64,000 nucleotides of DNA from a virus: UHGV virus genome UHGV-0198106; one strand, given 5' to 3'. Below are positions 1 through 64,000 of the stretch, in pieces. How positions within the stretch are numbered: the stretch's first letter is position 1; every line of letters starts with the position of its first letter. The translations under genes were made by a program, and so were the position numbers. The notes beneath the pieces are model-generated. The model was not told where the DNA came from. It saw only the letters and a program-made list of their open reading frames with translations, and made no database searches.

Positions 1-534
1 ATGGCGATGCCAGATTTCAGAGGAGCTTTTACATACGATCCAAATACTGGGCACCTTTTCTGGTCAATGAGTAATATCTACAATAAACAGAAAGGACAAC
101 GTGCTGGGTGTGTTAATAGCAGGGGGTATCGTATACTGACCTTCAAGAAGAAATCATATCTAGAGCATAGAGTCATAGCTGAAATGTTTATACCTAGAAT
201 AGAAGGTAAAGATCAGATTAACCACAAGAATGGGGTTAAAGATGACAACAGACTTGAGAATCTTGAATGGTGCACAGGTAGTGAAAATTGCCAGCATTCT
301 GTAGATACAGGTCTTATGAAAGTTAAAAGTCTTGAAGAAAATCCAAATTCAAAACTTACTAAAGAGCAAGTCCTCTTCTGTATAGAGAACTATAAACCGA
401 GAGATAGTGAATTCGGCGCTAGAGCCTTATCTAGGAAATTTGGTGTTAACAAAAGCACAATATCTCTCATCATTAATGGTACAAACTGGAAAGGAGTTAA
501 ATATGAGCATGCCAGAAGTACAAAACCCGATTAA
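1..534 (+). CDS. HNH homing endonuclease (HNH_3-type)
   Basis: Track ORF; motif INHKNGVKDDNRLENLEW typical of phage HNH endonucleases; ATG sits at window position 1, so the true 5' end may lie upstream. Confidence 0.7.
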   Translation: MAMPDFRGAFTYDPNTGHLFWSMSNIYNKQKGQRAGCVNSRGYRILTFKKKSYLEHRVIAEMFIPRIEGKDQINHKNGVKDDNRLENLEWCTGSENCQHSVDTGLMKVKSLEENPNSKLTKEQVLFCIENYKPRDSEFGARALSRKFGVNKSTISLIINGTNWKGVKYEHARSTKPD

Positions 535-1255
535 CACGTATGGCTGGCTTAAGAAAGCTGTTGCCTTGTGGGCCGATCGAGATGATGACGAATTTGTTAA
601 TCAAATTCCAAACTTTATTAACTTTGCAGAGAAAGAGATTTATCGTAACTTACGTATTCCTCCTCTGGAAAAAGAAGTCTATTTAGATATCAAAGATGGA
701 GTGGCTTATATTCCTCCTGATTACTTAGAAGCTCAATGGATGATGAGAGCCAAAGATGGTACAATCTTCCAAGTAACATCTCCTGAGGAGATTAGCTATC
801 GTAGGCAGCATGGAACAATTAACCCATCTCACTGGAATAACCAACCTGTTAATTTTGCTCGTTTCGGGAGTCGTTTCATTTTCTACCCTAGCATTGAAGC
901 AGATACTCCATACTACCCTGATGATGGAAGCCCTTTGATTCCAGCAGAAAACTCAGTAATTCTTAGTTACTATGCAGACCCACCGGAATTCCATGAAGAC
1001 GCAGACACTAGTGCTATCCTTACTATCGCACCAGAACTTCTTCTGTACTTCACCCTACGTCATGCTTGTCTGTTTGTTCAAGATGATAACGGTGTTCAGA
1101 AATGGTCAGCATTAGGAAAAGCTATCCTTGATGAAATGGTAGAGCAGAATAAGAAACAGGAGTATTCAGGTTCACCTATCGCAATTCCGAACAACATGAC
1201 TCGACTTCAGAGCAGCCTGCCTGACATTTATGGCATTCGTACATCTCGTCCATAA
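503..1255 (+). CDS. hypothetical virion-module protein
   Basis: Track ORF 407..1255 trimmed to first in-frame ATG (503), preceded by AAGGAG at 491-496; overlaps 3' end of the HNH gene; no recognisable motif. Confidence 0.5.
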   Translation: MSMPEVQNPINTYGWLKKAVALWADRDDDEFVNQIPNFINFAEKEIYRNLRIPPLEKEVYLDIKDGVAYIPPDYLEAQWMMRAKDGTIFQVTSPEEISYRRQHGTINPSHWNNQPVNFARFGSRFIFYPSIEADTPYYPDDGSPLIPAENSVILSYYADPPEFHEDADTSAILTIAPELLLYFTLRHACLFVQDDNGVQKWSALGKAILDEMVEQNKKQEYSGSPIAIPNNMTRLQSSLPDIYGIRTSRP

Positions 1256-1264
1256 GGAGAAACC

Positions 1265-3808
1265 ATGATCAGTTATAATAATTCAGCACCCGATGCAATC
1301 AATAACGTAGGCCAATTTGGTGCTACTGAAGGTTCTATCGGAGCCTATAAACAAGCAGCAGAATATGCAGCTGATGCTAAATATTGGGCACTCTTGTCTC
1401 AAACTAAATACAACTCTGTGGAAGACATTCTCTCGGAAGTAGAGCGGCTCTATGCCCAAGGCCGTCTGCTTGAAGAAGATATTAAGCAACTTAAGGCAGA
1501 TTTTGAAGATCAGAATCAAGTCTTATTAGGACTTATTCAGTCTACAGGACAAGCTATTGACAACACAAATGCAGCTACAGAGCTTTCAAAAGAAGCAACA
1601 CAGAAAGTGCTGGATCAGCTTGATATCATATCTAACATGACTGTTCAGGTATCTCTGCTCCCTCCGGGCAGTTTAGCAACCGGTAGTTATGATAATGAGA
1701 CAGGTCAATTCTCTTTTGGTATTCCAGAAGGGACTCCCGGGCGAGACGGCACAGACGGAACTATTTCTGATATAGGATCTGTTGCTATAGGGGTTCCTGA
1801 TTCGGAAGATTATGGGTTCTATGTTGACTCAACAGATGGGGGTTTATACCGCACTTCAATGGATAACATTGCGAATCTTGTACCCTCTATTAGATCTGTT
1901 TCTATCAATGGAGGTCCAGAACAAACAGGAGATATTTCTTTTAATTCAGTATCCAGCTTCAAGAGCCGTACAGGTGATGTTATTCCACAAGCAGGTGATT
2001 ACTCTGTGGACCAGATTACCGGGGCAGCAAAAAGTGGAGCTAACTCTGATATTACCTCTTTGTCTGGGTTGACTTCTGCAATATTGGTTAGTCAGGGTGG
2101 TACGGGGGCAACTACTCCAGAATCGGCTCGTACTAATCTAGGATTAGGTTTAGTTGCTACTGAATCTATTGTACCTATCACGAAAGGTGGTACAGGAGCA
2201 AATACTGTCACGGAAGCAAGGTCTAATCTAGGATTAGGTTTAGTTGCTACTGAATCTATTGTACCTATCACGAAAGGTGGTACAGGTTCCACTAGTGCTG
2301 AGAATGCTCGATTAGCACTTGTAGCAGCAAAAAGTGGAGATAACTCTGATATTACCTCTTTTACTAACAAAGTGAGTTTTACACAACCAGTTAGCATCCC
2401 TGATGCGACAGTTAGTACAGAAGCTGCTTCCTATGGTCAAGTATTCCCAGCTCTAGAAATGTCAAGCAAGGTATCCTCTTACGATGGGTTTAATTCCATA
2501 GGCCGAGTCTTAAACCTCTCCGCACTTCAAACAGTAAACCCTCCTTCCGCTGGGATTACTATCAGAGTTGCATCTGCTTTTGCATCATCAGAAGCTCAGG
2601 CGATGCGAGGCGGTGGGTTGTTCCAAAGCATCCCTAGAGAGGGTCAGGTGAATGACTATGGTATAGTCGTTTTCCCTGTTGAAGAAGGTTTATATTGTTG
2701 GAAACGTTTGAACGTTACTACATATGAAGCAGAATTTTGGGGAGTTGTTCCTGACGGATCTACTGATAACGCTGTTGCTATCCAGAGAGCTATGGATTAT
2801 GCTAAACGAAATAAAGTGATTATTGATTTCCCAGCTGGGAACATCCACACTTCTGTAGCCGTTCCTATTTATGACAATTGTGGAATAAGGGGAAAAGGTA
2901 GGGCTGAGTCTACAGTGTTTTATAAAACATCAAACTCTTACACCCAAGTAGGTCCTAGTTATTCAGTGGATGCTCTCTGTGTGTTTATACCTTCTGTCTG
3001 GGATTTATCAGACCATGAGATGAAATCCTATTGTTCTCATGCCCATGTTAGTAAGTGTATGTTTAGACGTCTTGGCATGTCTGCATCAACAGCGGAGTCT
3101 ATTGCACCACAATATGGTCTCTTCTTAGGGAAGGCAGCTTCTCCTGTAGTAGAGGATTGTATCTTTGAAGGGGGTAAGACCGGGCTTAAGGCATATAATG
3201 CTTTTTCTGGAGGAATCATCCGAACCTCTTTTGTTCAGTTTAACAGGGTTGGTATTACGGGGTTTGACATTTCTTACTATAACTCTGAGACTGGAGTTTT
3301 ATATCAATCTGGCACCAGCATGGATATTAGAAACGTCGGAATCAGAGGGTACCAGACTGGTTTTTCTTTAGGTAGACTTCAGCATAGCACCATGACTGAT
3401 TGCTCTGTTGAAGAGGTATTTCCTCGACCTGAAGGTGGGGAGGCTTGGGCTTTCGAATTCATTGATCCTTATATGATTTCTATGAATGGGTGTGCTACTG
3501 AGTTCATATCAGGAGGTCAGATTAAGGTAAGAGGCTTTACTAATCCGAGCTTTAGTGCTGCCTTAAATGTCACTGGATATGTAGCAATAGACCAACAAAA
3601 CCCTTCTATAAGCACCCCATATTACAACATTGATGGTGGTGGTAATGTACTAAACGTAGTTTTCCAGTCGTGTGAACTAGGTAAGGCATCACTAGCTAAT
3701 CTAACAAACCCGGTAGTAGGTAGTGCAAACACTAAGGTCATCTATATAGGGACTACAGGTGTCGATCCAACCGTATCAGGTGGTGGGTCCTTTGTTAAGC
3801 TGGCATAA
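1265..3808 (+). CDS. tail fibre / tailspike protein
   Basis: 847 aa; ATG preceded by AAGGAGAAACC; two pairs of near-identical internal peptide repeats (NLGLGLVATESIVPITKGGTG x2, AAKSG-NSDITS x2); C-terminal half resembles beta-rich fibre/spike sequence. Confidence 0.6.
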   Translation: MISYNNSAPDAINNVGQFGATEGSIGAYKQAAEYAADAKYWALLSQTKYNSVEDILSEVERLYAQGRLLEEDIKQLKADFEDQNQVLLGLIQSTGQAIDNTNAATELSKEATQKVLDQLDIISNMTVQVSLLPPGSLATGSYDNETGQFSFGIPEGTPGRDGTDGTISDIGSVAIGVPDSEDYGFYVDSTDGGLYRTSMDNIANLVPSIRSVSINGGPEQTGDISFNSVSSFKSRTGDVIPQAGDYSVDQITGAAKSGANSDITSLSGLTSAILVSQGGTGATTPESARTNLGLGLVATESIVPITKGGTGANTVTEARSNLGLGLVATESIVPITKGGTGSTSAENARLALVAAKSGDNSDITSFTNKVSFTQPVSIPDATVSTEAASYGQVFPALEMSSKVSSYDGFNSIGRVLNLSALQTVNPPSAGITIRVASAFASSEAQAMRGGGLFQSIPREGQVNDYGIVVFPVEEGLYCWKRLNVTTYEAEFWGVVPDGSTDNAVAIQRAMDYAKRNKVIIDFPAGNIHTSVAVPIYDNCGIRGKGRAESTVFYKTSNSYTQVGPSYSVDALCVFIPSVWDLSDHEMKSYCSHAHVSKCMFRRLGMSASTAESIAPQYGLFLGKAASPVVEDCIFEGGKTGLKAYNAFSGGIIRTSFVQFNRVGITGFDISYYNSETGVLYQSGTSMDIRNVGIRGYQTGFSLGRLQHSTMTDCSVEEVFPRPEGGEAWAFEFIDPYMISMNGCATEFISGGQIKVRGFTNPSFSAALNVTGYVAIDQQNPSISTPYYNIDGGGNVLNVVFQSCELGKASLANLTNPVVGSANTKVIYIGTTGVDPTVSGGGSFVKLA
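2133..2286 (+). repeat. two identical 64-bp direct repeats (2133-2196 and 2223-2286) inside the tail fibre gene
   Basis: Read directly: ctaatctaggattaggtttagttgctactgaatctattgtacctatcacgaaaggtggtacagg occurs twice with a 90-bp period. Confidence 0.85.
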
Positions 3809-3816
3809 TCTATAGT

Positions 3817-3835
3817 CCCTCCCGTAATGGGAGGG
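3817..3835 (+). terminator. hairpin after tail fibre gene (weak terminator candidate)
   Basis: CCCTCCC-gtaat-GGGAGGG inverted repeat 9 nt after the stop codon; no clear U-tract. Confidence 0.3.
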
Positions 3836-3910
3836 GTTAGTAGCGAGTGTCAATAAGTGGTAATGAAATCATTATACTAATAAGAGGTTAATATATAGGA
3901 GACATTAAAA

Positions 3911-4129
3911 ATGAAAATGATGAAACAAGCTGTATACGGTTTAGTGTGTCTAAGTGCAGGTGTTGTGGTATCTACCGCAGTTCCTGTAGGCGCAGTTCAC
4001 CCATTAGTAACTGTCCCTGCTCAGGTAGAGAAGCTTAGTTCTCAGTGCAAGCAGAGGACAATTCAGAATAATTTAGTCGTTATTTGTCCTGATGCTGAAT
4101 CTAACGCTCTGAGAAAGATACTACCTTAA
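3911..4129 (+). CDS. small secreted/membrane protein (possible lysis accessory)
   Basis: 72 aa with hydrophobic N-terminus (VYGLVCLSAGVVVSTAV); immediately upstream of the lysozyme gene. Confidence 0.4.
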   Translation: MKMMKQAVYGLVCLSAGVVVSTAVPVGAVHPLVTVPAQVEKLSSQCKQRTIQNNLVVICPDAESNALRKILP

Positions 4130-4159
4130 TTTAAAGGGATTACAAAAAGGAGGTTAGAA

Positions 4160-4651
4160 ATGGACAACGCCGCATTGCCACCTGTACAGCTAAACTTAAG
4201 CCCAGCTGGAATGGAATTCATCATGAAGCATGAGGGTATGAGAACCAAAGCTTATAAAGATTCCGCAGGTATCTGGACGATATGTGTAGGGGCTACGCGC
4301 GACATGAATGGGTATCCGGTTAGACAAGGATTAACGTATTCTATAGAGGATTGTCTAGCTCTGCTAGATAGAGACACGCAAGACTCTGTTCGTGCTACTC
4401 AGAAGAACATAAAGGTTCCTTTGTTAGTTCATGAGTTTGATGCGCTCACTTCTTTCAACTTCAATGTTGGTAGTGGGGCTTTGAGCACATCTAAGCTAAG
4501 AAAGGTTATCAATGGAGAAGTGAAAGGTGATGTTTATTCCGAATTTCTTCGTTGGGATAAGATAACGGTCAAGGGAGAGAAGCAGAGAAGTCAGGGTCTT
4601 CATAACAGAAGGGTTGCAGAAGCTGATCTTTATACCGAAGGTAAATATTAA
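4160..4651 (+). CDS. lysozyme, glycoside hydrolase family 24 (phage lysozyme)
   Basis: AAAGGAGG then ATG; sequence FIMKHEGMRTKAYKDSAGIWTICVGATRDMNG... matches the lambda R / P22 gp19 lysozyme family pattern. Confidence 0.85.
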   Translation: MDNAALPPVQLNLSPAGMEFIMKHEGMRTKAYKDSAGIWTICVGATRDMNGYPVRQGLTYSIEDCLALLDRDTQDSVRATQKNIKVPLLVHEFDALTSFNFNVGSGALSTSKLRKVINGEVKGDVYSEFLRWDKITVKGEKQRSQGLHNRRVAEADLYTEGKY

Positions 4652-4663
4652 TGGAGGTGCCTC

Positions 4664-5467
4664 TTGGCTATTGAAACTAATGCGGTAGTAGTTACCGACT
4701 TAAACCCTCTCTATCCTCGTGATAGAGATTATATTTATGAAGGTGCAGCCCAGCTGCGCCTAGTTAAACAAGTATTACAGAACACATTCCCTAATTTAAC
4801 AGAACCTATGACTGTAGATTCTGATACACTAGCCGCTATCTCTGACAAAATTTCTTTTGCTGGGGATTATATGGATGTTGGCGGCCTGATGATTAAAAAT
4901 GGTACAGCAGGCACTGGTAATAATGATTTTACCACTAAAGCTCAAATGGAAGCTTTTATGCTTAACTGGATGCAAAACAAGATTTATAGGGTTGGGTCCT
5001 ACTACATCACTGAGGAGGATATCAATCCGGGGGATTCTACATCTTTAGGGTTTGGTATCTGGACAGCTGTTACTGGTGTTATTATGGGTGCCGGAGTTGT
5101 GAACCCTGACGGAACAGTCCCTAATGCTCAGCGTGTGGAGTTTACTGCTGGTGCTACTGGTGGTCGTGTTTACAACACGATTAAGACAGAGAATCTACCA
5201 TTAACCACAATCTCTGGTTCTAGTTTTTCTCTTTCTAACTATACACACACCCATACAACAACGTTTGGGCGAGGAGATGCTAGTGGTCATAACAGTTCAC
5301 CTAACTGGTACAACCCCGGTAGTGGATATTCTGCTGTAACAAGCTCTGATACCCACACCCACTCTATCACGGGTGATGCAACATTTGGCTATGATGACGT
5401 ATCTCGTCAACCTATAAATACGTTACCACCTTTCCGTGCAGCATATATCTGGAGACGTATTAGCTAA
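4664..5467 (+). CDS. tail fibre-like protein with HxH motifs
   Basis: TTG start 4 nt after GGAGGTG; C-terminal NYTHTHTTTF and SDTHTHSITG HxH motifs, as in phage fibre tip domains. Confidence 0.5.
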   Translation: MAIETNAVVVTDLNPLYPRDRDYIYEGAAQLRLVKQVLQNTFPNLTEPMTVDSDTLAAISDKISFAGDYMDVGGLMIKNGTAGTGNNDFTTKAQMEAFMLNWMQNKIYRVGSYYITEEDINPGDSTSLGFGIWTAVTGVIMGAGVVNPDGTVPNAQRVEFTAGATGGRVYNTIKTENLPLTTISGSSFSLSNYTHTHTTTFGRGDASGHNSSPNWYNPGSGYSAVTSSDTHTHSITGDATFGYDDVSRQPINTLPPFRAAYIWRRIS

Positions 5468-5476
5468 GGAGGAAGT

Positions 5477-8434
5477 ATGGCTCTCTACCCAATAAAATCT
5501 TTGGGTGCGGTTGGTGTTATTGCCGACCAATCTCCTACAGATCTGGCTCCTAATGCATTCACCAATGCAATCAATGCTCGGTTTGTAGAACAACGCGTCT
5601 TTAAAACGGGGGGCTCTGCCCCTCTTTCTTACGTCGAGAGTGATAAAGAAATAAAACCATTATCATTCACTTCAATGCCTTTTGACTACTTCAGTGCTAA
5701 CAAAAGTTTCTTACTAGTAGGTACAGATAAGAGTATTTTTAGGTTAAATAATGAATCTATGGTTGATGTTAGTCGAAGAGTGGCTACAGTTACCAAAAAA
5801 GCTGTGTCTTATATTAAAATCAATCCTGTATTAACAGAGATCATCCCTAAAGAAACATCTGTCATTATGAATTTTAATGAAAGCAAGATTCTCGAGGTAT
5901 CTCTTCTTCCAGAGGGTGTTACTTCTCCATCCCTCGTGTGGGAGGTTAGTAACCCTTCTTATGGCTCAATACTAGTTGACCCTGTCGATAGTAAGAAAGC
6001 TACATTAAGCGTCTTGTCTAATGAGGGAAGCTTCACTGTCACGATCTCTAATGAAGATGAATCTGTGACTACCAGCATTTCCGTAAGGGTTGTCGATTCG
6101 GATTCTGGTATTTTTCTTAACCGAGATTCTGTGCAACTACGAAAAGGTGGAACAACCACTCTTACAGCAACAACAAGTAAGACTCCACTAACATGGACTT
6201 CTTCTAACCCAGCCATTATCTCTGTAGCACCTAACGGTGACACTACTACAGCAGTGTTAACCGCTCAAGGGGTAGGTAATGCGCTGATAACTGTAAGCAA
6301 CGGGTCTAAGACCTCAGAATGCTCTGTTAGTGTTATTAATCAGATTGACAGTATATCTTTAAGTCAAACAGATTTACAGATTAACCGTGGGACGTCTTAT
6401 GTTCTGTATGCTAGCCTAATCCCATCAAATGCTGCAAATCAGAAAATAACTTGGACTTCCTCTAACCCAAACATTGCTACTGTTTCGGGAACAGGTCTTC
6501 AAGGCACTGTCTCTGGACTCACAGCTGGATTTACAGTTATAACAGCAACCACGGAAGAAGGGGGGAGAGCAGCCACTTGTAATGTTAGGGTTGAGTTATC
6601 AAGCAGAACTCTTTTTGCTGCTGCATCAGCTCCTTCTGAAGAATCCAGTTCTATGGATTCAGGTATCGACACCTCATCAATGTCAGAGGGAAACCCTTTT
6701 TATGATTACTCTATGGTTGATGGCGTTGAAGCTTATTCGATAAATGAAGCTATGTCTAGGTCAACTCAGCTTGAATCCTTAACTCTTGACATTGTGGATA
6801 CCGAAATTGATGTTGGGGATGAATTAGTAATAACTGCAACGGCATTCCCTGAAGGGGAGTATCTTTATAATTGGGTGGTAGACCAGCCGGGGTATCTATC
6901 CTCTACCTCCACTACCGACCCTTCTTTTACCTTAACTGCTATTAAGACTGGCAAAGTGAAGATAACCTGCACTGCTAGTCAAGTAGCTCGTAGAGATTAT
7001 GAAGCATTTGAGGAGTATCCCTGGTATAATACGATCATCTCTAACTGCGCAGTATTCACTACTCACTACGAAACCCCTCAAGTAAAAGAGTTTGCCTCTG
7101 AGTATTTCACAGATCTTCCGGGGTGGGGTGAGCAAACAATAGTTGATGCTAACGGAAATCCATCTGTTGTGAAATATAACTGGAAGTGCGAGAGGATTCG
7201 TGCATTTAATAATCGCCTATTTGCTCTTAATATGCGAGAGTCTAATGCATCAGGGGTTACTACTCATTACCCTCTTCGCCTTCGCTGGTCTAACTATGCT
7301 AATGAGAATAAGGCACCTACTCTATGGGATGATTTTGCTTATGATAGATATGTGACTTCAGACTTAGCAGCAAATGTTGTAGGACAGACTGAGGCTCTGG
7401 AAAATGGGTATGCCGGGTATATAGATCTAGCTGACTCAAATGGTAGTTTAGTTGAGATTCTTCCTCTTAAAGATTACCTGTTTATCTATACAGAGTTTGA
7501 GACTTACATTGGATCTCCAACTAACAACACATATCAGCCACTGATGTTCAAGAAACTATTCAATGATTCTGGAATCTTAGCACCTGAGTGTGTAGTTGAA
7601 GTTGAAAGTGGTCACTTTGTTGTTACTCAGAATGATGTTATTCTACACAATGGTGCAACCAAGAAGTCTATTGCATCCAACAGGGTCAAGAATATGCTTA
7701 TCAATGAGGTGTGTTTAGTAAACCCTTTAGCCACTAAGGTTCATCTGCATCAGGATAAGAAGGAAGTGTGGATCCTCTATGTTGGTCCCGGAGAACCTGC
7801 TGGGAGTTTTGCTTGTACAAAAGCTGCTGTATGGAATTATGAGTTTGATACATGGTCTTTTCGTACAATTCCATTCTCTCATTGTATTGGTTTAGTGGAT
7901 CCTCCGACTTTAGAGAAAGGTCCTACTTGGGTTGATTTCCAAGAGTATACTTGGGATGATCCATCAATTAGTGAGCTTGTGTGGAGAAAGGATTCTACTA
8001 ACTTCCGTCAGAGAGTAACTGTAGTAGGTTCTTGGATGAAAGGTTTTTACCAAGTAGACATAGGCCCTTATGACTATTCTTATGATAGGCTGAATGACAT
8101 TGTTGTCAAAAAGCCTTTAGAGATGAGACTGGAAAGAACTGGTATTGATTTTGACAATGTAACTAATGAATGGAATCAGAAGCACATAAATCGATTCCGT
8201 CCACAAGTAACAGGGTCGGGTACCTACATATTCCAAGCTGGCGGTAGTCAGTATTCGGACCAGGAGGATAGGCATATCCACAGTGAAAAGCCTTATATAA
8301 TTGGTGTGGACAGGCATGTAAGCGTCCGACTGAACCATCCGTATCTATTCTATAATGTTATAGATAATGATGTTAACAGTAATGCAGCTATCAATGGGTT
8401 AACTATTGAGTTTGCTGTTGGCGGGCGAAGATAA
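5477..8434 (+). CDS. large virion protein with Ig-like (Big_2-type) repeats
   Basis: 985 aa; AAGGAGG then ATG; repeated ~80-aa segments of the type VTAQGVGNALITVSNGSKTSECSVSV in residues ~200-380. Confidence 0.5.
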   Translation: MALYPIKSLGAVGVIADQSPTDLAPNAFTNAINARFVEQRVFKTGGSAPLSYVESDKEIKPLSFTSMPFDYFSANKSFLLVGTDKSIFRLNNESMVDVSRRVATVTKKAVSYIKINPVLTEIIPKETSVIMNFNESKILEVSLLPEGVTSPSLVWEVSNPSYGSILVDPVDSKKATLSVLSNEGSFTVTISNEDESVTTSISVRVVDSDSGIFLNRDSVQLRKGGTTTLTATTSKTPLTWTSSNPAIISVAPNGDTTTAVLTAQGVGNALITVSNGSKTSECSVSVINQIDSISLSQTDLQINRGTSYVLYASLIPSNAANQKITWTSSNPNIATVSGTGLQGTVSGLTAGFTVITATTEEGGRAATCNVRVELSSRTLFAAASAPSEESSSMDSGIDTSSMSEGNPFYDYSMVDGVEAYSINEAMSRSTQLESLTLDIVDTEIDVGDELVITATAFPEGEYLYNWVVDQPGYLSSTSTTDPSFTLTAIKTGKVKITCTASQVARRDYEAFEEYPWYNTIISNCAVFTTHYETPQVKEFASEYFTDLPGWGEQTIVDANGNPSVVKYNWKCERIRAFNNRLFALNMRESNASGVTTHYPLRLRWSNYANENKAPTLWDDFAYDRYVTSDLAANVVGQTEALENGYAGYIDLADSNGSLVEILPLKDYLFIYTEFETYIGSPTNNTYQPLMFKKLFNDSGILAPECVVEVESGHFVVTQNDVILHNGATKKSIASNRVKNMLINEVCLVNPLATKVHLHQDKKEVWILYVGPGEPAGSFACTKAAVWNYEFDTWSFRTIPFSHCIGLVDPPTLEKGPTWVDFQEYTWDDPSISELVWRKDSTNFRQRVTVVGSWMKGFYQVDIGPYDYSYDRLNDIVVKKPLEMRLERTGIDFDNVTNEWNQKHINRFRPQVTGSGTYIFQAGGSQYSDQEDRHIHSEKPYIIGVDRHVSVRLNHPYLFYNVIDNDVNSNAAINGLTIEFAVGGRR

Positions 8435-8438
8435 TAAC

Positions 8439-8470
8439 AAGGGAGCTTCGTGCTCCCTTTTCTTGTTTAT
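8439..8470 (+). terminator. rho-independent terminator
   Basis: AAGGGAGC-ttcgt-GCTCCCTT stem-loop followed by TTCTTGTTTATTG, directly after the 985-aa gene. Confidence 0.7.
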
Positions 8471-8484
8471 TGTAAGGAGGTTCT

Positions 8485-9453
8485 ATGGGTGCTGGTGGCT
8501 TTCGTAAGAATACCGGAAGAAACAACACAACACAACCTTATAGTGTGGGCTTTCTAAACACCTCTGAGAGTGTAGAAACTAATAACGTTGCAATATATGA
8601 TGAACTCCAGAATATTAGTACTGCAACTAATCAAATGTTCCAAGCTATAGATGAAATCCATGAGGAGATTGATGTTCGTATTAAAGCCCTTCATGCTATG
8701 AATTTGCAATTCGATGAACTAGAGAACCGTGTTACGACAGAGATTGAGACTGCCATTGCAGATATCATAACACAAATGGGTAATCTATCCACCGATGATA
8801 TTTGGGATAATTCGGTTAGCCCTCCTGTCAAATTGGATTCAACTATGTCTGGTATTAAGACTTCAATAGAAGGCAATACGGCATCTATTCAAACTGTTGA
8901 AGGTATCGTCAATGATCAAGGACAAGAGATTGCCCTTATTCAATCTGATTTAACGAATGGGACAGGTAGTGCTTCTCAGTATATGAAACTAACTGAGTAT
9001 GAAGCTACTTGGGGTGTTAATTCCACAGTAAATGGTAAGACAGCAGGGGTAAAGTTAACAAACAATGGATCTATAAGCCAATTCCAAGTAACAGCTGATA
9101 AGTTTGTGGTATCTGATGGCACATCAGGAAGTACACCATTCAAGGTTGAGAACGGTAGGGCTGTTATGGAGTTTGCTGACATTACTAACGTAGTTATCAC
9201 CTCTGCTCAAATTGCAACTGCGACTATTGAGTGGGGACAGATTACTAATGTATCAATAACCAACGCTCAGATCCAAAGTCTATCAGCGGATAAAATAACA
9301 GCCGGTACAATGTCAGGGACTAACTGGAGATTCACCGTTGGTGGTGATTTTGTTATGGGTGGTACAGGTGGGGCACAGTTGTGGATGAATGGAAACAGAA
9401 TAGACTTCTACGATGGAAGTGGTGCTCTGAGAATTAGAATAGGGAGTTGGTAA
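8485..9453 (+). CDS. virion structural protein (fibre-like)
   Basis: TAAGGAGG then ATG; internal short repeats (ITNVVITSAQI / ITNVSITNAQI); Gly-rich C-terminus. Confidence 0.45.
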   Translation: MGAGGFRKNTGRNNTTQPYSVGFLNTSESVETNNVAIYDELQNISTATNQMFQAIDEIHEEIDVRIKALHAMNLQFDELENRVTTEIETAIADIITQMGNLSTDDIWDNSVSPPVKLDSTMSGIKTSIEGNTASIQTVEGIVNDQGQEIALIQSDLTNGTGSASQYMKLTEYEATWGVNSTVNGKTAGVKLTNNGSISQFQVTADKFVVSDGTSGSTPFKVENGRAVMEFADITNVVITSAQIATATIEWGQITNVSITNAQIQSLSADKITAGTMSGTNWRFTVGGDFVMGGTGGAQLWMNGNRIDFYDGSGALRIRIGSW

Positions 9454-9454
9454 T

Positions 9455-10486
9455 ATGGCATATGGAATATGGGCACAACCAGTAGGGCCGGGGCCAGCAA
9501 CCCCTGCTCCCTTATTTATTGATAGCGGAAGTACTTTCCCTCAGTTCAAGAATAGTATAAGAGGGAGTTTTAACTTTAATGGAGCTGGGAGATCTTTCCC
9601 TATTAGTGGATGGGATGGTAGTGGTCAGATAATTATTGTCCCCACTGGTTCTCTGTGCTGGCAATGGGAAGTCCCTCCTAACTTAGTCCCTGATGTTTAT
9701 TGTGTAAATAACATCTATGTAGAAAATGCCTCATCTTTTAGGGTTACTCTGAACCAGAATCCTGGCAGTAACCCCCTGTTTGATTGTGGGTTCAACGTTT
9801 ATCAAATTTGGCCTAGAGCTGATAGGAATTACGGAATCACTTTCTCAAATACAGCAGACTATTTTTCCATATCAGATGCTGGAGTTGTTGGTCAATGTAT
9901 TTGGGCTTGGCAGGGGGTCATAAACAATGCCCTTCAGATACCAAATATCGGTGGGTTCAATATGGCAAACGCTGTTGTGTTCGCTAACTGGTCTGATGGA
10001 GGTCTTGGCCTGTCTTACACATCTGATGACAGAGTTATTCGTGTCTACCAGAACAGACCTTACGTAAACGGCAACACTAATGAGGGTGGTTCAGTGTTTG
10101 CTAGAGTTGCAGTATTCTGCAATGGGGCAGGGGTTCCGGAACATAATGGAGGTTTGAATATCTACTCTCCGGGTACCACACAATGTGTCTTCTCTACTAA
10201 CAGAACACCTTTCACTGTGGATACTTTTATAGGCTCAGGAGGTGGTAACACTGGAATGTCATACCCCATGATACCTCTTACCTCTGGAATAGGTGCAATA
10301 AAAGGCCAAGGCAGTGGATGGAGATATCAGCAAATGAGATCTCACACCATGAGTGGTTCTGCGATAGGAACTGGCTATGGAAGGTATCTGTTTCAGTGGG
10401 ATCAAAATTACGACCTAGGAGCTGACACTGTAGTTAATTTATCGGTTCCTGTAATAAATGCAGCTAAGGTTTTTGCTGGACTATAA
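9455..10486 (+). CDS. virion structural protein
   Basis: ATG 1 nt after the upstream stop (coupled); Gly/Asn/Ser-rich beta-type composition; position in virion module. Confidence 0.45.
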   Translation: MAYGIWAQPVGPGPATPAPLFIDSGSTFPQFKNSIRGSFNFNGAGRSFPISGWDGSGQIIIVPTGSLCWQWEVPPNLVPDVYCVNNIYVENASSFRVTLNQNPGSNPLFDCGFNVYQIWPRADRNYGITFSNTADYFSISDAGVVGQCIWAWQGVINNALQIPNIGGFNMANAVVFANWSDGGLGLSYTSDDRVIRVYQNRPYVNGNTNEGGSVFARVAVFCNGAGVPEHNGGLNIYSPGTTQCVFSTNRTPFTVDTFIGSGGGNTGMSYPMIPLTSGIGAIKGQGSGWRYQQMRSHTMSGSAIGTGYGRYLFQWDQNYDLGADTVVNLSVPVINAAKVFAGL

Positions 10487-10498
10487 CAAGGAGATATT

Positions 10499-11281
10499 AT
10501 GGCAATTAAGATGGGTATTGAAGAACTAGACCCAATGGTTCAACAGGCTTCAAAGAAGTATGGGATTCCTGCTGCTTTGATTCATGCTGTAATCCAAAGA
10601 GAGTCTAGTGGTCGTCCTACGGTGGCTTCTGGAACTGGTCCTGTAGGTTTAATGCAGATTAGTAAGGGGTTGGCTAAAGACTATGGATACAAACTGGAAG
10701 ATAGACTGGACCCAGCAAAGAATATTGACATGGGTGCTCGTTATATCAGAGATAACTTAAAAGCTTTTAATGGCGATGTTAAGAAAGCAATGGTTGGTTA
10801 CTCGGAAGGTATCGGTGGTGCTAAGCAAATGTTCGCTGGTAAAAGAGGGTTTACTCCACAAGCTCTTGACTCTATGAACAATAAACACTTTCTTCCTTTC
10901 TATGGTGATGCAGCTTCTCAGATTGCTAACCCTGTTGGAGCTTTGCAAGCTGTTCAACCAGTTAATCAGTTTAGTCCTGACTTGTTAGATAGAGAGAAGG
11001 CCGCACAAGCTCCGACTCAGGCAGAAATTGCTGCTTCTAAGACTGGTGTTTTAGGTGGCAATCCGGTAGAGTTTTACTCTGATGAAGTGCAAGATGGAGA
11101 AGATCAGAAGCCTCAACAGAACTTTGGTAATGCAGTATTAGGAGTAGCTGCTATGCTTGCAGGTAAACCTCCTACTTCTCAAACAGTTCAGAGGGCAAGT
11201 GCACCACATGCAGCAGGTTCTCAGTACAGTCCACAAACACAGGCAGTGCTCAGACGTTTGGCTAGCATTGGTGTAAAGTAA
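10499..11281 (+). CDS. lytic transglycosylase (SLT domain) virion protein
   Basis: SLT catalytic region ESSGRPTVASGTGPVGLMQISKGLAKDYGYK; AAGGAG upstream. Confidence 0.8.
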   Translation: MAIKMGIEELDPMVQQASKKYGIPAALIHAVIQRESSGRPTVASGTGPVGLMQISKGLAKDYGYKLEDRLDPAKNIDMGARYIRDNLKAFNGDVKKAMVGYSEGIGGAKQMFAGKRGFTPQALDSMNNKHFLPFYGDAASQIANPVGALQAVQPVNQFSPDLLDREKAAQAPTQAEIAASKTGVLGGNPVEFYSDEVQDGEDQKPQQNFGNAVLGVAAMLAGKPPTSQTVQRASAPHAAGSQYSPQTQAVLRRLASIGVK

Positions 11282-11300
11282 TAATCTTTAAGGAGGACTT

Positions 11301-12353
11301 ATGTCTTTATTTGGAAAATCAGCTTCTAGCAAAACCACAGTAGCCCCTTCCTCTCAGGTTGATGCCCTGCTGAAGCAGATTGTTGCTAATGCTCAGAATA
11401 TGCAGAACAACGATCCGGGATTCATCTCCCAACAGCTGGCTGGGTTTAATGGCAACCAACAGGGTGCTCTGAACAACTTAGCAGCTTCTACTACTCAGAA
11501 GCAATTGGCTGATATGTACACACCTCGTACACAGCAAGGGTTGGACCAATTAAACGCTCTTGCTCAACAGTATCAGAATATTGTTAATGGTGGTGGAGTA
11601 ACGGCTGAAGGGGTTAATAACTTTAGTAAAGGTTTGAATAATTCGGCTCTTGCACAAGCTACTAGCAAAGCAGCTTCTAATGTCTCTCTTGGCAATGGCT
11701 CTGACTCCGGCTCCCTCCGTAGGGCTGCGGCTCAAGGGGCTGCTTTGAATGGTGCTAACACTAACCTGTCTCGTACTATCAGTGGCAAGAACATGGGTGT
11801 AAGTGCTCTTCAACAAGATCAGAACTTCCAGAGAGGTTTGCTTGGTGCTCAGTCTGGTTTAGCTGGACAGAACCTCAATCTTGGTGCCCAAGGTGTTCAG
11901 GCAACTCAACAGGCTATTCAGAATCAACTCATGGCTGGTAATCTACAACAGCAACAAGCCCAAGCTCAAGCTGATATTAATTGGCAGAACGCTATTGGTT
12001 CTCAGCAGTATGGGTGGAATCAGCTTAACAACCAGCTTAATGTATTAAACAGTGTAAGCCCAATGGCTGGGTACACGATTAAGAATGCTGCTCCGGGGGT
12101 TAACACTGGACAACAGCTCCTAGGTGCTGGTATCACTGGATTAGGTATTGCAGGGCGTATGGGTGCTTTCTCTCCTAATCAACAGACTCAGAATGCTTGG
12201 AGTTCCTATAACAACTCAGGTGGGCAATCTGGAATGGCTGGTCCTATGATTGGAGGTTCTAATCTTTCTCAACAGAGAGGTCAGTCTAACTGGTTATCCA
12301 CAGCAGGTAGTAATATCTTAGGTGGTGTCTTAGGGGCATTCGGAGCAAACTAA
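11301..12353 (+). CDS. Q/N/G-rich virion protein (paralog A)
   Basis: AAGGAGG then ATG; low-complexity Gln/Asn-rich; N-terminus MSLFGKSASSKTT and Gly-rich hydrophobic C-terminus shared with the next gene. Confidence 0.5.
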   Translation: MSLFGKSASSKTTVAPSSQVDALLKQIVANAQNMQNNDPGFISQQLAGFNGNQQGALNNLAASTTQKQLADMYTPRTQQGLDQLNALAQQYQNIVNGGGVTAEGVNNFSKGLNNSALAQATSKAASNVSLGNGSDSGSLRRAAAQGAALNGANTNLSRTISGKNMGVSALQQDQNFQRGLLGAQSGLAGQNLNLGAQGVQATQQAIQNQLMAGNLQQQQAQAQADINWQNAIGSQQYGWNQLNNQLNVLNSVSPMAGYTIKNAAPGVNTGQQLLGAGITGLGIAGRMGAFSPNQQTQNAWSSYNNSGGQSGMAGPMIGGSNLSQQRGQSNWLSTAGSNILGGVLGAFGAN

Positions 12354-12365
12354 AGGAGATTTGAT

Positions 12366-13334
12366 ATGGGACTTTTCGGAGGCGGGGGTAGTAAAACTAC
12401 TTCCCAAATGATTCGCCCTGAATACATTCAACAGTATATTGACCAGCTTAACCAACAGATTGGTAATACTAGTTCAGGGGATTATGTTTATCGTGACAAT
12501 GTAGGGTTTAATAACAACCAGACAGAAGCTCTTAATAACTTGGCACAATCTGGCGCTCTAGGAACTCTCTCACAGCAATATATGGATGCAGCAGGTCAAG
12601 GGTTAGGATACCTAGATAATGCCTATAAAGGTTATCAGAGCCTCTCTGGACAAGGTGGGATTACTGGAGAACAGATTGGTGCTCTCGCTGGTCAACTGTA
12701 TGATGATGACGCTGTGCAAGCAGCCATTACAGCTAATAATGAACAGGTTCAACAGAATCTAGCACGTAATGCTCTTCCTCAGTTAGCTCAACAGTATGCT
12801 GGTCAGCAAGGCTCAGGTGCTCGTATGGCTAAATCTTTTGCCCAAGGTGATGCTCTGAATCAGATGCAAGGGCAAGCAACAGATATTACCAACAGTGCCT
12901 ATAACTCTGCTATCAATCAGGCTGAAAGTATCCTCTCTGGTAACAGACAGAATCAGGCAGCTGCTCTCTCAGGTCTTTCTACTATCGGTTCTAATCTTTC
13001 TAACTTAGGTCAGCAAGGTGCTAATTTGTCTCAACAGCAAATGATGAATCAATGGAATGCAGGGTTGCAGCAACAACAGCAACAACAGAATGAATATGAT
13101 AATGCCTACCAGAATGCTCAGAACGCAGCTAATTGGGGATGGCAAGATATCAACAACCAACTCGGTGCAGCAGGTGTACTTAACGGTGCTCTCGGACAAA
13201 CTACAACTACTAAAACATCTGGTGGCAAAGGTGGTTTCCTTGGTGGAGCTATGAGTGGTGCAGCAGCAGGTTCTTCCTTTGGACCTTGGGGTGCATTAGC
13301 TGGGGGCGTGATCGGTGGGTTGGCTAGTACTTAA
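12366..13334 (+). CDS. Q/N/G-rich virion protein (paralog B)
   Basis: AAAGGAG then ATG; N-terminus MGLFGGGGSKTTSQ and C-terminal GALAGGVIGGLAST parallel the upstream gene. Confidence 0.5.
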   Translation: MGLFGGGGSKTTSQMIRPEYIQQYIDQLNQQIGNTSSGDYVYRDNVGFNNNQTEALNNLAQSGALGTLSQQYMDAAGQGLGYLDNAYKGYQSLSGQGGITGEQIGALAGQLYDDDAVQAAITANNEQVQQNLARNALPQLAQQYAGQQGSGARMAKSFAQGDALNQMQGQATDITNSAYNSAINQAESILSGNRQNQAAALSGLSTIGSNLSNLGQQGANLSQQQMMNQWNAGLQQQQQQQNEYDNAYQNAQNAANWGWQDINNQLGAAGVLNGALGQTTTTKTSGGKGGFLGGAMSGAAAGSSFGPWGALAGGVIGGLAST

Positions 13335-13347
13335 TTAGGAGACAAAT

Positions 13348-14997
13348 ATGCAACAGACAACTTACGCTCAGGTCAGAAGTCGTGACCCGAGAAATACTTT
13401 CTATGGTGTTAATCCGGGAGCGGCTTCGGCCTCTCCTTATATGGCGAGACCTACTCAGACAGCAGATATTTCTATGTATCAACGACCTGCTATACCTGCT
13501 GGACTTTCTTCTCTTGTAGGTCAGACTTCAGTCGACTATCAGAATATGTTGAATCCTGTTCAGAGTAACGGGCTTCCTTCTGATATTCCGAATGATGTAC
13601 AACCTCAAGCACAACAGGCTGTAACTCTTCCTGAGTTTGAGAACCAAGAAACCATGCAAGCTGCTGGACTTTCTCCTTCTTCTATTCCTCAAGAATCAGA
13701 ACCTCTTCCGGTAACGCCTCCTACTAAACCGCTAGAAGCTGGTCCTATGGAGTTTACTCCTTCTCAGGTGGAACAGGCACAAGGTGTGATTAACACTCTT
13801 GCTCAAGGACAAGACACTGGTGATGGAATGGCTGCTGCTACTCGTGCTAAAGATCAAGAGCGTGTTAACAATGATATCTTGCAAGTTGCGAAAGCTAAAG
13901 ACCCTTCAGAAGCTTGGAACAAGCTACAGAAAGAGCCATTCTATCAGAACTCTAGTTTCTATACAGGTTTGATGGGTGTTGGTCTTTCAATCATGTCAGG
14001 TAAGTCTCCTATCGAAGCTTTCCAGATTGGTCAAGGTATGGCTAACCAAGACGAGACTAAGAAGCAACTGGAAGCTAACCGTGATGCTTTGATTGAACAA
14101 GGCTTCTCTCAAGACTCAATCGCAGCTGCTATTGCTAACGGAGACCCATCACTGCTGAAGATGAAAGCTGTAGACCCTGCTCAGAAAGAAGCATTGTATG
14201 CTGCTCGTGAAGAACGTCAGAATGCTGAATGGGATAGACGTCAACAGATTCAAGAGCAGACTATGCGTGAGCGTGCTGATGAGACTCGTCGTGCCGCTGA
14301 AGAAAGAGCTAACATGAACTTTGAACGTCAGAAAGAGTTGATTGGCTTCCGTGATAAGGTTAAGGCTGAACGTGCTGAACAAGCTGCTCAGAGTTTTAAC
14401 TTTAACCCGAAAGAAGTTCGTCTTGCTCAGAACACAGCTGAGGGTACAGTTGCTAAGCAGTGGGCAGAGAAAGGTGGTCTGTTTAACCAGTCCAACAAAG
14501 ACTTGGATTTGGCTGACAAGGCTGTTAAGGATAAAGACTATCAGACAGCTCGTTCTGCTTACATGCAGGCTATCATGAACTCCGCAAGGGCTGAAATTGG
14601 TGCTACTCGTTCTCTTACCGAAGAAGACTTGGGGCACTTTGCAGAAGACCCATCAATCTTCATTCGTGTTGGCAACAAGTTTGCACTGAAGTCTGGATGG
14701 CGTCCTACTGATGCTGCTCTTTCTTATGCTCGTAAGCAAGCTAACGTTGGTCACACCTCTGCAATGAAAGGTGTTGCTGATGCTAAGAAAGCGACAATTG
14801 AAGCTTACATCGGTTCTGGTATGGATAAGAAGAGAGCTACTGCATTGGTTAACCGTGCAATTCCTTCTGGTGGTTTCTATGACCCTCTAGGTGTTTTCTC
14901 TGAGCAAGCGGAAGAATCTGTTGGGGGTGCAGCAACCAACCCTAAGCTTAATGGTGCTTTATCAGCTGTCGAAGACACTAGCTGGTTCACGCAATAA
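13348..14997 (+). CDS. virion protein, function unknown
   Basis: 549 aa; TTAGGAG upstream; Pro/Gln-rich N-terminal part and charged helical C-terminal part. Confidence 0.5.
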   Translation: MQQTTYAQVRSRDPRNTFYGVNPGAASASPYMARPTQTADISMYQRPAIPAGLSSLVGQTSVDYQNMLNPVQSNGLPSDIPNDVQPQAQQAVTLPEFENQETMQAAGLSPSSIPQESEPLPVTPPTKPLEAGPMEFTPSQVEQAQGVINTLAQGQDTGDGMAAATRAKDQERVNNDILQVAKAKDPSEAWNKLQKEPFYQNSSFYTGLMGVGLSIMSGKSPIEAFQIGQGMANQDETKKQLEANRDALIEQGFSQDSIAAAIANGDPSLLKMKAVDPAQKEALYAAREERQNAEWDRRQQIQEQTMRERADETRRAAEERANMNFERQKELIGFRDKVKAERAEQAAQSFNFNPKEVRLAQNTAEGTVAKQWAEKGGLFNQSNKDLDLADKAVKDKDYQTARSAYMQAIMNSARAEIGATRSLTEEDLGHFAEDPSIFIRVGNKFALKSGWRPTDAALSYARKQANVGHTSAMKGVADAKKATIEAYIGSGMDKKRATALVNRAIPSGGFYDPLGVFSEQAEESVGGAATNPKLNGALSAVEDTSWFTQ

Positions 14998-15017
14998 GAC
15001 CTAAGTCCTGCCTTCTA

Positions 15018-15026
15018 TAATGTATA
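15018..15026 (+). promoter_or_regulatory. TAATGTATA motif upstream of the 1,435-aa gene (candidate phage-specific promoter element)
   Basis: Exact 9-mer ~40 nt upstream of the start codon; the same 9-mer recurs at 23543-23551 and as reverse complement at 23471-23479. Confidence 0.3.
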
Positions 15027-15064
15027 TAGGGGGTAGGACATTTTTATTTATAAAAGGAGACGTT

Positions 15065-18000
15065 ATGGCTAACATTAAACCGTGGGAAGAAGCTTCCAAA
15101 GCTCCTGCGTATCTGAATGCCTCTCCGGAGCGTCAAGCTCAAATGAGAGAACAATATAAGGCAGCAGGTGGCTCTATTCCTGAGGAACAACCAGTAGCAC
15201 AACCACAACAAGAAGAACGTGGTGCTATAGGTGAGTTTGCTCAAGGTGTGTCAAATGCTCTTCAATCTGGTGGTGCAAATATCTCTGCTAATCTTGCTAG
15301 AGGTATTGGAGGCTTAGTTGAGATTGGTGAAGATCTAACTGGAGCACAAACTGGTTACGGGAAGCGTATGCAAGAGAACGCTCAAAACCTCTTGAAAGAA
15401 CGTATGGATAAGATTGAGGATGGGATTGGTAAGTCTGCTGGTCAGTATGCTGGGGTGGTTGCCGACATTGGTCTGACAGTTGCTAACCCATTAGCTGCCG
15501 CTGCTATCATTGCAGGTCGTGAGACCGGTCGTGCATATGCAGACCAAACCCCTAAAGAGGGGGAAGATAAGTCTGTTCTAGATGCAGCCCTAGTTGGTGG
15601 TGCTAACTATGCAGCTCAAAGAATCCTTCCGGGTGCTGTTGGGACAGCTGAATCAGCTCTTGGTCGTATCGGTCAGAACGTTGCTAGTAACGCAGTGGCT
15701 GGTGCTAAAGGTGGTGCTCTTGTTGGTGCTGCTGAGGTTCAGAACAAATATGGTGATGACAATGATCTAGCTAAGACATTGGAAGGTGTTATAGAAGAAG
15801 GGGCTATGGGTGCTGCATTTGGTGGCGCAGTTGGTGGAGTTCATGGTTTGATTAGCCGTCCGGATTCTGCTGTCTTCAAGAACACTCCAGAGTATGCGAA
15901 GACTGATATTGCTGCTGATGACGAACTGATTCGTAGTGCTAAAAATATTGATGAATTGAAAGAAGCTTACTCTAAAGCTGAAACTGCTAACGCTGCTTCT
16001 GCTCTGAATCTTCTGGATGAGAATGGATTCCGTATTACAGATGCTGTTGCTGTAGATTCTCCTGCTGCTCAGCGTATTCTTAATACTGACCAAGCTCGTG
16101 CTGAGAAAGCTGCTTCTGTTCAGAAAGAACATTCCAATATTCCTGGCCTTAATCCTTTAGCTTCTCCTGCTAAGACTCGTGGTAAAGCTTTCGCTGATAA
16201 TGAGCACAACCAGAAACAGGCTGTTGCTATGAAGGATGCGATGGCTGACTACACCAAAGACAACACGAAAGCTCTTACAGATGTTCTAGATAACCTAGAC
16301 CGTGAATTAACTTCTCTCCGAGCTTCTGGTGATTTTACTGGTAGTCCGATTGATATTAAGAATCGTACACAAGCTGACCGTGATTTCATTGATGCTTACA
16401 AGACTTTCTACAATGAAGCAAATCGATTCAAAGCTCGTGAAGGTGAAGATTTTAATAACTTTGTAGAGAAAGCTACTGAACTACAGAAGATGGCTGATAA
16501 TGTTTCTCCAGAGATGAAGAAAGCTATCGGTGGGTTGAAGAAACTGAAAGGTATGCCTGAAGGTTTTAATCCTATCCAAGATGCTTACACTCTGAACAAT
16601 ACGGCTAAGTTCATGAGCAACCAAGATCGTGGCTGGACTTCCCTGACTGATGATGGCTTCCGTGAGGCTTCTTCTCCTAGTCTGGTAATGAATACTCTCG
16701 GTGCTGCTAAATATGCTCTGAATCGCTTCTCTTCTCAGCGTGCTCGCTCTCAACGTGTTAAGCAACAAGAATCTAACAGTGAAGCTATCCGCTCTTTAGC
16801 TCGTGGTGATTTGGAAGTTGCTCGTGCTAAATCTACTGCTGATGAAGCTCGGGCTAAGATGGAAGAAGAACCAGTTGTTGATGACATTAAATTTAAGACT
16901 CAAAATGATGTGGAAACCGAACCGGTTCGGGAGCCTTCTTCTAGTACTGTGACGGAAGAAAATCTTCCTTCCTCTGCTCCTCAAGAAACCCCTCTTACGG
17001 CTCGTGATTTAGTTGCTCAAAGACGCGCAGTTAAACAGGCAGAACAACGTCGTGCTCAAGAAGAGGCCGCACAGGCTCCAGAACCAACTGTAGAGGAACC
17101 AACAGTCAAAGCTGAGCCATTACCTGCCCGTGCTCCTAAAGCTCCTAAGGAAGCTGTACAGGACGTTAAACCGGCAAGTGGTGTAGAACGTTTAGCTGCT
17201 ATGTCTAGTGCTGCTCGTCAGGCTACTAAAGATCGTGCAGAACGTTTTGCTCGTTCTCTGTACTCTAAAGCTGCTAAGGCTAAAGCTACTGCTGAAAACT
17301 TCTTGGCTTATAAAGGTGACCCTAAGGAATTGATGCGTCGCATTCGTCAGGAAGATAATGCTATCAACACTGAACGTCATGAAGAAATGGCTCGTAACCA
17401 GCTAGCTTCTCAGCAAGGTATTGCTACTGCTAAGAACAACACTGTACGAACTAATTTTGCTGAATGGGTTAAGGAACGTGGTCTACCAGAAGACATTGCT
17501 ACTAAGGCATTACGTGCTGAGGAGAAAGGTTTAGGTGGGAACGTGACTAACTTGGATAGTCTGAAACGTCGTGCTGAAAGATTGTATCAGAAGCAGCGTG
17601 AGGATGAGTTTGATAGGTTGTATCAACAAGCTCTAGAAGAGAACAAAGCTTTTGATAGGAAAGATGCTCCTAAACTGGTTGACCAGAAGAAAGAGCTTCA
17701 GTCTGAGATTGATGCTTTGATTGATTCAGAACCTTTACGTCCTGCTCAGAAAGATGCTATGCGTAAGTTGATGAATGACTTTGTAGATGGGAAGTTTAAA
17801 TCTTCAGAGAAGGCTGGTAGGGAGGAGGCTTTGGAAGTTGGTCAGATGAAGGATATTTGGGATGGGTTTATTAACACCTATAACAGAGAAGTGAATGCCT
17901 TCAATAAAGCTAACAAAAACTCTCAGTACGAAGCTTTTGCTAAACACATACAAGCTCGTGAAGAACGTCTTGCTACTCTGAAAAACAAAGCTCAGGCTCG

Positions 18001-19372
18001 TTCAGATGCTAAGGCTGCTGTTGAGAATGAACGTAAAACTCTAGAGGCTATTGCAGCTCAGAAGAGTGAGATTGAGAAGATGATGGAAGGTTTACCTAAA
18101 CCTGTTCGTGAGGCTCAGGAATCTCGTACATTGAAACAGTTGGCTGCTCACCACGATAAGAACTCTCCAGTTCCTCCAGAGAAGTTCCGTAGTTACATTG
18201 AACGTATCCATAACGCCGAGTCAGATTACCTTGATCGTCAGCGTCGTTTAACTGATGCAGAGGAAGATGCTCGTCAGGCTAAGTGGAACAGGATGTATGA
18301 GCAAGCGGAAGAAATGAACCGTAAGTTTGATGTGGACAAGAGAGTTAAGCGCAGTGAAGAGCTTAAAGCGGCCCAAGAGCGTGAGAATGATCTTATGGCA
18401 GTACAACGTCAACGTGATGATATTCATCGCCGCCTGATGCGTACTATGGAAGATAAGGGCATATCTAGAGAGGATGCTGAAGCATTTGCTGGTTCCTATA
18501 TGGATAACCGTTATGCACTTCTTGAGAAGCCTATGACTCCGACTGAGCATCAGAATGCTCGTTCTCGTATCGAGGCTGATGTTGAGAAGTTTGCTAAGAA
18601 GTACGAATCAATGACTCCTATCGAGAAAGAGATTGTTAAGGTTACTGGAGATACTGAAGGTAAGCTTGATAACTTGGATGCGGATACTAGGAAGGCTGTT
18701 GAGGAGGCTCAGAAGGTTGACTCTGATATTAAGAAACTGCAAGAGGAAGAGTTGGAGATGGAGAAGGTTCGTTCTGCTCTGCCTGACGATGAAAGATCTC
18801 AAGCAAGTTCCGATATCTTGGAAAGTATCAAACAACAGGAAGAAGCCTTTGCTGATAAAGCAGAGAAAGCTTTCTTAAATGGGAAGAGCTTAGATGAGTT
18901 AGTCAGTGTGGCTGAAGTTTTAGACAGGGTTCATGGTGCTGACAAGGCTGGTAACAACCGTCGCTTTGTACGTGCATTGCAGACTGCTGCTGAAAACAAG
19001 AAGAAGTATGGTGATAATCCAGTAGCTTGGTTTAGTGCTGATGATTATTCTGCCATTGCTAAACTTGGTGCTTCTTCCGCAGGTGGTAACAAATCCAGAG
19101 CACTGGAGAAGATCTTTGGTTCTACAGCTGAACAGGCTAAGAGTAAGTTGCTTGGCAGGGATGATGTAGCGAAGATGAGACGCGTGATTGAAGAGAACCC
19201 TGATATTAAGATTCCTTCTTACAAGACAACGAATCGTACTGAGTACTTACAGTTCTTGGAGAAGTTTAATGACGAAGGGAAGCCGAAGATTAAACGTGGC
19301 TCATTGTCAGAGAAGCTTGAACGCAGTAAGCGTCAATCGAGACTCCGTGTAAGAGTTCGACCTAAGGAGTGA
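15065..19372 (+). CDS. large alpha-helical virion protein (internal/ejection-type candidate)
   Basis: Track ORF 15020..19372 trimmed to ATG 15065, which follows AAGGAG at 15054-15059; 1,435 aa, highly charged Ala/Glu/Lys/Arg-rich coiled-coil-type sequence. Confidence 0.55.
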   Translation: MANIKPWEEASKAPAYLNASPERQAQMREQYKAAGGSIPEEQPVAQPQQEERGAIGEFAQGVSNALQSGGANISANLARGIGGLVEIGEDLTGAQTGYGKRMQENAQNLLKERMDKIEDGIGKSAGQYAGVVADIGLTVANPLAAAAIIAGRETGRAYADQTPKEGEDKSVLDAALVGGANYAAQRILPGAVGTAESALGRIGQNVASNAVAGAKGGALVGAAEVQNKYGDDNDLAKTLEGVIEEGAMGAAFGGAVGGVHGLISRPDSAVFKNTPEYAKTDIAADDELIRSAKNIDELKEAYSKAETANAASALNLLDENGFRITDAVAVDSPAAQRILNTDQARAEKAASVQKEHSNIPGLNPLASPAKTRGKAFADNEHNQKQAVAMKDAMADYTKDNTKALTDVLDNLDRELTSLRASGDFTGSPIDIKNRTQADRDFIDAYKTFYNEANRFKAREGEDFNNFVEKATELQKMADNVSPEMKKAIGGLKKLKGMPEGFNPIQDAYTLNNTAKFMSNQDRGWTSLTDDGFREASSPSLVMNTLGAAKYALNRFSSQRARSQRVKQQESNSEAIRSLARGDLEVARAKSTADEARAKMEEEPVVDDIKFKTQNDVETEPVREPSSSTVTEENLPSSAPQETPLTARDLVAQRRAVKQAEQRRAQEEAAQAPEPTVEEPTVKAEPLPARAPKAPKEAVQDVKPASGVERLAAMSSAARQATKDRAERFARSLYSKAAKAKATAENFLAYKGDPKELMRRIRQEDNAINTERHEEMARNQLASQQGIATAKNNTVRTNFAEWVKERGLPEDIATKALRAEEKGLGGNVTNLDSLKRRAERLYQKQREDEFDRLYQQALEENKAFDRKDAPKLVDQKKELQSEIDALIDSEPLRPAQKDAMRKLMNDFVDGKFKSSEKAGREEALEVGQMKDIWDGFINTYNREVNAFNKANKNSQYEAFAKHIQAREERLATLKNKAQARSDAKAAVENERKTLEAIAAQKSEIEKMMEGLPKPVREAQESRTLKQLAAHHDKNSPVPPEKFRSYIERIHNAESDYLDRQRRLTDAEEDARQAKWNRMYEQAEEMNRKFDVDKRVKRSEELKAAQERENDLMAVQRQRDDIHRRLMRTMEDKGISREDAEAFAGSYMDNRYALLEKPMTPTEHQNARSRIEADVEKFAKKYESMTPIEKEIVKVTGDTEGKLDNLDADTRKAVEEAQKVDSDIKKLQEEELEMEKVRSALPDDERSQASSDILESIKQQEEAFADKAEKAFLNGKSLDELVSVAEVLDRVHGADKAGNNRRFVRALQTAAENKKKYGDNPVAWFSADDYSAIAKLGASSAGGNKSRALEKIFGSTAEQAKSKLLGRDDVAKMRRVIEENPDIKIPSYKTTNRTEYLQFLEKFNDEGKPKIKRGSLSEKLERSKRQSRLRVRVRPKE

Positions 19373-19380
19373 TAAAAGAA

Positions 19381-19420
19381 AAGCCCTCAAGGAGAAATCC
19401 AAGAGGGCTTTATTTGTTTC
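19381..19420 (+). terminator. rho-independent terminator at end of virion module
   Basis: AAGCCCTC...GAGGGCTT stem followed by TATTTGTTTC; lies between convergent plus and minus blocks. Confidence 0.65.
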
Positions 19421-19445
19421 TAAGTTTTAAAAACCGTCAAATTCA

Positions 19446-19571
19446 TCATACATCCCAATTTTCCTCGGATGCTAAGTAAGACTCTTCTCTGGCTTTTATT
19501 TCTTCAATAATCTCTGTAAGGCGATTTGTCATTTTAAGCAATTCATCCAGAATATCTTGACTATAGATCAT
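19446..19571 (-). CDS. small hypothetical protein (41 aa)
   Basis: Not in track; ATG preceded by AGGAGAAAAT; translates MIYSQDILDELLKMTNRLTEIIEEIKAREESYLASEENWDV. Confidence 0.35.
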   Translation of the reverse strand: MIYSQDILDELLKMTNRLTEIIEEIKAREESYLASEENWDV

Positions 19572-19579
19572 ATTTTCTC

Positions 19580-19804
19580 CTAGATCAAATCATAATATTG
19601 AATAATATCAGAGAGCTTGAACTCTCGAATCTCATCTTTCTCTATATCTATCGCTGTCATAATCCAACAAGGTTTGCCACCGTTATGAAAACGGGAGCTA
19701 GCAACGGAGGTTCGGAGTGGAATAACGGACCGGTCAGCAACCTCGCCTCTCCAGTTGCGATAGCGAAAGCGAAGCACTTGTTGCGTAGATTTTTTGATCA
19801 TCAC
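19580..19804 (-). CDS. hypothetical protein
   Basis: Track ORF, 74 aa; overlaps start/stop of neighbours, consistent with operon packing. Confidence 0.45.
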   Translation of the reverse strand: MMIKKSTQQVLRFRYRNWRGEVADRSVIPLRTSVASSRFHNGGKPCWIMTAIDIEKDEIREFKLSDIIQYYDLI

Positions 19805-20202
19805 TCGTTTCCTTTCTTGAATTGTTTTCTTGCATCGTTTTCCATCTTTGTTTTTAGTTTATGACAAGGGTCTTTACACAGAACCTGAAAACCTTCTTTC
19901 TCACACAGAGCACGAGAGATAATTTCATCCCAGCTAGCCTCATGGTCTAGAGGAACGATAGGATTTATATGATCTAAAGCCATATCCTTTACAGGGTGGT
20001 CAGAACCACACATGGCACACTTAAAGTGCATTGCCAGTCTACCTGTCTTCGGGTTAATCTTCTGCTCTGTCTTGGCGTCTGCTAGTGCATCGAACATGGG
20101 CTTCCACTTTCTAGTCAGAGAACGAATCCCTGACTTGATGAAAGAGTTGTAACGAGCTTCAGTCCACGTTCCGCTACAGCGTGTCTTCTCAGACTTCGCC
20201 AT
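19801..20202 (-). CDS. HNH endonuclease
   Basis: Cys/His HNH core HFKCAMCGSDHPVKDMALDHINPIVP ... CEKEGFQVLCKDPCHKLK. Confidence 0.6.
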   Translation of the reverse strand: MAKSEKTRCSGTWTEARYNSFIKSGIRSLTRKWKPMFDALADAKTEQKINPKTGRLAMHFKCAMCGSDHPVKDMALDHINPIVPLDHEASWDEIISRALCEKEGFQVLCKDPCHKLKTKMENDARKQFKKGNE

Positions 20203-20378
20203 AATCAGCTTCTTCCCAAACTCGTTTGTTTACACGATGACTTACTTTGCCTTCACGAGGAATACGTCCAGTCCGCTGATCAAACAGTTGATGCTTAATC
20301 TTTTGGTCTTTACGAGATTCACGATTGGAGGAGTTTTCATCATATGAACGATAATCAAATTTACCCATTATAACATCC

Positions 20379-21200
20379 TTATTCCCAAGATTTGTTTAAC
20401 CATGACCAATCAAATAGGTCTTCTGGAGTCTGACCAACAAAGAGAAGCCGAGCATTCTCAAGCATTTTCTCTTCATCTTCAGTATCGAACTTCTTATAAT
20501 ATTCCATTCGCACTATATGATACATGGTCCATTTGTCTGTAACACCAGCTAGTAATTTAGCTGCTGCCTTCTTCCCTATTCCTTGACGTCGAAGCTGAAG
20601 CTTACCACCCCACATAACTTCTTTGCGTTCCCCACATCCGGGGATATTATCCGTACCATCTCCAATCAACATTTGATAGAAGAAGTTTTGCCATGAAACT
20701 AAATCGGATACGTAGTGAGGGGGAACCTCTTTCTGCCTTTCTCCACAAGCCCAGCGATAATGCCATCCGGGGGTTATTAATAAATCTTTGTCTCTAGTAC
20801 AGATGATAGTGTTCTTGTCTCTACGCTGCCTTTCAGCTAAAGCGTCATCTGCTTCTCTACCAAAGACGTCAATATACTCATAGTGCTCTTTGATATAATC
20901 TCCGACCGCTTTCCAGTGGAAGGGTTTCTCAGATATTGCTCGATTACCTTTATAATCCTGTTGCTTAGCGATATCGAAACGGAAGTTACCACCTTCGCTG
21001 AAGTAGAATACAACCTTACTACAACCCGAGCGAGCTATAATTGTATCAATCTTGTACTGAAGTCGTTCAATCATGAAATTGTAATCGACTGGAACACGTC
21101 CTGTGTCAAGGAATGGATGCTCCTGAGTAAGGGCACCCACCTCATATCGAAGAACATCCGCGTCCACAATTGCTACTTCAGGGAGCTTAACTTCTTCCAT
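20379..21200 (-). CDS. 5'-3' exonuclease / flap endonuclease
   Basis: Acidic N-terminal segment IVDADVLRYEVG, CTRDKDLL and H3TH-like GDGTDNIPGCG as in FEN-family phage exonucleases. Confidence 0.8.
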   Translation of the reverse strand: MEEVKLPEVAIVDADVLRYEVGALTQEHPFLDTGRVPVDYNFMIERLQYKIDTIIARSGCSKVVFYFSEGGNFRFDIAKQQDYKGNRAISEKPFHWKAVGDYIKEHYEYIDVFGREADDALAERQRRDKNTIICTRDKDLLITPGWHYRWACGERQKEVPPHYVSDLVSWQNFFYQMLIGDGTDNIPGCGERKEVMWGGKLQLRRQGIGKKAAAKLLAGVTDKWTMYHIVRMEYYKKFDTEDEEKMLENARLLFVGQTPEDLFDWSWLNKSWE

Positions 21201-21201
21201 G

Positions 21202-22372
<1,171 letters not shown>

Positions 22373-22615
22373 AATGCATCTCTTTATAAACAGTTTCCGT
22401 GTTCTTCTTCCAGTCGGATAAACCAGTAAGAACCCTCTGAGCAACTTCATCAGCTGCCTTACTTCTTTCAATCTCTAACTCTTGTTGATGCTTCTCTTTA
22501 TCAAGATTGTTACTGTCTGTTCGGTATTCATTGAACTTCATACCTCCAAAGAACACGAGAGCAGAGAAGATGATAAAACCTACATTATCACTTAATGTAC
22601 TTTTCATATTGTCTC

Positions 22616-22643
22616 CAACGAAAAAAGCCACCCGAAGGTGGCT
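22616..22643 (-). terminator. rho-independent terminator
   Basis: On minus strand AGCCACC-uucg-GGUGGCU then UUUUUCG; directly downstream of the SSB-like gene. Confidence 0.8.
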
Positions 22644-22664
22644 AAGCTATAACAAGGAGAGTTA

Positions 22665-23411
22665 TCAGAAAGGCGAATCGTTATCATCTTCATAAGTAGA
22701 AGCAGGCTCTTTATCAATCGTAGGGATTGAAGGAGTAGCTTCTTTCTGTTCTGTTTCAGAAGCACGAGTAATTTCACGACCAGCCAGAGGCATGTTCTTA
22801 GCGTCATTAGCTTGAGTAAGCAGGTTGCGCTGGAACGGGAACATCAGTTGATAGGATGCTACGTTCTCATCGGTTTCAGCATATGGTTCGAAGAATACCA
22901 GAGGACTACGAGCTTCACCAACTGCTGCACGGTATTTGGTTGGGATTGGAGAAATGGTCTTGATGGAGTTTTTAACTTCACCAGCTTTATTAGTGTAAGA
23001 GTTAACCAGAATGTTAACAGGCTGACCTAACAGAACATCCTTGAACCAAGATAGATCACCTTTCAGTGCTTGAATGCTTGGGTCAATCATCTTGCAAAGA
23101 TCAAGAATACCAGAGTTCTTAGCTCGTGGGTTTACATCATAGCTCTTGAACTGGCAAGCCGGACGTGGTTCTAATGCCTTACCATCGGAATCTTTACCAG
23201 TAGCATCAACGCCAATCAGCTCGAAAGCTAAATCCATACGGAATGCTGGATTCTTAGGAGTTACTGCTTTGGTCTTCGGGTCAATCCAAGGGTCACGATT
23301 GTGAACACCCAAACCTACTACACGAACAATACGTGCTTCGTATTCACCATCAGGGATTACATCGTAGTTGGATTTACGGGAAGAAGTTGCGATAGTTGGA
23401 ATCATGCTCAT
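22665..23411 (-). CDS. single-stranded DNA-binding protein (T7 gp2.5-type candidate)
   Basis: 248 aa with acidic C-terminal tail ending DDNDSPF, as in SSB proteins; located in replication block. Confidence 0.55.
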   Translation of the reverse strand: MSMIPTIATSSRKSNYDVIPDGEYEARIVRVVGLGVHNRDPWIDPKTKAVTPKNPAFRMDLAFELIGVDATGKDSDGKALEPRPACQFKSYDVNPRAKNSGILDLCKMIDPSIQALKGDLSWFKDVLLGQPVNILVNSYTNKAGEVKNSIKTISPIPTKYRAAVGEARSPLVFFEPYAETDENVASYQLMFPFQRNLLTQANDAKNMPLAGREITRASETEQKEATPSIPTIDKEPASTYEDDNDSPF

Positions 23412-23839
23412 TATTAAATTTCCTTATTTAGTTTGAAAGATTGTTGCTCTCTTTGAGCGGTTATGTATAGTATACATTACGCTTATACCGATAAGAGTAC
23501 TATATAGTATAAGTATCTTTGGTAGTAGATATAACATACCAGTAATGTATATATTGTATAGCTGATAAAGTTATTGCACGGGACTGACGACGATAAGGCG
23601 CAGACGACAATCTCTCATAAGTTTGTAAGAAATTGAGAGACTACCGGAAGGGCAGGAGCCACCTGCGTGATAAAAATAGAGAATTAAGGAATCCTTGATT
23701 TAGGTTGTAGGGACTCCTAGGGACTTTGATTCTCTATTTAAAAGAATAGATAATTATTACATCTAACACTAAACAAATTGATACAAAAACAAGAAACTTC
23801 TCATAAACACCCATTACTTATTACCTATTATAAAGAAAG

Positions 23840-24028
23840 TTAAATCAAGCATCCATCACAAACATAATCTCCACTAAGAGACTCTTGTAACAAACGATTT
23901 TGTTCCTCTGAATATAAAGAATCTACTAACTCTTTTAACTCTGAAAGAGTAATGAAATCAATAGTATTTCCATTATCTAAAATAGAAGAGTTAAGTAAAT
24001 ATTCATTATCTTTAATTTTATTAATCAT
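23840..24028 (-). CDS. hypothetical protein
   Basis: Track ORF, 62 aa; start overlaps stop of upstream small ORF (ATGA). Confidence 0.4.
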   Translation of the reverse strand: MINKIKDNEYLLNSSILDNGNTIDFITLSELKELVDSLYSEEQNRLLQESLSGDYVCDGCLI

Positions 24029-24165
24029 TCTTCATTTCCTTTTACTTCAGCGTATACTTTAACTTCTCCTTTAAGAACTTCTTTGGAAGCATTAGCACTT
24101 TCTTCAGAGTGATGCACAACGGTGATCTCTTTCTTTCCAATCTTATAGGTGTGAATCCAAATCAT
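24025..24165 (-). CDS. small hypothetical protein (46 aa)
   Basis: Not in track; AAGGAA then ATG; MIWIHTYKIGKKEITVVHHSEESANASKEVLKGEVKVYAEVKGNEE; stop overlaps next start. Confidence 0.4.
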   Translation of the reverse strand: MIWIHTYKIGKKEITVVHHSEESANASKEVLKGEVKVYAEVKGNEE

Positions 24166-24177
24166 TTAATTTCCTTA

Positions 24178-24576
24178 TTAACGTATAACCAGAGGCTCTT
24201 CAGAGTACACAGGAGCGGCTATTTCTACAGGAGGTGCTGCCCTAAGGTCATTAAGTCTTACGCCCTTCAGCATACCGTCTAGGTGGTCCTTTTTGGGGAT
24301 TCCAACAGGGAAGTCGTCAATCCAGATATCTACAAAGAAACCTAACTGTCGACATACCTCATCCTTCTGCACACCATTACAAAAGATGACAGGGATTTGC
24401 AGGGTCTCTGCATCGTACAGGATATCCACGTTATCATAACCATTAGGCTCTGAGAAACGGAAAGTCACGAATCTTACATCATGTCCATACTCTTTCATCA
24501 AGCCTATTACATCTCTCCACAGACGTCTATCTGCTGTGTAAGTGTCGTCATAATCTAAACCAATATTCATATCCAA
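24178..24576 (-). CDS. HAD-superfamily phosphatase-like protein
   Basis: N-terminal DxDxT-type motif (GLDYDDTYT) and later acidic DD motif (VDIWIDDFP). Confidence 0.4.
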   Translation of the reverse strand: MDMNIGLDYDDTYTADRRLWRDVIGLMKEYGHDVRFVTFRFSEPNGYDNVDILYDAETLQIPVIFCNGVQKDEVCRQLGFFVDIWIDDFPVGIPKKDHLDGMLKGVRLNDLRAAPPVEIAAPVYSEEPLVIR

Positions 24577-24591
24577 ATCCTTTAGACAAGA

Positions 24592-24612
24592 AAAGCCGCC
24601 CTAAGGCAGCTT
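24592..24612 (-). terminator. terminator hairpin (possibly bidirectional)
   Basis: AGCCGCC-cuaa-GGCAGCU stem (G-U wobble on minus strand) flanked by T-runs on both sides. Confidence 0.5.
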
Positions 24613-24617
24613 TTTAT

Positions 24618-24794
24618 TTAACTGTTCACTTTAGCTTCAAGTGTTTCATTTTCAATGCTCAAATCAATCACTACACCAGTAAGCTCAACAACTGCTTGGC
24701 GAAGGGCATCTTTACCCATGGAGTGTACTTGAGATAAGAAGAAAGCTTTACCTTCTTCAGTGGATAGGGTTTCTTTCAGTTCAGTTGCAGTCAT
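24618..24794 (-). CDS. small hypothetical protein (58 aa)
   Basis: Not in track; GAGGAAAAGA then ATG; translates MTATELKETLSTEEGKAFFLSQVHSMGKDALRQAVVELTGVVIDLSIENETLEAKVNS. Confidence 0.4.
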   Translation of the reverse strand: MTATELKETLSTEEGKAFFLSQVHSMGKDALRQAVVELTGVVIDLSIENETLEAKVNS

Positions 24795-24986
24795 TCTTTT
24801 CCTCTCTCTCTTTCCATAATTCAGCTAATTCCAAATAGTATTGCGCTTCATCAGCACGTCCTTGTTCATTACAGATGGTGCTTTGACGATAGCACCAATC
24901 CGATGGCATCTCTTCCACTTCAATCTCCTTGTTATGAACCAATCAATAAGACTAGTTCATTAGTGTTCCAGTTTTTCAGTTCTGAA

Positions 24987-26831
24987 TCAATGGGTGTGCA
25001 TCCAATTTAATCCAATCTGACAATCAGATGCTAATTCACAGTGCATGTTTAGATATTCTCCTGCTTTTTTAACACAAGTCTCAGCTATCTCTTTCATTTT
25101 ATCAATGTCGTTACGGTTGACAGACCACTGTGCTTCATCATGATAGTCAATCACCTTATTTCCTCTAATACCCTGCTGCTCTACCCATTTATTTGTGAAC
25201 AAAATGGAGTATTTCATGACAATGGCACCTGCACTCTGGAGTAGGGTATTCAGGGCTTTATGCACCATAACCTTACCAGTAGCATCCCGTCTCATGGTCA
25301 ACTTACGACCATCCACACCTTCAAGAGTACCTGTTTCTGCACGAGCTTGTACTCTCTCCAAGACAATTGGGATACAAGGGCATTCTGCTAAGAAACGTTC
25401 TCTGAGAATTTCACCCTCTTGAGCACCTCCTCCAACAATCTCTCCAATCTTAGCTGCGCCTGCCCCATATAGAAATCCATAGATAAAAGTTTTTGCATTA
25501 TCTCTAGTTGGTAGGCCAGCTAGTTTCTGATTGTGGGAATGGATATCACCTGAGAGAAGAACCTCTCGATAAGTATAAGCAGCCTCTAAGCCTTTCTCAG
25601 CCCTAAGATACTTAATTTTATCGTTCTCTGCTTTGGCTTCTTCCATCATGTCAAGGCACTCTTTCACAAGATAGTGCACTAACATACGCAACTCTAACCC
25701 AGAACCATCATACCCTAAGAATACTTCTTTACCAGCGGGTATGTAATATTTGTAAGCACCTACAGGTTTGTCTTTCTTCCCCGGCTTACCTTTCTCGTAA
25801 ATTACGTTAGTACCTTTTCGTATATAACAACCATCAGGAACAACGTTAGTAATAACGAAAGGACGAGAGTGATCACTGTCTGAGTTATAGTCAGACTCAA
25901 ACAAACTGCGACACTCGTGACCAAACAGACCACGGGAGGGAATATTAACCACGATACGATGTTTGAATCGAAAAGTCGGCGTAGCGCAGCTGTTAGCTTC
26001 TGCTGAAAGTTTACCATCTTCGCGTTCCTTTGCTATAAGTCCACTGATAAGACCTAGCCTGTGAGCCGCTACAACGCGTCTCTTAAGCAAACTCCCAACA
26101 CTCCCTAGCTCACCCCCTAGCCCTTCTTCAAGAGTCTCCTCGAGGTTTGTAGGAGCTGTAGGCCACTTGTTTGATGTGGCTAGTGCTTTCTTAATCTCAT
26201 CAAACGTTACAGGATTACGGCGATTCGGGTTTAATCCCAAACCAAATACGTAAGCCTTCATGTAATTCTTAGTCTTAAATCTAAAATGCTTTTCTAAGAA
26301 TTTCTTTATATCAGCGTCAACCATCTCGGCTGTCTGCTTTTGCTTAGCATTGCCTCGCATCCAAGCAGTATACCATGCTTGGTATGTTCCATACTTTCTC
26401 ATATCTTTCTTAATTTCGAAAGTATTCCAAGGCTTTTTAGATACGTTAAACTCTGGAGGAAGAAAGCCCTCATCCATAAGAGCTTCTTTAACTCGTGCAT
26501 CCTTCGATGGGTCAAAGTCTACGTATTCGACACAGGTGAAAGCTCCACCAATGTCCTCCCTCTTCAGCCCAACCCTATCACAATAGGCTTGAGGCCACTT
26601 CTGCAAAGCTCCAGACTTCTTAAACGGCTTCATATAAGTAGAGCCGTCTAATCTCATCTTAGGTAAGAGAGGAATTAGTTCTTTATCAATATTAACAATA
26701 ATCTCTTTAAGGAGGTGAACATACCACCGAGCATTTCTTCGGTTGAAACTCACTCCGTGCTTTGCTTGCTTAGAGATTATATCAGCGACAGTCATCTCTG
26801 TCAAAAATGGAAGAGCGTCCGGGTTGCTCAC
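24987..26831 (-). CDS. DNA polymerase, family A, polymerase domain
   Basis: Motif A DGSGLELR, motif B RDNAKTFIYGFLYG, motif C VIDYHDEAQW; GTG start; no exonuclease motifs in this ORF. Confidence 0.9.
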   Translation of the reverse strand: MSNPDALPFLTEMTVADIISKQAKHGVSFNRRNARWYVHLLKEIIVNIDKELIPLLPKMRLDGSTYMKPFKKSGALQKWPQAYCDRVGLKREDIGGAFTCVEYVDFDPSKDARVKEALMDEGFLPPEFNVSKKPWNTFEIKKDMRKYGTYQAWYTAWMRGNAKQKQTAEMVDADIKKFLEKHFRFKTKNYMKAYVFGLGLNPNRRNPVTFDEIKKALATSNKWPTAPTNLEETLEEGLGGELGSVGSLLKRRVVAAHRLGLISGLIAKEREDGKLSAEANSCATPTFRFKHRIVVNIPSRGLFGHECRSLFESDYNSDSDHSRPFVITNVVPDGCYIRKGTNVIYEKGKPGKKDKPVGAYKYYIPAGKEVFLGYDGSGLELRMLVHYLVKECLDMMEEAKAENDKIKYLRAEKGLEAAYTYREVLLSGDIHSHNQKLAGLPTRDNAKTFIYGFLYGAGAAKIGEIVGGGAQEGEILRERFLAECPCIPIVLERVQARAETGTLEGVDGRKLTMRRDATGKVMVHKALNTLLQSAGAIVMKYSILFTNKWVEQQGIRGNKVIDYHDEAQWSVNRNDIDKMKEIAETCVKKAGEYLNMHCELASDCQIGLNWMHTH

Positions 26832-26847
26832 TTTATACTCCTTTAAA

Positions 26848-27252
26848 TTATTGGTAAAGTAAATCTGTAAATGCTTGATTGTCAGCTATTGCATCTAGGT
26901 CATTAGGGGATACTCGGATAATGTTACCTTCAACTCTCCACGGAGATGACGTAGGTGAAGACCTAACTTCAAGAGGCTGCTCTCTGACTAGATGGGCCAT
27001 GACCCTCTGATTAGCAACTTCTTCTCTTTCTCGAATAGCTCTTTGGATGTAAGCCAGCTTCATACCCCAAGCTTCTTCAAACTCTTGAGGGTGCTTATCA
27101 CTGATAACTACATACTGACGTTCAGGTATACCAGAGCGAATCTCTGATAATAATTCATGAAACAAATCTAGTTCATGTTCAGTGAGATTCATTTCGATAT
27201 CATCCCACTTGAGGACTAAGAATCTGTTTTGATGTCTAGTTGGTAATGACAT
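26848..27252 (-). CDS. hypothetical protein
   Basis: Track ORF, 134 aa. Confidence 0.45.
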   Translation of the reverse strand: MSLPTRHQNRFLVLKWDDIEMNLTEHELDLFHELLSEIRSGIPERQYVVISDKHPQEFEEAWGMKLAYIQRAIREREEVANQRVMAHLVREQPLEVRSSPTSSPWRVEGNIIRVSPNDLDAIADNQAFTDLLYQ

Positions 27253-27255
27253 AAC

Positions 27256-27504
27256 TCAACCTTTTGGGAATGGGATCAGGTTTTCTACTGCAACGCGAAT
27301 TCCTTTGTTTACTTTTTTATTCTTATAAGAGATAAACTTCCCGTCAGCTCCACGAAGGATTACATTAGTACGAGCTGTAGAAGGGACCTGCTTGATAGCT
27401 GATACACATTGCTGGGAAGTCAATTTGGTTGCAGCGTAAAAGGTAGTTGTAATGGAGCCAAATTTAGTGTTATCAGTAATGGTTACAGTTTTTACAATAG
27501 ACAT
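27256..27504 (-). CDS. hypothetical protein
   Basis: Track ORF, 82 aa. Confidence 0.45.
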   Translation of the reverse strand: MSIVKTVTITDNTKFGSITTTFYAATKLTSQQCVSAIKQVPSTARTNVILRGADGKFISYKNKKVNKGIRVAVENLIPFPKG

Positions 27505-27541
27505 ATTTTATTTACCTAATAAGATTAATTTTAGTTTATAT

Positions 27542-27570
27542 AAAAGAAAAGGCCACCCGATTGGGTAGCC
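27542..27570 (-). terminator. rho-independent terminator
   Basis: On minus strand GGCUACCC-aauc-GGGUGGCC followed by UUUUCUUUU; just downstream of gene ending at 27576. Confidence 0.75.
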
Positions 27571-27575
27571 TCATA

Positions 27576-27893
27576 TTATGATGAGCTTAAAGCTCCTTTG
27601 CGAGATCCAGCTGCTTTTCCAGCTCGATCACCACTTTTGCCGCCGTTTGAACGGTTTGAGCTGACTGATTCAACACGTAAGTTGCTTGACGCATTAGAGC
27701 CTCCAGACTTGACAGCTCGTTTGTGTCCAACGTCTTTACCTCTGACAGCAGCTTTTCCATCGCGCTTTTCAACGATGCGACGTGCACGGTGGCGCTGAGC
27801 ATCTCCGCTCTTGCTCCCAACGCCTGTTTCACCACGGGCAATTGCGGTACGTCTTTCTTGTGCATAATCTCTCTTTCCTACATGGTCTGCCAT
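27576..27893 (-). CDS. basic Gly/Lys/Arg-rich small protein
   Basis: AAGGAG then ATG; an alternative fully overlapping frame (27587..27865) also has a plausible RBS. Confidence 0.45.
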   Translation of the reverse strand: MADHVGKRDYAQERRTAIARGETGVGSKSGDAQRHRARRIVEKRDGKAAVRGKDVGHKRAVKSGGSNASSNLRVESVSSNRSNGGKSGDRAGKAAGSRKGALSSS

Positions 27894-27949
27894 TTAGAAC
27901 TCCTTAATATATCAGTGTACACTAAGGAGTATACATTATAAGTTACTAT

Positions 27950-28687
27950 TTAAGCTTTCTTTTCCATTGCTTTAACAATCGCCTTACAGAAACCAGAACG
28001 AACAATGTCATCCGATTCACCATCTACAATCTCAGCATACTCATACAGATCGTGTTCATCAATAAAATTAGTAGCCCAAGTTAGGCCACTCTCACGACCA
28101 CGCATATCATGCTGGTTTGTATCACCCATGCAGAACAGTTGAGAGGTTTCTCCCAATCGAGTCATGATGGAGAAGGCTTCATCCTTAGTTGTGTTCTGGA
28201 ACTCGTCTACGATAACAATAGCATCATTGAAAGAACGACCACGGAGATATTCCAGAGGTACAAATTCAATGTTACCATTTCCGATTTGGCATTCATAGAA
28301 TCCCTTACCATATCGCTGAGTAATAACATCAATAATAGGCATCAGGTACGGTTCAAACTTCTCACGCATCCCTCCAGGAAGTAACCCAAGAGAGTTACCC
28401 ATGCCAACTGAAGGTCGACTTAGGATGATCTTCTGAATCTTACCACTCTTCAGTGCATCAATAACCGTGGAAGTGATTACAAAGGTCTTACCACAGCCCG
28501 CAGGAGCGTCTGTGAACACAACTTGTTTAGTCTTAATAGCATTGAGTAGCTCAGACTGAAACTGGTTCTGAGGGACTACAGGCTTTGCTAAAACCACCTC
28601 TTCATACTCTCGCTTACCCTTACGAGTAACAAGTGCTTCCCGACGAAGATCTTTCCGTGATTCTTTCCGTGATTGACGACGACTCAT
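27950..28687 (-). CDS. phoH: PhoH-like P-loop ATPase
   Basis: Walker A APAGCGKT and overall PhoH-family layout. Confidence 0.85.
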   Translation of the reverse strand: MSRRQSRKESRKDLRREALVTRKGKREYEEVVLAKPVVPQNQFQSELLNAIKTKQVVFTDAPAGCGKTFVITSTVIDALKSGKIQKIILSRPSVGMGNSLGLLPGGMREKFEPYLMPIIDVITQRYGKGFYECQIGNGNIEFVPLEYLRGRSFNDAIVIVDEFQNTTKDEAFSIMTRLGETSQLFCMGDTNQHDMRGRESGLTWATNFIDEHDLYEYAEIVDGESDDIVRSGFCKAIVKAMEKKA

Positions 28688-28869
28688 TTACGCTCTCCAA
28701 TTTCTTCGTAATGACACTCAGTGGTTAAACAGTCTTTACAGATTGCTGTATAAACCCTGACGTTAGTAAATCGTTTGTTCTTCCCTTTGGTTGGAGAGCC
28801 TTTGGCAAGCTCTCTGATAACCTTGTTACTTAAATGAAGGTTTGTTCCTTCGCATTTAGAGCACTTCAT
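28684..28869 (-). CDS. small zinc-ribbon protein
   Basis: 61 aa with paired CxxC motifs (CSKCEG ... CKDCLTTEC). Confidence 0.45.
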   Translation of the reverse strand: MKCSKCEGTNLHLSNKVIRELAKGSPTKGKNKRFTNVRVYTAICKDCLTTECHYEEIGERK

Positions 28870-29185
28870 GGTTCATATCTTTATGAATCCTGTAAACAGC
28901 TGTAGCCATACAAGCAACAGCCTCATTATGTGGGAGGTGCATCCCTGTAGAACCATCCCAATCCCTGAACTCATTGTCAAAGACTCCGGTAGGATCTGGA
29001 TACAAAGCTTGCAACTCAACCAAATCATTAGCAACTTGTTGCCATTTATCATCAGACCAGATAGGGTCATCCAACCAGTAATACAAATAGGAATGGATGA
29101 TCAATTGCCTTCTGTGCCGATTGATTACTTCAGCGGGACTTATCTCACTTCCATTTGAAGTCTTAAATGTATTACTGTCAATCAT
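28856..29185 (-). CDS. standalone NAD-dependent DNA ligase domain-Ia-like protein
   Basis: RRQLIIHSYLYYWLDDPIWSDDKWQQVANDLVELQALYPD resembles the LigA N-terminal Ia segment; only 109 aa, no ligase catalytic domain. Confidence 0.4.
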   Translation of the reverse strand: MIDSNTFKTSNGSEISPAEVINRHRRQLIIHSYLYYWLDDPIWSDDKWQQVANDLVELQALYPDPTGVFDNEFRDWDGSTGMHLPHNEAVACMATAVYRIHKDMNHEVL

Positions 29186-29388
29186 TATGAAAATTTCCGT
29201 TCTGTTAAAAAGTACTGAACTTCATTATCCGGAGACCAAACCTTTTCTCCATTTACTAATTTCTTAGCATCTTTGTATGAAACACAATCCAAAGCAGGAG
29301 TATCAGGTGTTGGTTTCCCTAGGAAATATTTCCAAGTCCAACGTTCTCCATCATCATCTTGGCAGTCAAAAGTCCACAATGTTTTCAT
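29185..29388 (-). CDS. hypothetical protein
   Basis: Track ORF, 67 aa. Confidence 0.4.
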   Translation of the reverse strand: MKTLWTFDCQDDDGERWTWKYFLGKPTPDTPALDCVSYKDAKKLVNGEKVWSPDNEVQYFLTERKFS

Positions 29389-29403
29389 TTCACAACCTTA
29401 AAT

Positions 29404-29646
29404 TTAAATGTTGTTGGGTGAGAATAATTCCACACTGTCAAGCATGTAGTAGGAGTAACCAAAGGGTTTGGCTGTTAAGTTGGAAACCCTTTTATCAAAA
29501 AGAGATTGAGAAACATCCTCTTCTACTCCAACATCCTCAAGCTGCTGCTTTGTAGGATAGTCAGTGAAAGAGCAAAGAATTTCTGTATCCTCTCCTCTGT
29601 CTGTATCCTCAACACGACTCAGAATCCAAATATTCTTCCTAACCAT
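29404..29646 (-). CDS. hypothetical protein
   Basis: Track ORF, 80 aa. Confidence 0.4.
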   Translation of the reverse strand: MVRKNIWILSRVEDTDRGEDTEILCSFTDYPTKQQLEDVGVEEDVSQSLFDKRVSNLTAKPFGYSYYMLDSVELFSPNNI

Positions 29647-29647
29647 T

Positions 29648-30304
29648 TTAATTCTCCAAAGTTTTCTTCAAAGCTGCCCATGAGACTGGGTAGAGCTTAG
29701 CCATTTCTTCATCTAGAGATTGGGCAAACACTCGAACTTCATACTGAGCATGAGAGGAGAGTCGCTGACGACACAACTCAAACCAGCCATATAAAGAACC
29801 AGTCCACACCCACTCAGTGATCATCCCCTGAGGAAGAACAAATCGGGCTTGCTCTGGTGCAACGAATTCAATCAACTTGTCATATGCTGCTAGAGAAGCT
29901 TCATATGCATCGTTAATCAGCATTAATGCTTCAGCTCGTTCTCCGTTGAGGAGTTGAATCCCTGAACCTGCATGGAGGTCCGAAGGTCTCGCAAAAATCT
30001 CTTTAGGGATGAAGACTTCAACTGCTCCATCTTTATACCGCCGGGACATTTCGTTCCACGAGAATCCAACCTGATGCTTGCCCAACTGTCTCGCAATTGC
30101 GATAGGTGCTTTGCATCGGAAACTGACTTGCGGGTGTCGGAATGGAGTACAGTGTTTTTCCCGTGCAAGGAAGTTGATAAGTTTTGTGTCTCTCTCATTT
30201 AAGTCACCTTCTCGAACAACACCGAAAGATACTCTAGCTGCATTGACTACAGATTTGTCACTTCCCATTGCTTCAATCAGTGTTGCTTGTAGTTGTTCGT
30301 TCAA
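29648..30304 (-). CDS. ThyX-like (flavin-dependent thymidylate synthase family) candidate
   Basis: Weak match to ThyX signature region (FRH...S...SRRY); sits among nucleotide-metabolism genes. Confidence 0.4.
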   Translation of the reverse strand: MNEQLQATLIEAMGSDKSVVNAARVSFGVVREGDLNERDTKLINFLAREKHCTPFRHPQVSFRCKAPIAIARQLGKHQVGFSWNEMSRRYKDGAVEVFIPKEIFARPSDLHAGSGIQLLNGERAEALMLINDAYEASLAAYDKLIEFVAPEQARFVLPQGMITEWVWTGSLYGWFELCRQRLSSHAQYEVRVFAQSLDEEMAKLYPVSWAALKKTLEN

Positions 30305-30743
30305 TTAAAAGTTCCTTTTTTCGATTCATGTAAACTTGATGAGCTTCTTCGGCAGTTCCATACATACCTAGATGTATATCTACTTTATCAATACAAATAA
30401 CAGCCCTATATCTGATAGTGCCTGATCTGTATTTGACAACCTTAACACCTTGAAGCCCTGTTTCCTTGTTTGATACTCTAGCCCCGAACTGGTTGTGGCA
30501 GTTTGTCGAGGTGTCCACCAACCTCAAGTTCTGTATTGAGTTGTTCTTCTTATTTCTATCGATATGGTCTATCTGAGAAGAAGGCCATTCTCCATAGTAA
30601 AAGAACCATGCCACTTTATGAGCTTTGTGTACTTTCCCTTTAAACCGCAGGGTTATGTACTTACTTCGAGTTCCTCCTAATTTCTTACCTTTTCGAAAGA
30701 ACTCTCCAGTTTCAGGGATATACTCTAAATCATCGATTACCAT
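30273..30743 (-). CDS. HNH homing endonuclease (HNH_3 + AP2-like)
   Basis: IDHIDRNKKNNSIQNLRLV HNH motif; overlaps both neighbours, typical of free-standing homing endonuclease insertions. Confidence 0.7.
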   Translation of the reverse strand: MVIDDLEYIPETGEFFRKGKKLGGTRSKYITLRFKGKVHKAHKVAWFFYYGEWPSSQIDHIDRNKKNNSIQNLRLVDTSTNCHNQFGARVSNKETGLQGVKVVKYRSGTIRYRAVICIDKVDIHLGMYGTAEEAHQVYMNRKKELLIERTTTSNTD

Positions 30744-31008
30744 TCAGAGCTGTATCCAAAAATGCTTTCAGGTTTGCTTCAGTCTGCATACCAGAGAGGC
30801 TGTAGTGTGCACCACTGTTACGGTCAGGCACAACGAAAGCAGGGATACTTCGTACACCATACTTAACAGCTTGTTCACGACCATCACCTTCAAGGATGTT
30901 AATCTCTTCCACTTCTACATCAAACTCCTTAACAACCTTCTCAAAGGTAGGAGCCATTGCTTTACATGGAGCACACTGATCACTATAAAACTTAATTACT
31001 TTAGACAT
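30730..31008 (-). CDS. thioredoxin-like protein
   Basis: CxxC redox motif QCAPCK in a 92-aa thioredoxin-fold-sized ORF. Confidence 0.7.
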   Translation of the reverse strand: MSKVIKFYSDQCAPCKAMAPTFEKVVKEFDVEVEEINILEGDGREQAVKYGVRSIPAFVVPDRNSGAHYSLSGMQTEANLKAFLDTALNGNR

Positions 31009-31016
31009 GTAAATCC

Positions 31017-31196
31017 TTATGCAGTCAGGAGGTGAAGCAGGAACGGGATAACAACAGCTACGATAACCATGATGGTTGATGCTGTTTGAATCTCACCTTT
31101 CTTATCAGGAGTTTCTTCAATAAGCTTACCAGAAGCCCAATAAATACCACCACCGATAAAGATAGCCCAAATACCCCATACGATTGCTGATAACAT
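31017..31196 (-). CDS. small two-TM membrane protein (59 aa)
   Basis: Not in track; AAGGATAT upstream of ATG; MLSAIVWGIWAIFIGGGIYWASGKLIEETPDKKGEIQTASTIMVIVAVVIPFLLHLLTA. Confidence 0.4.
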   Translation of the reverse strand: MLSAIVWGIWAIFIGGGIYWASGKLIEETPDKKGEIQTASTIMVIVAVVIPFLLHLLTA

Positions 31197-31256
31197 ATAT
31201 CTATATCCTTATAAATAAGTTCGCCCCACCTCGGGTTAGGAGGCAGGGCTTGAGTT

Positions 31257-31820
31257 TTAGTAAGACACATCACCACTGGAATGGGACATGTTACTCTTGA
31301 CGAAGTAACAATACTTGCCAAGACCTTCATTAATTTCTTGAAGCATACTCTGGTCGACAGGATAGGAGGCTAAATCGCCATCAAACTCATCCATCTTCTC
31401 GATAATACACATCAAGGTCATGCACATATCAGAGAGCATACCGTCCATATCTAGGTCAGCATTACCCTCTGAGAACCAAGCGTGAGAAAGATAATTAGCT
31501 GCTGTAGCATCCACCTTAACACAGTGGTATCGCATACGTTCAGCAATACGATCTCCTACTTGTCGTGCGTAATCTTCCAGCTCATCAAACATACCATGAA
31601 CACCCTGAAATCCTGCACCAGAGACGTTCCAGTGGTAGTTTTTAGCTTTGATATGCAAGAGTTCCATGTTAGCTTGTAAGCAGCTCAGGATGTGTTCTAG
31701 GCTGTTTCCACTAATCATACCCTGCATTGTTTCAAGGCGAGAGATTGAAAGCTCAGACCGGTCTAACACACTATAGCTGTCACGACCAATCTCAGGTAAA
31801 TCAAAGACATTCTTATGCAT
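31257..31820 (-). CDS. Dps-like ferritin-fold protein
   Basis: Dps signature NYHWNVSGAGFQGVHGMFDELED; start placed at ATG 31820 after GGAGAAAA (track ORF begins at 31868). Confidence 0.65.
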   Translation of the reverse strand: MHKNVFDLPEIGRDSYSVLDRSELSISRLETMQGMISGNSLEHILSCLQANMELLHIKAKNYHWNVSGAGFQGVHGMFDELEDYARQVGDRIAERMRYHCVKVDATAANYLSHAWFSEGNADLDMDGMLSDMCMTLMCIIEKMDEFDGDLASYPVDQSMLQEINEGLGKYCYFVKSNMSHSSGDVSY

Positions 31821-32142
31821 TTGGGTTTTCTCCATCAAGTTCAACTGAGTTAGCAACGTTACGTGCAATATTATCCATTACCTGCTGGGTAATTACGATG
31901 CAGTTCTGTGGGTCTACTGACTTAGAACGCCCCATTTCAGGGTCATACACCTTAACTCGCTTAGCAGTTGAACCTGTAACCTGAAGAACCTTCAACAGAT
32001 ATCCCTGATTACCGATAGACCAAGCAACAACATCACGATTCTTGATAAAGCGACCAAGCATATCACGATGATAAAACTGTTGCATCACCTTGGATTTTGT
32101 AATCTCTTCAGTGGGCGGGGCCACTTTACTCAAATCTAACAT
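31813..32142 (-). CDS. hypothetical protein
   Basis: Track ORF, 109 aa; 8-nt overlap with the Dps-like start. Confidence 0.45.
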   Translation of the reverse strand: MLDLSKVAPPTEEITKSKVMQQFYHRDMLGRFIKNRDVVAWSIGNQGYLLKVLQVTGSTAKRVKVYDPEMGRSKSVDPQNCIVITQQVMDNIARNVANSVELDGENPNA

Positions 32143-32214
32143 AACTCTCTCCTGTAAAATACAAATTCTTATTGTACTCTATATACATTTGAGAGTTATC
32201 ATATCTACTACCAA

Positions 32215-32409
32215 TTAGTAGTGCACTTTTCCACTGATATAAACACGACCAGAGGAGTACTCCTTGGCCTTATGAATACTAACGCTCTTAGTTAAGTCCC
32301 CATGGAACATAGACTTTTTAAAATCTCGAGCCTGTTGACGAGTAGGTAATGCGGTCATAGTCATACTTCCTGATGCCCACTTAATCTTTGCTAACCAGAA
32401 TTTTTTCAT
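32215..32409 (-). CDS. hypothetical protein
   Basis: Track ORF, 64 aa. Confidence 0.4.
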   Translation of the reverse strand: MKKFWLAKIKWASGSMTMTALPTRQQARDFKKSMFHGDLTKSVSIHKAKEYSSGRVYISGKVHY

Positions 32410-32451
32410 TTATCTTTCATCCACATTAAAAGAGAGATGAAGTAGACTTCA

Positions 32452-33006
32452 TCATACCATATCAGCATGATTTGTTCCACCAAAAGCTTTTGTTGGCCCT
32501 TGTTGATTATTATAGGAACCTTTCGTTGCGTAGCTATCCTCTTCCGAGGAGGAATGTTTAAAGAACTCCATTTGACCTATACGCATCCCCGGTTTAATTA
32601 GCAAAGAGTGGTGCTGTAGGACATTCTTGAATTCCATAGTTAACTGACTGCCATGCCAACCGCCATCAGCATGACCAGCGTGCATGTGCTCTAAGAAGCA
32701 ACGACCGACAGTAGACCGTAGCATGAAGTCACAGCTAATGTTGTCTGGAAGGTTGAATGTCTCCACTGTATGAGCTAAGAAACACTCACCCGGTTTGATC
32801 ACCAACCCCTCCTCTGGAATCATAACCTCATTGAAGTTAGGGGACTCTTTAGCAGAGATATCAACAACCCCATTAGCTGCACCTTCCATCAGAACGCGAT
32901 CTCCAATACGAACATCAATGCTGGAGGAATTAACAGCTGAGTGTGGTGCATCAATAACACCATCGTCAATTAATTTATGTAACTCTGGGCTTCCTAGTAA
33001 ACTCAT
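32452..33006 (-). CDS. dcd: dCTP deaminase family protein
   Basis: Collinear with the Dcd/dUTPase fold: IDVRIGD, IKPGECFLAHTVETFNLPDN, GWHGSQLTMEFKN, IKPGMRIGQMEF. Confidence 0.85.
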   Translation of the reverse strand: MSLLGSPELHKLIDDGVIDAPHSAVNSSSIDVRIGDRVLMEGAANGVVDISAKESPNFNEVMIPEEGLVIKPGECFLAHTVETFNLPDNISCDFMLRSTVGRCFLEHMHAGHADGGWHGSQLTMEFKNVLQHHSLLIKPGMRIGQMEFFKHSSSEEDSYATKGSYNNQQGPTKAFGGTNHADMV

Positions 33007-33027
33007 TCTTATTCCTTAGTTATTTGT

Positions 33028-34314
33028 TCACATTTCAAAAGAGAAACCGCGACCCGATTCATCGGCAAACCGAACTGTACGGGTTTGAGGTTCTAATACT
33101 TCAGGATTATTTGAAACAAATTGATCAGCGCGACTCTCTACCATATCTTCATCAGTCCACACAGCCCTAACAGGTGCGTTGATATCACCAACAGCAAAAC
33201 CCTGACCAGAGAACTGACGTGCGCCGACAGTAAAGCCATTTGATCGACCACGAGAAGGTCTAGCCATCCATTGCTCCATAGAATCGCTTGTAATACCAAG
33301 ATCTTCAAAAGATATTCTACGAGTAGGGCTTACTCTTCGTGACTCTTGTGCTCGACGCATTGTAGGGGATACAAAAACCCCTTCAATTGCATTGTGTCGG
33401 TTAGAGTCTTCTTCTCGACCAAGCAGATCACCACCCGTGTTAGTTGTTAAATTTGTCAACCCTTCAGACCAATACGCATGAATCTGGCTAGAGCTATGAA
33501 TGCTTGACATTAACTGAATCTCTTCATAAGGGATCCCAAAGAATCGACTCATGTCACGATTAACACAATAATGAGCACTTGTTGTATCCTCAATAAGAGC
33601 AACCTGACCTCGTTCGTTGACCAGATGACTAACTGGTTGAGGTGTAGGAAGGTATCGAGTTTGTGCCATATATTGATATGCAACAGATGGATCGGAGAAT
33701 CTTAATACCTGTGAATTAGGCCACTTCTTGTGAACATACTTGATTTCACGACTAGAGACAACCACTGGACAAGGAGAGGTCATAGCCAAATATCCCTGGG
33801 GGGTCATGAACAGCTTGTCAAGAGTCATCGCACCACGGCACATCATAGGAAAATTATCCAATACCTCTTCAATAGAAGTAGGATAATTAAACATGAATTG
33901 GATACGAACCCCATTCCACTGAAACTCAATAATATCAGTGAATGTTAGTTGAGAAGTCCCAGTATACGGCTCATCTGTAGATTCAGCAAGAAGGGATGCA
34001 TATTCAATATCTTGTGATTCTAGCCATTCCTTCACATTACTTTCAACCTCTCGTCCGAGATCTTGCCACTGGTCATGGTGGATAAAGGTATTTCGAGTTC
34101 TTGGGGCCTGTCCTCTGACAATAAAGATATCAATGTCATGAGGTGCTCTGTTATTAAGAACAGCATCACGAACAGCCCCACCAGTGATGATGGGACAAAT
34201 ACAGTCTGGAATCAAGTTGTTGTTAATCAACTGTTCAATGAAGTGACGACCAACAGTGATATCAGGTTGTTGAGCAACCTTATCTGCAATTCGGTTAATC
34301 GGGATAACAATCAT
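33028..34314 (-). CDS. class-II (CCA-type) nucleotidyltransferase with Arg/Ser/Gly-rich tail
   Basis: Head-domain motif IITGGAVRDAVLNNRAPHDIDIF; C-terminal ~150 aa low-complexity RS/RG-rich; start trimmed to ATG 34314. Confidence 0.55.
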   Translation of the reverse strand: MIVIPINRIADKVAQQPDITVGRHFIEQLINNNLIPDCICPIITGGAVRDAVLNNRAPHDIDIFIVRGQAPRTRNTFIHHDQWQDLGREVESNVKEWLESQDIEYASLLAESTDEPYTGTSQLTFTDIIEFQWNGVRIQFMFNYPTSIEEVLDNFPMMCRGAMTLDKLFMTPQGYLAMTSPCPVVVSSREIKYVHKKWPNSQVLRFSDPSVAYQYMAQTRYLPTPQPVSHLVNERGQVALIEDTTSAHYCVNRDMSRFFGIPYEEIQLMSSIHSSSQIHAYWSEGLTNLTTNTGGDLLGREEDSNRHNAIEGVFVSPTMRRAQESRRVSPTRRISFEDLGITSDSMEQWMARPSRGRSNGFTVGARQFSGQGFAVGDINAPVRAVWTDEDMVESRADQFVSNNPEVLEPQTRTVRFADESGRGFSFEM

Positions 34315-34315
34315 T

Positions 34316-34873
34316 TTACATTTTCCAATATAATGAAGGTGGGTCGTAAGGGTCAAATCCTGTGAGTTCACACAAGTATTTATAAACCTTAACAGTTAAG
34401 TTAACGTCCTGTTCACAATAAGTAAACATATCCTCAGTGAAAGCATCCCATGCTTCCTCTTGCTCACCGTAATCACCTTTAAGTTCCCCTAAGAACTCAC
34501 CCCATTGCTTCAAGCCATGACCTCTTGGGCCATGTCTAGGGTCGCCTTTCGGATACTCAGGACTGTCACCAATACGGTCAGGTTTAAGATATCGACTAAG
34601 ACATAAAGTGTCGAAGACGTTAAAACGATAGTCGATCAGATTGGGATACATTTTCTTCAGAGCACAAAGGTCGAAGTCAATAATGTTATGACCTAAGATC
34701 ACATCAGCTTCTGTAAGCTTACGAATCCCATCTTCAATTTGGTGAGGCCGATAGCCCCACCTTTCATCAGTTTCAACATCGAAAATATAAATACACCACA
34801 CTTTGGTTATATCATCGTATAGTGCATTACTCTCGATATCGAATGCAAACACTTTCTTCTTTTTCTTTACCAC
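34316..34873 (-). CDS. 3'-5' proofreading exonuclease (DEDDy), separate gene
   Basis: Exo I FAFDIES, Exo [11 protein letters not shown], Exo III YCEQD; GTG start. Confidence 0.8.
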
Positions 34874-35121
34874 GGTGAAGCTCCATCTGCTTGACTGACG
34901 AGAGAAGCTGCATCCTCTCCGTTAGTTAAAACGAATGGATTATCTTCGTCAACTTCAAAGTCTTCCCTTTCTACAAGTCTGCCGGTCTCACTGATATACT
35001 TAGTATAACAGACACCTGTCTGACCGTAGTTACGTTCTTTCAGTAATCGAATGACTGAGAGGTTCTTAGCTAAGCCATCAGCTTGCTTGTCACGCTCAAA
35101 GCCAATGATACACTGACACCA
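34867..35121 (-). CDS. primase-helicase, 3' exon (C-terminal segment)
   Basis: Encodes [36 protein letters not shown]..., collinear with the C-terminus of T7 gp4-type helicases; no own canonical start; exact splice junction uncertain by ~20 nt. Confidence 0.55.
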
Positions 35122-35747
35122 CAAAAGTTCAGATATGATCGCTACTCATACCCCGCACCACTACATGCTGCTTACAGTTTCCTGCAAGATCGGACTATCT
35201 CACCACACAAAAGTGTGCCTACTGCTTCCATTTAAGTCAATGTTAATGACACCACTTGGCTGTACTTCGGTCTTATGACCACCCTAGTCTCTGCACTTTC
35301 TAAACAGTCTTCCGTTTATAATTAAAGAAATTGTAACCTCTCTGAACATTCTCAGCGTTGGTTACCCACTCCAAATTAGTTGCCACGTTATTATCTCTTG
35401 TATGGTCCAAGTGATCAATAAATGGATAATTGTGAGGGTTAGGAACAAAGGCAATAGCTACTAGTCGGTGCATGTAGAATTTCTTTCTTTGTCCCGTATC
35501 CATTCTTAAGTAAACAGTTAAATATCCGTTGCCATGTCTGGCCCCTAAGATAACATTGCCTGTTTTACTATTATAAATCGTACCATCAGGCCGCACCCAA
35601 TAATTAGATGCACCTTCTATTTGTTTCTCTTCCATAAAGCCTCCTTGCTCTTGGAAGACTGTCTAGCTTAGCTCAGGATTGGCATATCTTTCGACTTAGC
35701 TTTCCCTGAGTTCAATAGGTTTTACATGCGCAGGTTTGTTTACGCAT
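35122..35747 (-). mobile_element. group I intron candidate carrying an HNH homing endonuclease ORF
   Basis: About 620 nt insertion between helicase motif H3/H4 region and the C-terminal exon; contains a complete HNH ORF; boundaries approximate. Confidence 0.5.
35300..35635 (-). CDS. intron-encoded HNH homing endonuclease
   Basis: HNH_3 motif IDHLDHTRDNNVATNLEWVTNAEN with N-terminal YWVRPDGTIYN module. Confidence 0.7.
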   Translation of the reverse strand: MEEKQIEGASNYWVRPDGTIYNSKTGNVILGARHGNGYLTVYLRMDTGQRKKFYMHRLVAIAFVPNPHNYPFIDHLDHTRDNNVATNLEWVTNAENVQRGYNFFNYKRKTV

Positions 35748-37277
35748 AAGGGAACGAGAACCAGTGAACTGCACTTCACGTACCTGTCCACCTTCTTCGT
35801 GAGGAGCACCACCTGCCGGAGCATTGAGGTGAGATAGAACGAAAGCGGTAAAGTCTAATTCTTTACACATACCAGCAAGCTCGGAAGCAATCTTACTGAT
35901 TTCAGTGTTAATCTCTGAAGGTGTTAAATGAGATACCAGAGCGGTAATGTTATCAAGGATGATAAACTTACACTGGTTTTCAACTACCCAGAAACGGATA
36001 CACTGTTTAATGTCTTCCCATTCGTTCTGTCCGAAGTTGTCATACAAGAAGAATTTGTCTGCATAACGAAGTGCTTCATTACGCAAATCCTCCTCATCAT
36101 ATTCAACATCTGGTCGGTGGAAAGGAATAGATGCTGACTTACCAGCAATGTTCTTAACAGACATGCCTACCTTCTCTTCCAAGAAGAAGCCACCTCCATT
36201 AAAACCATGCTCTAAGCACAGATGAGCAACCAGCTCGTGAGCAATGAGTGTTTTACCACTCCCTACTCCACCACCAATTGCTACCACCTCTCCCCATCGA
36301 ATACCGAAGGTCATTTCATTCAGAGTCTTCCACGGATAGGGGATACCCCATTCTGCTTTCTTCAGAGCATCATCAAGACAATCAAAGATTGTTACAGCAC
36401 CAGCAGGAGATTCCCGCTTTGCTGAATACTTGAGAATGTTGAATAACTCTTGACCACGACCAGACAGAAGCATGTCATTCGCATCCTTAATCTCTTTCTC
36501 CACACCGTTGTATGGGAAAGTTCCTTTAGGAATACGAGCAAACTTGACATGAGGGAATAAAGAACGACCTTTTGTTAAAGCTATCTCACCTGCATCATCG
36601 TTGTCCATGCAGAGCACAACCTCCTCAAAACCATTTACGAAGTCTCGATTACGAGACAACACAGAAGAGATTGAACCTGCACCGAACGGTAAAGAAACAC
36701 ATGCTGGCTTAATGTTTGTTGCATTTGTAAAAGCTGTAAGGACATGGAAACCAGACATACAAGATAGCGGGTCTTCAAAAATGAATAGCTTCTTGTTGTA
36801 CACATCACCACGCTGAGCCTGTGCCATACCAAATAAATCTGCTTCTTTCACACTGCCAACGTAATAAAACTTCTTACTATCTAGCAGTTTAACCTCGTAA
36901 CCAACGATGTTTCCATCACGTTCACGAGGAAAGAAGTAACTGTCTGGTGTCTGACCATCAGTTTGGCTGAGGCCAATGCGACACTCAAAACGCTCTGATA
37001 CGGCTTTAGGGATTAAACGTCGAGTAAGTTCACCCTGAGGAAGCTCTAAGCAATCATCTAAGACTTCTCTCAACTCTTCAGGGGATAACTCTTTCTTCTC
37101 GTTTGGAGTAGGTGTAGTGCCCTTTTCGAACACTTCGTAATTCCCACAACGGTTACAACTTCCCCACTCCTCACCGGTCTCTTCGTTACGGAAGAGAATC
37201 ATGTGGTTGTGGGTTTTATCACGACCATGAGAGATACATTCCTTACAGCCTGTGTCTCCCAAAATGATCTTTGACAT
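35742..37277 (-). CDS. primase-helicase (T7 gp4-like), 5' exon
   Basis: Zn-ribbon (CKEC...CNRCG), TOPRIM CMDNDDAG, helicase Walker A GGGVGSGKT and Walker B FIILDN; collinear with T7 gp4 through QFTGSRSL; track ORF runs on into the intron to a stop at 35712. Confidence 0.8.
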
Positions 37278-37303
37278 GCTCTTCCTCCTTGGAATCCTTG
37301 AGC

Positions 37304-37516
37304 TTAGTAGAACGAACGGATTTCATCCCACACTTGTTCCTGTTCTTTCCTATAAAAAGAAAGTTGGGTCTTGAACATCTCCACTGATGATTCAAAGTTT
37401 TTGGTTTGTGCAGCTTCAACGAAACGCTCGTGTCGGTTGATTTTGCACCGTAACATTAAATACTTGGCTTCAAGCCTCCGAAGAGCCTGCCTTTTCTCAA
37501 AATTCATTTTAGTCAT
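37304..37516 (-). CDS. hypothetical protein
   Basis: Track ORF, 70 aa. Confidence 0.4.
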   Translation of the reverse strand: MTKMNFEKRQALRRLEAKYLMLRCKINRHERFVEAAQTKNFESSVEMFKTQLSFYRKEQEQVWDEIRSFY

Positions 37517-37742
37517 ACTCTACTTCTATATCATAGTCAATATAGGGTAGAAGCTCTAGGAGCTCAGGCGGGAAATCATCTTGAGTGATACGGTCAGTTC
37601 TTGTATTATAGGCTACATCACCTCCCTCAGAGATGGCCCAATCTCCATTCTCTATCTGGGGGATTGTGGAGAAGTTATAAAAAACAATATCAGTATCCTC
37701 ATCATAGAATGCGGATACACATTTTATCTTTTCGAACTCCAT
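37509..37742 (-). CDS. hypothetical protein
   Basis: Track ORF, 77 aa, acidic. Confidence 0.4.
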   Translation of the reverse strand: MEFEKIKCVSAFYDEDTDIVFYNFSTIPQIENGDWAISEGGDVAYNTRTDRITQDDFPPELLELLPYIDYDIEVEYD

Positions 37743-37743
37743 A

Positions 37744-38163
37744 TTAACCCTCGTTTTTTAGATACTCTGACCAGTCTCCTGACTCAACCAGAACATCTTG
37801 TTCTTCGTCGATATGATAAATCCAAGCGATAACAGTTTCACCTGAGTCCATCTTAACAGCAATCTGGGTACGCTGATAGAAGCTATCTTCAGGGCTATGT
37901 TTGTTGTAGCCTTCCAGACGGTCATATGGACCTTCCAGACCTGCTTTGTCAGTAGCAAACACTTCTACACGAACAGGCTTATTGTTATTGCTGTGTGCGA
38001 GAGAGATGCTCGGGAAGTAGGAACCACCGTAACGGAACAGATCGAAGTTATCTTCAGTCCAACCTTCACCAATAGATTTAGCACCAGCTCGGTCATTAAT
38101 TAAATAGTTAGCTTGACCGCTTCTCAAACTTCCATAAGTTGCTACGTAAATTACTTCTGACAT
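37744..38163 (-). CDS. gamma-glutamyl cyclotransferase-like (AIG2/GGCT fold) protein
   Basis: N-terminal YVATYGSLRSG (YGxL) typical of AIG2/GGCT-like proteins; 139 aa. Confidence 0.5.
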   Translation of the reverse strand: MSEVIYVATYGSLRSGQANYLINDRAGAKSIGEGWTEDNFDLFRYGGSYFPSISLAHSNNNKPVRVEVFATDKAGLEGPYDRLEGYNKHSPEDSFYQRTQIAVKMDSGETVIAWIYHIDEEQDVLVESGDWSEYLKNEG

Positions 38164-38232
38164 TATCTATACCTTTGTTGGTTTGTTTAGTTTATCCGAA
38201 CTAGCCCCCTCTTTCGAAGAGGCTAAAGCAGA

Positions 38233-38418
38233 TTACTCTGTAATAAAGATTTTGATTACACCACAGATTGCTGCACTCTCAAACATTGCAACAGCTTCAC
38301 TTCCCTGAAAGAAGGTCACTTTGCCATCAGAGAAGTTAAACATATCAGCATCTAGGTCCATAGCTCGCATTTCACCAGCGGCATTGGTATCTTTAAACAG
38401 AACTTTATACTTATTCAC
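38233..38418 (-). CDS. hypothetical protein
   Basis: Track ORF, 61 aa; 4-nt overlap with upstream gene. Confidence 0.35.
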   Translation of the reverse strand: MNKYKVLFKDTNAAGEMRAMDLDADMFNFSDGKVTFFQGSEAVAMFESAAICGVIKIFITE

Positions 38419-38663
38419 AGATAGGTCACTCCTTTGTCTTGTTGTGCTTCAGCGATGATACGTTCTACACATTCCATAGAATACTTATCACCACGTTTCA
38501 GGAAAGTTACAATTGCAGAGAATTGATTACCAATCATTCGCTGATTAGTAATACCCCATTCCTCACACAACTTACGCAACTCTTTACGAGAGCCTACAAT
38601 CAGAGGCTCTTTTTGTTCCATCATTCCATTTTGTACTAGATCTTCCAATGAAAACATATCCAT
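38415..38663 (-). CDS. hypothetical protein
   Basis: Track ORF, 82 aa. Confidence 0.4.
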   Translation of the reverse strand: MDMFSLEDLVQNGMMEQKEPLIVGSRKELRKLCEEWGITNQRMIGNQFSAIVTFLKRGDKYSMECVERIIAEAQQDKGVTYL

Positions 38664-38669
38664 ATATCC

Positions 38670-39866
38670 TTAGTAGTTTACAACAGTGCCATCATTCAGG
38701 GTAAGGCTATTAATCTGCAACACACGACCAAGCTGACGATCACTAATTGGTGCGTTCCAACCAGAGCGGTAGAAGTTACGACCGCAGAAGAAAACAATTA
38801 CATTACTTGCTACAGTTGAGCCGTTTTCAGGATGCTTGATGTTCGCGATATAATAACCACGACGCAGGGTACGACGGGTGATTGGGTTGATCTCTAACCC
38901 TTGTTCTTCCACTTGCATTGTTTCAGGAACAGGTTCAGATGACTCTTCAGCAACTGGCTCAGCTGTCAATGCAAAGTTCTCATCATCCGCTGAGTCAGCA
39001 AACTCAACTTCCGACTCTTCAACAGGCAGTTCGTAAGCAACGCGGTAGTCAGGCTCAACACCAGAGAAGCTCTTAACAAACTCAACAATGTTGTGAGTGT
39101 AAGTTTCCAGAGTTGTACCAGTCAGACCCGGAGCAGTGTTTACTTCCAGAACCCAAGCGTTAGAGCCTTTACTAATCAGGTCAACAGCGCCGAAGTTTAA
39201 ACCCAGAGCAGACACAGCTTTGTGGGCTTGAATCAGAACTTGATCAGGAGGAGCTTCAGTGAAAGAGTTAGAGTAAACCCAGCCAGTGTGATGGTTGCGA
39301 ATATTTTCACGATAGCTTTCCAGTTCACGATATCCATTACGACGAATCTTCTTCTGAACGTAAGTGATAACACCTTCGAACACATGAACACGCCATTCAC
39401 GACGCGGACCTTGAATACCTTTCGTATACAGAGGAGCACTTGCAGTACCTTCTCCCGGAAGACGTACGGTGATGCCTTCACCAGAATGTCCAGTTAAGGT
39501 TGCACGCTCATAAACGATTTCGTTTTGGTTCCAGCTCTGAGCTACTTCACGATCAACGGTATATTCAACAGTCTTAACTCCAGCCAACCGTAATGCGTTA
39601 AATGCTGCAACTTTATTAGCTGCTCGGTTCAGGGCTTCAACAGGGTTCAGTACGGTTGCACCACCAAAGAAAGAAGCATCATAACGACGGTTGCCATAGT
39701 TTACAACAATATCACCGGCTCGAGAACGATAACGAGAGTTTTCTGATACCAGAGACATTACGTTAGCATTCAGTCGAAGTTCCTGAATCTTAGCATTAAT
39801 AGCAGAAGTAAGTTCACGAACTGAATCAGAAGGGCCATAAGGGAGAACACGGATACGAGTAGTCAT
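38670..39866 (-). CDS. ATP-grasp family ligase
   Basis: ATP-grasp C-terminal motif GAVDLISKGSNAWVLEVNTAPGL; acidic linker plus extra C-terminal domain. Confidence 0.75.
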   Translation of the reverse strand: MTTRIRVLPYGPSDSVRELTSAINAKIQELRLNANVMSLVSENSRYRSRAGDIVVNYGNRRYDASFFGGATVLNPVEALNRAANKVAAFNALRLAGVKTVEYTVDREVAQSWNQNEIVYERATLTGHSGEGITVRLPGEGTASAPLYTKGIQGPRREWRVHVFEGVITYVQKKIRRNGYRELESYRENIRNHHTGWVYSNSFTEAPPDQVLIQAHKAVSALGLNFGAVDLISKGSNAWVLEVNTAPGLTGTTLETYTHNIVEFVKSFSGVEPDYRVAYELPVEESEVEFADSADDENFALTAEPVAEESSEPVPETMQVEEQGLEINPITRRTLRRGYYIANIKHPENGSTVASNVIVFFCGRNFYRSGWNAPISDRQLGRVLQINSLTLNDGTVVNY

Positions 39867-39868
39867 TG

Positions 39869-40093
39869 TTAGATACCTTTAAGTTTAAGAATTTCGTTAC
39901 GAGTTTTTTGAATCTGAGCTTCAATTTCGAAGTAGTCATTGAACGCATCGTTCTCTACTTCATCGGATGGTGCATCAATCAGACCGAAAGCGAACGGATA
40001 CAGCTTTCGCTGCTCCGTTACTAATTCGATATGAACTCCTATGTAATACTGTAGGAGAGTAATCTTCGGTTTCTTAGGAACCAGATTTGACAT
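39869..40093 (-). CDS. hypothetical protein
   Basis: Track ORF, 74 aa. Confidence 0.35.
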   Translation of the reverse strand: MSNLVPKKPKITLLQYYIGVHIELVTEQRKLYPFAFGLIDAPSDEVENDAFNDYFEIEAQIQKTRNEILKLKGI

Positions 40094-40307
40094 GAGGTTC
40101 TACCTTAATGCCTTTGATTTTTACATAATCAGCAAGTACGTTATTGATCACCGTTGGGAACGGAACCTCAACCTGTGTCTCAAGTACTTGACCAATACCA
40201 GCTTGCATCCACTTCTGGATTGCACGAAGGTTGTCACATCCTGTGCTCGTCATCGGGATACGTCGAGTAGTTACAACATTATCCAACATCATCTTACGAA
40301 TTTCCAT
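40074..40307 (-). CDS. hypothetical protein
   Basis: Track ORF, 77 aa; overlaps neighbour. Confidence 0.35.
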   Translation of the reverse strand: MEIRKMMLDNVVTTRRIPMTSTGCDNLRAIQKWMQAGIGQVLETQVEVPFPTVINNVLADYVKIKGIKVEPHVKSGS

Positions 40308-40312
40308 CTGAT

Positions 40313-42343
40313 TTAACCTCTATTCAATGAACATTTAGGAGAATTACAATAAACTTGATTCATAGAACCAAGCGTACAACTTTCAGCATCGCGCCACGGA
40401 ATCTGCTTAAAACACTCTGAGCAGTATCCGAGGGTTGACCACATGGCTTTGGTGAAGTCAGTGCTTCGATTTCCGTCGAAGCTGACAACAGTTTTGCGGA
40501 GAGCTGTTCGTGATTCAGGAAACACACCTGCTTTCTCAGCAGGTTCCTCCTTTTTTGGCTTAGTCGAGATTGCAAAAATACTGTTGCCACGTTTCTCAAC
40601 ATAAGCATCAACAACATCTTCCAGAGTGATACCTGTTTGTTTCGCTGAGGAGGGTAATACGGTCATACGACCAATCATTTCCTCAGTTACACGTACAGCA
40701 ATTTCAGGACGACGGGTGTTTGTTGTATCTGTTGCTTTAATCCAGACATAACCATCTTTGATCGTAGCATTAGACACTTTCTTCTTTACTTCTACAGCAC
40801 AGTCTTTACAGATATCTTCACCACGGAGGCGGCTAAGTTCTTCATCGAACTCATTCTCTGTTTTAACCTCACCACAGATTTCACAAACACCGATAGGAGT
40901 CTCCTCCTCTTCTTCCTCTTTAGGTTTAGTCAACCTTTCCAGACACTCGGGATGCCAGTAGCACTGATATGCGAAGACTGCTTTAGGTGCATCCTTCCAA
41001 TCAATGTGCTTGTCACAACCACCACAATCACCATGAGAGTGTGCTTCCCAGAATTTACGAGTGATAGTAACGCCATTCTTGTTGACGAAACTATCATTCA
41101 TGTCAAAAGGGATATCATCATCGAAGTCAGCAGTAGTTGACTCAGGCTCCTTTTTCTCCAGAGATGGGTCAACAAAACGACCTGCTGTGATTACTAAACG
41201 AACCATAGCATCGACTTCGGAGATGCAGGATACTGTCCCACGGTAAACAATTTTAGGGTCTTTCAGGGCATCCTGATAAGCCTTAATGTCTACGTTATGA
41301 ACATCACCTTCAATGTACTCTTGAGATTTCTCATCGTAGATATAACCAATCATCTTACCACGAGAAGGAACAGCACCAGCAGTTGCATAGGGAACAAATT
41401 CATGTGGTGTGATTTCCACAGTCATGTCGCGGCGAATATCAATGTTTCGATCGCTTGCGATTTTGTTTTGACTTACCACTGCGTTTCTTCGACGAACGTC
41501 TGCCGCTGTCACTCCCGGCTTCGTGTCGTAAGGATTGCTTGTACTGCTTTTTGAGGAGCTTTGATAATTGCTTTGGCTGTAGTTGTTCGAGTAGTAACTG
41601 GCCCAACGATTGACTACCGTAAAAACCGGAAGCTCATGGGCGACCTCTTCAACCAGAGTCATGCTGTTGTTTGACATATCAAAGATATATTCTGTACCAA
41701 CTTTACATTCAAAGTGCTCATCAATTCGGTTTTTGTGAGACTTAGAACGCTTCAGAATCCACATCAGCATATCTTCTTCAGAAGCACCAAACCAATCTCT
41801 ATTACAACGTGCGAGATGGAAAGGACGCTCTTCGTTACGAATAATATGAAGACGGTTATCAGAAGCATCATGCCAGATTAAGGTGAAAGCACCATCCAGC
41901 TTTTGAATAGTCTCTGCTGCACCAATAGTGTTAATAGAGTAGCAGATGTTCTCACTGTCTACCTCGAAGTTTTTACTGTCAGGTAACAGATCTTGGTCCA
42001 TCAAGGTTCCGTTATGAACCAGAGTGATGTTACCGTGTTGGAAAGGATGGGCGTTCTTGGCGTTAACTGCACCTTTCGTTGCATGACGACTGTGACCAAC
42101 AATCCATGAAGGTGCTACAGTATAAGATGTTTCACCAGTGGTGTGCTTCTTATACTCATCTTGTAGGATGAATGCGAAAGAGGGAAGAGCTTCCTTATAA
42201 GTGAAGACTTCCTTAGTACTTTTACGCTGACCAAAGATACCAGAGGAATGTTGTCCTCGGAATACCCCAGCATAAAAGAGTTGGTTGAATACGTCTAAAT
42301 CGGTGCTTGACAGATTACCGCCAGCTAATACGATGCCGCAAAT
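40313..42343 (-). CDS. class-II (Ntn) glutamine amidotransferase domain protein with Cys-rich C-terminal region
   Basis: GATase motifs CGIVLAGG, GHSRHATKG, NAHPF, HNGTL are encoded upstream of the first ATG/TTG (track start 42004); frame is open to a TAG at 42347-42349; only start placing Cys at position 2 is ATT 42341-42343, 8 nt after AGGTGGA. Confidence 0.6.
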   Translation of the reverse strand: MCGIVLAGGNLSSTDLDVFNQLFYAGVFRGQHSSGIFGQRKSTKEVFTYKEALPSFAFILQDEYKKHTTGETSYTVAPSWIVGHSRHATKGAVNAKNAHPFQHGNITLVHNGTLMDQDLLPDSKNFEVDSENICYSINTIGAAETIQKLDGAFTLIWHDASDNRLHIIRNEERPFHLARCNRDWFGASEEDMLMWILKRSKSHKNRIDEHFECKVGTEYIFDMSNNSMTLVEEVAHELPVFTVVNRWASYYSNNYSQSNYQSSSKSSTSNPYDTKPGVTAADVRRRNAVVSQNKIASDRNIDIRRDMTVEITPHEFVPYATAGAVPSRGKMIGYIYDEKSQEYIEGDVHNVDIKAYQDALKDPKIVYRGTVSCISEVDAMVRLVITAGRFVDPSLEKKEPESTTADFDDDIPFDMNDSFVNKNGVTITRKFWEAHSHGDCGGCDKHIDWKDAPKAVFAYQCYWHPECLERLTKPKEEEEEETPIGVCEICGEVKTENEFDEELSRLRGEDICKDCAVEVKKKVSNATIKDGYVWIKATDTTNTRRPEIAVRVTEEMIGRMTVLPSSAKQTGITLEDVVDAYVEKRGNSIFAISTKPKKEEPAEKAGVFPESRTALRKTVVSFDGNRSTDFTKAMWSTLGYCSECFKQIPWRDAESCTLGSMNQVYCNSPKCSLNRG

Positions 42344-42422
42344 TTTCTAATCCACCTGAAGGGTAAACCCTTTCATCTAATTAACCTTTAAATTGTGCCC
42401 CTTTATCAGAGGCACCCATTGA

Positions 42423-43526
42423 TTACAGCGCTTGCTCTAACTGATACTCCAGATGATCTGGAATGTACCCTGTGATATTATTATCAATATGGCCTGACTC
42501 ACGAAGTAAGTCAAAGATCTCACGGATACATTGCTCTGGTGCAGATCGTACAGTAGATAGATCTGTTGTATTAAGCATGACCAAAATCTCTTGGTACAAG
42601 TTGTTAGCATTCCCTCGGACATATCCAAGGTATCCATAGAAGTCTGAGATAAGACGTAAGTCAACAAGAACTTCTCCACTTGGGTTGGTTCGACGTAAAC
42701 GAATACGACCAGACTGCTCTACTTCATGAGAACGGCAGTACAAAACATCACGGGCCATACAATACCCTGAATGCAAATCCAATTCATCCAGACTGTAATC
42801 TAGTGGAAGATAAGGAAGCATTGGGGCAAATCGTACAGTATTTAAATGCTCGATAAACTGATCATTGCTCATCTCTGCGTTATCTAAAGCCAGCTTCTTC
42901 AACATTAAGAAGCGGTTAACCAGATTGAGAAGTTGACCACGTTTCCACTTAGGCTCACTGATACGGAACTCGATCGAACCATATTGGGCAAGTGGCAGAA
43001 GGTTCAGAGATGTATATTTATCCCATGAACGAACCAGACGGTTGAAGAACTCTTCATCGTCGTAGTTAAATGCGTCAGAGGCATTCATTACCTGTGCTTG
43101 TACCACTGCGAAAGCAGGGCAGAAGTTGCTACGGTAACGATGGTAGCCTGAACACTTGAACAACATCTTTTCATAGAAGGTCCAAGCTAGAATGGTCTTC
43201 TTGAGGATATTACTATCAGCATCCCTCATATCCATATGAACGTGAGTAGAGCAACGCCAAGTCCCCTCGGCGTGCGATTCAGCTACTGCTTCACTCAGGT
43301 TGTTGATAGCGTCTAACAACTCCTGTCCGTTGTAAGGTCGTGAACATACCATTTCACAACCGTTACGCAGGGAACCATCCTCTGTGCAATCCCACATATC
43401 TGCTTCGATATGTTCAGAACCTTCGAGTTCAAGTTCAATACCGACACCGCACTGAAGTGCAATTGAACTATGCGCCTCAGTTAAACGACCTTCTCGATAT
43501 CCAAAAGTTTGCGCTACAGTTGTCAT
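42423..43526 (-). CDS. glutamine-synthetase-fold carboxylate-amine ligase-like protein (amidoligase candidate)
   Basis: N-terminal GVGIELELEG resembling the G-I-E-x-E motif of GCS2/YbdK-type ligases. Confidence 0.45.
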   Translation of the reverse strand: MTTVAQTFGYREGRLTEAHSSIALQCGVGIELELEGSEHIEADMWDCTEDGSLRNGCEMVCSRPYNGQELLDAINNLSEAVAESHAEGTWRCSTHVHMDMRDADSNILKKTILAWTFYEKMLFKCSGYHRYRSNFCPAFAVVQAQVMNASDAFNYDDEEFFNRLVRSWDKYTSLNLLPLAQYGSIEFRISEPKWKRGQLLNLVNRFLMLKKLALDNAEMSNDQFIEHLNTVRFAPMLPYLPLDYSLDELDLHSGYCMARDVLYCRSHEVEQSGRIRLRRTNPSGEVLVDLRLISDFYGYLGYVRGNANNLYQEILVMLNTTDLSTVRSAPEQCIREIFDLLRESGHIDNNITGYIPDHLEYQLEQAL

Positions 43527-44140
43527 AACGAATCCACCAACGTAATATTATAATTGCTAAGGTTTTCAGAGATGTGATGAAAATGTTCCAGAAGTCGCAT
43601 CGGTTGCTGACCGTAAGAGTCACGAGGTGCTTCCAGATCTACCTGACCTACCCGTGCACCTTTATAATGCACTTTACCATCTGTAGGGTTGATGTAAATG
43701 TAACGAGTAACCAATCCATCAAATTCAGGATTGAATAGACTGTAAACCATTTCCCCAGAGATAGAACGACCAACCCCCGGAGCATTTCGAATCTTGTTAC
43801 CCACCAAACCCTTCGCTCTCTGACGAACAGGGTTGATATGAGTCCAGCTTACAGTGTTACCATTATGGAACAGATAGCCAACATCAGGTGATTCAAGAAT
43901 CAAGGTTGGGTCAAACACTGGAATATTCATCGTAGTGTTTCGGAGAATCCCGTTCTCATTCTTGTACCATTGCTCTACAACAAAGTACAGAGCTTGTTCT
44001 GCTTCATGTGAGAAGTCGTCGCTGCGGAAGTTACCTCTCTGCTCAACACCAATCACAAAACAGGGAAGGTTGATGTTGCCTGCTCGTTTAGCAATCCATG
44101 TGCCACTATAGTAATGAGAAAAATCAGCTACTAAGCTCAC
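43523..44140 (-). CDS. hypothetical protein (amidoligase-operon member)
   Basis: Track ORF, 205 aa; 4-nt overlap with upstream gene. Confidence 0.45.
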   Translation of the reverse strand: MSLVADFSHYYSGTWIAKRAGNINLPCFVIGVEQRGNFRSDDFSHEAEQALYFVVEQWYKNENGILRNTTMNIPVFDPTLILESPDVGYLFHNGNTVSWTHINPVRQRAKGLVGNKIRNAPGVGRSISGEMVYSLFNPEFDGLVTRYIYINPTDGKVHYKGARVGQVDLEAPRDSYGQQPMRLLEHFHHISENLSNYNITLVDSL

Positions 44141-44149
44141 GATAACCTC

Positions 44150-44956
44150 TTATGCTACCTGAAGGAGTTTGATCTGCTGGTCCGCTTCTTTAACGTTATT
44201 ACCGTTAATAATTTCGTGAAGCTTCTCAATCGGAAGACGAGAGTGCAATGCCATCAGAGTGGACATATCACACTGCTGAACAACCTTGTCAACCTGATCG
44301 TAAACAAACTTACGATTTTCACGATCGTTAATCCAGAAGTTGGACAGTGAACGGTATTCAATACCGTAGTCCTTATAACGGATTGCAGATGCTTTGCCAT
44401 AAAGTTCTTTACGGCGAGTATCTTTATCCATGATAACTGCTGGGAGTGATAGGAAGTAGTCACACAGCACACCCAGCATCATCTGAGTTTGCAGAGTGAT
44501 ATCCAAAGAACCAACTACGCCAAGATGTACGTGACCACCGGCAGTACGAAGCCCCTTGTTCTGAGAAGTCGGGGATGGATTCTTCTGACCAGTGAAAGCG
44601 TTGAAATCAGGAGTACATCCGAAGATGAACGCTGATTCATTGAAAGTCTTCATCTCCTCTTCAGTGAAGATGTGAGAGCTAACACCCGGAGCTGTTTCCA
44701 TGTCCAGTTTGTTCAGGACTCTATTGGTGAGATCAATACCACGTTGCATGTTATCATTAAACGCTTCAAAACCGCTCTGTGGGTCAATATCAAACTCAGC
44801 CAATACGTTGTCCTCTTGAAGACGAACATCCTTAGCCAGAGCGATCTTATCGTCCTTAGAGCAGCCTAGAAGACCGGCTACAGAGGTGATGATTCCGTTG
44901 CTAGTACGAACGAAGAGCTCAGGGTCGCTGCCTATTAAGAATTTGCGCTTAGTCAT
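44150..44956 (-). CDS. second GS-fold amidoligase-like candidate
   Basis: N-terminal FLIGSDPELFV resembling the G-x-[DE]-x-E-[LF]-F motif of GS-fold ligases; weak. Confidence 0.35.
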   Translation of the reverse strand: MTKRKFLIGSDPELFVRTSNGIITSVAGLLGCSKDDKIALAKDVRLQEDNVLAEFDIDPQSGFEAFNDNMQRGIDLTNRVLNKLDMETAPGVSSHIFTEEEMKTFNESAFIFGCTPDFNAFTGQKNPSPTSQNKGLRTAGGHVHLGVVGSLDITLQTQMMLGVLCDYFLSLPAVIMDKDTRRKELYGKASAIRYKDYGIEYRSLSNFWINDRENRKFVYDQVDKVVQQCDMSTLMALHSRLPIEKLHEIINGNNVKEADQQIKLLQVA

Positions 44957-45920
44957 TGTAATACTCCACTAGTTCAGAAAAGAGAGATGAGATTGTGTTA
45001 CCAACTTCTTCAGTCGTAAGGCCAGAAGTTGGACCAGTACGCTGAATCAATCGGGCTGTAAAGTTTTGTACTGTAATGTTTTCCAACTTATTGTCTATTG
45101 TTTCACGTTTGTGACCATGACAGCTGGACCAGAGTCTTAACCACTCTGACATTGTTTCATACTCGTCCGGGTCTTGATCTTTAGCACGAGCAAATCTTCG
45201 TAAGGCATCTTGGTTATGGTTGCGAACATAACCGTCCTTGTTGTCACCAACACCGAAGGGGTTTTGAACCCACACTTGTTTCGTGTATTCATCAGAGTCT
45301 ACAACCAAAGGAAGGAATGCTGCTGCTGACATATTGTTGTTAATAACAATGGATGTGTTCTCTCCACTCCCATTGGAGGTTCCTCGTTGAGACCATCCAC
45401 CGAAGAAGTCTCGACCTAACCCAGCTAACACTAGAGCAATTCCGATGCGTTTACGCTTCAGCCACTCTTCCCTGTCTTCAATTCCTTCTGATAGGAAATC
45501 CATTCCACGATACTGCCCTTCCAGAATACTACGGAAGAGCATAAGTCCTGTGAAGATTTGATCTGCTGGATGCTCACGGAGGTTGACAGCAACACTATTC
45601 GCTGAAGTGATCGTAAATACATCACGATAGCAAGACATAGAGTTCATAATGTCTGCTGTTTCAACCAAGTTCTTTTCAATGTCAGATGCAGCGAGACCAT
45701 GAAAAGAGTGAGTCCAGTAATTCAACATCTCCAATTGCAAGTTGATATCACGGTTGAAGCGTTTATGAATCCCTTCTTCCATTACAGAGTCGCCATTAAT
45801 GTCATTTATGACTTGGCCTTGCATGTAGTTGTGAATACCGAAGCACCCACGACCTAAGAACTTCTGTTCCCCTAAATCTTGTTGAAGATTCAGAGGTACG
45901 ATCGTTGTGGAGATTGACAT
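44949..45920 (-). CDS. hypothetical protein (amidoligase-operon member)
   Basis: Track ORF, 323 aa; overlaps downstream gene by 8 nt. Confidence 0.45.
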   Translation of the reverse strand: MSISTTIVPLNLQQDLGEQKFLGRGCFGIHNYMQGQVINDINGDSVMEEGIHKRFNRDINLQLEMLNYWTHSFHGLAASDIEKNLVETADIMNSMSCYRDVFTITSANSVAVNLREHPADQIFTGLMLFRSILEGQYRGMDFLSEGIEDREEWLKRKRIGIALVLAGLGRDFFGGWSQRGTSNGSGENTSIVINNNMSAAAFLPLVVDSDEYTKQVWVQNPFGVGDNKDGYVRNHNQDALRRFARAKDQDPDEYETMSEWLRLWSSCHGHKRETIDNKLENITVQNFTARLIQRTGPTSGLTTEEVGNTISSLFSELVEYYND

Positions 45921-45930
45921 AACTAACCTT

Positions 45931-47130
45931 TTATTTTCCTAAAAATAATCCGCTCATAATACCATCCCATTCAGAGGATGGAACCACTGAATACTCCGAA
46001 CTTTGGTCCAGAGTTCCACTACTAAATCGCTGAATAATGTTATAGATGTTGAACATATCCTTAGTCTCGATACGATTACCGTAGAGTAATTTGTCAGCTG
46101 TTCTTTCACCTTTAGATACCCGACGAACAAAGTTAACCAGAAGGTTGTCACATTCAAGTGTTTCTGATCCACTCTTTACTAAATCGGGGTGCATCACCGG
46201 CAAGAACATTGAGTTATTAACTCGTAAATCTGATGTTTCGTTATTTTCATAACTAATCCATTTAAAATCTTCATCACGGAAGTGACCACAACCATGATTG
46301 TACGACTGCTGACGCCAAGGCACTTTAAATGCTTCAGTATACTTATCAGCCATACCAACTGTAAACAGTGATGCTGGGAAGATACAAGCATCCCAATCAT
46401 TACCAACCAGAGTTGTTTTTGTTTCTCCTAAGAGGTTAGTGTAAGTGCTAACCATTCGTGAGTAAACATAGGCCTGAAGGATTGTCCAGCCTTCAACCAA
46501 CCATTTATGAAGGAAGGTTTCAACCTGACTCTCTTCATCTTCACAATAGAAGGTTCGGTCTAACATCAAATAGAACAGACAACGGTCAGCATGGACATTC
46601 TCAGTTGCTACACCCATAAAACCTTTTTCGTGCCAGCGTAAACAGGAGGGACGGTCTTTGTCCACAAATGCTTCCATAGCTTCCAGTACAGCACGAGGTG
46701 TGGTTTGATACTCAGGGTTTTTGTCATTCCAACGTTCAATGTTATTTTTAAGCTCACCTTCCTGATCAATATTACCCCAACCCAACCCTTTGGTTACAGG
46801 CTTTTTGTCACGATAACTCAGAAAACCTAACATATCTAAGTGGGTTCCAGAGTTCCAGATATGTTTAATATCGCACATATCCATCTCGTCACTTAACAGG
46901 CAGTCTTGCCCATCTGCACTACGAATATTAGATGCTTCGCTCCAAACCTTAACGTGCATATTCCACCCACGAGTTGCCTCATAGGTGTTAGGTTCAAAAT
47001 ATTCATCGTATTTGCCATCATCACCTTCATCAGCACCACCGTTATAGTTGCGGAGCTGAAGGAATCCATAGCAAGGAGGATAAACCGTTAAAACATTACC
47101 TTCAGTATCTTCTAATGTTACTGGAAACAT
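45931..47130 (-). CDS. hypothetical protein (amidoligase-operon member)
   Basis: Track ORF, 399 aa; Cys/His/Trp-rich. Confidence 0.45.
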   Translation of the reverse strand: MFPVTLEDTEGNVLTVYPPCYGFLQLRNYNGGADEGDDGKYDEYFEPNTYEATRGWNMHVKVWSEASNIRSADGQDCLLSDEMDMCDIKHIWNSGTHLDMLGFLSYRDKKPVTKGLGWGNIDQEGELKNNIERWNDKNPEYQTTPRAVLEAMEAFVDKDRPSCLRWHEKGFMGVATENVHADRCLFYLMLDRTFYCEDEESQVETFLHKWLVEGWTILQAYVYSRMVSTYTNLLGETKTTLVGNDWDACIFPASLFTVGMADKYTEAFKVPWRQQSYNHGCGHFRDEDFKWISYENNETSDLRVNNSMFLPVMHPDLVKSGSETLECDNLLVNFVRRVSKGERTADKLLYGNRIETKDMFNIYNIIQRFSSGTLDQSSEYSVVPSSEWDGIMSGLFLGK

Positions 47131-47141
47131 TGTACCAACCT

Positions 47142-47504
47142 CTATTGGTTTTTAATCAACTCAATTGACTTACGGATATAAAGAATATCTCGGAAGTTTC
47201 TGTAGTTGTTCATAAATTGGTGCTTCTGAAACTCAGCTTCAAGCAGAGCTTCTTTAGCACTTTCGTAGTTCTGGCGGGCAAGATGTACAACCCGCTCTGG
47301 TAACGTGTTTGCGCGACGTATAACATACTTGTGAGCTTTCATATTACTTTGCTCACGAGCAATCTTACTTTTCGCTACCGTAATACCATTTGCAATCCAA
47401 GCAAGCTCTTGCTCAAGTTCTTCGTTGGACATACCACCGAGGTTTGATGCAACCTTGTTCAGAGTTTCAATATTAACGTTGCCCTTAATGGGACGTGTAT
47501 TCAT
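47142..47504 (-). CDS. hypothetical protein
   Basis: Track ORF, 120 aa, helical. Confidence 0.45.
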   Translation of the reverse strand: MNTRPIKGNVNIETLNKVASNLGGMSNEELEQELAWIANGITVAKSKIAREQSNMKAHKYVIRRANTLPERVVHLARQNYESAKEALLEAEFQKHQFMNNYRNFRDILYIRKSIELIKNQ

Positions 47505-47506
47505 GC

Positions 47507-47659
47507 TTACTCCTGTTGTTTACACTCGTCAATAATCCACTGATAAGTGGATTGCCCAGAAAAGAAACACTGAATAAATCCAGATGTTCTCTGCGTTACC
47601 AGTGCTAGTGCACAAATCACTACCGCTGCTGCTAGCAGTTTTAAATCTAATTTAGACAT
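47507..47659 (-). CDS. small membrane protein (50 aa)
   Basis: Not in track; AGAGAGGAAAT then ATG; MSKLDLKLLAAAVVICALALV... hydrophobic helix. Confidence 0.35.
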   Translation of the reverse strand: MSKLDLKLLAAAVVICALALVTQRTSGFIQCFFSGQSTYQWIIDECKQQE

Positions 47660-47678
47660 ATTTCCTCTCTTTGAATTT

Positions 47679-47703
47679 AAAAAAGGACTCTCCGAAAAGA
47701 GTC
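47679..47703 (-). terminator. rho-independent terminator
   Basis: On minus strand GACUCU-uuucgg-AGAGUC followed by UUUUUU. Confidence 0.7.
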
Positions 47704-47885
47704 AAGCTTTAAACACAAAAAGATATTACCCAATATCTGTGGATAACCTGCTCTTAAAATATCTATCCGACGGATGTTTGAGGAATACTCCTCGCCCTAG
47801 CATCGGCCCCATACGGGAAATATATTAAGATTAGGTTAGTTGAGTCAGAATAACTCACATAGCCCTCCGAAGAAGGCTATAGGTG

Positions 47886-48119
47886 TTACTCACCTTTCTT
47901 GGTACGGTCTTTGGCAGTTTTGCCAGTGCGGATGCGATGAGAAACGTTAACCAGAGTGCCACCATCAACTACGGTAACGCTCTTGTTTTTAGCCAGATCG
48001 AACACAGTTTTCTCTGTGCCACCCAAGCGAATTTGCTTAGATTCGCTGAAGGTTTGGGTTGATTTGGATTGGAACTGGAACGGTTGACGGATTGCATCAA
48101 TTGCACTTACTTTAGACAT
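47886..48119 (-). CDS. hypothetical protein
   Basis: Track ORF, 77 aa; AAGGAA upstream of ATG. Confidence 0.4.
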   Translation of the reverse strand: MSKVSAIDAIRQPFQFQSKSTQTFSESKQIRLGGTEKTVFDLAKNKSVTVVDGGTLVNVSHRIRTGKTAKDRTKKGE

Positions 48120-48270
48120 AGGGGAAATTCCTTAAAAATTATGGCTGCGTAGAGGGAATTCCCTACGCAAATTGGGCCGCCTAAAAAGAGGCGTCATAGT
48201 ACTAAAAGGAGGAGAGAAGAGGGCTTATTTAGCTACCTTTTTCTGTCCGTTTACGAACCGAATAATTACG

Positions 48271-48516
48271 CTACTCCTGAACCACTGACATGCGAATCAT
48301 TTCCACCTGAGTATCAGCACCTTTAGCACATAAGACCCCTGTGAGAAGATTTACCACAGTAATCCAACCGTTAACTACACTAATATTGCTAGAAGTGTTT
48401 TCAACTCTCATGTAATATTGAGGAGATGCTGAGCCACGTTGAATTACGAATGGGTTTCCGGGAATGATAGTAGACAAGGAAACAGTATTATCTTTAATCT
48501 TGGGAATGATCTTCAC
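48271..48516 (-). CDS. hypothetical protein
   Basis: Track ORF, 81 aa. Confidence 0.4.
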   Translation of the reverse strand: MKIIPKIKDNTVSLSTIIPGNPFVIQRGSASPQYYMRVENTSSNISVVNGWITVVNLLTGVLCAKGADTQVEMIRMSVVQE

Positions 48517-48524
48517 ATTGATTC

Positions 48525-48836
48525 CTATTTAAGTTTGAGGCTAATATTAAGGTGCATACATGCCCTGTTCTGTACAGCAGCATAACTTCTACCGAGCATG
48601 TCAGCCATTCTCTGAATAGACATGAACCCGGCATTACGGATAACAAACTGATCTTCTTCTTCAGACCACTTCAATCGAGCTTTAGCACGAGAGATTTTAA
48701 AACGAGAACACGCAGCATTAATAATCTGTGCTGTTGTTCCCATCATGACAGCCGTTTCTTCAACAGAATGTTCACTGATAAGCTTCTTCAGCAAATCAAT
48801 CTGCCAAGGAGTCCATTGGATTTGTGCGGGTTTCAT
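48525..48836 (-). CDS. Myb/SANT-like two-repeat DNA-binding protein candidate
   Basis: Trimmed to ATG 48836 after TAGGAGG; two W-x-x-[EQ]-x-D-x-L...G-x-[ST]...A...R repeats (WTPWQIDLL..., WSEEEDQFV...GRSYAAVQNR). Confidence 0.45.
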   Translation of the reverse strand: MKPAQIQWTPWQIDLLKKLISEHSVEETAVMMGTTAQIINAACSRFKISRAKARLKWSEEEDQFVIRNAGFMSIQRMADMLGRSYAAVQNRACMHLNISLKLK

Positions 48837-48857
48837 ATAACCTCCTATTAAACATTT

Positions 48858-48886
48858 ATATAAGACTTGCTTAGATAAAGATTCAA
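48858..48886 (-). promoter_or_regulatory. sigma70-like promoter for the Myb-like gene
   Basis: On minus strand TTGAAT-17 nt-TTATAT about 20 nt upstream of the RBS. Confidence 0.4.
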
Positions 48887-49153
48887 TAAAATAGGGGGAG
48901 GGGACGAATCCTCCCATATCCTATTAATTAAGTTTGCATGTAAGATCTAACAATCGGTTGCCTTTGTAGGAATAAGCGTTATGCTAATCCAGCACTAAAC
49001 TCCCGCCCCCCTTAGTGGGCTGGGTTATTAAAGGGTAACGCCCCTTATGGGCTAGTTACGTGAATGTTAGTTTGATAGGAGATCTGAAGTCCTATCTCAA
49101 AGGACTCTCGTAAGAATCCTTCACGATAGTCACGATTTGATCATGGTAACTCT

Positions 49154-49375
49154 CTAATAAACTAAACCTACAACCTTTGCATCAGCTTGAGGAGTGACTT
49201 CAGCGGCTGGACGAAAACCATCAACAACACCGTTGCCAATGTTGATGCAGGTGATATACCCTCCAACCACTTGATTACCCTTAATCCAAAAAACCTCCCC
49301 ATGTCTAAAAGCACTTCCGATAGGAAGTGAGGACAGAGGGACTACTGGCAATGATTGCTCAGCTTCTAACAACAT
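49154..49375 (-). CDS. hypothetical protein
   Basis: Track ORF, 73 aa; AAGGAG then ATG. Confidence 0.45.
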   Translation of the reverse strand: MLLEAEQSLPVVPLSSLPIGSAFRHGEVFWIKGNQVVGGYITCINIGNGVVDGFRPAAEVTPQADAKVVGLVY

Positions 49376-49384
49376 AATAACTCC

Positions 49385-49627
49385 TTAATCGTAGTCAGTA
49401 TTCCAAAAGTCATAAGTAAAATCGCCCTTAGGGCAACCATATATAATGAAGTATGTCTTCTTAATCCTTTCCTTCAATGTGTAATAAAGACCATCACTGA
49501 AGTTACCAATCTTTACTTGGAAGCGTAAAGAGCGAGCATCCCTTCGAAGCATAGATATTAGCTGTACTCTGCTACTTCCAGCCATCTCTTCAAGAAGCTT
49601 CTTTGTGTTCCAATAATGAGCTGTCAT
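49385..49627 (-). CDS. hypothetical protein
   Basis: Track ORF, 80 aa; AAGGAG then ATG. Confidence 0.45.
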   Translation of the reverse strand: MTAHYWNTKKLLEEMAGSSRVQLISMLRRDARSLRFQVKIGNFSDGLYYTLKERIKKTYFIIYGCPKGDFTYDFWNTDYD

Positions 49628-49631
49628 ATTA

Positions 49632-49928
49632 TCACTCCTTACCGGTTGTTTTTACTGAGCCACCACACCACAACGCTGTGTCAATCACAACATTGTCTGG
49701 CGTAGATTTCTCTTCGTTGATAGACGGGTTAGCATTAGAGCAGGTTGCTCCGTTCCAGCGCATATCAATTTCACCAGAAGGAACCTTCTCACCCTTATGC
49801 CAGCGAGAAACACAAACACCTTCCACTGCTACTGCACACCATCCATCAGGACGGCTCTGTACGCAGCCTGTAAGGACCACACAGACAAGGAAGATACAGA
49901 TTAAGGATATTACACCACCCCAACTCAT
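49632..49928 (-). CDS. Cys-rich lipoprotein (paralog 1)
   Basis: Signal peptide with lipobox LTGC; RPDGWCAVAVEGVCVSRWHKGEKVPSGEIDM... paralogous to the 57573..57902 product. Confidence 0.55.
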   Translation of the reverse strand: MSWGGVISLICIFLVCVVLTGCVQSRPDGWCAVAVEGVCVSRWHKGEKVPSGEIDMRWNGATCSNANPSINEEKSTPDNVVIDTALWCGGSVKTTGKE

Positions 49929-49940
49929 AACTACCTCATT

Positions 49941-50456
49941 CTATTTAGTTAACCAAAAACCTTTCGGCTTTTTAACAACACCAAGAATCCTACATCTCTT
50001 ATGGACAGCCGAATCACTAACACTCAGTAACCTCCCTACTACATACACGGGGTAAATGTCTATTAAAGACTGAAGAGATTCTTTTGTTATTTCAAACCGT
50101 CTGCTATCTAATTTGGCACAAAGCTGTGAGCAAAACCTTTGGTTGCTATTCTCTGAAACAAGGTAAATCTCTCCACAAAAAGAACATAACCTTTCTTCCA
50201 TGACAGCCCCATGATGGTGCCTGCTATGCTCCTCATAAGTCATGATTTCTAAATTAGATGGTTCGTTGTTTAACTTATTCTCATCCTTGTGATGAACCAC
50301 TAGGTCAGAGTTCAGTTCGACACCGTAGAAATTTTGAGCAACATATCTATGAACATACACCTTTCCAGCTTTATTGGCCATAGGGTGTGTTGGTTGGTAC
50401 ACATACAAATAACCAACACCTTTATCAACAACTGCTTTACTTAGATCTAGCTTCAT
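49941..50456 (-). CDS. HNH homing endonuclease
   Basis: HNH_3 motif VHHKDENKLNNEPSNLEIMTYEEH plus C-terminal Cys cluster. Confidence 0.7.
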   Translation of the reverse strand: MKLDLSKAVVDKGVGYLYVYQPTHPMANKAGKVYVHRYVAQNFYGVELNSDLVVHHKDENKLNNEPSNLEIMTYEEHSRHHHGAVMEERLCSFCGEIYLVSENSNQRFCSQLCAKLDSRRFEITKESLQSLIDIYPVYVVGRLLSVSDSAVHKRCRILGVVKKPKGFWLTK

Positions 50457-50464
50457 AATACCTC

Positions 50465-50568
50465 AAGAGCTCTTAGCGAGGGTGACAGGACTCGAACCTG
50501 CATACTCCATTTACTTCTTTAACGACCGCTTAGAAGGCGGGGAAGATACACCCTCACTAAGAGCTCTC
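50465..50568 (-). other. structured element: 20-bp inverted repeat enclosing tRNA-like T-arm and anticodon-like hairpin
   Basis: Arms aagagctcttagcgagggtg / caccctcactaagagctctc; on the minus strand GCAGGTTCGAGTCCTGT (T-arm-like) and CCGC-CTTCTAA-GCGG (UCU anticodon-like loop); no canonical D-arm, so not called as tRNA. Confidence 0.3.
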
Positions 50569-50576
50569 GTTAATCC

Positions 50577-50828
50577 TCAAGCACAAGCAGGGAGAGTGAT
50601 GATTTTATACTGACCTTCAAACTCTCCAAACAAACCCAAGAACGTAGGGCTATATGTGCCAGTACAAACAAACTCATCAAAGAGTTCATTGTACGAGGGC
50701 TTAATCTTCCAAGCCCACACATAGCCCATCTTATCAATCGCAATGTGACGAGTGTTCAGAGGAACAGTCATCATCACATCATTAACTGCGATCACTTTAG
50801 TTATTGGTGCAGCTTGGAAGTTTTTCAT
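50577..50828 (-). CDS. hypothetical protein
   Basis: Track ORF 50577..50861 trimmed to ATG 50828 (MKNFQ...) with GGAAAA upstream. Confidence 0.4.
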   Translation of the reverse strand: MKNFQAAPITKVIAVNDVMMTVPLNTRHIAIDKMGYVWAWKIKPSYNELFDEFVCTGTYSPTFLGLFGEFEGQYKIITLPACA

Positions 50829-50830
50829 GA

Positions 50831-51103
50831 TTAGTTTTCCCATTTTCCTAGATATAGACAATATATTCTACCACCGTCCGGATATGTTTTGGTATGAGCT
50901 TCAGCTAAAGAGGCACATGCATAGTAAGAAAGTTCTTGTGAGCTTCTTTTTACGGAGAATAGCATATTATCTGCTGTATGTGGCTCTGACCTGAAACCTC
51001 CGTACCAAAACCCAGAACTTTCATAGTCACTTTTGTAGATACTCTCCCTTTCCTTACAGCCAAATGCAGAGATAAGACACACTAGGATTATAAGCTTTTT
51101 CAT
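50831..51103 (-). CDS. secreted protein / lipoprotein candidate
   Basis: N-terminal MKKLIILVCLISAFGC signal; start overlaps the stop of the upstream small ORF (ATGA). Confidence 0.45.
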   Translation of the reverse strand: MKKLIILVCLISAFGCKERESIYKSDYESSGFWYGGFRSEPHTADNMLFSVKRSSQELSYYACASLAEAHTKTYPDGGRIYCLYLGKWEN

Positions 51104-51276
51104 ACTTTACCTTTGATAAAAATGTCATTACCACAGACACAGCATGAACGAACAACAGTAGCGCCACGCTGAATGATATGAACCTCTTCCTTAACCAGAT
51201 TAACACGAGCACCACAGCAAGGAGAGTTAACATAAGAGTAACCAGCTTGCGTATTCTTGATTGTTTGCTTAGACAT
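51100..51276 (-). CDS. small Cys-rich zinc-ribbon-like protein (58 aa)
   Basis: Not in track; GAGGAAG then ATG; MSKQTIKNTQAGYSYVNSPCCGARVNLVKEEVHIIQRGATVVRSCCVCGNDIFIKGKV. Confidence 0.4.
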   Translation of the reverse strand: MSKQTIKNTQAGYSYVNSPCCGARVNLVKEEVHIIQRGATVVRSCCVCGNDIFIKGKV

Positions 51277-51320
51277 TTTAGCTTCCTCTTGTTAGTTTAA
51301 GTAAGAGCTGTCCCTTAATT

Positions 51321-51349
51321 AAAACAACAAAGGCCACCCGAAGGCAGCC
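51321..51349 (-). terminator. rho-independent terminator
   Basis: On minus strand GGCUGCC-uucg-GGUGGCC (two G-U pairs) followed by UUUGUUGUUUU. Confidence 0.65.
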
Positions 51350-51810
51350 TTTTATTTATTAACTGTTATAGGTCCAATTGCCTTGCTTGTTACGGATGGC
51401 TGACATTGCATGAAGCCAGAAGCCTTCCAGTTTCAGAGCACCATTAGCTACTGCATCCATACGTTCAGGGCGGTTCATACGTTTGGTTGATACTTTCATA
51501 CCTATCTCTCTCTATTAGTGGAGGCATTATTGCCAGTTGATATAGCGGATGACTCTCACTATAGAGCCAATTACTCTACAAACTAGTGAAGACTCCCTAC
51601 CCCTAGAGAGTCTCCTAAATCCCAAACCAATATGTACCCCTACATATCAGAAAGTATATCGAAAATTAACAGGTTTTAGTCTAGCACCGGATGTTTGAGC
51701 AAGCTCTCCCTAGCGGTGTGGCATATGCCTGAATTAATAAGTTAATGAGGAACACCCTCACATAGCCCTCTGATAAACACAAGGGCTATAGGTTGATGTT
51801 ACTTAGTTTT

Positions 51811-52113
51811 TTATACTTTAAGCTCGTCAGAGAGCTCCTGCTGCTTAGCAATAGCTACTCGCAAGTCTTCATTAGCACGAGCAAGGCGTAATACTTCATG
51901 GTTAAGATTCTGAAGACGCTTGTTTCTGTCCTCTACTTGCATAATAAGATCGTTGAGTGTTACTTTAACTTTCTCATTATACATCTCATCTACTTGAATC
52001 AAAGATTTATACTTTCTCTCCCAGCTTGCTGCTTTGTTTCTTAGAACAATAAATCCTATAACGCTGATAGTTAAACAGCTTACAAAAAGGAATTTATATA
52101 TCTCTAAAGTCAT
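51811..52113 (-). CDS. membrane protein with coiled coil
   Basis: N-terminal TM FLFVSCLTISVIGFIVL followed by charged helical region (100 aa). Confidence 0.4.
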   Translation of the reverse strand: MTLEIYKFLFVSCLTISVIGFIVLRNKAASWERKYKSLIQVDEMYNEKVKVTLNDLIMQVEDRNKRLQNLNHEVLRLARANEDLRVAIAKQQELSDELKV

Positions 52114-52311
52114 ATTATTTACCCTTTATCAGAGATTAAAAGTAATATTATTTAAGTAAGTTATATTTAGTAAACTTATTTTCTAAGAAATTTTCAAAGG
52201 GTCTATATACAGAGCATTACCATAGTCCCAGAATACTACCATCTTTTTCAATAAATTTACTAAGTGGTTGGTTTATAAAGGAATTTAGTTTGTCAAATCT
52301 GGCACCAGTGA

Positions 52312-52701
52312 TTATTCCCTAGAGCTGTTATCGAACACTAAATCACCACAATACATAGGATTGGCATACCATTTTGGCACCCCTTCGCTCTTACTCTGAA
52401 AGTAAGTCCCACTGTACAGCGGAACATAATTCTTCTTAAGGGCACGTTTAGCTAGCCGCTCGCTTTCTCCAATGGCTTGCTTAGTCATCGGATTTTTATC
52501 ACGAATCAGCTTTACATAACGTTTATAAGGTTTCTCCTGTTTTAATAGTACCGGAATCCACTCAAACTGGTTCTTTTGTCTTATCACCTGTTCAGCGGTC
52601 AGTTTTCGTTGGGCCATTCTATTTATCACGGTATCCGCAACCATAGCTTTACATGCGGTTGGCTGATTCCCTGCCTCATAATAAATAGTCAATGTCAACA
52701 T
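52312..52701 (-). CDS. SleB-type cell wall hydrolase (Hydrolase_2 family)
   Basis: TIYYEAGNQPTACKAMVADTVINRMAQ ... QFEWIP matches the SleB-family conserved core. Confidence 0.6.
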   Translation of the reverse strand: MLTLTIYYEAGNQPTACKAMVADTVINRMAQRKLTAEQVIRQKNQFEWIPVLLKQEKPYKRYVKLIRDKNPMTKQAIGESERLAKRALKKNYVPLYSGTYFQSKSEGVPKWYANPMYCGDLVFDNSSRE

Positions 52702-52941
52702 TAGCTGGGCCGTTGTTATCAGAACTTGCTACCTCCTATTCTACGGGTACAAAAAAGCCCCAGCCGTAGCCGGGGCAAACCTGAAAGCAACACATGACCG
52801 TTGCTATAAATACACTCGCAAATGCACTTACAGCAACGCAAAAAGCCGCTCAAAGGCGGCTATGCGGAAGCTTCAAATGGGGAGAGGGCACTACGCGACA
52901 GAGAGAGCGTCATAGTACTAAAAGAGGGGGCTATAGTCCTA

Positions 52942-53385
52942 CTATTTAACCCTTGCCTCTTTGATGGGGTCAATGTATTTTTCAACTCCCCACTTGTGTT
53001 TACTATCTGCGTAGAAAACATCAGGTGCGCACTGGCTTGTCTTAGGGAATGCTTGAGGGTCTTTCGTGCTACCCTTAAACTTCTGCTTACCACGGGTGCG
53101 ACCATTACAGAAGATTTCTAACTTCTTCTCCTCTTCTGTTTTAGCTCCCCCGCTCTGTAATAAAGAACGTTTATGATCGGCTAACAATAACGCATCAGCA
53201 CGATGAACACGATGGCCTACACGTTTTGCCACACTGGAAGGAGTATGGGATTCAGCCTCAGCCTTTGCAGCACGACGTTTTAAACTACGCTTACTGACGT
53301 GATTGGTTGCCTTTGGTTTCTCTTTCTCTAATTCAGAGATAGCAAAACAACGACCGCCCTTCATGCTGATTTTTGATTTAGCCAC
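52942..53385 (-). CDS. basic protein, possible nucleic-acid binding
   Basis: GTG start after AAGGAA; 147 aa, Lys/Arg-rich. Confidence 0.4.
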   Translation of the reverse strand: MAKSKISMKGGRCFAISELEKEKPKATNHVSKRSLKRRAAKAEAESHTPSSVAKRVGHRVHRADALLLADHKRSLLQSGGAKTEEEKKLEIFCNGRTRGKQKFKGSTKDPQAFPKTSQCAPDVFYADSKHKWGVEKYIDPIKEARVK

Positions 53386-53454
53386 AATCTTATTCCTTTC
53401 AGTGATAAGTTATATCGGGCAAGCCCATCAAGGCGATAGGCTTGAACAAACAAC

Positions 53455-53661
53455 TTAATTGAGTAAACCGAACGACTTCCAACTACGTGTTAAAACTGTA
53501 CCATCATCCATCTTAACGGACATGTTGAGAAATTTCTTTCCTTGTGTACTAATCGTTGCAACTACTCCTGTCATTGCCTTACCTTTATTTAAGTATCGGT
53601 ATGAAACACGACGGCCAAGAAGGGCGATAGGGGTCTTGCTAAGAGGTTTAATGTTAATCAT
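53455..53661 (-). CDS. hypothetical protein
   Basis: Track ORF, 68 aa. Confidence 0.4.
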   Translation of the reverse strand: MINIKPLSKTPIALLGRRVSYRYLNKGKAMTGVVATISTQGKKFLNMSVKMDDGTVLTRSWKSFGLLN

Positions 53662-53882
53662 GATGCTTGATACCTTTTCATATATTCAATGCGGTGGGAG
53701 TGTTTGTATGATGCTTTAATTGCCATTGCTCTAACCTCTTCTAAGCGTTGGTTTTCGTAAACCTTCTTTGCTTCTTCATGGTTATGGCGTTTCTGGAGAA
53801 TCCTACTACATTTGCGATGGTTTCCGGTGCTGCGATGTTTCTTACAAATAGGACATTTACCAAAGCCTTCACTAATGATCAT
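53658..53882 (-). CDS. small Cys/His-containing protein
   Basis: Track ORF, 74 aa, GKCPICKKH motif. Confidence 0.4.
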   Translation of the reverse strand: MIISEGFGKCPICKKHRSTGNHRKCSRILQKRHNHEEAKKVYENQRLEEVRAMAIKASYKHSHRIEYMKRYQAS

Positions 53883-54106
53883 TTTCTCAATCCTAACTTA
53901 CGTAGCACACGGCCTAACGTTGTTTCTTGCGTGATGGTATAACTAATCGCTTCATGTTCTAACGTCTCAATCTTCATTGGAGACGGATACCATTCACCAG
54001 TAAGTATACATTTACATTCAACGCCATACTTTTTAGATAGGCGGTAATGCTGACCGTTGCGAAGGTTTCTGTAGATCGTGGTATGCGTAGTTAACATAAT
54101 CGTCAC
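53879..54106 (-). CDS. hypothetical protein
   Basis: Track ORF, 75 aa. Confidence 0.4.
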   Translation of the reverse strand: MTIMLTTHTTIYRNLRNGQHYRLSKKYGVECKCILTGEWYPSPMKIETLEHEAISYTITQETTLGRVLRKLGLRK

Positions 54107-54208
54107 CTTTGATTAGATTCTTTTATTAGCACACTGAATCAATGCACTGATAAAAGAAAAGGCGCTACCCGTTAAGATAGCGCCTCATGTTTATTCAAAT
54201 TGTCTTAC

Positions 54209-55108
54209 TTATGCTGCCTGACGTGCTGCCATAATTTCAGCCGCTTTACGCAATACTTCTTCCTCTTCTTCTTTCGCAGCTTGTTCGGTACGGGTAGCAA
54301 CCGTTGAAGAGATACGACCGCGCAGACTTTCTAACTTCTCCTGCATAGCTGCAACAGCCTTTTCCATTTCATCAGCATATGAATCAAGTGATTCCAGTTC
54401 CTTGCTTGATGCGTTCATCAGATAGTCATCAGAGATCGCTACAGTTGAGGCCGTTACTTTCTTGATGAGTGAGTCGAAAGACTTCTTAACCTTCCCAACT
54501 TCTTCACTTAAGGCAATAGTGTTATCACTAGTTGCGCCGTTGCGTTCATCAGCCAGCAACTTGGCTTCAATGCGGATTGCGTTCAAGCGTTCAACCAAAG
54601 CGTAAATATCTTGGTTAAAATCTTCCTTGTTTTTCGCCGGGATTTGCAGGTGTGCCGCCACGTTGTCGTTACAGCCTTTGTAGAAGTTAGGATTATCAAC
54701 TTCAATTGCACGACCTAAAGCAAAGTTTTCGAAAGCGTTTGACCAGCGAGCGCGGTTTTGCTCCATTTTGGTTTTAATCTGCGCTTCTTTCGCATCTTCT
54801 TTAGCTTTCGCTTCACCTTCCAGATTAATCCACTTTTTACGACCATTTGCCGCATCGGTGTTAAACTTGATAGGGGTTAAGAAAGTGATTGCGGTAGCAA
54901 TAACATCCATATCGCGGAAGCGTTCAGTTAACAGGAAATCAACCGCCGCTTGTAATACGTCCAGTTTCTTACCGTTGCTGCGGAAGTGCTGTAAGTGCCC
55001 TAACAGGAAGTTAGATACGTCTTGCTTAATCGCTGCGTTGTTGCTGCGGATGTTGTTAGCCAGAGCGTTAAAACCAGATTCGTTAACCAGAGTAAAGATT
55101 TTAGCCAT
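54209..55108 (-). CDS. first early gene product, function unknown
   Basis: Trimmed to ATG 55108 after AAAGGTGA; first ORF downstream of the three tandem early promoters; helical, Ala/Glu/Lys-rich C-terminus. Confidence 0.5.
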   Translation of the reverse strand: MAKIFTLVNESGFNALANNIRSNNAAIKQDVSNFLLGHLQHFRSNGKKLDVLQAAVDFLLTERFRDMDVIATAITFLTPIKFNTDAANGRKKWINLEGEAKAKEDAKEAQIKTKMEQNRARWSNAFENFALGRAIEVDNPNFYKGCNDNVAAHLQIPAKNKEDFNQDIYALVERLNAIRIEAKLLADERNGATSDNTIALSEEVGKVKKSFDSLIKKVTASTVAISDDYLMNASSKELESLDSYADEMEKAVAAMQEKLESLRGRISSTVATRTEQAAKEEEEEVLRKAAEIMAARQAA

Positions 55109-56031
55109 GATATTCACCTTTCAATTGTAAGGGCACTATGCCCCGCTCTCTATGAGCTTGCTTAAGTCACTATTAACTTAACTCTAACCACTCACTTTTT
55201 AAGTAGTTACAGGTAAGTGAGGCGGTCTTATCAGGAGTTAACCTTTCCGCCTCCTTATCCGTGATGTTTCATCTGGTATCTTTAATTAGTCGCTATAAAC
55301 TAAGCCGACCTGATAGCGATGATCAATCATCACAATAAGGCAGTGCGTCCGACTCTAATTAGTTACATTTATTGTAACCGTCGGCAATATCGTCTACTTT
55401 GTTTTCGCTCTCGCCTATCCTTTTGTATCAACTCTCAATCGCTAGTCATCGCCCACTACGGGATACTATTGCGAAAGAGTCATTGACCGTCTAATGTTCC
55501 GACGTTTTATATCTTTCGGCAAGTTTACTACATAAACCGACTATGTACTTTCATCATAAGATGAATCTCAAGCCGTTCACATCGTAAACGTTCACACTAA
55601 GCCTTATTGTTAAATAGCAATTTGCCACTTTTTAACCGCTCCCCGCCGCTCGCAATTGAGCTTGTATTCGTCGGACTTGTCTACCCTGATTAACTTCTTT
55701 CACTGTAGCGCCTTGTTAGCGATGACCGCCGCTACCCTTAACCGTGGGCGATTAGCTTAAGTCTCTGCGTGCACTCAGTGAATCCGTTTGTCAGTGGTGA
55801 CGTTTCCAGTAAGGGATTGCAAGATTGTTTCCTCTGATAGTTTAGAGAATCTTACACCGTTTTATCTGGCATACTTTCCGATGGTTATTATCTTCAAGCA
55901 TGTTCAACCGATATAGAAGAACGTTTAAATTGTTAAAGAGCGGTAAATCTATCAGCATGTTTACTCACGCTATGCAACTGTTAGCCGTTGTCTCGCTTCG
56001 CTTCGGAATGTTTCCCTTAGCTAATGTGCTC

Positions 56032-56060
56032 ATTATGACCTATCTCTCAGCGCCTGTCAA
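56032..56060 (-). promoter_or_regulatory. early promoter P1 (sigma70-type)
   Basis: On minus strand TTGACA (56055-56060), 17 nt, CATAAT (56032-56037); A-rich tract upstream of -35. Confidence 0.55.
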
Positions 56061-56208
56061 CCATCTTTTTAATCTTTTTCGTCGTTCCCTTTATTGGGAG
56101 GATATATCAATCAGCTATATTTGATTGAGGATTACTAAGCGGCTCGGCTAGTGAATCAGGTCATATTGTTAAAGAACTTGTTAGCGGTGTATCTGCTAAC
56201 TGGTAATC

Positions 56209-56236
56209 ATTATAACTTATTAGATTACCTTGTCAA
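56209..56236 (-). promoter_or_regulatory. early promoter P2 (sigma70-type, consensus hexamers)
   Basis: On minus strand TTGACA (56231-56236), 16 nt, TATAAT (56209-56214); A-tracts upstream of -35. Confidence 0.6.
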
Positions 56237-56355
56237 CTCTTTTTATCGTCCTCTTTTTATTCTTTTCCCTTATCTCGCGCGAATCTTTGCGAAAGGGCAG
56301 GACGATAAGTTTTTAAAGAGCATTTGCAAGTTTCCTTGCTTTGTTTCTGATACCC

Positions 56356-56383
56356 ATCTTACTACGTTTGAGCATCTTGTCAA
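56356..56383 (-). promoter_or_regulatory. early promoter P3 (sigma70-type)
   Basis: On minus strand TTGACA (56378-56383), 16 nt, TAAGAT; A-tract upstream. Confidence 0.45.
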
Positions 56384-56640
56384 TCTTTTTTATTTCTTAT
56401 CGATTACCTGTTTTTCGTACGACTTATCAGGTTGTCTACTTGGTACTGCTTAACCGATGAATAGATAATAGAGGAAGTGAGGAAGGAAAGCAACCTTTAT
56501 TTTGATTATTTTCAGGGAGGAGAGATATAAAGGAACGCGCACGCGAATAACACACTAGAACAGGCTTGTAAAGCAATATTTGACGCTCTCAGACGCATCA
56601 CAACGAGCTAAAAGAGGGTAAGGCATACAATCGCCTTAGA

Positions 56641-56666
56641 AATGAGAAAAGCCTCACTAGGAGGCT
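56641..56666 (-). terminator. rho-independent terminator upstream of the early promoters
   Basis: On minus strand AGCCUC-cuagu-GAGGCU followed by UUUCUCAUUUCU; downstream of gene ending 56743. Confidence 0.65.
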
Positions 56667-56742
56667 CACAGGAAGGATTAGAGAATCAGATAAATTATGA
56701 CCATAGGCATGACCACGGCACAATACAGCAGAAAGATTAAGC

Positions 56743-57120
56743 CTATGGATTTACACACTGACCATTACCGGATTTTATTTCGTTCATAGATTCATCAAAG
56801 AGCGTCAACGACGAGCGCAGCAAGTGATCGACCGTAATTTGCTTACCAGTGGTTTCGTTAGTCATGTGGATAGACTTGTCGTAGGTTATGACACTCTCAA
56901 AATCTTCTACATGTAAAATAATAACCTTAGGTGACTTTTTACCAGTTTCATAATCTTCTATAAGATAGGTGCATTGCAAGCCTTCGATAGTATCAGGCGT
57001 GAACGTTGCAGCCTTTACACTACCAATAGACGACAGCAGGACACCTAACAGAAGAACAACCAGAAAGAAGCCTACAATCACTTTCACTACAAACTTGATA
57101 ACACCCATGATAATAGTCAC
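56743..57120 (-). CDS. membrane-anchored/secreted protein
   Basis: N-terminal hydrophobic segment VIVGFFLVVLLLGVLLSSIGSVKA; 125 aa. Confidence 0.45.
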   Translation of the reverse strand: MTIIMGVIKFVVKVIVGFFLVVLLLGVLLSSIGSVKAATFTPDTIEGLQCTYLIEDYETGKKSPKVIILHVEDFESVITYDKSIHMTNETTGKQITVDHLLRSSLTLFDESMNEIKSGNGQCVNP

Positions 57121-57202
57121 CTATAGTTATAAAACGTAAGAATAAAGCATATCAGAGACAAATAACGCCACTGTAACAACGAATAAGCACCGCCAAAAAT
57201 AA

Positions 57203-57475
57203 TCACTCTTCTTCATTACTACCCTCGACAAAAAATGCTATACTGATCTGTTCCACTTCTTCCAGCGATAGAAGAATCCCACGTTGAGCTAAATACTTCC
57301 CAATAGTGAGATAATCTTGCACTAAATAGACCGCAGGAAAGCTAATGGTTTTTATCTCACCTTTCGTAAGAAAAGACAAATAAGCATAGTCGATTGACTC
57401 ATCAAAGGAGAGCGTAACGCCACCGTAATTATGCGTATCAATCAGCGCAATAGTTTCATTACCCATTGGTATCAC
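57203..57475 (-). CDS. hypothetical protein
   Basis: Track ORF, 90 aa. Confidence 0.4.
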   Translation of the reverse strand: MIPMGNETIALIDTHNYGGVTLSFDESIDYAYLSFLTKGEIKTISFPAVYLVQDYLTIGKYLAQRGILLSLEEVEQISIAFFVEGSNEEE

Positions 57476-57572
57476 ACTCCCAAAACAATTAAGAAATAGT
57501 AAGCAATTGCAGTAGCAATCACCGTGAAAATCAAAGATAACAAAGTAGAACTGGTATTACAAACCCTTCTTT

Positions 57573-57902
57573 TTAAATGTCCCATTCTTTACCCTTAGTG
57601 GAAGTGTTGCCACCGCAATGAGTTGCTCGGGAAATAAAGTCTGACTTCTTCCAATCAGCTTGTGTTTTCATATCACGCTCACGATAGGCCTTCTCATCAA
57701 CAGATCCACCATTAGAGCAACTAGCACCTTCGTACTTCATATCAATCTCACCAGCAGGAACCTTAACACCATCTTTCCAACGCATCACACAAGTGCCCTC
57801 AACTTCCAGAGCACACCAACCATTGGGACGCGGAGAAGAAGAGCATCCTACAGTTGAGAGAACAGCTACAGATAAAAGAGCAGATGCAATCAGAGTTTTC
57901 AT
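57573..57902 (-). CDS. Cys-rich lipoprotein (paralog 2)
   Basis: Signal with lipobox-like TVGC; RPNGWCALEVEGTCVMRWKDGVKVPAGEIDM... parallels the 49632..49928 product. Confidence 0.55.
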   Translation of the reverse strand: MKTLIASALLSVAVLSTVGCSSSPRPNGWCALEVEGTCVMRWKDGVKVPAGEIDMKYEGASCSNGGSVDEKAYRERDMKTQADWKKSDFISRATHCGGNTSTKGKEWDI

Positions 57903-57969
57903 TGTCTTGATTCCTTTAGTGTTGTCTTAATGAGGTAACAATACTGCCAATCTATAACCGTGTCAACTA

Positions 57970-58449
57970 TTATTTTGCTTTAACACAATCACCCATCTGA
58001 AAGCGGAAAGTCCAAATACTGTTATCTTCCCCACTGTAGACAGAGGTGGCTAACATGGTTTCTTGCATTGTGCCATATGTTACCAGATTAGTCACAACTT
58101 TAGAACCTTTAATAGTCTGCACATCGCCAAAAGTAATCAACTCTGGGTCATTGTCTTTACGGGAAAGCAGAATATCCTCATTATTCTGGTTGTCAAGTGT
58201 ACGAGTAGACAATACCATGCCACGATTGGTTACGTTAGATAATTTAACTTTCATCAACGTAGTGACATTATCTGAATCCAATCCTTTACAAACCAGCCAA
58301 CCTTTAGGGGCGTTGCTAACGAAGGTGTCAGCAGCATCACTCATGACTACAGCAGCTTGAGCAACTGGAGCACTAGCAATCTTGTCAGCGATAGCCATGC
58401 TACCGAAGGTTAATACCAGAGCACCGATTACAAAGTTTGCCTTATTCAT
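57970..58449 (-). CDS. secreted (periplasmic) protein
   Basis: N-terminal signal peptide MNKANFVIGALVLTFGSMAIA; 159 aa. Confidence 0.5.
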   Translation of the reverse strand: MNKANFVIGALVLTFGSMAIADKIASAPVAQAAVVMSDAADTFVSNAPKGWLVCKGLDSDNVTTLMKVKLSNVTNRGMVLSTRTLDNQNNEDILLSRKDNDPELITFGDVQTIKGSKVVTNLVTYGTMQETMLATSVYSGEDNSIWTFRFQMGDCVKAK

Positions 58450-58515
58450 GATTGATTCCTTTAGTTGGTATGCTTCGTTTCAATGAGATAAATATATTTC
58501 TTACTACCTAACATG

Positions 58516-58701
58516 TCAACAATTAATTTCAACTTTCTTACTACTAAACTGAGCACCATCAAACTTGCTTGGTTTATCAACTACTTCTAATCTTTTGTCA
58601 GTGAACAACTCAACCACTTCACTAACAATCAGAGCAAGTAAAGGAAGCACTACAGCTATTACCATCATTACTAAGATTATCATCTCTACTACTCCAACCA
58701 C
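58516..58701 (-). CDS. small single-TM protein
   Basis: 61 aa; hydrophobic stretch MIILVMMVIAVVLPLLALIV. Confidence 0.4.
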   Translation of the reverse strand: MVGVVEMIILVMMVIAVVLPLLALIVSEVVELFTDKRLEVVDKPSKFDGAQFSSKKVEINC

Positions 58702-59356
58702 TCAATCGATAGATTCAATTTACCACTACCTGATAAGGAAAGCAAGCCCACGGGTAAACTATTTCTACTATCTATATAGGACGGGGACATACAACCGCAG
58801 GACAGACCACGGGGAAAGGTAGCTAGATAGTGCGGTAGTAATATACCACTTAAATAATCATCAACTCATAAAAGAAAAAGACCAACAGAACGCTGAAAAA
58901 AGAAAGGAATAAAAGAAATTATTAAAAGAAATACAATCATCCACTTAATTAATACATACATCATTATTGCACTCATAATCATTACATTTAGAATCATTTA
59001 CATTCAAACTATGGGGGCTTGTGACTATTACTCATGGGCATTATATCGCCTCAATCTATTGGTACAGTGGAAGACTAGCCTCTCATCCACTCTTTAAAGG
59101 GGAACTAAATAAACGGGTAGGTAATGTATTGGGTAGTATACACGGGGAAAGAATAACGGGGAGTAGGCACGGGGAAAGGTTGGAACGTGGAAGGAGGTGT
59201 AAAGGCATTGCCAATAACCCTTTTTTAAATGAGGACTCCCCCTTTTTAGGAAACGCGCGGGAAGCGGCTAGCCCCACTCGGTCAAATCAGGATTTTAAAC
59301 TCTTATATATAACTATGGAGGGTTTAATTACGGGATTGGATACTGCACATGAAGTA

Positions 59357-59402
59357 GCCTTAACGTGACATGGCCTTAATGTGATAGTGCCTTAACATGA
59401 CG
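59357..59402. repeat. three tandem 14-bp iterons GCCTTAAYRTGAYR (16-bp period)
   Basis: gccttaacgtgaca (59357-59370), gccttaatgtgata (59373-59386), gccttaacatgacg (59389-59402); ~50 nt upstream of the first packaging-block ORFs. Confidence 0.6.
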
Positions 59403-59582
59403 TCCCCTTTATGTTTTAACTTTTATCAGAGGGATGTATGACTGAAGATGAATATGGTAGCTTCTCTGAAGAAGACTACGAAAAGGAATACAGGTATACT
59501 CACGGGTGTTAATGTGAGGTGGCCTTTACGGGTAGGTCTTATGATGTGCCCTTTATATTTTTTTTACTCAGAGGACAAAAGT

Positions 59583-59693
59583 ATGGGATGGTTACTGTTG
59601 GGTTTAATTCTTTTTGTCACTGTTCCTATTGTTGTTGTGTTTGGTTACATAGCCGCTGACTTATTAGGAATAAAGAAGGGAGATGAATTATGA
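59583..59693 (+). CDS. small TM protein (36 aa)
   Basis: Track ORF 59448..59693 trimmed to ATG 59583 after GAGGA; MGWLLLGLILFVTVPIVVVFGYIAADLLGIKKGDEL; stop overlaps next start. Confidence 0.35.
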   Translation: MGWLLLGLILFVTVPIVVVFGYIAADLLGIKKGDEL

Positions 59694-60046
59694 GATTGGA
59701 TTTAAGAGGTTGTACTAGGTCAGTTATATTGTTCAGAGGTTATGCTATCAAGATTCCTACTTTTAAATCTTGGAAGCTTTTCTTAAAAGGGATTCTTGCT
59801 AACCTACAAGAGAGACATTTCTCTGAGATGAAAGACCCCAACCTTTGTCCTGTAGTCTTCTCTGATAAGTTTGGTTTCTTAGTAATAATGAAGAGGTGTA
59901 AGGTGGTTAAGCACAGAGGATTGTGGATGGCAGAGCTTCACACCTTGAAAGGCTCCCTTCCTAAAGAATTTTACCTGTCAGACCTTAAGCCAGAAAATTA
60001 TGGATACCTAGGCGGACGGTTGGTTAAATTAGATTATGGAGATTGA
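59690..60046 (+). CDS. hypothetical protein
   Basis: Track ORF, 118 aa. Confidence 0.45.
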   Translation: MRLDLRGCTRSVILFRGYAIKIPTFKSWKLFLKGILANLQERHFSEMKDPNLCPVVFSDKFGFLVIMKRCKVVKHRGLWMAELHTLKGSLPKEFYLSDLKPENYGYLGGRLVKLDYGD

Positions 60047-60270
60047 TCATGAATTTAATATTAGACTTTTTATCAGAGGTGATTCCACGGTTCAGAACAG
60101 AGACTTGTGCCTTTGTTAAGATATCCCCTGAAGAATTAGAATGCATTGGTCGTCTGGTTGACTTAGATGACGATGAAGAATTTGATGCAACGATGGAAGT
60201 TAGTAGCCTAGGATGGTTATTTTTCCGAGCGTTCACCACTATCAAACCACACACTTATAAGGAATATTAA
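60043..60270 (+). CDS. hypothetical protein
   Basis: Track ORF, 75 aa, acidic. Confidence 0.4.
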   Translation: MIMNLILDFLSEVIPRFRTETCAFVKISPEELECIGRLVDLDDDEEFDATMEVSSLGWLFFRAFTTIKPHTYKEY

Positions 60271-60273
60271 TTT

Positions 60274-60675
60274 ATGTTAGATTTAATCCACACTACTCGC
60301 CCTGATTCTAAAACTAAAACACAACCATCTACTCTGGAAGTAGTTGAATACGAATCTACTAAATATGATCACCTCCCTGACTATGCTCGTGCAATGATTG
60401 AGATGATTGAAGAAGCTGAATATGAAATGCTCCATGATTACATTACCTCCAAAGATGAATGGCATCGTGATGTTCGCATCGAAGAAGATGGTACAGAAAC
60501 AATTACGTGGATTCACAAGAGTGAATTAGTAGACGACGCACTGCGAGACTACGAAAAATTTTTGGTCGACGGCTCTATTCTTTTAGAGGAAGGAAAGGGT
60601 GCAGAACTTCCGTGGGAAGGTGAGACGATTGCTCTAGGTAAGATGTTTAATCTGTCCGTTGGTGATTGTAAGTAA
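60274..60675 (+). CDS. hypothetical protein
   Basis: Track ORF, 133 aa, acidic. Confidence 0.45.
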   Translation: MLDLIHTTRPDSKTKTQPSTLEVVEYESTKYDHLPDYARAMIEMIEEAEYEMLHDYITSKDEWHRDVRIEEDGTETITWIHKSELVDDALRDYEKFLVDGSILLEEGKGAELPWEGETIALGKMFNLSVGDCK

Positions 60676-60680
60676 TGTTT

Positions 60681-60705
60681 GCCTCCGTTGGGAGGCTTTT
60701 TGTGT
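60681..60705 (+). terminator. rho-independent terminator
   Basis: GCCTCC-gttg-GGAGGC followed by TTTTTGTGTTG. Confidence 0.8.
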
Positions 60706-60731
60706 TGTTGATAATGTAGAAGGAGTATAAA

Positions 60732-61205
60732 ATGTTTGGAGAAAACGGAGAACTCACGCCTGCACAGGTAGCTGAGATTACAGGAAGATTACCCGGAGTA
60801 ACGGAAGAACTTGAAGGCCGTGGTATGAACCCAAGCAATGGGAAGTTTCAAAAGGGAAATAAATTCGGACGACCCAAAGGTAGTAGAGGTAAGCTGACAC
60901 AATTAATGTTGGACCGTGTTGCTGCAAGTCATTTGTCTCCTGATGAAGTGTTAATTCAAATTTACGAAGATCCCAATATTCCACCTGATCTTAGATTCAA
61001 GGCTGCATCAAAAGTTGCAGATCTGGTATATCCTAAGGCGGCCTCTGTTGAAGTTAAGATTGAGGAAGAGAATGTAATCAACGAAGATTCACTGAATGCA
61101 CAAATCAAGGACTTCTTGACTGGAGCACTTGGTATCGACGTTATGCCTCCAGAAGAAGACAACTCTGAGGACGCTGAAAAGGGGGAGGAAGCGGACGAGA
61201 GTTAA
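60732..61205 (+). CDS. possible terminase small subunit / DNA-binding protein
   Basis: 157 aa immediately upstream of terminase large subunit; basic segment GNKFGRPKGSRGK and acidic C-terminus; assignment by position only. Confidence 0.35.
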   Translation: MFGENGELTPAQVAEITGRLPGVTEELEGRGMNPSNGKFQKGNKFGRPKGSRGKLTQLMLDRVAASHLSPDEVLIQIYEDPNIPPDLRFKAASKVADLVYPKAASVEVKIEEENVINEDSLNAQIKDFLTGALGIDVMPPEEDNSEDAEKGEEADES

Positions 61206-61235
61206 GTAAAGGAAAGAAGGGGAGGTTCTTTGACG

Positions 61236-61260
61236 AAGGGACTTTCCCTTTTCTATTTTT
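61236..61260 (+). terminator. rho-independent terminator
   Basis: AAGGGA-ctt-TCCCTT followed by TTCTATTTTT. Confidence 0.75.
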
Positions 61261-61274
61261 AAACTGGAGGAAGT

Positions 61275-62816
61275 ATGTCATTAGATAAACAAATTTATGA
61301 AGCTCTAACTGGTAACAACCTTAGTGTAGATGAAAAGAAAGCACTATTGAATATGTTGAAAGAGCGTGACCAATGGAGGAAGTATAATAGGATTTTGTCT
61401 TTCAAGGCGTATGACTTCCAAAAGAAATTTTATGCAGCAGGATTGAAGCATCGCTTTAGATTCTTGTGTGCAGCGAACCGTGTTGGTAAATCTTATAGCG
61501 AGGCATACGAGTTTGCTTGTCATGTCACAGGTCGCTACCCAACTTGGTGGACAGGATATAAATTTAAAAGACCTATCTTAGCATGGGCAGTTGGTATTAC
61601 AGGGGATTCCACAAGGAAAGTATTGCAAAAGGAATTGTTTGGTACACCTATCGGAAAGGATACAAATTTATTAGGGACAGGTGTCATTCCTCGTGATGCT
61701 ATCGTCATTGATACGATAGAACGAGATGGTAACAAACTTCAAATCGTACAAATCAAACATCAAAATGAGAGAGGAGAGTTTGACGGTTTAAGTACATTAG
61801 AATTCCGTTCAACCCAACAGGGTGAACACACATTGATGGGTGCAACAGTTGATTACATTTGGTTAGACGAAGAAGATCCATACGAGTCTATGGCTATATT
61901 CGCACAGTGCGTCACACGTACACTCACAACTAAAGGTCTAGTTACAATTACAGCTACACCAGAGAACGGTTTAACTGAACTGGTAGATAAATTTATGAAA
62001 GGTGAAGGAGATGAGAACACAGGTTCTCTATATTTCCAGAATGCTTCTTGGTGGGATGCTCATGCAGACCTAGGTGGACATATCACTGACCAAGATATAA
62101 AAGATATGACTGAAGGTATTCCAGCGTGGCAATTAGAGATGCGTTCAAAAGGTATGCCATTGTTAGGAAGTGGTTTGATTTACGATGTATCGGATGACAC
62201 AATTAAATGTGAACCATTCGAAATTCCTGATACGTGGAAACGTGTCTGTGCAATTGATATTGGTATTGATCACCCAACTGCTGCTGTTTGGACAGCTTAC
62301 GACGCAAACACGGATACTATCTATGTTTACGACTCATATAAAGAAGGTGGCTTTACTCCAGTGTATCATGCTCCAGCTATTAATGGTCGTGGTCAGTGGA
62401 TTCCTGTCATCCTACCGCATGATGCGGACAATATTGAGAAAGGTAGTGGTTCATCTGTTGCTCAATTCTATAAGAATGCAGGAGTTAACGTACAGAGTGA
62501 TACCTTCTACAACAAAATTGGAATGGATGGTAAAAAGAACTTCTTTGTAGAACCGGGAATCACAGATATCCGTGAAAGAATGATGAGTGGACGCTTTAAA
62601 ATCTTTAACACAGCCGCTAACGCTAAGCTATTCGAAGAGAAAGCTAGATATCACCGTAAGGTTGGTAAGATTATTAAAGAACATGATGACTTAATGGATG
62701 CAATGCGCTATTCAGCGTGCTCTGTTACACATCGTGGTCGCTCTAAGCATGATGTTAGCTACGGAAGCGCTTCTTTGTATGAGGCAAACGTAAGCAGATG
62801 GAATCAGAGCTACTAA
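61275..62816 (+). CDS. terL: terminase large subunit
   Basis: 513 aa; N-terminal ATPase region (AANRVGKSYSEAYEF), C-terminal nuclease-type region (VCAIDIGIDHPTAAVWTAYD); followed by portal gene. Confidence 0.8.
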   Translation: MSLDKQIYEALTGNNLSVDEKKALLNMLKERDQWRKYNRILSFKAYDFQKKFYAAGLKHRFRFLCAANRVGKSYSEAYEFACHVTGRYPTWWTGYKFKRPILAWAVGITGDSTRKVLQKELFGTPIGKDTNLLGTGVIPRDAIVIDTIERDGNKLQIVQIKHQNERGEFDGLSTLEFRSTQQGEHTLMGATVDYIWLDEEDPYESMAIFAQCVTRTLTTKGLVTITATPENGLTELVDKFMKGEGDENTGSLYFQNASWWDAHADLGGHITDQDIKDMTEGIPAWQLEMRSKGMPLLGSGLIYDVSDDTIKCEPFEIPDTWKRVCAIDIGIDHPTAAVWTAYDANTDTIYVYDSYKEGGFTPVYHAPAINGRGQWIPVILPHDADNIEKGSGSSVAQFYKNAGVNVQSDTFYNKIGMDGKKNFFVEPGITDIRERMMSGRFKIFNTAANAKLFEEKARYHRKVGKIIKEHDDLMDAMRYSACSVTHRGRSKHDVSYGSASLYEANVSRWNQSY

Positions 62817-62820
62817 AGTA

Positions 62821-62850
62821 AGGGGAGGTTTGTCCTCCCTTCTTTTATTT
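62821..62850 (+). terminator. rho-independent terminator / attenuator
   Basis: AGGGGAGG-tttgt-CCTCCCT followed by TCTTTTATTT. Confidence 0.75.
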
Positions 62851-62876
62851 AAGCTATCAACCGAGGGAGAGAATAG

Positions 62877-64000
62877 ATGGCTAAGCAAAAATATAGTGAA
62901 GAGGTGTTGGACGAGTTACGTGTTGACCTTCAACGTCGTTTTAATTACGCTCAAGGTTACGTTGACACGGCTGTTAAGGGCTATGCTCGTGAAGCTTGGG
63001 AATATTTCTATGGTAACTTACCTGCACCAGTAACTGCTGGCAGCTCTAGTTGGGTAGATCGTACTGTTTGGGAATCTGTTAACGGTACACTGCAAGATAT
63101 TATTAACGTATTCTGTTCTGGTGATGAAGCGGTTACTTTCGTAGCTGACAACCAACAGGATTCTGATGCTGCTGATGTAGCAACTAAATTAGTTAACCAA
63201 ATTCTTCTGCGTGACAATCCGGGATACAATATTATCTCTTCTGCTGCACAAGAATGCCTGGTTACTCGTAACTCTTTTATCAAATACTATTGGGATGAGC
63301 ACACTTCTACTCAAACTGAAGAAGCTGAAGGTGTACCACCGGAAGCATTGGCTGCATATGTTCAGGGACTAGAAGCTGGTGGACTTAAGAATCTGGAAAT
63401 CTTCACTGAAGAGAATGAAGATGGTACAGTAGATGTTAAAGTTACTTATGAACAAACTGTTAAACGTGTGAAAGTTGAATATGTTCCTTCAGAGCAAATC
63501 TTTGTTGATGAACATGCTACCTCTTTTGCAGATGCACAATACTTCTGTCATCGTGTACGTCGTTCTAAAGAAGATCTGGTTGCTATGGGCTTCCCTAAAG
63601 ATGAGATTGAAGCATTCAACGACTGGACAGACACGATGGATACCACTCAATCTACAGTTGCTTGGTCTCGTACTGACTGGCGTCAGGATATTGATGCTGA
63701 TATTGGCACAGATACCGAAGATATTGCTTCTATGGTTTGGGTTTATGAGCACTACATTCGTACAGGTGTTCTAGATAAGAATAAAGAGTCTAAACTCTAT
63801 CAGGTTATTCAAGCTGGTGAGCATATCCTTCACACTGAAGAAGTAACTCACATTCCGTTTGTAACCTTCTGCCCGTATCCGATTCCGGGTTCCTTCTATG
63901 GTCAATCAGTCTATGACATTACGAAAGATATTCAGGATTTACGTACCGCGTTAGTTCGTGGTTATATTGATAACGTCAACAATGCTAACTATGGTCGATA
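62877..64000 (+). CDS. portal protein (3' end beyond window)
   Basis: ATG 62877 after GAGGGAGAG; open frame to window end (not in track for lack of a stop); MAKQKYSEEVLDELRVDLQRRFNYAQGYVDTAVKGYAREAWEYFYGN...; position after terminase. Confidence 0.65.
   Translation, partial: MAKQKYSEEVLDELRVDLQRRFNYAQGYVDTAVKGYAREAWEYFYGNLPAPVTAGSSSWVDRTVWESVNGTLQDIINVFCSGDEAVTFVADNQQDSDAADVATKLVNQILLRDNPGYNIISSAAQECLVTRNSFIKYYWDEHTSTQTEEAEGVPPEALAAYVQGLEAGGLKNLEIFTEENEDGTVDVKVTYEQTVKRVKVEYVPSEQIFVDEHATSFADAQYFCHRVRRSKEDLVAMGFPKDEIEAFNDWTDTMDTTQSTVAWSRTDWRQDIDADIGTDTEDIASMVWVYEHYIRTGVLDKNKESKLYQVIQAGEHILHTEEVTHIPFVTFCPYPIPGSFYGQSVYDITKDIQDLRTALVRGYIDNVNNANYGR

What the first reader, a model, noticed from the sequence alone, without database searches (positions are those of the whole stretch)
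50465..50568. tRNA-like structured element within a 20-bp inverted repeat, adjacent to an HNH endonuclease gene
Seen in sequence: near-perfect 20-bp inverted repeat arms flank ~64 nt that, on the minus strand, contain a canonical-looking T-arm (GCAGG-TTCGAGT-CCTGT, followed by CACCCTC pairing with GAGGGTG) and a 7-nt loop CTTCTAA closed by CCGC/GCGG (anticodon UCU-like). There is no room for a D-arm. Inference: a degenerate or non-canonical tRNA(Arg-UCU)-like RNA, a tRNA remnant disrupted by the adjacent HNH insertion, or an RNA processing element.
Basis: seen in the sequence. Interest (0 to 1): 0.5.

Follow-up and report, generated by a model that had tools for sequence, protein, structure and literature searches.

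The report
Rewired D-arm-less phage tRNA-Arg gene
The hairpin-flanked element is an intact gene for an unusual arginine tRNA-like RNA that has no normal D-arm; it belongs to a large, mostly unannotated family found in many unrelated phages, and I found no description of this architecture in the searched literature.

Summary
A 19-bp inverted repeat, the best in the 64-kb window, encloses a 79-nt tRNA-like core on the minus strand (50477-50555, anticodon UCU, no D hairpin). Rfam tRNA scores it 30.2 bits (cut-off 29); ARAGORN misses it.

It is not a remnant of the HNH insertion. The same 79-nt unit, without indels, occurs in at least 256 GenBank phage records and about 90 IMG/VR loci, mostly unannotated. 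Seventy distinct copies carry only arginine anticodons (UCU 68, CCU 1, UCG 1). Most encode N-CCA and lie in tRNA clusters.

Covariation supports four helices. One is a new long-range helix (nt 11-13 with 40-42) that encloses the anticodon arm. A D-loop-like AAYUGGA motif lies just 5' of the T arm.

In Kuravirus relatives a canonical tRNA-Arg(UCU) occupies this site. The window copy belongs to a CCA-less subclass whose acceptor stem is extended by a covarying 12-13-bp leader-trailer helix.

The best reading is a functional, structurally rewired tRNA-Arg that decodes AGA. The HNH genes next to it look like free-standing homing endonucleases. Expression and charging are untested.

The parts
50556..50567 (-). 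5' leader arm of the extended stem (RNA 5'-AGAGCUCUUAGU-3'); pairs with the 3' trailer
   Evidence: Part of inverted repeat I1. In 14 distinct CCA-less members, a 12-13-bp extension is paired in 12-14 of 14 copies at every position -1 to -13 (14/14 at -5 to -12), with up to 6 pair types per position.
50549..50555 (-). Acceptor stem 5' strand (GAGGGUG, family columns 1-7)
   Evidence: Pairs 1-7:72-78 are 99.3% paired across 59 sequences, and all 7 pairs show changes on both sides.
50546..50548 (-). U8 A9 U10 connector, invariant in the family
   Evidence: Invariant columns T8 A9 T10 in alignment A1. These columns were not fixed by scan patterns 1, 3 and 4.
50542..50545 (-). 5' strand of helix P2, the D-stem substitute (CUUC, columns 11-14)
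   Evidence: Pair 11:42 is C:G in 59/59. Pair 12:41 is UA 45 / AU 9 / GC 5. Pair 13:40 is CG 48 / UA 6 / GC 5. None is unpaired. The window has CUUC/GAAG (4 bp).
50525..50541 (-). Anticodon arm: stem columns 15-19/27-31 (the window has C.U at 15:31, then CCGC/GCGG) and loop CUUCUAA; anticodon UCU at 50534-50532
   Evidence: Stem is 95.6% paired and all 5 pairs covary. Among 70 distinct copies the anticodons are TCT 68, CCT 1, TCG 1.
50518..50524 (-). Conserved 3' bulge/linker CGUUAAA (columns 32-38) between the anticodon stem and P2
   Evidence: C32, U34, U35, A36 and A37 are conserved, including in scan 1, whose pattern did not fix them.
50514..50517 (-). 3' strand of helix P2 (GAAG, columns 39-42)
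   Evidence: Same evidence as for the 5' strand. The rival pairing to columns 49-51 fails, with 14 and 5 unpaired cells.
50502..50513 (-). 12-nt single-stranded segment UAAAUGGAGUAU (columns 43-54) holding a D-loop-like motif A-A-N-U-G-G-A
   Evidence: G48 G49 A50 G51 U52 A53 U54 are invariant in the 41 distinct copies found with a pattern that did not constrain them. AATTGGA is identical to the D-loop of phiEco32 tRNA-Arg. The tertiary role is inferred.
50485..50501 (-). T arm GCAGG-UUCGAGU-CCUGU (columns 55-71) with a canonical T-loop
   Evidence: 99% paired, and 4 of 5 pairs change on both sides. Aligned to the T arm of RF00005.
50478..50484 (-). Acceptor stem 3' strand (CACCCUC, columns 72-78)
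50466..50477 (-). Discriminator G (50477) plus trailer CUAAGAGCUCU, which replaces the encoded CCA and pairs with the leader
   Evidence: The trailer begins GCTA in the window and 8 of the 13 other extended members, where the CCA class has GCCA.
49941..50456 (-). HNH endonuclease gene (171 aa), RBS GAGG at 50461-50464, start 21 nt after the tRNA core
   Evidence: Pfam HNH_3, 47.2 bits. Homologs at 42-60% identity over the full length (68% over the N-terminal half in L069) start 21-29 nt downstream of the same tRNA gene in L045, L049, L069 (SSBI34), L070 (7t3) and L091.
50577..50861 (-). Upstream ORF (94 aa, homolog of phi32_108), stop 9 nt before the leader arm
   Evidence: Same strand, so the element is probably co-transcribed (inference). 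No promoter-like or terminator-like site is called at the element.
49632..49928 (-). Phage lipoprotein gene, the conserved downstream neighbour of the tRNA-Arg site in kuraviruses
   Evidence: Pfam Phage_lipoprotein, 118.5 bits. Synteny with phiEco32, Bas92/93/94 and FH3. The RBS/start motif is duplicated on both sides of the HNH ORF.

Best explanation
The element is a gene for a structurally non-canonical arginine tRNA with anticodon UCU.

Shown:
- It belongs to a conserved family found almost only in phage sequences.
- The RNA has a normal 7-bp acceptor stem, a 5-bp anticodon stem and a 5-bp T arm.
- It has no D hairpin. Instead, nt 11-13(14) pair with nt (39)40-42, so a D-stem-like helix encloses the anticodon arm and the RNA forms a three-way junction.
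- A D-loop-like AAYUGGA motif sits immediately 5' of the T arm.

Inferred:
- The GG contacts the T-loop and the molecule still forms an L-shape.
- The A after the GG plays the role of A20. Together with C35, U36 and G73 it lets host ArgRS charge the RNA.
- The tRNA decodes AGA, which is rare in E. coli but makes up 19.5% of Arg codons in this phage.

In this Kuravirus the gene replaces the canonical tRNA-Arg(UCU) of relatives and lies inside an mRNA operon. It belongs to a subclass with no encoded CCA, in which a 12-13-bp leader-trailer helix extends the acceptor stem to about 20 bp.

I infer that this helix directs excision from the polycistronic transcript (RNase III-type cleavage, then RNase P and 3' trimming), followed by CCA addition by the host enzyme.

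The adjacent HNH gene is a free-standing homing endonuclease. It uses or travels with this highly conserved gene, which would explain the gene's spread across unrelated phage groups (inferred).
For: **Structure**
- Across 59 distinct sequences, four helices are 94.8% paired, with covariation score 0.765 against 0.19 in shuffles (0/500) and at most 0.16 when partners are slid.
- The new helix 11-13:40-42 has no unpaired cell and three pair types at each of two positions. It was found with patterns that left those columns free.

**tRNA character**
- Rfam tRNA hit at 30.2 bits.
- 47 of 70 distinct copies encode N-CCA.
- Copies lie on the same strand inside tRNA clusters.
- The phi92 copy has a consensus TTGACA-17-TATAGT promoter just upstream.

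**Arginine identity**
- An anticodon-agnostic scan found only UCU, CCU and UCG. C35 is invariant, position 36 is U or G, and the discriminator is G or A in 65/70.
- This matches the bacterial Arg identity set A/G73, A20, C35, U/G36 (PMC9976931).

**Functional replacement**
- phiEco32 and many kuraviruses have a canonical tRNA-Arg(TCT) at exactly this site, upstream of the lipoprotein gene. The window, Bas93, Bas94 and FH3 have the rewired gene there instead.
- The window has no other tRNA.
- In about 21 loci with at least 15 canonical tRNAs, only L026 has a canonical Arg(TCT). In the annotated 49-62 kb tRNA region of phi92 no Arg tRNA is listed, and the rewired gene lies there unannotated.
- In L092 the rewired copy carries UCG while the canonical genes carry UCU and ACG.

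**A general scaffold**
- 33 distinct sequences with the same architecture carry anticodon UAU (Ile) and A73 in 33/33.

**Codon demand**
- AGA is 19.5% of Arg codons, 10.2 per 1000.

**Extension**
- 14 distinct CCA-less members have a 12-13-bp covarying extension, whereas the CCA members pair at chance level (4.1 of 12).

**HNH**
-.
Against: - There is no evidence of expression, processing or aminoacylation for any member.
- The window copy has no CCA, and its acceptor end is buried in a 19-bp helix. Maturation therefore needs several inferred steps.
- ARAGORN does not call it, and the Rfam score is only 1.2 bits above threshold.
- The window has a C.U mismatch at the top of the anticodon stem; position 15:31 is non-standard in 13 of 59 members.
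- Single-sequence folding gives helix P2 only about 2% pair probability, although the family structure is as stable as the predicted minimum-energy fold (-46.0 against -45.8 kcal/mol).
- It is unknown whether E. coli ArgRS, EF-Tu and the ribosome accept this core.
- Three loci (L026, L044, L092) also carry a canonical tRNA-Arg(UCU). In L026 and L044, where the rewired copy is also UCU, this hints at a non-redundant role.
- Several conserved columns were fixed by my search patterns. Their invariance rests on cross-checks between scans that fixed different parts of the sequence.
Confidence: 0.6

Rival explanations
1. The RNA is a tRNA mimic that is not aminoacylated, at least in the closed-stem, CCA-less form found in this window. 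It would present a tRNA-Arg(UCU)-like anticodon arm and elbow to a protein. That protein could be a host anticodon nuclease or another tRNA-directed defence effector, ArgRS, or a modification enzyme. The RNA would act as a decoy or regulator.
For: - The window subclass lacks CCA, and its 3' end is sealed in a covarying helix of about 20 bp and conserved length.
- L026 and L044 carry both this RNA with a UCU anticodon and a canonical tRNA-Arg(UCU).
- Phage tRNAs are known to counter tRNA-cleaving defences such as PARIS, retron Eco7 and Septu (abstracts of PMC11464382 and PMC11555353; PMC13096335).
Against: - 47 of 70 distinct members encode a free N-CCA end with no leader-trailer pairing.
- The anticodons vary only within Arg and complement the canonical set in L092 and L048.
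- The same scaffold carries an Ile anticodon with the Ile discriminator A73. That fits a general decoding scaffold better than a decoy for one nuclease.
- The gene replaces the only tRNA of kuraviruses.
Confidence: 0.2
2. The element is mainly a cis-acting mRNA signal. It would be a tRNA-shaped RNase P/RNase III processing site, or a termination/attenuation hairpin, that separates the upstream ORF from the HNH and lipoprotein genes. The excised RNA would have no function of its own, as with mitochondrial tRNA punctuation, plant t-elements or mascRNA.
For: - It fills the whole intergenic space between two same-strand ORFs. The HNH RBS starts 2 nt after the stem.
- The extended stems of many members end in a U-rich tract (TTTTG/TTTTA) opposite an A-rich leader, which resembles a terminator.
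Against: - A processing signal does not need an invariant Arg anticodon loop, C35, a GGA motif or an encoded CCA.
- Most members lie in tRNA clusters, some with their own promoter.
- No terminator-like site is called at the element, and the window tail is only CUCUUG.
Confidence: 0.1
3. The element is a decaying tRNA-Arg pseudogene left by HNH insertion, or the inverted repeat matters only at DNA level as a homing-endonuclease recognition or recombination site.
For: - The tRNA-Arg site of kuraviruses is a hot spot of HNH insertions, with real tRNA fragments nearby.
- HNH genes of three types lie next to the element in 16 of 96 loci.
Against: - There are 70 distinct copies with no indels among the exact-pattern hits, and compensatory changes in four helices plus the extension.
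- 80 of 96 loci have none of these HNH types nearby.
- Bas94 has the element at the same site with no HNH.
- Arm sequences differ between phages while pairing is kept. That argues for an RNA structure or a hairpin rather than a protein recognition sequence.
Confidence: 0.04

Closest known systems
Canonical phage tRNA-Arg(UCU), e.g. phiEco32 (NC_010324 66354-66427) and T4 tRNA-Arg
   Same: - Same genomic site in Kuravirus.
- Same anticodon loop type (YUUCUAA).
- 7-bp acceptor stem, 5-bp T stem and a TTCGANT T-loop.
- The D-loop heptamer AATTGGA of the phiEco32 tRNA recurs in the family consensus; the window itself has AAATGGA.
   Different: - No D hairpin.
- The D-stem-like helix is made of strands that flank the anticodon arm.
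- The GG motif lies after the anticodon arm.
- The 'variable region' is 23 nt.
- The family covariance model gives the canonical gene only 20.8 bits, against 97.4 for the window.
Mitochondrial D-arm-lacking tRNAs (mammalian mt-tRNA-Ser(AGY), nematode mt-tRNA-Ser(UCU)); review PMC7609411
   Same: There is no D hairpin between the acceptor and anticodon stems, and the tRNAs read AGN-type codons.
   Different: - The mitochondrial tRNAs have a short connector, degenerate T arms, no GG/T-loop elbow and flexible shapes, according to the review.
- Here the T-loop is canonical, a GG motif is kept, a long-range D-stem substitute exists, and the host is a bacterial translation system.
Non-canonical bacterial/phage tRNAs with 8/4 or 9/3 acceptor branches (allo-tRNAs; PMC5389517)
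   Same: Unusual cloverleaf variants found in phage tRNA clusters through metagenome mining.
   Different: Those tRNAs keep a D arm and change the acceptor/T-stem split. This family keeps 7/5 and rewires the D region.
tRNA-like processing elements (mascRNA/menRNA, plant mitochondrial t-elements, tRNA punctuation)
   Same: A tRNA-shaped module embedded in a longer transcript that could be cut out by RNase P and a 3' nuclease. This is plausible for the window copy.
   Different: To my knowledge, those elements do not conserve a specific anticodon or identity set. This family does.
Free-standing homing endonucleases in phage tRNA regions (T4/T6 SegB; PMC13096335)
   Same: - A small endonuclease gene sits beside phage tRNA genes.
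- It shows a presence/absence polymorphism between otherwise syntenic phages.
[quoted passage not shown]
   Different: SegB is, to my knowledge, a GIY-YIG enzyme. The genes here are HNH_3 proteins of at least three types, and their cleavage sites are unknown.
Permuted tRNA genes of Cyanidioschyzon merolae (recalled from the literature, not checked here)
   Same: The order of tRNA segments differs from the canonical order.
   Different: Those are circular permutations of the gene, repaired by processing into a normal tRNA. Here the mature RNA itself would have the altered connectivity, and the 5' and 3' ends are in the normal place.

Membership tests
tRNA (Rfam RF00005 / canonical cloverleaf) | Score at or above the curated threshold of the tRNA covariance model | tested here: met
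   30.2 bits against a gathering score of 29, over the full model 1-71. The margin is small.
tRNA (Rfam RF00005 / canonical cloverleaf) | 7-bp acceptor stem, 5-bp anticodon stem with a 7-nt loop (U33, purine 37), and 5-bp T stem with a GTTCRANYC-type loop | tested here: met
   All are present in the window and covary across the family.
tRNA (Rfam RF00005 / canonical cloverleaf) | D arm: a local hairpin between positions 10 and 25, with G18 G19 in its loop | tested here: not met
   Only 7 nt lie between the acceptor and anticodon stems. cmscan deletes the D arm, and ARAGORN makes no call.
tRNA (Rfam RF00005 / canonical cloverleaf) | 3' CCA end, encoded or added, and aminoacylation | not testable with these tools
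   The window copy has GCUA instead of GCCA. 47 of 70 family members encode CCA. Charging needs an experiment.
Rewired phage tRNA-Arg family (defined here, model R1) | Covariance-model score in the family range | tested here: met
   The window scores 97.4 bits. Full-length family members score 85-105 and canonical tRNAs 35 or less. The window was one of the 59 training sequences.
Rewired phage tRNA-Arg family (defined here, model R1) | Helix 11-13:40-42 enclosing the anticodon arm; UAU connector; UAANUGGAGUAU before the T arm; Arg anticodon | tested here: met
   The window has CUUC/GAAG, UAU, UAAAUGGAGUAU and UCU.
Mitochondrial-type D-armless tRNA | Reduced elbow without the canonical T-loop/GG interaction; organellar context | tested here: not met
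   The T-loop UUCGAGU is canonical, GG is conserved, and the context is a phage.
Intrinsic terminator | GC-rich hairpin followed directly by a U tract | tested here: not met
   The scan calls none at 50466-50567, and the tail is CUCUUGAGG. Some other extended members do have a UUUU tail.
Bacterial Y RNA / YrlA tRNA-like module and other Rfam families | Match to the curated model | tested here: not met
   No family other than tRNA reaches its threshold. The other hits score 17 bits or less, with E-values of 0.72 or above.
Free-standing HNH homing endonuclease (adjacent ORF 49941-50456) | HNH nuclease domain | tested here: met
   PF13392 HNH_3, 47.2 bits against a cut-off of 24.8.
Free-standing HNH homing endonuclease (adjacent ORF 49941-50456) | Sporadic presence at a conserved site in otherwise syntenic genomes | tested here: met
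   It is absent in Bas94 and phiEco32 at the same site. Homologs lie next to the same tRNA gene in 5 other lineages.
Free-standing HNH homing endonuclease (adjacent ORF 49941-50456) | Cleaves the endonuclease-free allele and is copied into it | not testable with these tools
   This needs cleavage and co-infection assays.

The most novel reading that the evidence does not exclude
The element belongs to a previously undescribed, phage-specific class of translationally active tRNAs with a topologically rewired core. The two strands of the D-stem flank the anticodon arm, and the D-loop GG motif is moved next to the T arm. The scaffold serves codons that are rare in E. coli: Arg UCU/CCU/UCG, and Ile UAU in a sister family. 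Homing endonucleases would spread it between unrelated phages. It may be selected because the altered core escapes host tRNA-directed defence nucleases, or escapes endonucleases that cut canonical tRNA genes.
Probability: 0.45. Interest if true: 0.9.

Novelty: new variant of a known kind. Interest (0 to 1): 0.8.

Why it matters
If the RNA is charged and used on the ribosome, a bacterial translation system accepts a tRNA with different connectivity in its D-arm core. That bears on what ArgRS, EF-Tu, RNase P, modification enzymes and the ribosome really require. It would also offer a natural scaffold for orthogonal tRNA design.

There is a practical gap in phage annotation as well. The gene is present but unannotated in most of at least 256 GenBank records, including Felix O1-like, phi92-like, rV5-like, Sugarland-like and jumbo coliphages. 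It is sometimes labelled tRNA-OTHER, tRNA-Undet or tRNA-TERM, and sometimes covered by spurious CDS calls. As a result, phage tRNA/codon-usage studies may undercount AGA decoders, and possibly AUA decoders.

The repeated pairing with HNH genes gives a testable case of homing endonucleases moving a tRNA gene across phage families.

Tried and rejected
- **ARAGORN** on the window and on Bas93/94, FH3, HC-25922 and 7t3 made no call at the element. It is therefore not a usable detector here. It did call L037, L048 and L093 as 91-98-nt 'tRNA-Arg'.
- **Alternative pairing** of nt 11-13 with the second GAG (columns 49-51), which the single-sequence minimum-energy fold of the window prefers, was rejected: 14 and 5 sequences cannot pair.
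- **Terminator or promoter at the element**: none is called.
- **Promoter proximity versus subclass**: a -10-like box lies within 20 nt in 19 of 46 CCA members and 3 of 13 extended members. This is too weak to use.
- **Other Rfam families**: only chance-level hits.
- **Group I intron or split tRNA across the HNH gene**: rejected. No intron model hit was found, and the family is intact without any HNH.
- **Bacterial origin**: one scan of 185,579 species genomes gave only 4 hits, all on MAG contigs, three of which also carry several tRNA genes.
- **Literature**: nine full-text searches and five papers read gave no description of this architecture.
  - A 2023 catalogue of viral structured RNAs lists a candidate that overlaps some tRNA-Arg calls (DNAVirus_2961, PMC10690425), but its supplement is not held, so I could not compare.
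  - The Sf14 paper lists a tRNAscan-SE Arg-TCT tRNA. I did not check whether it is the rewired one.
Full report
**1. The observation**

On the minus strand the window reads:

5'-AGAGCTCTTAGT | GAGGGTG TAT CTTC CCCGC CTTCTAA GCGGT CGTTAAA GAAG TAAATGGAGTAT GCAGG TTCGAGT CCTGT CACCCTC | G CTAAGAGCTCT-3'

This spans 50567 down to 50466.

- The inverted repeat has 19-nt arms at 50466-50484 and 50549-50567, 64 nt apart. It is the best inverted repeat in the whole 64-kb window.
- The 116-nt RNA folds 6.9 sd better than shuffles.
- Rfam's tRNA model hits 50477-50555(-) at 30.2 bits (threshold 29). It deletes the D arm and inserts 20 nt in the variable region.
- ARAGORN finds no tRNA in the window.
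- The element fills the gap between a 94-aa ORF (50577-50861) and an HNH_3 ORF (49941-50456). A phage lipoprotein gene follows.

**2. Genomic context**

The window is a Kuravirus, about 94.5% identical to ES17 and FH3. The site upstream of the lipoprotein gene varies between relatives:

| Phage | What lies at the site |
|---|---|
| phiEco32 and many relatives | Their only tRNA, a canonical tRNA-Arg(TCT) |
| Bas94 | The window-type element alone, no HNH |
| Bas93 and FH3 | 5' fragment of a canonical tRNA (acceptor strand plus all or part of the D arm), then a 149-aa HNH gene, then the element |
| Bas92 | A different canonical tRNA-Arg, the 3' half of the old one, and an opposite-strand HNH |

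The site is therefore a hot spot for HNH insertions. The window's element is an intact alternative allele, not debris.

**3. A large family**

- blastn finds the core in 226-256 GenBank phage records.
- These include Felixounavirus (wV8, EC6), phi92-like, Vequintavirinae (A7_1, SSBI34, KpS8), Sugarland-like and Asteriusvirus jumbo phages, and Serratia and Pectobacterium phages.
- In most records it is unannotated. In a few it is labelled 'tRNA', 'tRNA-OTHER', 'tRNA-Undet' or 'tRNA-TERM'.
- Four IMG/VR pattern scans, each fixing different parts of the sequence, gave about 90 loci and 70 distinct 82-nt cores with no indel.
- A scan of 185,579 bacterial and archaeal species genomes gave only four hits, all on MAG contigs, three of which also carry several tRNA genes. 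On this evidence the family is essentially phage-restricted.
- In phi92, JNE01 and many IMG/VR loci the gene lies inside tRNA clusters on the same strand.
- The phi92 copy has a consensus TTGACA-17-TATAGT promoter ending about 8 nt upstream.

**4. Structure**

On 59 distinct sequences (alignment A1) the named structure is 94.8% paired. Its covariation score is 0.765, against 0.19 for shuffles (0/500) and at most 0.16 for slid partners.

| Helix | Cells paired |
|---|---|
| Acceptor | 99.3% |
| Anticodon stem | 95.6% |
| T stem | 99.0% |

All three covary heavily.

The new feature is helix P2:
- Pair C11:G42 is invariant.
- Pair 12:41 is UA 45 / AU 9 / GC 5.
- Pair 13:40 is CG 48 / UA 6 / GC 5.
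- None is unpaired, and a fourth pair (14:39) forms in some members, including the window (CUUC/GAAG).
- The variants came from scans that left these columns free.
- Pairing to the second GAG (columns 49-51) fails.

The RNA is therefore a three-way junction:
- the acceptor stem;
- P2, a one-sided loop (CGUUAAN) and the anticodon stem;
- a 12-nt single strand UAANUGGAGUAU;
- the T arm.

The segment A44 A45 N46 U47 G48 G49 A50 reads like D-loop positions 14-20. AATTGGA is the D-loop of the phiEco32 tRNA-Arg. U54, just before the T stem, could act as Y48.

Relative to a canonical tRNA, the block 'D-stem 5' strand plus D-loop' and the block 'D-stem 3' strand plus anticodon arm' appear to have swapped order. 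The L-shape and these tertiary equivalences are inference; no 3D tool was available.

For the window sequence, the family structure has the same energy as the predicted minimum-energy fold (-46.0 against -45.8 kcal/mol). Single-sequence folding nevertheless does not favour P2.

A covariance model of the family scores the window at 97.4 bits, other full-length members at 85-105, and canonical tRNAs at 35 or less.

**5. Identity and function**

A scan that did not fix the anticodon found UCU in 68 distinct copies, CCU in 1 and UCG in 1.
- All three are arginine anticodons.
- C35 is invariant and position 36 is U or G.
- The discriminator is G or A in 65 of 70.
- The A after GG is invariant.

This is the bacterial arginine identity set A/G73, A20, C35, U/G36 (PMC9976931).

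Further points:
- 47 of 70 copies encode N-CCA.
- In about 21 loci that hold at least 15 canonical tRNAs, a canonical Arg(TCT) is present only in L026, whereas Arg(ACG) is common.
- phi92 lists no Arg tRNA in its annotated 49-62 kb tRNA region, where the rewired gene lies unannotated.
- In L092 the rewired gene carries UCG beside canonical UCU and ACG genes. L048 has rewired CCU and UCU genes beside canonical ACG and CCG.
- The window phage uses AGA for 19.5% of its Arg codons. To my knowledge AGA is among the rarest E. coli codons.

The model also picked up L092 5506-5585, which has the same architecture with anticodon UAU. A dedicated scan plus a pairing filter gave 33 distinct tRNA-Ile(UAU)-like sequences. 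In these, P2 covaries (CCC/GGG, CGG/CCG, CTC/GAG, CTG/CAG, CCA/TGG and others) and A73 is present in 33/33. A73, A35, U36, A37 and A38 belong to the bacterial Ile identity set.

One scaffold that serves two amino-acid identities, each with its matching identity elements, argues for real decoding tRNAs rather than a decoy for a single enzyme.

**6. The outer stem**

The family splits into two classes.

| Class | Distinct members | Leader-trailer pairing |
|---|---|---|
| Encoded N-CCA | 40 | Chance level, 4.1 of 12 |
| No CCA | 20 | 12-13 of them (14 in the enlarged set) have a 12-13-bp extension |

In the 14 distinct extended members:
- positions -5 to -12 are paired in 14/14, with up to six pair types per position;
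- the length is constant (A:U at -12 in 14/14, with decay beyond -13);
- the trailer begins GCUA in 9 of the 14, where the CCA class has GCCA.

The window and Bas93 differ by compensated changes, both in this extension and in the acceptor stem. Bas94's extension is imperfect, with 3 mismatches.

A helix of about 20 bp and fixed length, in members that lie between protein genes, suggests a double-strand-specific processing step (RNase III type), followed by RNase P, 3' trimming and CCA addition. This is inference. Some members have a UUUU tail, so termination or attenuation is an alternative. The window does not have such a tail.

**7. The HNH gene**

The closest relatives of the window's 171-aa HNH protein (52-54% identity) are in Salmonella phages SSBI34 and 7t3. 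In both, the gene starts about 20-27 nt downstream of a copy of this tRNA gene. The same holds in L045, L049 and L091.

Two other HNH types also sit beside the gene:
- the Bas92 type, 19 nt downstream in L031 and L057;
- the 149-aa type, upstream in Bas93 and FH3.

In all, 16 of 96 loci have one of these within 400 nt, always on the same strand.

In the window, the RBS/start motif is duplicated on both sides of the HNH ORF (TGAGGTATTATG and TGAGGTAGTTATG).

This is the pattern of free-standing homing endonucleases that use a highly conserved gene as their landing site. In Bas93/FH3 the cassette 'HNH plus rewired tRNA' has replaced most of the canonical tRNA-Arg. The rewired gene would thus both restore the function and lack the contiguous D-arm sequence. 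Cleavage specificity is untested. SegB in T-even tRNA clusters is a precedent for endonucleases linked to phage tRNA genes (PMC13096335).

**8. Verdict**

The element is a conserved gene, not a remnant. It is best explained as a structurally rewired tRNA-Arg(UCU) with a processing helix.

I found no description of this architecture in nine literature searches, nor in reviews of non-canonical tRNAs. Subscription-only papers were not searchable, and annotation pipelines occasionally flag the gene as an undetermined tRNA.

Main weaknesses:
- there are no expression or charging data;
- the window copy lacks CCA;
- the tertiary model is inferred;
- retrieval by exact patterns under-samples divergent members.

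Noticed in passing
L092 5506-5585; also L097, L112, L136, L137, L165 and others (IMG/VR loci): A sister family has the same rewired architecture but anticodon UAU (Ile, AUA). There are 33 distinct sequences. Helix P2 covaries, the discriminator is A in 33/33, the linker is (A/U)GAAA, and the segment before the T arm is UAAYUGG-UNACAU.
   Followed up: partly
L048 12999-13080 and 13348-13429: One contig carries a rewired tRNA-Arg(CCU). About 270 nt downstream lies a more divergent rewired tRNA-Arg(UCU) (55.6 bits with model R1), next to canonical Arg(ACG) and Arg(CCG) genes.
   Followed up: partly
L003 2085-2115 (Bas93), L067 1046-1068 (FH3), L002 1553-1600 (Bas92), L068 1596-1780 (HC-25922): Genuine fragments of canonical tRNA genes surround the HNH insertions. 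Bas93 and FH3 have 5' acceptor plus D-arm pieces upstream of HNH-149. Bas92 has a 3' half of the old tRNA-Arg. HC-25922 has two tRNA 3' halves after the rewired gene.
   Followed up: partly
L004 1960-1992 (phi92); L070 2384-2394 (7t3): Near-consensus sigma-70 promoter elements lie directly upstream of the rewired tRNA gene: TTGACA-17-TATAGT in phi92 and an extended -10 TGTGATATAAT in 7t3 and L049.
   Followed up: partly
GenBank records listed (e.g. MK482689, MT887289, PP886228, MN850635, OQ850288): In several Felix O1-like genomes the tRNA gene is overlapped by annotated 'hypothetical protein' or 'HNH endonuclease' CDS. In 7t3 it is labelled 'tRNA-TERM'. These are probable annotation errors.
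   Followed up: no
window 49929-49945 and 50454-50465: The RBS/start motif is duplicated on both sides of the HNH ORF: TGAGGTATTATG before the HNH gene and TGAGGTAGTTATG before the lipoprotein gene. This marks the boundaries of the HNH insertion.
   Followed up: partly
window 51329-51352 and 51588-51615 (minus strand): Two terminator-like hairpins with T-rich tails lie upstream of the operon that holds the element. They may define the start of its transcription unit. Terminator-like sites in the region are more frequent than in shuffles, 6 against 1.9.
   Followed up: no
window 19371-19420 and 54118-54158: Two other long but imperfect inverted repeats with a short or absent spacer (23 nt at 74% and 20 nt at 80%). 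The first looks like a terminator hairpin (GCCCTCAAGGA...TCCAAGAGGGC followed by TTTATTTGTTT).
   Followed up: no

Follow-up and report, generated by a model that had tools for sequence, protein, structure and literature searches.

The window, a stretch of 64,000 nucleotides, is the DNA of a phiEco32-like coliphage (Kuravirus). The preliminary description had placed it beside the T7-like phages; the phage is not T7-like, but a 37-nt homology to T7 and a shared boxA survive from that comparison. All features described below are read on the minus strand unless indicated. On the upstream side, the region starts after a terminator-like hairpin with a U-run (56649–56667), located 3' of the gene 125 homologue and ending a small upstream operon; SU10 and SU7 carry a terminator annotation at the homologous site, which is also described in print (PMC4281155). 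On the downstream side, the next conserved gene is the homologue of phiEco32 gene 124 (54209–55108, 299 aa), which begins, as read earlier, at an ATG at 55108 with AAGGTG before it. Its product, gp124, has no significant Pfam match and belongs to a PHROG family without known function, while the gene always co-occurs with the leader that precedes it. Just 3' of gene 124 lies a strong intrinsic-terminator-like hairpin (54159–54186, 12 pairs plus a U-run), annotated as a terminator in WFI101126 and SU7. ARAGORN found no tRNA or tmRNA, and the leader resembles neither rRNA nor any sequence in the complete E. coli genomes.

Between these borders, the three tandem sigma70 promoters proposed before are confirmed: P1 (56356–56383, TTGACA-16-TAAGAT), P2 (56209–56236, TTGACA-16-TATAAT) and P3 (56032–56060, TTGACA-17-CATAAT), matching the consensus at 10, 12 and 11 of 12 positions, respectively. 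Their occurrence is far above chance, with five matches to TTGACA-N16/17-YAWRAT in the 64 kb against 0.32 expected (0 of 100 shuffles reach five), three of which fall on one strand inside 352 bp. The A-rich tracts reported upstream of each -35 box are also present (56384–56400, 56237–56267 and 56061–56085 for P1, P2 and P3, respectively); together they constitute repeat family D1, that of P3 being conserved in all relatives, and we take them to be comparable to UP elements. P3 itself is conserved in 28 of 28 kuraviruses, with a spacing to gene 124 fixed at 912–956 nt; its homologue in SU10 is the published promoter at 73511. The three promoters had in fact already been predicted in print, for SU10 'like phiEco32' (PMC4281155). 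Given their orientation towards the downstream genes and spacers within the 16–18 bp criterion, they are predicted to be sigma70-dependent early promoters. Further upstream, a 37-nt stretch (56405–56441) is approximately 95% identical to T7 nucleotides 552–588, located between the T7 promoters A1 and A2.

Each promoter is followed by a module, overlooked in the preliminary description, with the same order of elements, a hairpin and then a boxA, which is also the order of rrnB. The boxA consensus is GYTCTTTAANA, where the C at position 4 is critical (bioRxiv 10.1101/091223). Exact matches occur four times in the 64 kb, against 0.64 expected, and three of the four are on the transcribed strand, 31–90 nt after the three -10 boxes. 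Both boxA1 (56310–56321, GCUCUUUAAAAA) and boxA2 (56166–56177, GUUCUUUAACAA) are exact consensus matches; boxA3 (GCUCUUUAACAA, 55941–55930) comes with an invariant 5' flank (AGAUUUACC, the two together spanning 55930–55950). The E. coli rrnB leader has 16 nt in common with boxA3 and its flank, and a metagenome-derived rrn leader has 22 nt in common with them; searched in metagenomes, the boxA-flank 22-mer recovered further kuraviruses, as well as two genuine rrn leaders of bacteria and one phage-like contig that is unrelated. The fourth exact match (62672–62682), antisense within a long plus-strand ORF, was taken as chance.

As for the hairpins, a small boxB-like one (GCAAG-GAAA-CUUGC, 56326–56339) is found 4 nt 5' of boxA1, and another (GUUAGC-N9-GCUAAC, 56180–56200) 2 nt 5' of boxA2. 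Two covarying hairpins (helices 4 and 5, 55953–55990) precede boxA3, the second of them (55972–55953) being boxB-like and thus placed in the rrn order; three of seven pairs are compensatory, helix 5 having three such pairs. Individually, each boxA-adjacent hairpin is weak (z-scores of -0.9 to -1.9), and divergent clades have a hairpin at the same position before boxA with different stem sequences. The arrangement recurs in 22 related spacers: each contains 3–5 boxA copies, all of them in sense orientation and most preceded by a strong promoter. No boxA, on the other hand, accompanies the early promoter that precedes the translated 128–125 operon. Comparison with the rrnB and metagenomic rrn leaders did not reveal a boxC (GU-rich, UGUGUGGG) 3' of boxA; AAUUUAAACGUUCUUC follows boxA3 instead. 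An additional hairpin with a boxA-like GCUAUUUAACAA (55607–55630, boxA-like part at 55618–55607) sits in a 16-nt run invariant in 28 phages, but it is devoid of the critical C4 and was not counted as boxA. In a wider scan of viral contigs, modules of a consensus promoter and boxA were common, often ahead of tRNA arrays. On sequence grounds, the hairpin-boxA modules would be rrn-type Nus antitermination sites, from which we infer Nus-factor loading and Rho resistance. A boxA and hairpin after each promoter appears to be new for phiEco32-like phages: in the literature, Savalia 2008 and Pavlova 2012 apart, we found no pairing of boxA with phiEco32 or of Kuravirus with non-coding RNA, and the BASEL preprint is silent on boxA and leader RNA.

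Transcription from P3 would then run through a leader of about 917 nt (55109–56025, the start being placed from the -10 box) before reaching gene 124. As stated in the preliminary description, this region holds no minus-strand ORF of at least 60 codons, the longest one between 55109 and 56400 having 38 aa; on the plus strand, there are ORFs of 74 and 100 aa. The CHD5UKE1 record annotates 10–11 tiny ORFs in the leader region. A higher GC content than the surroundings had also been claimed, which is correct relative to the promoter zone (0.41–0.45 in the leader, 0.37 in the zone) but not relative to gene 124 (0.445–0.455). The variable columns of the leader distribute over the three positions mod 3 as 155/142/142, compared to 87/57/255 in gene 124, and no 150-nt window presents a 3-base periodicity (best p = 0.16). 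Furthermore, 84 of the 126 pairwise indels in the leader are of 1 nt, and no sense ORF is conserved across relatives, four phages being without any sense ORF of at least 25 aa.

What the leader does present is an extensive RNA structure. The predicted fold, with about 40 helices, includes 284 pairs, 98.3% of them canonical. Compensatory changes appear in 72 of these pairs, compared to 25.8 +/- 3.1 in shuffles and 9–11 in slid controls, with the caveat that all sequences are from related phages, so that shared ancestry supplies part of the covariation (the slid controls retain this relatedness). With the set of 28 sequences, 78 of 237 pairs show compensatory changes. When the structure is mirrored to the antisense strand, just 89% of the pairs are canonical, indicating strand specificity. 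In line with this, the MFE z-score is -5.9 for the leader versus -0.09 for gene 124. The structure prediction and covariation analysis suggested earlier thus yield compensatory pairs well above controls, and the proposed abundant, structured early non-coding RNA is upheld as a structured RNA, by covariation, strand specificity and conservation; its accumulation is something that we infer.

Two multi-helix domains dominate the fold. Domain I (55631–55929, about 300 nt) is closed by a helix of 55929–55916 with 55644–55631, and Domain II (55332–55610, about 280 nt) by one of 55610–55601 with 55341–55332 that covaries across clades. A candidate 9-bp long-range helix would connect them, pairing AUCGCCCAC on the Domain I side (55744–55752) with GUGGGCGAU on the Domain II side (55448–55456); it has two compensatory pairs in three haplotypes and is kept in a clade whose gp124 is only 49% identical. 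A 3' series of hairpins (55130–55331) follows, the last of which (55144–55130) is GC-rich and, with the subsequent UUACAAUU, may be a weak attenuator.

Comparison with known RNA families gave no counterpart. At gathering score, the scan of the whole window with Rfam 15 (GOLLD, ROOL, OLE, HEARO, 6S, tmRNA, RNase P and introns included) returned only a tRNA, outside the leader region; with E up to 10, the scan of the region gave chance-level fragments only, and three divergent relatives had no match with E up to 1. A CsrB-like sponge was rejected, as the 12 GGA motifs compare with about 18 expected from base composition.

Taken globally, the leader is better conserved than the gene that it precedes, with a mean pairwise identity of 87.8% versus 83.9% for gene 124. 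Metagenomic relatives in which gp124 is only 49–70% identical maintain the same layout of promoters, two or three boxA and a structured leader. In such divergent relatives, the last boxA is 870–936 nt ahead of the ATG, the leader z-scores range from -4 to -10.9, and 86 and 116 compensatory pairs are found versus 9–29 in slid controls. A covariance model of the Domain I core (R1, 55803–55677) matches the syntenic place in L162 and L163; it found no copy in the other phage loci with promoter-boxA modules, 805 kb in total, and an invariant 24-mer is found in IMG/VR in five kuraviruses only. The leader is a conserved, strand-specific, structured non-coding RNA, a finding that appears to be new.

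The previous analysis leads to a model in which the region is probably both the control region of the main early transcription unit and its first product, laid out like an rRNA operon and producing a boxA-protected structured RNA. Mechanistically, the host sigma70 RNA polymerase would initiate at the three strong promoters with their A-rich upstream tracts, and each transcript would bear a small hairpin and a boxA inside its first 25–110 nt. In E. coli, boxA RNA binds NusB-NusE(S10) and, with NusA, NusG and SuhB, renders the polymerase Rho-resistant. Rho terminates untranslated RNA, and boxA/Nus shields long non-coding transcripts from it in rRNA operons, suhB and CRISPR arrays (PMC7665894; bioRxiv 10.1101/091223). 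In the phage, boxA/Nus antitermination would protect the large early RNA in the same way; such protection would be needed because the next ~0.9 kb are untranslated, and the boxA elements thereby offer a mechanistic rationale for the long untranslated leader. Since those ~0.9 kb encode a conserved and strongly folded RNA, the leader amounts to a gene for an RNA, or to an RNA domain at the least, rather than to an empty spacer.

The closest analogy is with the E. coli rrn leader. The rrn operons comprise P1 and P2 with UP elements, a boxB-boxA-boxC array, a NusB/E/A/G-SuhB-S4 complex and a leader-trailer helix around the 16S rRNA. Shared with the phage region are the strong sigma70 promoters, placed in tandem and preceded by A-rich tracts, the hairpin ahead of boxA (with the 16 nt identical to rrnB) and a long structured untranslated RNA downstream. 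Unlike rrn, the phage region has no boxC, carries a boxA after every promoter instead of one, and is followed by an RNA unlike rRNA and by a protein gene. The predicted helix between the boxA flank and the 3' end of the leader recalls the rrn leader-trailer helix (PMC10250234), but it is limited to 9 bp, without covariation. In CRISPR arrays and the suhB leader, too, a long untranslated transcript begins with a boxA that prevents termination by Rho (Stringer et al. 2020, PMC7665894; Baniulyte et al. 2017), these being host loci whereas here a virulent phage has a single large structured RNA downstream.

The T7 early region displays part of the same scheme, with three tandem host-type promoters (A1, A2 and A3) at its start, an exact rrn-type boxA (813–824) after the last of them and the direct 37-nt homology. 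It also includes the RNase III site R0.3. However, only one boxA is found in T7 versus three in the window, and the leader from A3 to gene 0.3 spans 175 nt, compared to ~920 nt of conserved multi-domain structure here; the two phages belong to unrelated families (Autographiviridae and Gordonclarkvirinae).

The strongest alternative, which we nevertheless consider rather unlikely, is that the structured region acts purely in cis, as the 5' UTR of the mRNA for gene 124, providing protection against RNases or Rho, a delay, or gating of gene 124 translation through the Shine-Dalgarno sequence, and has no separate role as a product. The leader indeed directly adjoins gene 124, the two are inherited together in every case, and the terminator closes the unit directly after the gene. 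Moreover, the Shine-Dalgarno region (AAGGUG with the ATG, 55106–55122) is predicted to pair with 55948–55938, in the flank beside boxA3. Both sides of this helix (helix 6) are invariant, hence it shows no covariation, while a local hairpin over the Shine-Dalgarno was rejected, its apparent covariation proving on inspection to be an artefact, produced where the TH42 clade is shifted by one base in the alignment. A pure UTR is also difficult to reconcile with a leader conservation exceeding that of gene 124, and with a fold of about 40 helices in which two domains of ~300 nt are each closed and are joined by a conserved helix, far above the needs of known cis regulators.

Less likely still is that boxA and hairpins serve an antiterminator encoded by the phage, as nut sites serve lambda N, rather than host factors alone. 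As in nut, a boxA and an adjacent hairpin, here with a purine-rich loop, would be present on a nascent early phage transcript, with Nus factors predicted to take part, and the phage has many small early proteins of unassigned function. However, the hairpin is located 5' of boxA in all three modules, as in rrn, so that none of them shows the boxA followed by a 3' boxB of a lambda-type nut, and the boxA copies fit the rrn consensus and not the shorter lambda form. The protein would, besides, be needed before, or be made from, the same transcript. In favour of such a factor is the strong intrinsic terminator after gene 124, as N-type complexes can pass intrinsic terminators. Complexes of the rrn type are inefficient against them, and for this reason may not read processively through the whole early region.

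It is very improbable that the region is mainly a DNA element (a replication origin, an entry or ejection stop, or a packaging signal) with the RNA as a by-product. Its location, 4–5 kb from the point where the leftward and the rightward blocks of genes meet, would suit such a role, and T7 has transcription-activated origins and transcription-driven DNA entry beside its tandem early promoters. On the contrary, the region has no repeats other than the A-tracts of the promoters and the copies of boxA; iterons and an AT-rich unwinding block are absent from the leader, and no inflection of the GC skew is seen there. A DNA element would also leave the strand-specific G-U pairing unexplained: conservation follows base-pairing with G-U on one strand only, which points to a single-stranded transcript. 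A DNA element may nonetheless exist within the promoter zone. Finally, the small unannotated peptides that had been suggested, overlooked by annotation pipelines, can practically be dismissed despite the tiny ORFs of CHD5UKE1, the 38-aa sense ORF and the two plus-strand ORFs, in view of the lack of a conserved ORF or codon periodicity and of indels mostly of 1 nt.

Returning to the rRNA-operon-like model, the role of the RNA itself is a more tentative matter. Our guess is that it is a stable early RNA or an RNA-protein scaffold, possibly with the co-inherited gp124, with a function beyond that of an mRNA leader. In its strongest form, which we regard as possible but somewhat short of an even chance, the leader would constitute a new class of ~0.9 kb multi-domain phage RNA, the very first abundant early product, acting in trans. 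If so, it could scaffold a ribonucleoprotein, act as a decoy for a host factor that binds RNA or assembles ribosomes, or counteract defence, possibly with the participation of gp124. The phage-associated RNAs GOLLD (about 800 nt) and ROOL (about 580 nt), both in Rfam and of unknown function, are of a similar size class, also phage-borne and with many covarying helices; the leader differs from them in having no Rfam match, an E. coli host and a place in a defined early operon. The 174-nt pRNA of phi29, which works with a protein-primed packaging system, is likewise a structured RNA from an early promoter near the genome end of a prolate-headed podovirus, but neither sequence nor Rfam similarity connects it with the leader RNA, for which no packaging link was seen. 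Were the trans-acting role true, RNAs with the complexity of GOLLD or ROOL would be available in easily grown E. coli phages, made by a polymerase dressed as for rRNA.

Few large structured RNAs without an assigned function are known, and most of them come from organisms or metagenomes beyond manipulation. The leader RNA, in turn, is present in phiEco32, SU10 and phages of the BASEL collection, which can be propagated on E. coli (K-12 with restored O-antigen among the strains), and therefore its structure, partners and function can be directly tested. The boxA finding suggests a rule, namely that phages borrow the host rRNA antitermination signal for long untranslated genes, which would aid the annotation of non-coding phage genes and account for the escape of long untranslated early transcripts from Rho. 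In the case of phiEco32, whose early transcription has so far been described in terms of sigma70, gp36 and gp79 only, it would add a layer that depends on host factors.

The region is the counterpart of the ~1.9-kb spacer that separates phiEco32 genes 125 and 124, both oriented leftward on the minus strand. Matching sequence, 80-93% identical at the nucleotide level, occurs in ~98 phages of Escherichia and Shigella that belong to the phiEco32 group (Kuravirus and Suseptimavirus, subfamily Gordonclarkvirinae). Across database records, no consistent annotated gene is present in this spacer, one over-called record excepted. RefSeq records and PHROG 13168 call the gene 125 homologue (56743-57108, minus strand) a 'terminase', a label that looks unreliable, since the 121-aa product starts with a hydrophobic stretch resembling a signal peptide and has no Pfam hit. 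At 58800-59000 the GC skew flips sign and gene orientation turns from leftward to rightward, at the junction of the early block with the other-strand block (the genome-end region in phiEco32 coordinates). Elsewhere, at 50477-50555 (minus strand), an Rfam tRNA match (30.2 bits against a gathering score of 29; not called by ARAGORN) could correspond to the one tRNA that phiEco32-like phages are reported to carry, or be degenerate.

Three tandem sigma70 promoters were confirmed on the minus strand exactly where the preliminary description had placed them: P1 (56383-56356), P2 (56236-56209) and P3 (56060-56032), with 10/12, 12/12 and 11/12 consensus matches. They are not new, having been published earlier as predictions. 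The SU10 genome paper reports three sigma70 promoters in the spacer, as in phiEco32, with a terminator following the gene upstream of the spacer and the P3 homologue listed in its Table S2 (PMC4281155). Under a stricter pattern (TTGACA, 16-17 nt, YAWRAT), the 64 kb contain five matches versus 0.32 expected, three of them within 352 bp on one strand. The A-rich tracts described upstream of each -35 box are indeed present and form one repeat family. With transcription start sites inferred from the -10 boxes, P3 is followed by a leader of ~917 nt (56025-55109, minus strand), and the next conserved gene, the gene 124 homologue (55108-54209, minus strand), begins at ATG 55108, as previously stated. 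The leader is also as poor in ORFs as had been claimed, since minus-strand ORFs before gene 124 reach 38 aa at most. Its supposed GC richness is weaker: at 0.41-0.45 it exceeds the promoter zone (0.37) but not gene 124 (0.445-0.455).

Each promoter is followed by a copy of boxA on the transcribed strand. These copies, GCTCTTTAAAAA, GTTCTTTAACAA and GCTCTTTAACAA (boxA1, 56321-56310; boxA2, 56177-56166; boxA3, 55941-55930), sit 34, 31 and 90 nt past the three -10 boxes, and all three agree with the gamma-proteobacterial consensus GYTCTTTAANA, in which the C at position 4 is critical (bioRxiv 10.1101/091223). Exact matches number four in the 64-kb window versus 0.64 expected; the fourth, antisense within a long plus-strand ORF, was taken as chance. 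BoxA3 has 16 consecutive bases in common with the E. coli rrnB leader (fetched for comparison) and, with its flanks, shows a 22-nt identity to genuine bacterial rrn leaders from metagenomes. In the predicted fold a small hairpin precedes each boxA, which is itself unpaired, as in rrnB. Related spacers (22 in number) hold 3-5 boxA copies each, in every case on the sense strand, and nearly all of their strong promoters have one 14-95 nt beyond the -10 box. The upstream promoter-boxA modules differ in number and spacing among phages, while the layout from P3 onward is fixed. No boxA was found behind the early promoter of the translated genes 128-125.

A structured RNA had been among the options offered for the leader, with covariation across related phages as a proposed check, and the analysis bears this option out. 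RNAalifold on 18 sequences predicted 252-284 pairs, and standard pairs make up 98.3% of cells on this structure. Two-sided changes occur at 72 pairs, compared with 25.8 +/- 3.1 in column shuffles (0/500 reach 72) and 9-11 in a slid control, where partners were moved 1-3 columns with relatedness kept; in the 28-sequence leader alignment, 78 of 237 pairs are compensatory. G-U pairs account for ~10% of cells and the mirror-image structure on the opposite strand is 89% canonical, so the molecule that folds is of the same sense as the early transcript. Folded singly, the sense strand has an MFE z-score of -5.9 and the antisense strand one of -3.15, compared with -0.09 for an equal-length stretch of gene 124. 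Judged from these folding models and alignments, the leader is a structured RNA. It is rich in purines and has more G than C (A311 U224 G223 C168), which would make it a poor substrate for Rho loading, and its mean pairwise nucleotide identity (87.8%) is higher than that of gene 124 (83.9%).

The alternative that the leader holds small unannotated peptides is not supported. In the alignment of the P3-to-gene 124 stretch from 28 phages, whose length is constant at 912-956 nt, variable columns are spread over the three phases as 155/142/142 (best 150-nt window, p = 0.16), versus 87/57/255 in gene 124 (p about 1e-12). No sense ORF of at least 25 aa is common to the aligned leaders, four phages lacking any, and 84 of 126 pairwise leader indels relative to the window are single bases. 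By these sequence tests the leader is non-coding. Searches of the leader returned no matching Rfam family, tRNA or tmRNA, similarity to E. coli sequences, iterons, GC skew inflection or GGA motif enrichment, and no recognisable domain was detected in gp124, the product of gene 124.

On the minus strand, the leader opens with 5' hairpins and boxA3 (56025-55930), followed by Domain I (55929-55631), a hairpin overlapping a boxA-like sequence without C4 (55630-55607), Domain II (55610-55332), a row of 3' hairpins (55331-55130), and the Shine-Dalgarno and ATG of gene 124 (55122-55106). The longest runs invariant across the 28 phages are AGAUUUACCGCUCUUUAA (boxA3 and flank) and GCAAAUUGCUAUUUAA (the boxA-like site). 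The boxA-like GCUAUUUAACAA (55607-55618, minus strand) carries A in place of the critical C4, is partly inside the hairpin and lies in a 16-nt run invariant in 28 phages. A covariation scan for helices outside the nested fold predicted a 9-bp Watson-Crick pairing of Domain I (55752-55744, AUCGCCCAC) with Domain II (55456-55448, GUGGGCGAU). Three haplotypes of this pairing occur, set apart by one and two compensatory pairs. On the Domain II side, the altered bases lie in a loop and a bulge of the local hairpin, which leaves the long-range pairing as their only explanation. A helix predicted to pair the Shine-Dalgarno region with the flank of boxA3 shows zero covariation and is offered as a suggestion; how the 3' third folds in detail varies with prediction settings.

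GenBank homologues of gp124 are confined to the same 98 phages, and a search of metagenome-derived proteins added others that are about 70% or about 49% identical. In every fetched metagenome contig, the gp124 homologue is preceded by 1.4-3 kb in which no gene is called. These regions contain strong promoters and 2-3 copies of boxA on the sense strand; the final copy is 870-936 nt ahead of the ATG, behind a hairpin with a stem that differs in sequence from clade to clade. Leader identity between clades is just 43-51%, and blastn detected no similarity of the 49%-clade leader to the window except short motifs. All nine leaders are nonetheless strongly structured (z -4.0 to -10.9), covariation within each clade taken alone far exceeds slid controls (86 vs 9-15; 116 vs 22-29), and neither metagenomic clade displays codon periodicity in the leader. 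The AUCGCCCAC...GUGGGCGAU pair is unchanged in 4/4 members of the 49% clade and present as a U-G variant in two 70%-clade members, and a covariance model of the Domain I core matches the syntenic position in the 70% clade (E = 0.004). All leader homologues come from phages of one lineage. The distant relatives (L161 955-2577; L162 983-2700; L164 935-2500) carry a further ~1.6 kb without called genes between the promoter-boxA array and the divergently oriented genes upstream.

The NusB/E/A/G-SuhB complex, assembled on boxA, blocks Rho termination on rRNA, suhB and CRISPR arrays (PMC7665894; bioRxiv 10.1101/091223; PMC4807359; PMC10250234), and untranslated transcripts are Rho termination targets (PMC7665894; bioRxiv 10.1101/091223). 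Very strong promoters with a 0.9-kb untranslated stretch directly behind would be exactly the case needing anti-Rho protection, and a boxA-assembled Nus complex, if Nus factors bind as the motifs imply, would shield the leader transcript from Rho. The locus is therefore most likely an rRNA-operon look-alike, with tandem UP-type promoters, hairpin-boxA and a long structured RNA. The boxA/Nus-modified polymerase is also faster, and in T7 transcription helps draw in the genome; this speed could be important if transcription helps genome entry here as well. Constraint stronger than that on the neighbouring gene, together with the long-range tertiary pairing, argues that the leader has a function as RNA, be it that of a scaffold or decoy acting in trans, a gp124 partner or an elaborate cis leader. 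Since a strong intrinsic-terminator-like hairpin (54186-54159, minus strand; 12 pairs and a U-run) comes right after gene 124, the leader and gene 124 may together form a unit of their own, provided that polymerase does not read through the hairpin.

The T7-like layout proposed earlier suits the control region, even though T7 and this phage are unrelated. Downstream of its promoter A3 and before gene 0.3, T7 (NC_001604) carries the exact rrn-type boxA GCTCTTTAACAA (813-824), just ahead of the R0.3 region. The analogy also rests on a 37-nt stretch just upstream of P1 (56441-56405, minus strand), with an additional A-rich insert between it and the -35 box, that matches T7 552-588, between promoters A1 and A2, at about 95% identity. 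Such sequence identity suggests that early-promoter modules have been exchanged between unrelated coliphages. Scanning IMG/VR for a consensus sigma70 promoter followed by GCTCTTTAA within 38 nt gave modules in at least 120 viral contigs, versus a roughly estimated chance expectation of <10. Among the matches listed, 81 contigs were analysed: 32 carry tRNA genes in the 2.5 kb that follow the module (191 tRNAs in total), and stretches of 0.7-1.5 kb free of ORFs occur in several of the rest. A freshwater metagenome contig (L027 1187-1671; L032 4071-4900) presents two tRNA-like genes, boxA ACCGCTCTTTAACAATTTAAAC and then an ORF, with no similarity to the kuravirus leader. The use of boxA to protect non-coding genes may be common in phages, and boxA may be a general marker of phage non-coding transcription units.

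Follow-up and report, generated by a model that had tools for sequence, protein, structure and literature searches.

A repeat-rich intergenic region of a phiEco32-like phage genome is probably its concatemer junction and carries candidate packaging signals

The genome of virus UHGV-0198106, analyzed here as one stretch of 64,000 nucleotides (hereafter the window), switches from leftward to rightward genes across an intergenic region of about 750 bp (58702-59447) that is rich in short repeats. What do these repeats do? The original prediction for this locus proposed a terminase-binding site, a replication origin or an operator array, and added that the physical ends of the genome could also lie here.

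By sequence, the stretch is a phiEco32-like Kuravirus, a podophage of E. coli. With the whole window compared, it shows 94-96% identity to Kuravirus phages across 58-63 kb, and its large terminase subunit is 99.0% identical to that of phiEco32 (tblastn). According to PMC6787329 and PMC9965538, phiEco32, Paul and YF01 have a fixed, experimentally defined direct terminal repeat (DTR) of 193 bp with identical boundaries. The Paul repeat was mapped by PhageTerm (PMC6787329), and the 193-bp repeat of phiEco32 is credited to Savalia 2008 by papers that quote that work. The DTRs of phiEco32 and YF01, each found at both ends of its record, give a gap-free alignment to 59077-59269 on the plus strand (alignments A1 and A2), and the annotated DTR of Paul, with the same boundaries in its own record, aligns to the same 193 bp. 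The segment 59077-59269 is thus very likely the homologue of the phiEco32-like DTR and the terminus of this genome.

Because the DTR aligns base for base to 59077-59269, a segment present in a single copy in the window, the alignments indicate that the assembly is in concatemer-junction form, permuted and with one DTR copy collapsed, and that the physical ends fall inside the 58702-59447 region, as had been suspected. Placed by homology only, the left end of the virion DNA would begin at 59077 (AGCC…) and the right end would stop at 59269 (…GGCT); in annotating this permuted assembly, the chromosome ends are put at these two positions. We estimate a probability of roughly 85% that the region as a whole is explained as the concatemer junction, or genome-terminus region, of a phiEco32-like phage. 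The original prediction was to fall if termini and pac site mapped elsewhere and the repeats were not conserved in related phages. The termini map here by homology, and comparison with related genomes, which had been suggested as a check, finds every element conserved in 15 related phages.

The DTR lies between the last leftward early gene (58516-58701, minus strand), which encodes a small membrane-type protein of 61 aa in the ORF list (PHROG phrog_7482, E=2e-12), and the rightward left-end genes, terS and terL (ORF map, PHROG/Pfam), and the layout around it is the same in the phiEco32 and YF01 records. The likeness to the phiEco32/Kuravirus DTR thus covers the full 193-bp homology, the boundaries, the genomic position and a conserved core, whereas in those records the DTR is not reduced to one internal copy and is accompanied by gene 1, whose homologue next to the DTR is missing here. 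The core (59199-59250, plus strand, …AAAGGCATTGCCAATAACCCTTTTTTAAATGAGGACTCCCCCTTTTT…) is invariant in the conservation track of 15 relatives and matches the 'highly conserved region ~130-170' of the repeat described in PMC9965538. A scan of IMG/VR with the core returned 4 loci only, and the comparison was therefore built on the phage collection. As the original prediction stated, the region holds no convincing ORF. A protein-coding DTR was rejected since the stop-free plus-strand frame 59021-59368 is broken in most relatives, and the open minus-strand frame over the DTR is compositional, being expected from the pyrimidine-rich minus strand and varying in frame and length among relatives. As single-stranded DNA, the DTR is less structured than its shuffles (z=+2.6). 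For the genus, earlier papers already describe a 193-bp terminal repeat at this locus, and the gain up to this point is incremental. In the papers on the genus consulted here, a set without Savalia 2008 and Pavlova 2012, the three elements described below (a boundary hexamer, ACGGG modules and a CCTTWAY array) are not mentioned.

The two boundaries of the repeat share a sequence. The hexamer CT/AGCC, in which the slash marks the cut placed by homology, occupies 59075-59080 at the left boundary (cut between 59076 and 59077) and 59268-59273 at the right boundary (cut between 59269 and 59270), both on the plus strand, and the right copy sits in the palindrome GGCTAGCC (59266-59273). A boundary table of 16 phages gives GTGCT/AGCCTTTC on the left and GCGSCT/AGCCCCAC on the right, with the hexamer identical at both boundaries in nearly all of them; the Paul record, for instance, ends with ...CAGTGCT and starts with AGCCTTTC. 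The partly palindromic CT/AGCC, identical at both boundaries, is likely to be the cleavage or nicking site. We rejected CTAGCC as a rare, self-sufficient cut site, since the window holds 20 copies of it, as many as expected by chance. With a hexamer so common in the genome, the specificity of cutting must come from flanking signals.

One set of candidates for such signals is formed by ACGGG motifs. Three copies of CACGGGGAAAG(G) had been reported at 58808, 59141 and 59168, and they are found at exactly these positions, two of them within the DTR and one 270 bp left of it. All three are part of two parallel modules of co-oriented ACGGG motifs on the plus strand. Module A (58749-58821) consists of CACGGGTAAAC (58749), GACGGGGACA (58780) and CACGGGGAAAGGT (58808), with starts 31 and 28 bp apart, and includes the first CACGGGGAAAG copy. 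Module B (59112-59181) lies inside the DTR and consists of AACGGGTAGG (59112), CACGGGGAAAG (59141), AACGGGGAGT (59155) and CACGGGGAAAGGT (59168), with a start-to-start spacing of 29, 14 and 13 bp, and includes the second and third copies. Within 58750-59528, ACGGG occurs 10 times on the plus strand and 0 times on the minus strand, compared with 37 occurrences, both strands counted, in the remaining 63 kb (Poisson test of the local excess, p about 4e-13), and all five ACGGGGA heptamers of the window fall at 58781-59169.

The ACGGG motifs are conserved in all relatives, and in LAMP, Bas89, Bas92, Bas94 and ECBP2 the flanks diverge while cores and spacing persist. All three cores of module A are kept in the relatives that cover this part, LAMP and ECBP2 retaining them within different flanks. 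The module B cores are invariant in the 11-sequence alignment A2 and nearly invariant across the 15 relatives, with ACGGGA at the last two positions in LAMP. ECBP2 keeps the spacing (29/28/15) with the motif AYGGGTAGG, and this counts against a packaging role, since its small terminase subunit (TerS) is ~91% identical, yet its DTR-internal motif is not ACGGGGAAAG. If TerS reads ACGGG-type motifs, only the short core would be read. That the ACGGG modules and CT/AGCC act as packaging signals is suggested by their arrangement and conservation, and we give this slightly less than even odds.

The second set of candidates lies to the right of the DTR. A tandem array of GCCTTAAYRTGA had been predicted at 59357-59402; the array is real, while its period is 16 bp and not 14 bp (Tandem Repeats Finder: period 16, 2.8 copies, score 55). 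The units GCCTTAACGTGACATG, GCCTTAATGTGATAGT and GCCTTAACATGACGTC are followed by a degenerate fourth, CCCTTTATGTTTT, so that this first CCTTWAY cluster, defined by repeat analysis, Tandem Repeats Finder and conservation as three 16-bp units GCCTTAAYRTGAYRNN plus CCCTTTATGTTTT, spans 59357-59418 on the plus strand. Exact matches to GCCTTWAYRTGA occur in the window only at the array. A second, degenerate cluster, absent from the original prediction, follows at 59500-59561 on the same strand (GTGTTAATGTGAGGTG, GCCTTTACGGGTAGGT, CTTATGATGTG and CCCTTTATATTTT) and also holds two ACGGG motifs (59502 and 59528). Its GCCTTTACGGG and CCCTTTATA are both invariant in alignment A2; across the 15 relatives CCCTTTATA is invariant and GCCTTTACGGG nearly so. 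Inspection of the ORFs and of alignment A2 places a 24-codon acidic micro-ORF (MTEDEYGSFSEEDYEKEYRYTHGC) with a ribosome-binding site at 59438-59512 on the plus strand; it is present in some relatives and not in others, and where it is absent the two clusters are contiguous.

The array is kept in all relatives with a period of 14-16 bp. An apparent loss of the 16-bp repeats in phiEco32 and YF01 proved to be an artefact of alignment A1, caused by the missing gene 1 of the present genome, and in the wider alignment A2 the repeats are conserved in both phages. The array is co-oriented, lies on the entering (left) side and sits among the early genes of the left end. Here it lies 88 bp from the DTR; relatives with gene 1 and other insertions have a gap of about 220 to >450 bp. 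A ribosome-binding site and a gene start always follow it directly. This variable distance from the DTR and fixed place before a gene start mean that a role in gene expression fits the array at least as well as packaging. Our leading guess, drawn by analogy, is that the array may be an accessory packaging or end-recognition array, like the CCTAAAG array of T7 or cosB of lambda, with control of the early left-end transcript as the second choice. A packaging function of the CCTTWAY array is thus proposed tentatively, and we consider it somewhat doubtful.

A broader form of the second role would make all the repeat arrays transcriptional or post-transcriptional control sites of divergent early promoters that flank the junction, with the genome ends nearby by coincidence. 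The ACGGG modules would then lie upstream of a rightward promoter at ~59270-59312 and of a leftward one near 58716-58745, and the CCTTWAY units, in the 5' part of the early transcript from the left end, would work as operators or at the RNA level. An invariant segment (AGCCCCACTCGGTCAAATCAGRATTTTAAACTCTTATATATAA, 59270-59312, plus strand; conservation track) that adjoins the DTR on its right speaks for such an arrangement, as the authors of the SU10 genome marked its homologue as a 'potential sigma-70 promoter upstream of CDS1' (SU10 Table S2); a consensus scan called no promoter at 59270-59312. Consistent with control, each CCTTWAY cluster ends with CCCTTTAT, followed after 12-20 nt by the ribosome-binding site and start codon, and the array, at varying distances from the DTR, stays beside the gene start that follows it. 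A few units also carry AATGTG, one base from the AATGTA of the element tAATGTAtA recognized by gp36, the phiEco32 sigma factor, in whose published consensus AATG occupies -14 to -11.

However, AATGTG is found in only one unit per cluster and in none of YF01, and most units, in YF01 all of them, lack the AATG that gp36 needs, so gp36 promoters in the array were rejected. A scan of the arrays with the sigma-70 consensus found no promoter either. Hand inspection of the arrays for sigma-70 elements gave weak matches only, which are not conserved. The RNA of cluster 1 folds no better than shuffles (z=0.07), which counts against RNA-level sites, while that of cluster 2 folds mildly better (z=-2.25); Rfam has no match in the region. 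The two ACGGG modules point the same way, whereas the promoters would be divergent. Finally, no other transcription unit of the 64 kb carries either motif. Sites for a regulator of early promoters should recur at the remaining early promoters, and the uniqueness of the motifs therefore argues against control sites. Taken over all the repeats, we regard this explanation as unlikely, though worth keeping in mind.

Returning to the concatemer junction, we propose that the repeats probably function in terminase recognition and end processing, a proposal based on the conserved sequences and their placement. In a T7-type scheme, replication would join genomes head to tail into concatemers, a single DTR lying at each junction. 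The terminase, composed of a putative TerS (60732-61205) and TerL (61275-62816), would recognize this unique junction locus and cut both DTR boundaries, and the repeat would be duplicated by DNA synthesis. The best candidates for the specificity signals are modules A and B, with the DTR core as a further candidate. It is conceivable, though we would not bet on it, that the ACGGG modules, the palindromic CT/AGCC pair and the CCTTWAY array together form the complete cis signal for finding the junction, nicking the boundaries and regenerating the repeat. If so, the locus would be a compact, sequence-defined system for dissecting DTR formation, convergent with the CCTAAAG arrays of T7. The formation of short exact DTRs by terminases is not well understood, even in T7, and the boundary hexamer and the strand-specific modules offer concrete targets for mutation in a phage group under development for therapy.

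Both terminase genes lie on the plus strand. TerL (513 aa) is identified by Pfam Terminase_6N and Terminase_6C, PHROG 2 and tblastn, and belongs to a clade that includes LUZ24/tf-like phages. The evidence for TerS (157 aa), annotated as a putative small terminase subunit in YF01, is weak: the profile matches are to the small terminases of NV1 (7joq, E=0.0017) and, weakly, PaP3 (6w7t, E=0.12), and in a Foldseek search with an AlphaFold model (pLDDT 68) the small terminases of PaP3 and NV1 appear only at E>1, which is not significant. Binding of this putative TerS to the repeats is plausible.

To compare the junction with that of T7, whose concatemer junction is the packaging substrate, the T7 arrays were examined directly on the T7 sequence record. 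There, CCTAAAG lies at -106, -77, 17, 41, 60 and 175-332 relative to the 160-bp repeat, with none on the other strand. Both junctions combine a short DTR with co-oriented copies of a short motif within the repeat and on either side of it, a period of about 13-16 bp and related sequences at the two repeat boundaries. In contrast, they share no sequence homology, the motifs here being ACGGG and CCTTWAY instead of CCTAAAG; the terminase here is of a different, LUZ24/PaP3-like clade; and a promoter, joined in relatives by genes, lies between the repeat and the right-hand array. The T7 record annotates phiOL and phiOR, whereas this phage is without promoters for a single-subunit phage RNA polymerase because transcription relies on the host RNA polymerase, first with sigma-70 and later with gp36. 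The junction is thus an analogue of the T7-type junction and not a member of that class. The short-repeat arrays of T7 are themselves not known to have an established function.

In lambda, cosB consists of three 16-bp R sites bound by the small terminase beside the cut site. The array described here resembles it in having tandem ~16-bp elements on the side of the cut that leads toward the terminase genes, with a small terminase gene downstream. Yet the ends here are direct repeats instead of 12-nt cohesive ends, the array lies at a variable distance of 88 to several hundred bp from the boundary, and the sequence of TerS is unrelated to that of lambda Nu1. Measured against ~16-bp sites immediately beside the cut and cohesive ends, only the 16-bp period is shared.

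The nearest terminase relatives outside the C3-morphotype phages belong to short-DTR Pseudomonas phages of the LUZ24/tf/PaP3 group (TerL ~39% identity, a weak TerS profile match), in which phage tf has 186-bp DTRs and the small terminase (PDB 6W7T, 7JOQ) is a nonameric ring with nine helix-turn-helix motifs. By analogy, repeated short sites in an array could plausibly be read by a ring-shaped nonameric TerS. This group differs from the present phage in having no DNA similarity to it, PaP3 is described as a cos phage, and the TerS fold match is not significant.

Could the repeats instead be the iterons of a replication origin at the junction? The non-coding block left of the DTR (58826-59018) would be its unwinding element: it is AT-rich and highly conserved (conservation track, Tandem Repeats Finder), and two copies of CCACTTAAWTAAT (58846 and 58941), a motif found in the window only in this block, flank a 13-bp-periodic A-tract (58894-58932). 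The elements are unique, occurring once per genome, and the secondary origins of T7 adjoin its genome ends. The cumulative GC-skew minimum near 59 kb would also fit, but it coincides with the switch of the coding strand and is not independent evidence. Against this explanation, the repeats straddle or lie inside the DTR and are not beside the AT-rich block, no iteron-binding initiator was identified among the neighbouring ORFs, and phages with their own DNA polymerase and primase-helicase usually initiate replication by transcription, not iterons. The origin that had been suggested for this locus thus gains nothing specific in its favor, and we consider it improbable.

A headful pac site, at which a series-initiating cut would give permuted, terminally redundant genomes without fixed ends, might be suggested by the distant similarity (~32% identity) of TerL to P22-type headful terminases, but experiments on three close relatives gave fixed 193-bp DTRs that share their boundaries, and TerL is 99% identical to that of phiEco32, which leaves this explanation hardly any room.

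The map of the genes to the right of the junction also changes. Instead of an 81-codon ORF from 59448, the first real plus-strand ORFs are the 24-codon micro-ORF at 59438-59512 and a 36-codon membrane-type ORF at 59583-59693 (plus strand), the latter shared with O18-011 and the first of the small left-end genes (59583-60675), of which the ORFs downstream match PHROGs 4301, 12698 and 12176. The array had been described as just upstream of the terminase operon, a view that does not hold, as ~1.3 kb of small early-block genes, a terminator and a late promoter intervene. The intrinsic terminator (GCCTCC-GTTG-GGAGGC-TTTTT, 60681-60701) and the gp36-type late promoter TAATGTAGA (60712-60720), both on the plus strand, mark the true start of the packaging operon (60681-60720). 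The start of the terminase operon thus moves 1.3 kb to the right, to a late promoter of its own, and this promoter is identical to the published late promoter 'gttgataatgtagaaggagtataaaatg' of SU10.

The region and its flanks share 94-96% identity with some 100 phiEco32-group phages (Kuravirus, Gordonclarkvirinae) of Escherichia and Shigella, and the 513-aa ORF at 61275-62816 encodes a large terminase that shares 99% identity with its phiEco32 counterpart. Window position 59077 aligns with the first position of the phiEco32 record, and position 59269 with the last position of the SU10 and YF01 records. In YF01, direct terminal repeats (DTRs) are annotated at 1-193 and 78434-78626, and alignment of both ends of phiEco32 and YF01 places the 193-bp repeat gap-free at 59077-59269. 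The YF01 ends were mapped with full-length nanopore reads, and 30 group members have been recognised with similar 192-193-bp repeats (PMC9965538). The ends of phage Paul were mapped with PhageTerm (PMC6787329). Its record starts with AGCCTTTC…, the repeat closes at position 193 with …GCGGCT, and the right end, which lacks a second repeat copy, stops at …CAGTGCT, boundaries equal to those in the phiEco32/YF01 alignment. The DTR core is present in a single copy, so the window represents a concatemer junction in which assembly has collapsed one copy of the repeat. The DTR homology thus supports the original prediction that the genome ends could lie here, and by homology the physical ends of this phage would be at 59077 and 59269. 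This main feature, a terminal repeat at the locus, is already known for the genus.

A junction alignment was made of the window and 15 relatives, including the diverged LAMP, Bas89, Bas92 and Bas94 and one metagenomic contig, and the junction of ECBP2 (genus Suseptimavirus) was inspected separately. The same hexamer, CT/AGCC (slash, repeat boundary), lies at both DTR boundaries in 14-16 of the 16 phages, as GTGCT/AGCCTTTC on the left and GCGSCT/AGCCCCAC on the right (palindromes GCTAGC and GGCTAGCC). In the window it occupies 59075-59080 and 59268-59273. Since CTAGCC is not rare (20 copies in the window, the level expected by chance), it could mark a cut position but could not define the locus. 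Boundary-like sites GCT/GGCC and CCT/AGCC in ECBP2 (L025 and L024, the two loci forming its junction) are ~249 bp apart, versus 193 bp; the true repeat length in Suseptimavirus seems unsettled, and the 53-bp repeat of SU7 has been 'cautioned' (PMC9965538).

The three predicted copies of CACGGGGAAAG(G) are present exactly as claimed, at 58808, 59141 and 59168 (sequence inspected at 58300-59900), and a k-mer survey identified them as the best-matching members of a larger ACGGG family. ACGGG occurs ten times on the plus strand and never on the minus strand at 58750-59528, compared with 37 occurrences, both strands summed, in the other 63 kb (Poisson p ~4e-13), and the window's five ACGGGGA heptamers are all located at 58781-59169. 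Module A, left of the DTR, consists of ACGGGTA at 58750, ACGGGGA at 58781 and CACGGGGAAAGGT at 58808 (spacing 31 and 28 bp). Module B, inside the DTR, consists of ACGGGTA at 59113, ACGGGGA at 59142 and 59156, and CACGGGGAAAGGT at 59168 (spacing 29, 14 and 13 bp). The modules run parallel, and their cores are invariant or nearly so in the junction alignment. LAMP keeps CACGGG with different flanks; ECBP2 keeps a 29/28/15 spacing inside the repeat with the motif AYGGGTAGG, and its module A still uses ACGGGG.

The DTR core (59199-59250) is invariant, as is the segment at 59262-59312, a homologue of the SU10 'potential sigma-70 promoter upstream of CDS1'. To the left of the DTR, a strongly conserved, AT-rich, non-coding block (58826-59018) is followed by a variable segment (59019-59074). 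This block contains two copies of CCACTTAAWTAAT (58846 and 58941), unique in the window, with a 13-bp-periodic A-tract (58894-58932) between them, and could be an origin-like or packaging-related element. Within the DTR, TAATGTATT at 59122-59130 is one base from the gp36 promoter element; phiEco32, YF01 and others have TAATGAATA, and this polymorphism makes a functional promoter unlikely. As single-stranded DNA the DTR is unusually unstructured because its plus strand is purine-rich. A coding role was rejected, as most relatives have interruptions in the plus-strand frame that is open across the repeat here.

In this genus, as in T7-type phages generally, each concatemer junction is known to hold a single repeat; cutting takes place at fixed sites, and the repeat is regenerated. 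CT/AGCC may mark the two cut or nick positions, and terminase would draw its specificity from the invariant DTR core together with the ACGGG modules, which are strand-specific and occur once per genome. A small terminase that forms a ring with nine helix-turn-helix motifs, like that of PaP3, would be a plausible reader of such arrays. In the T7 sequence, which we checked, CCTAAAG flanks and enters the 160-bp repeat on one strand, mostly with a 13-bp period (-106 and -77; 17, 41 and 60; 175-332), and the repeat boundaries, TA/TCTCACAGT and CT/ATCTGTTACAGT, are also alike. The window junction thus has the same layout as that of T7, with unrelated motifs. The boundary hexamer, the two ACGGG modules and a conserved array downstream of the DTR appear undescribed in the accessible literature; they are incremental findings with a putative function.

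This array had been predicted as three 14-bp iterons at 59357-59402. The tandem repeats are there, but their period is 16 bp (Tandem Repeats Finder: period 16, 2.8 copies, score 55). The units read GCCTTAACGTGACATG, GCCTTAATGTGATAGT and GCCTTAACATGACGTC, followed by a fourth, degenerate unit, CCCTTTATGTTTT, and exact GCCTTWAYRTGA matches in the window are confined to the array. A weaker cluster 2 at 59500-59561 has a unit ending, CCCTTTATATTTT, in common with cluster 1. The array, with consensus CCTTWAY, is conserved group-wide at a period of 14-16 bp, and in relatives lacking a 24-codon micro-ORF the two clusters are contiguous, forming one array of ~7 units. The micro-ORF (59438-59512) encodes a highly acidic peptide, MTEDEYGSFSEEDYEKEYRYTHGC, and a second small ORF (59583-59693) a 36-aa membrane-type peptide, both with good ribosome-binding sites. 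Each is found in some relatives only, a pattern suggestive of cassettes being gained and lost between repeated CCCTTTAT…TCAGAGG modules.

In all 15 compared relatives the post-DTR promoter is separated from the 16-bp array by gene 1 (~200 bp; a small Cys/His-rich protein of the phi32_1 type); the window lacks this gene and has an unrelated 44-bp segment (59313-59356) in its place. An identical 18-bp palindromic insert, GTAGTCATCAAAGATGAC, absent from the window, interrupts cluster 1 in MN03 (L008, 1141-1158) and EK5 (L012, 1070-1087) and cluster 2 in O18-011 (L005, 1542-1559); it resembles a tiny hairpin that is mobile or prone to recombination.

Evidence on the role of the array is divided. 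Its uniqueness in the genome and co-oriented units favour a packaging or end-recognition element. A part in early expression of the left-end genes is favoured by its variable distance from the DTR and its constant placement just ahead of a ribosome-binding site. The predicted operator reading of the repeats is not specifically supported. Neither is the origin reading: the GC-skew minimum at ~59 kb coincides with the coding-strand switch, and no replication initiator gene was found among the neighbouring ORFs. The gp36 sigma factor recognises AATG at -14 to -11, which is missing from most array units and from all in YF01, arguing against gp36 promoters. No sigma-70 promoters were called in the arrays and no Rfam match was found in the region; in RNA folding, cluster 1 was indistinguishable from shuffles and cluster 2 only mildly better.

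The array does not lie immediately upstream of the terminase operon, as had been proposed: small ORFs (59438-60675), an intrinsic terminator (60681-60701, GCCTCC-GTTG-GGAGGC-TTTTT) and a gp36-type late promoter intervene. The latter, TAATGTAGA at 60712-60720, exactly matches the late promoter published for SU10, which is recognised by gp36, and lies 12 nt before the start codon of the putative terS, which is followed by terL. The putative TerS is annotated so in YF01, and its profile matches the small terminases of NV1 (E=0.0017) and PaP3 (E=0.12); a fold search with its AlphaFold model (pLDDT 68) returned nothing significant.

On the minus strand, a near-consensus sigma-70 promoter (58491-58519, TTGACA-17-TATATT, 11/12) points leftward from between the ORFs of 61 and 159 aa on that strand; it is probably an early promoter of the right-end block. 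Rfam called a minus-strand tRNA at 50477-50555 (30.2 bits against a gathering score of 29), and ARAGORN called none in the entire window; YF01 is among the relatives reported with a single tRNA.
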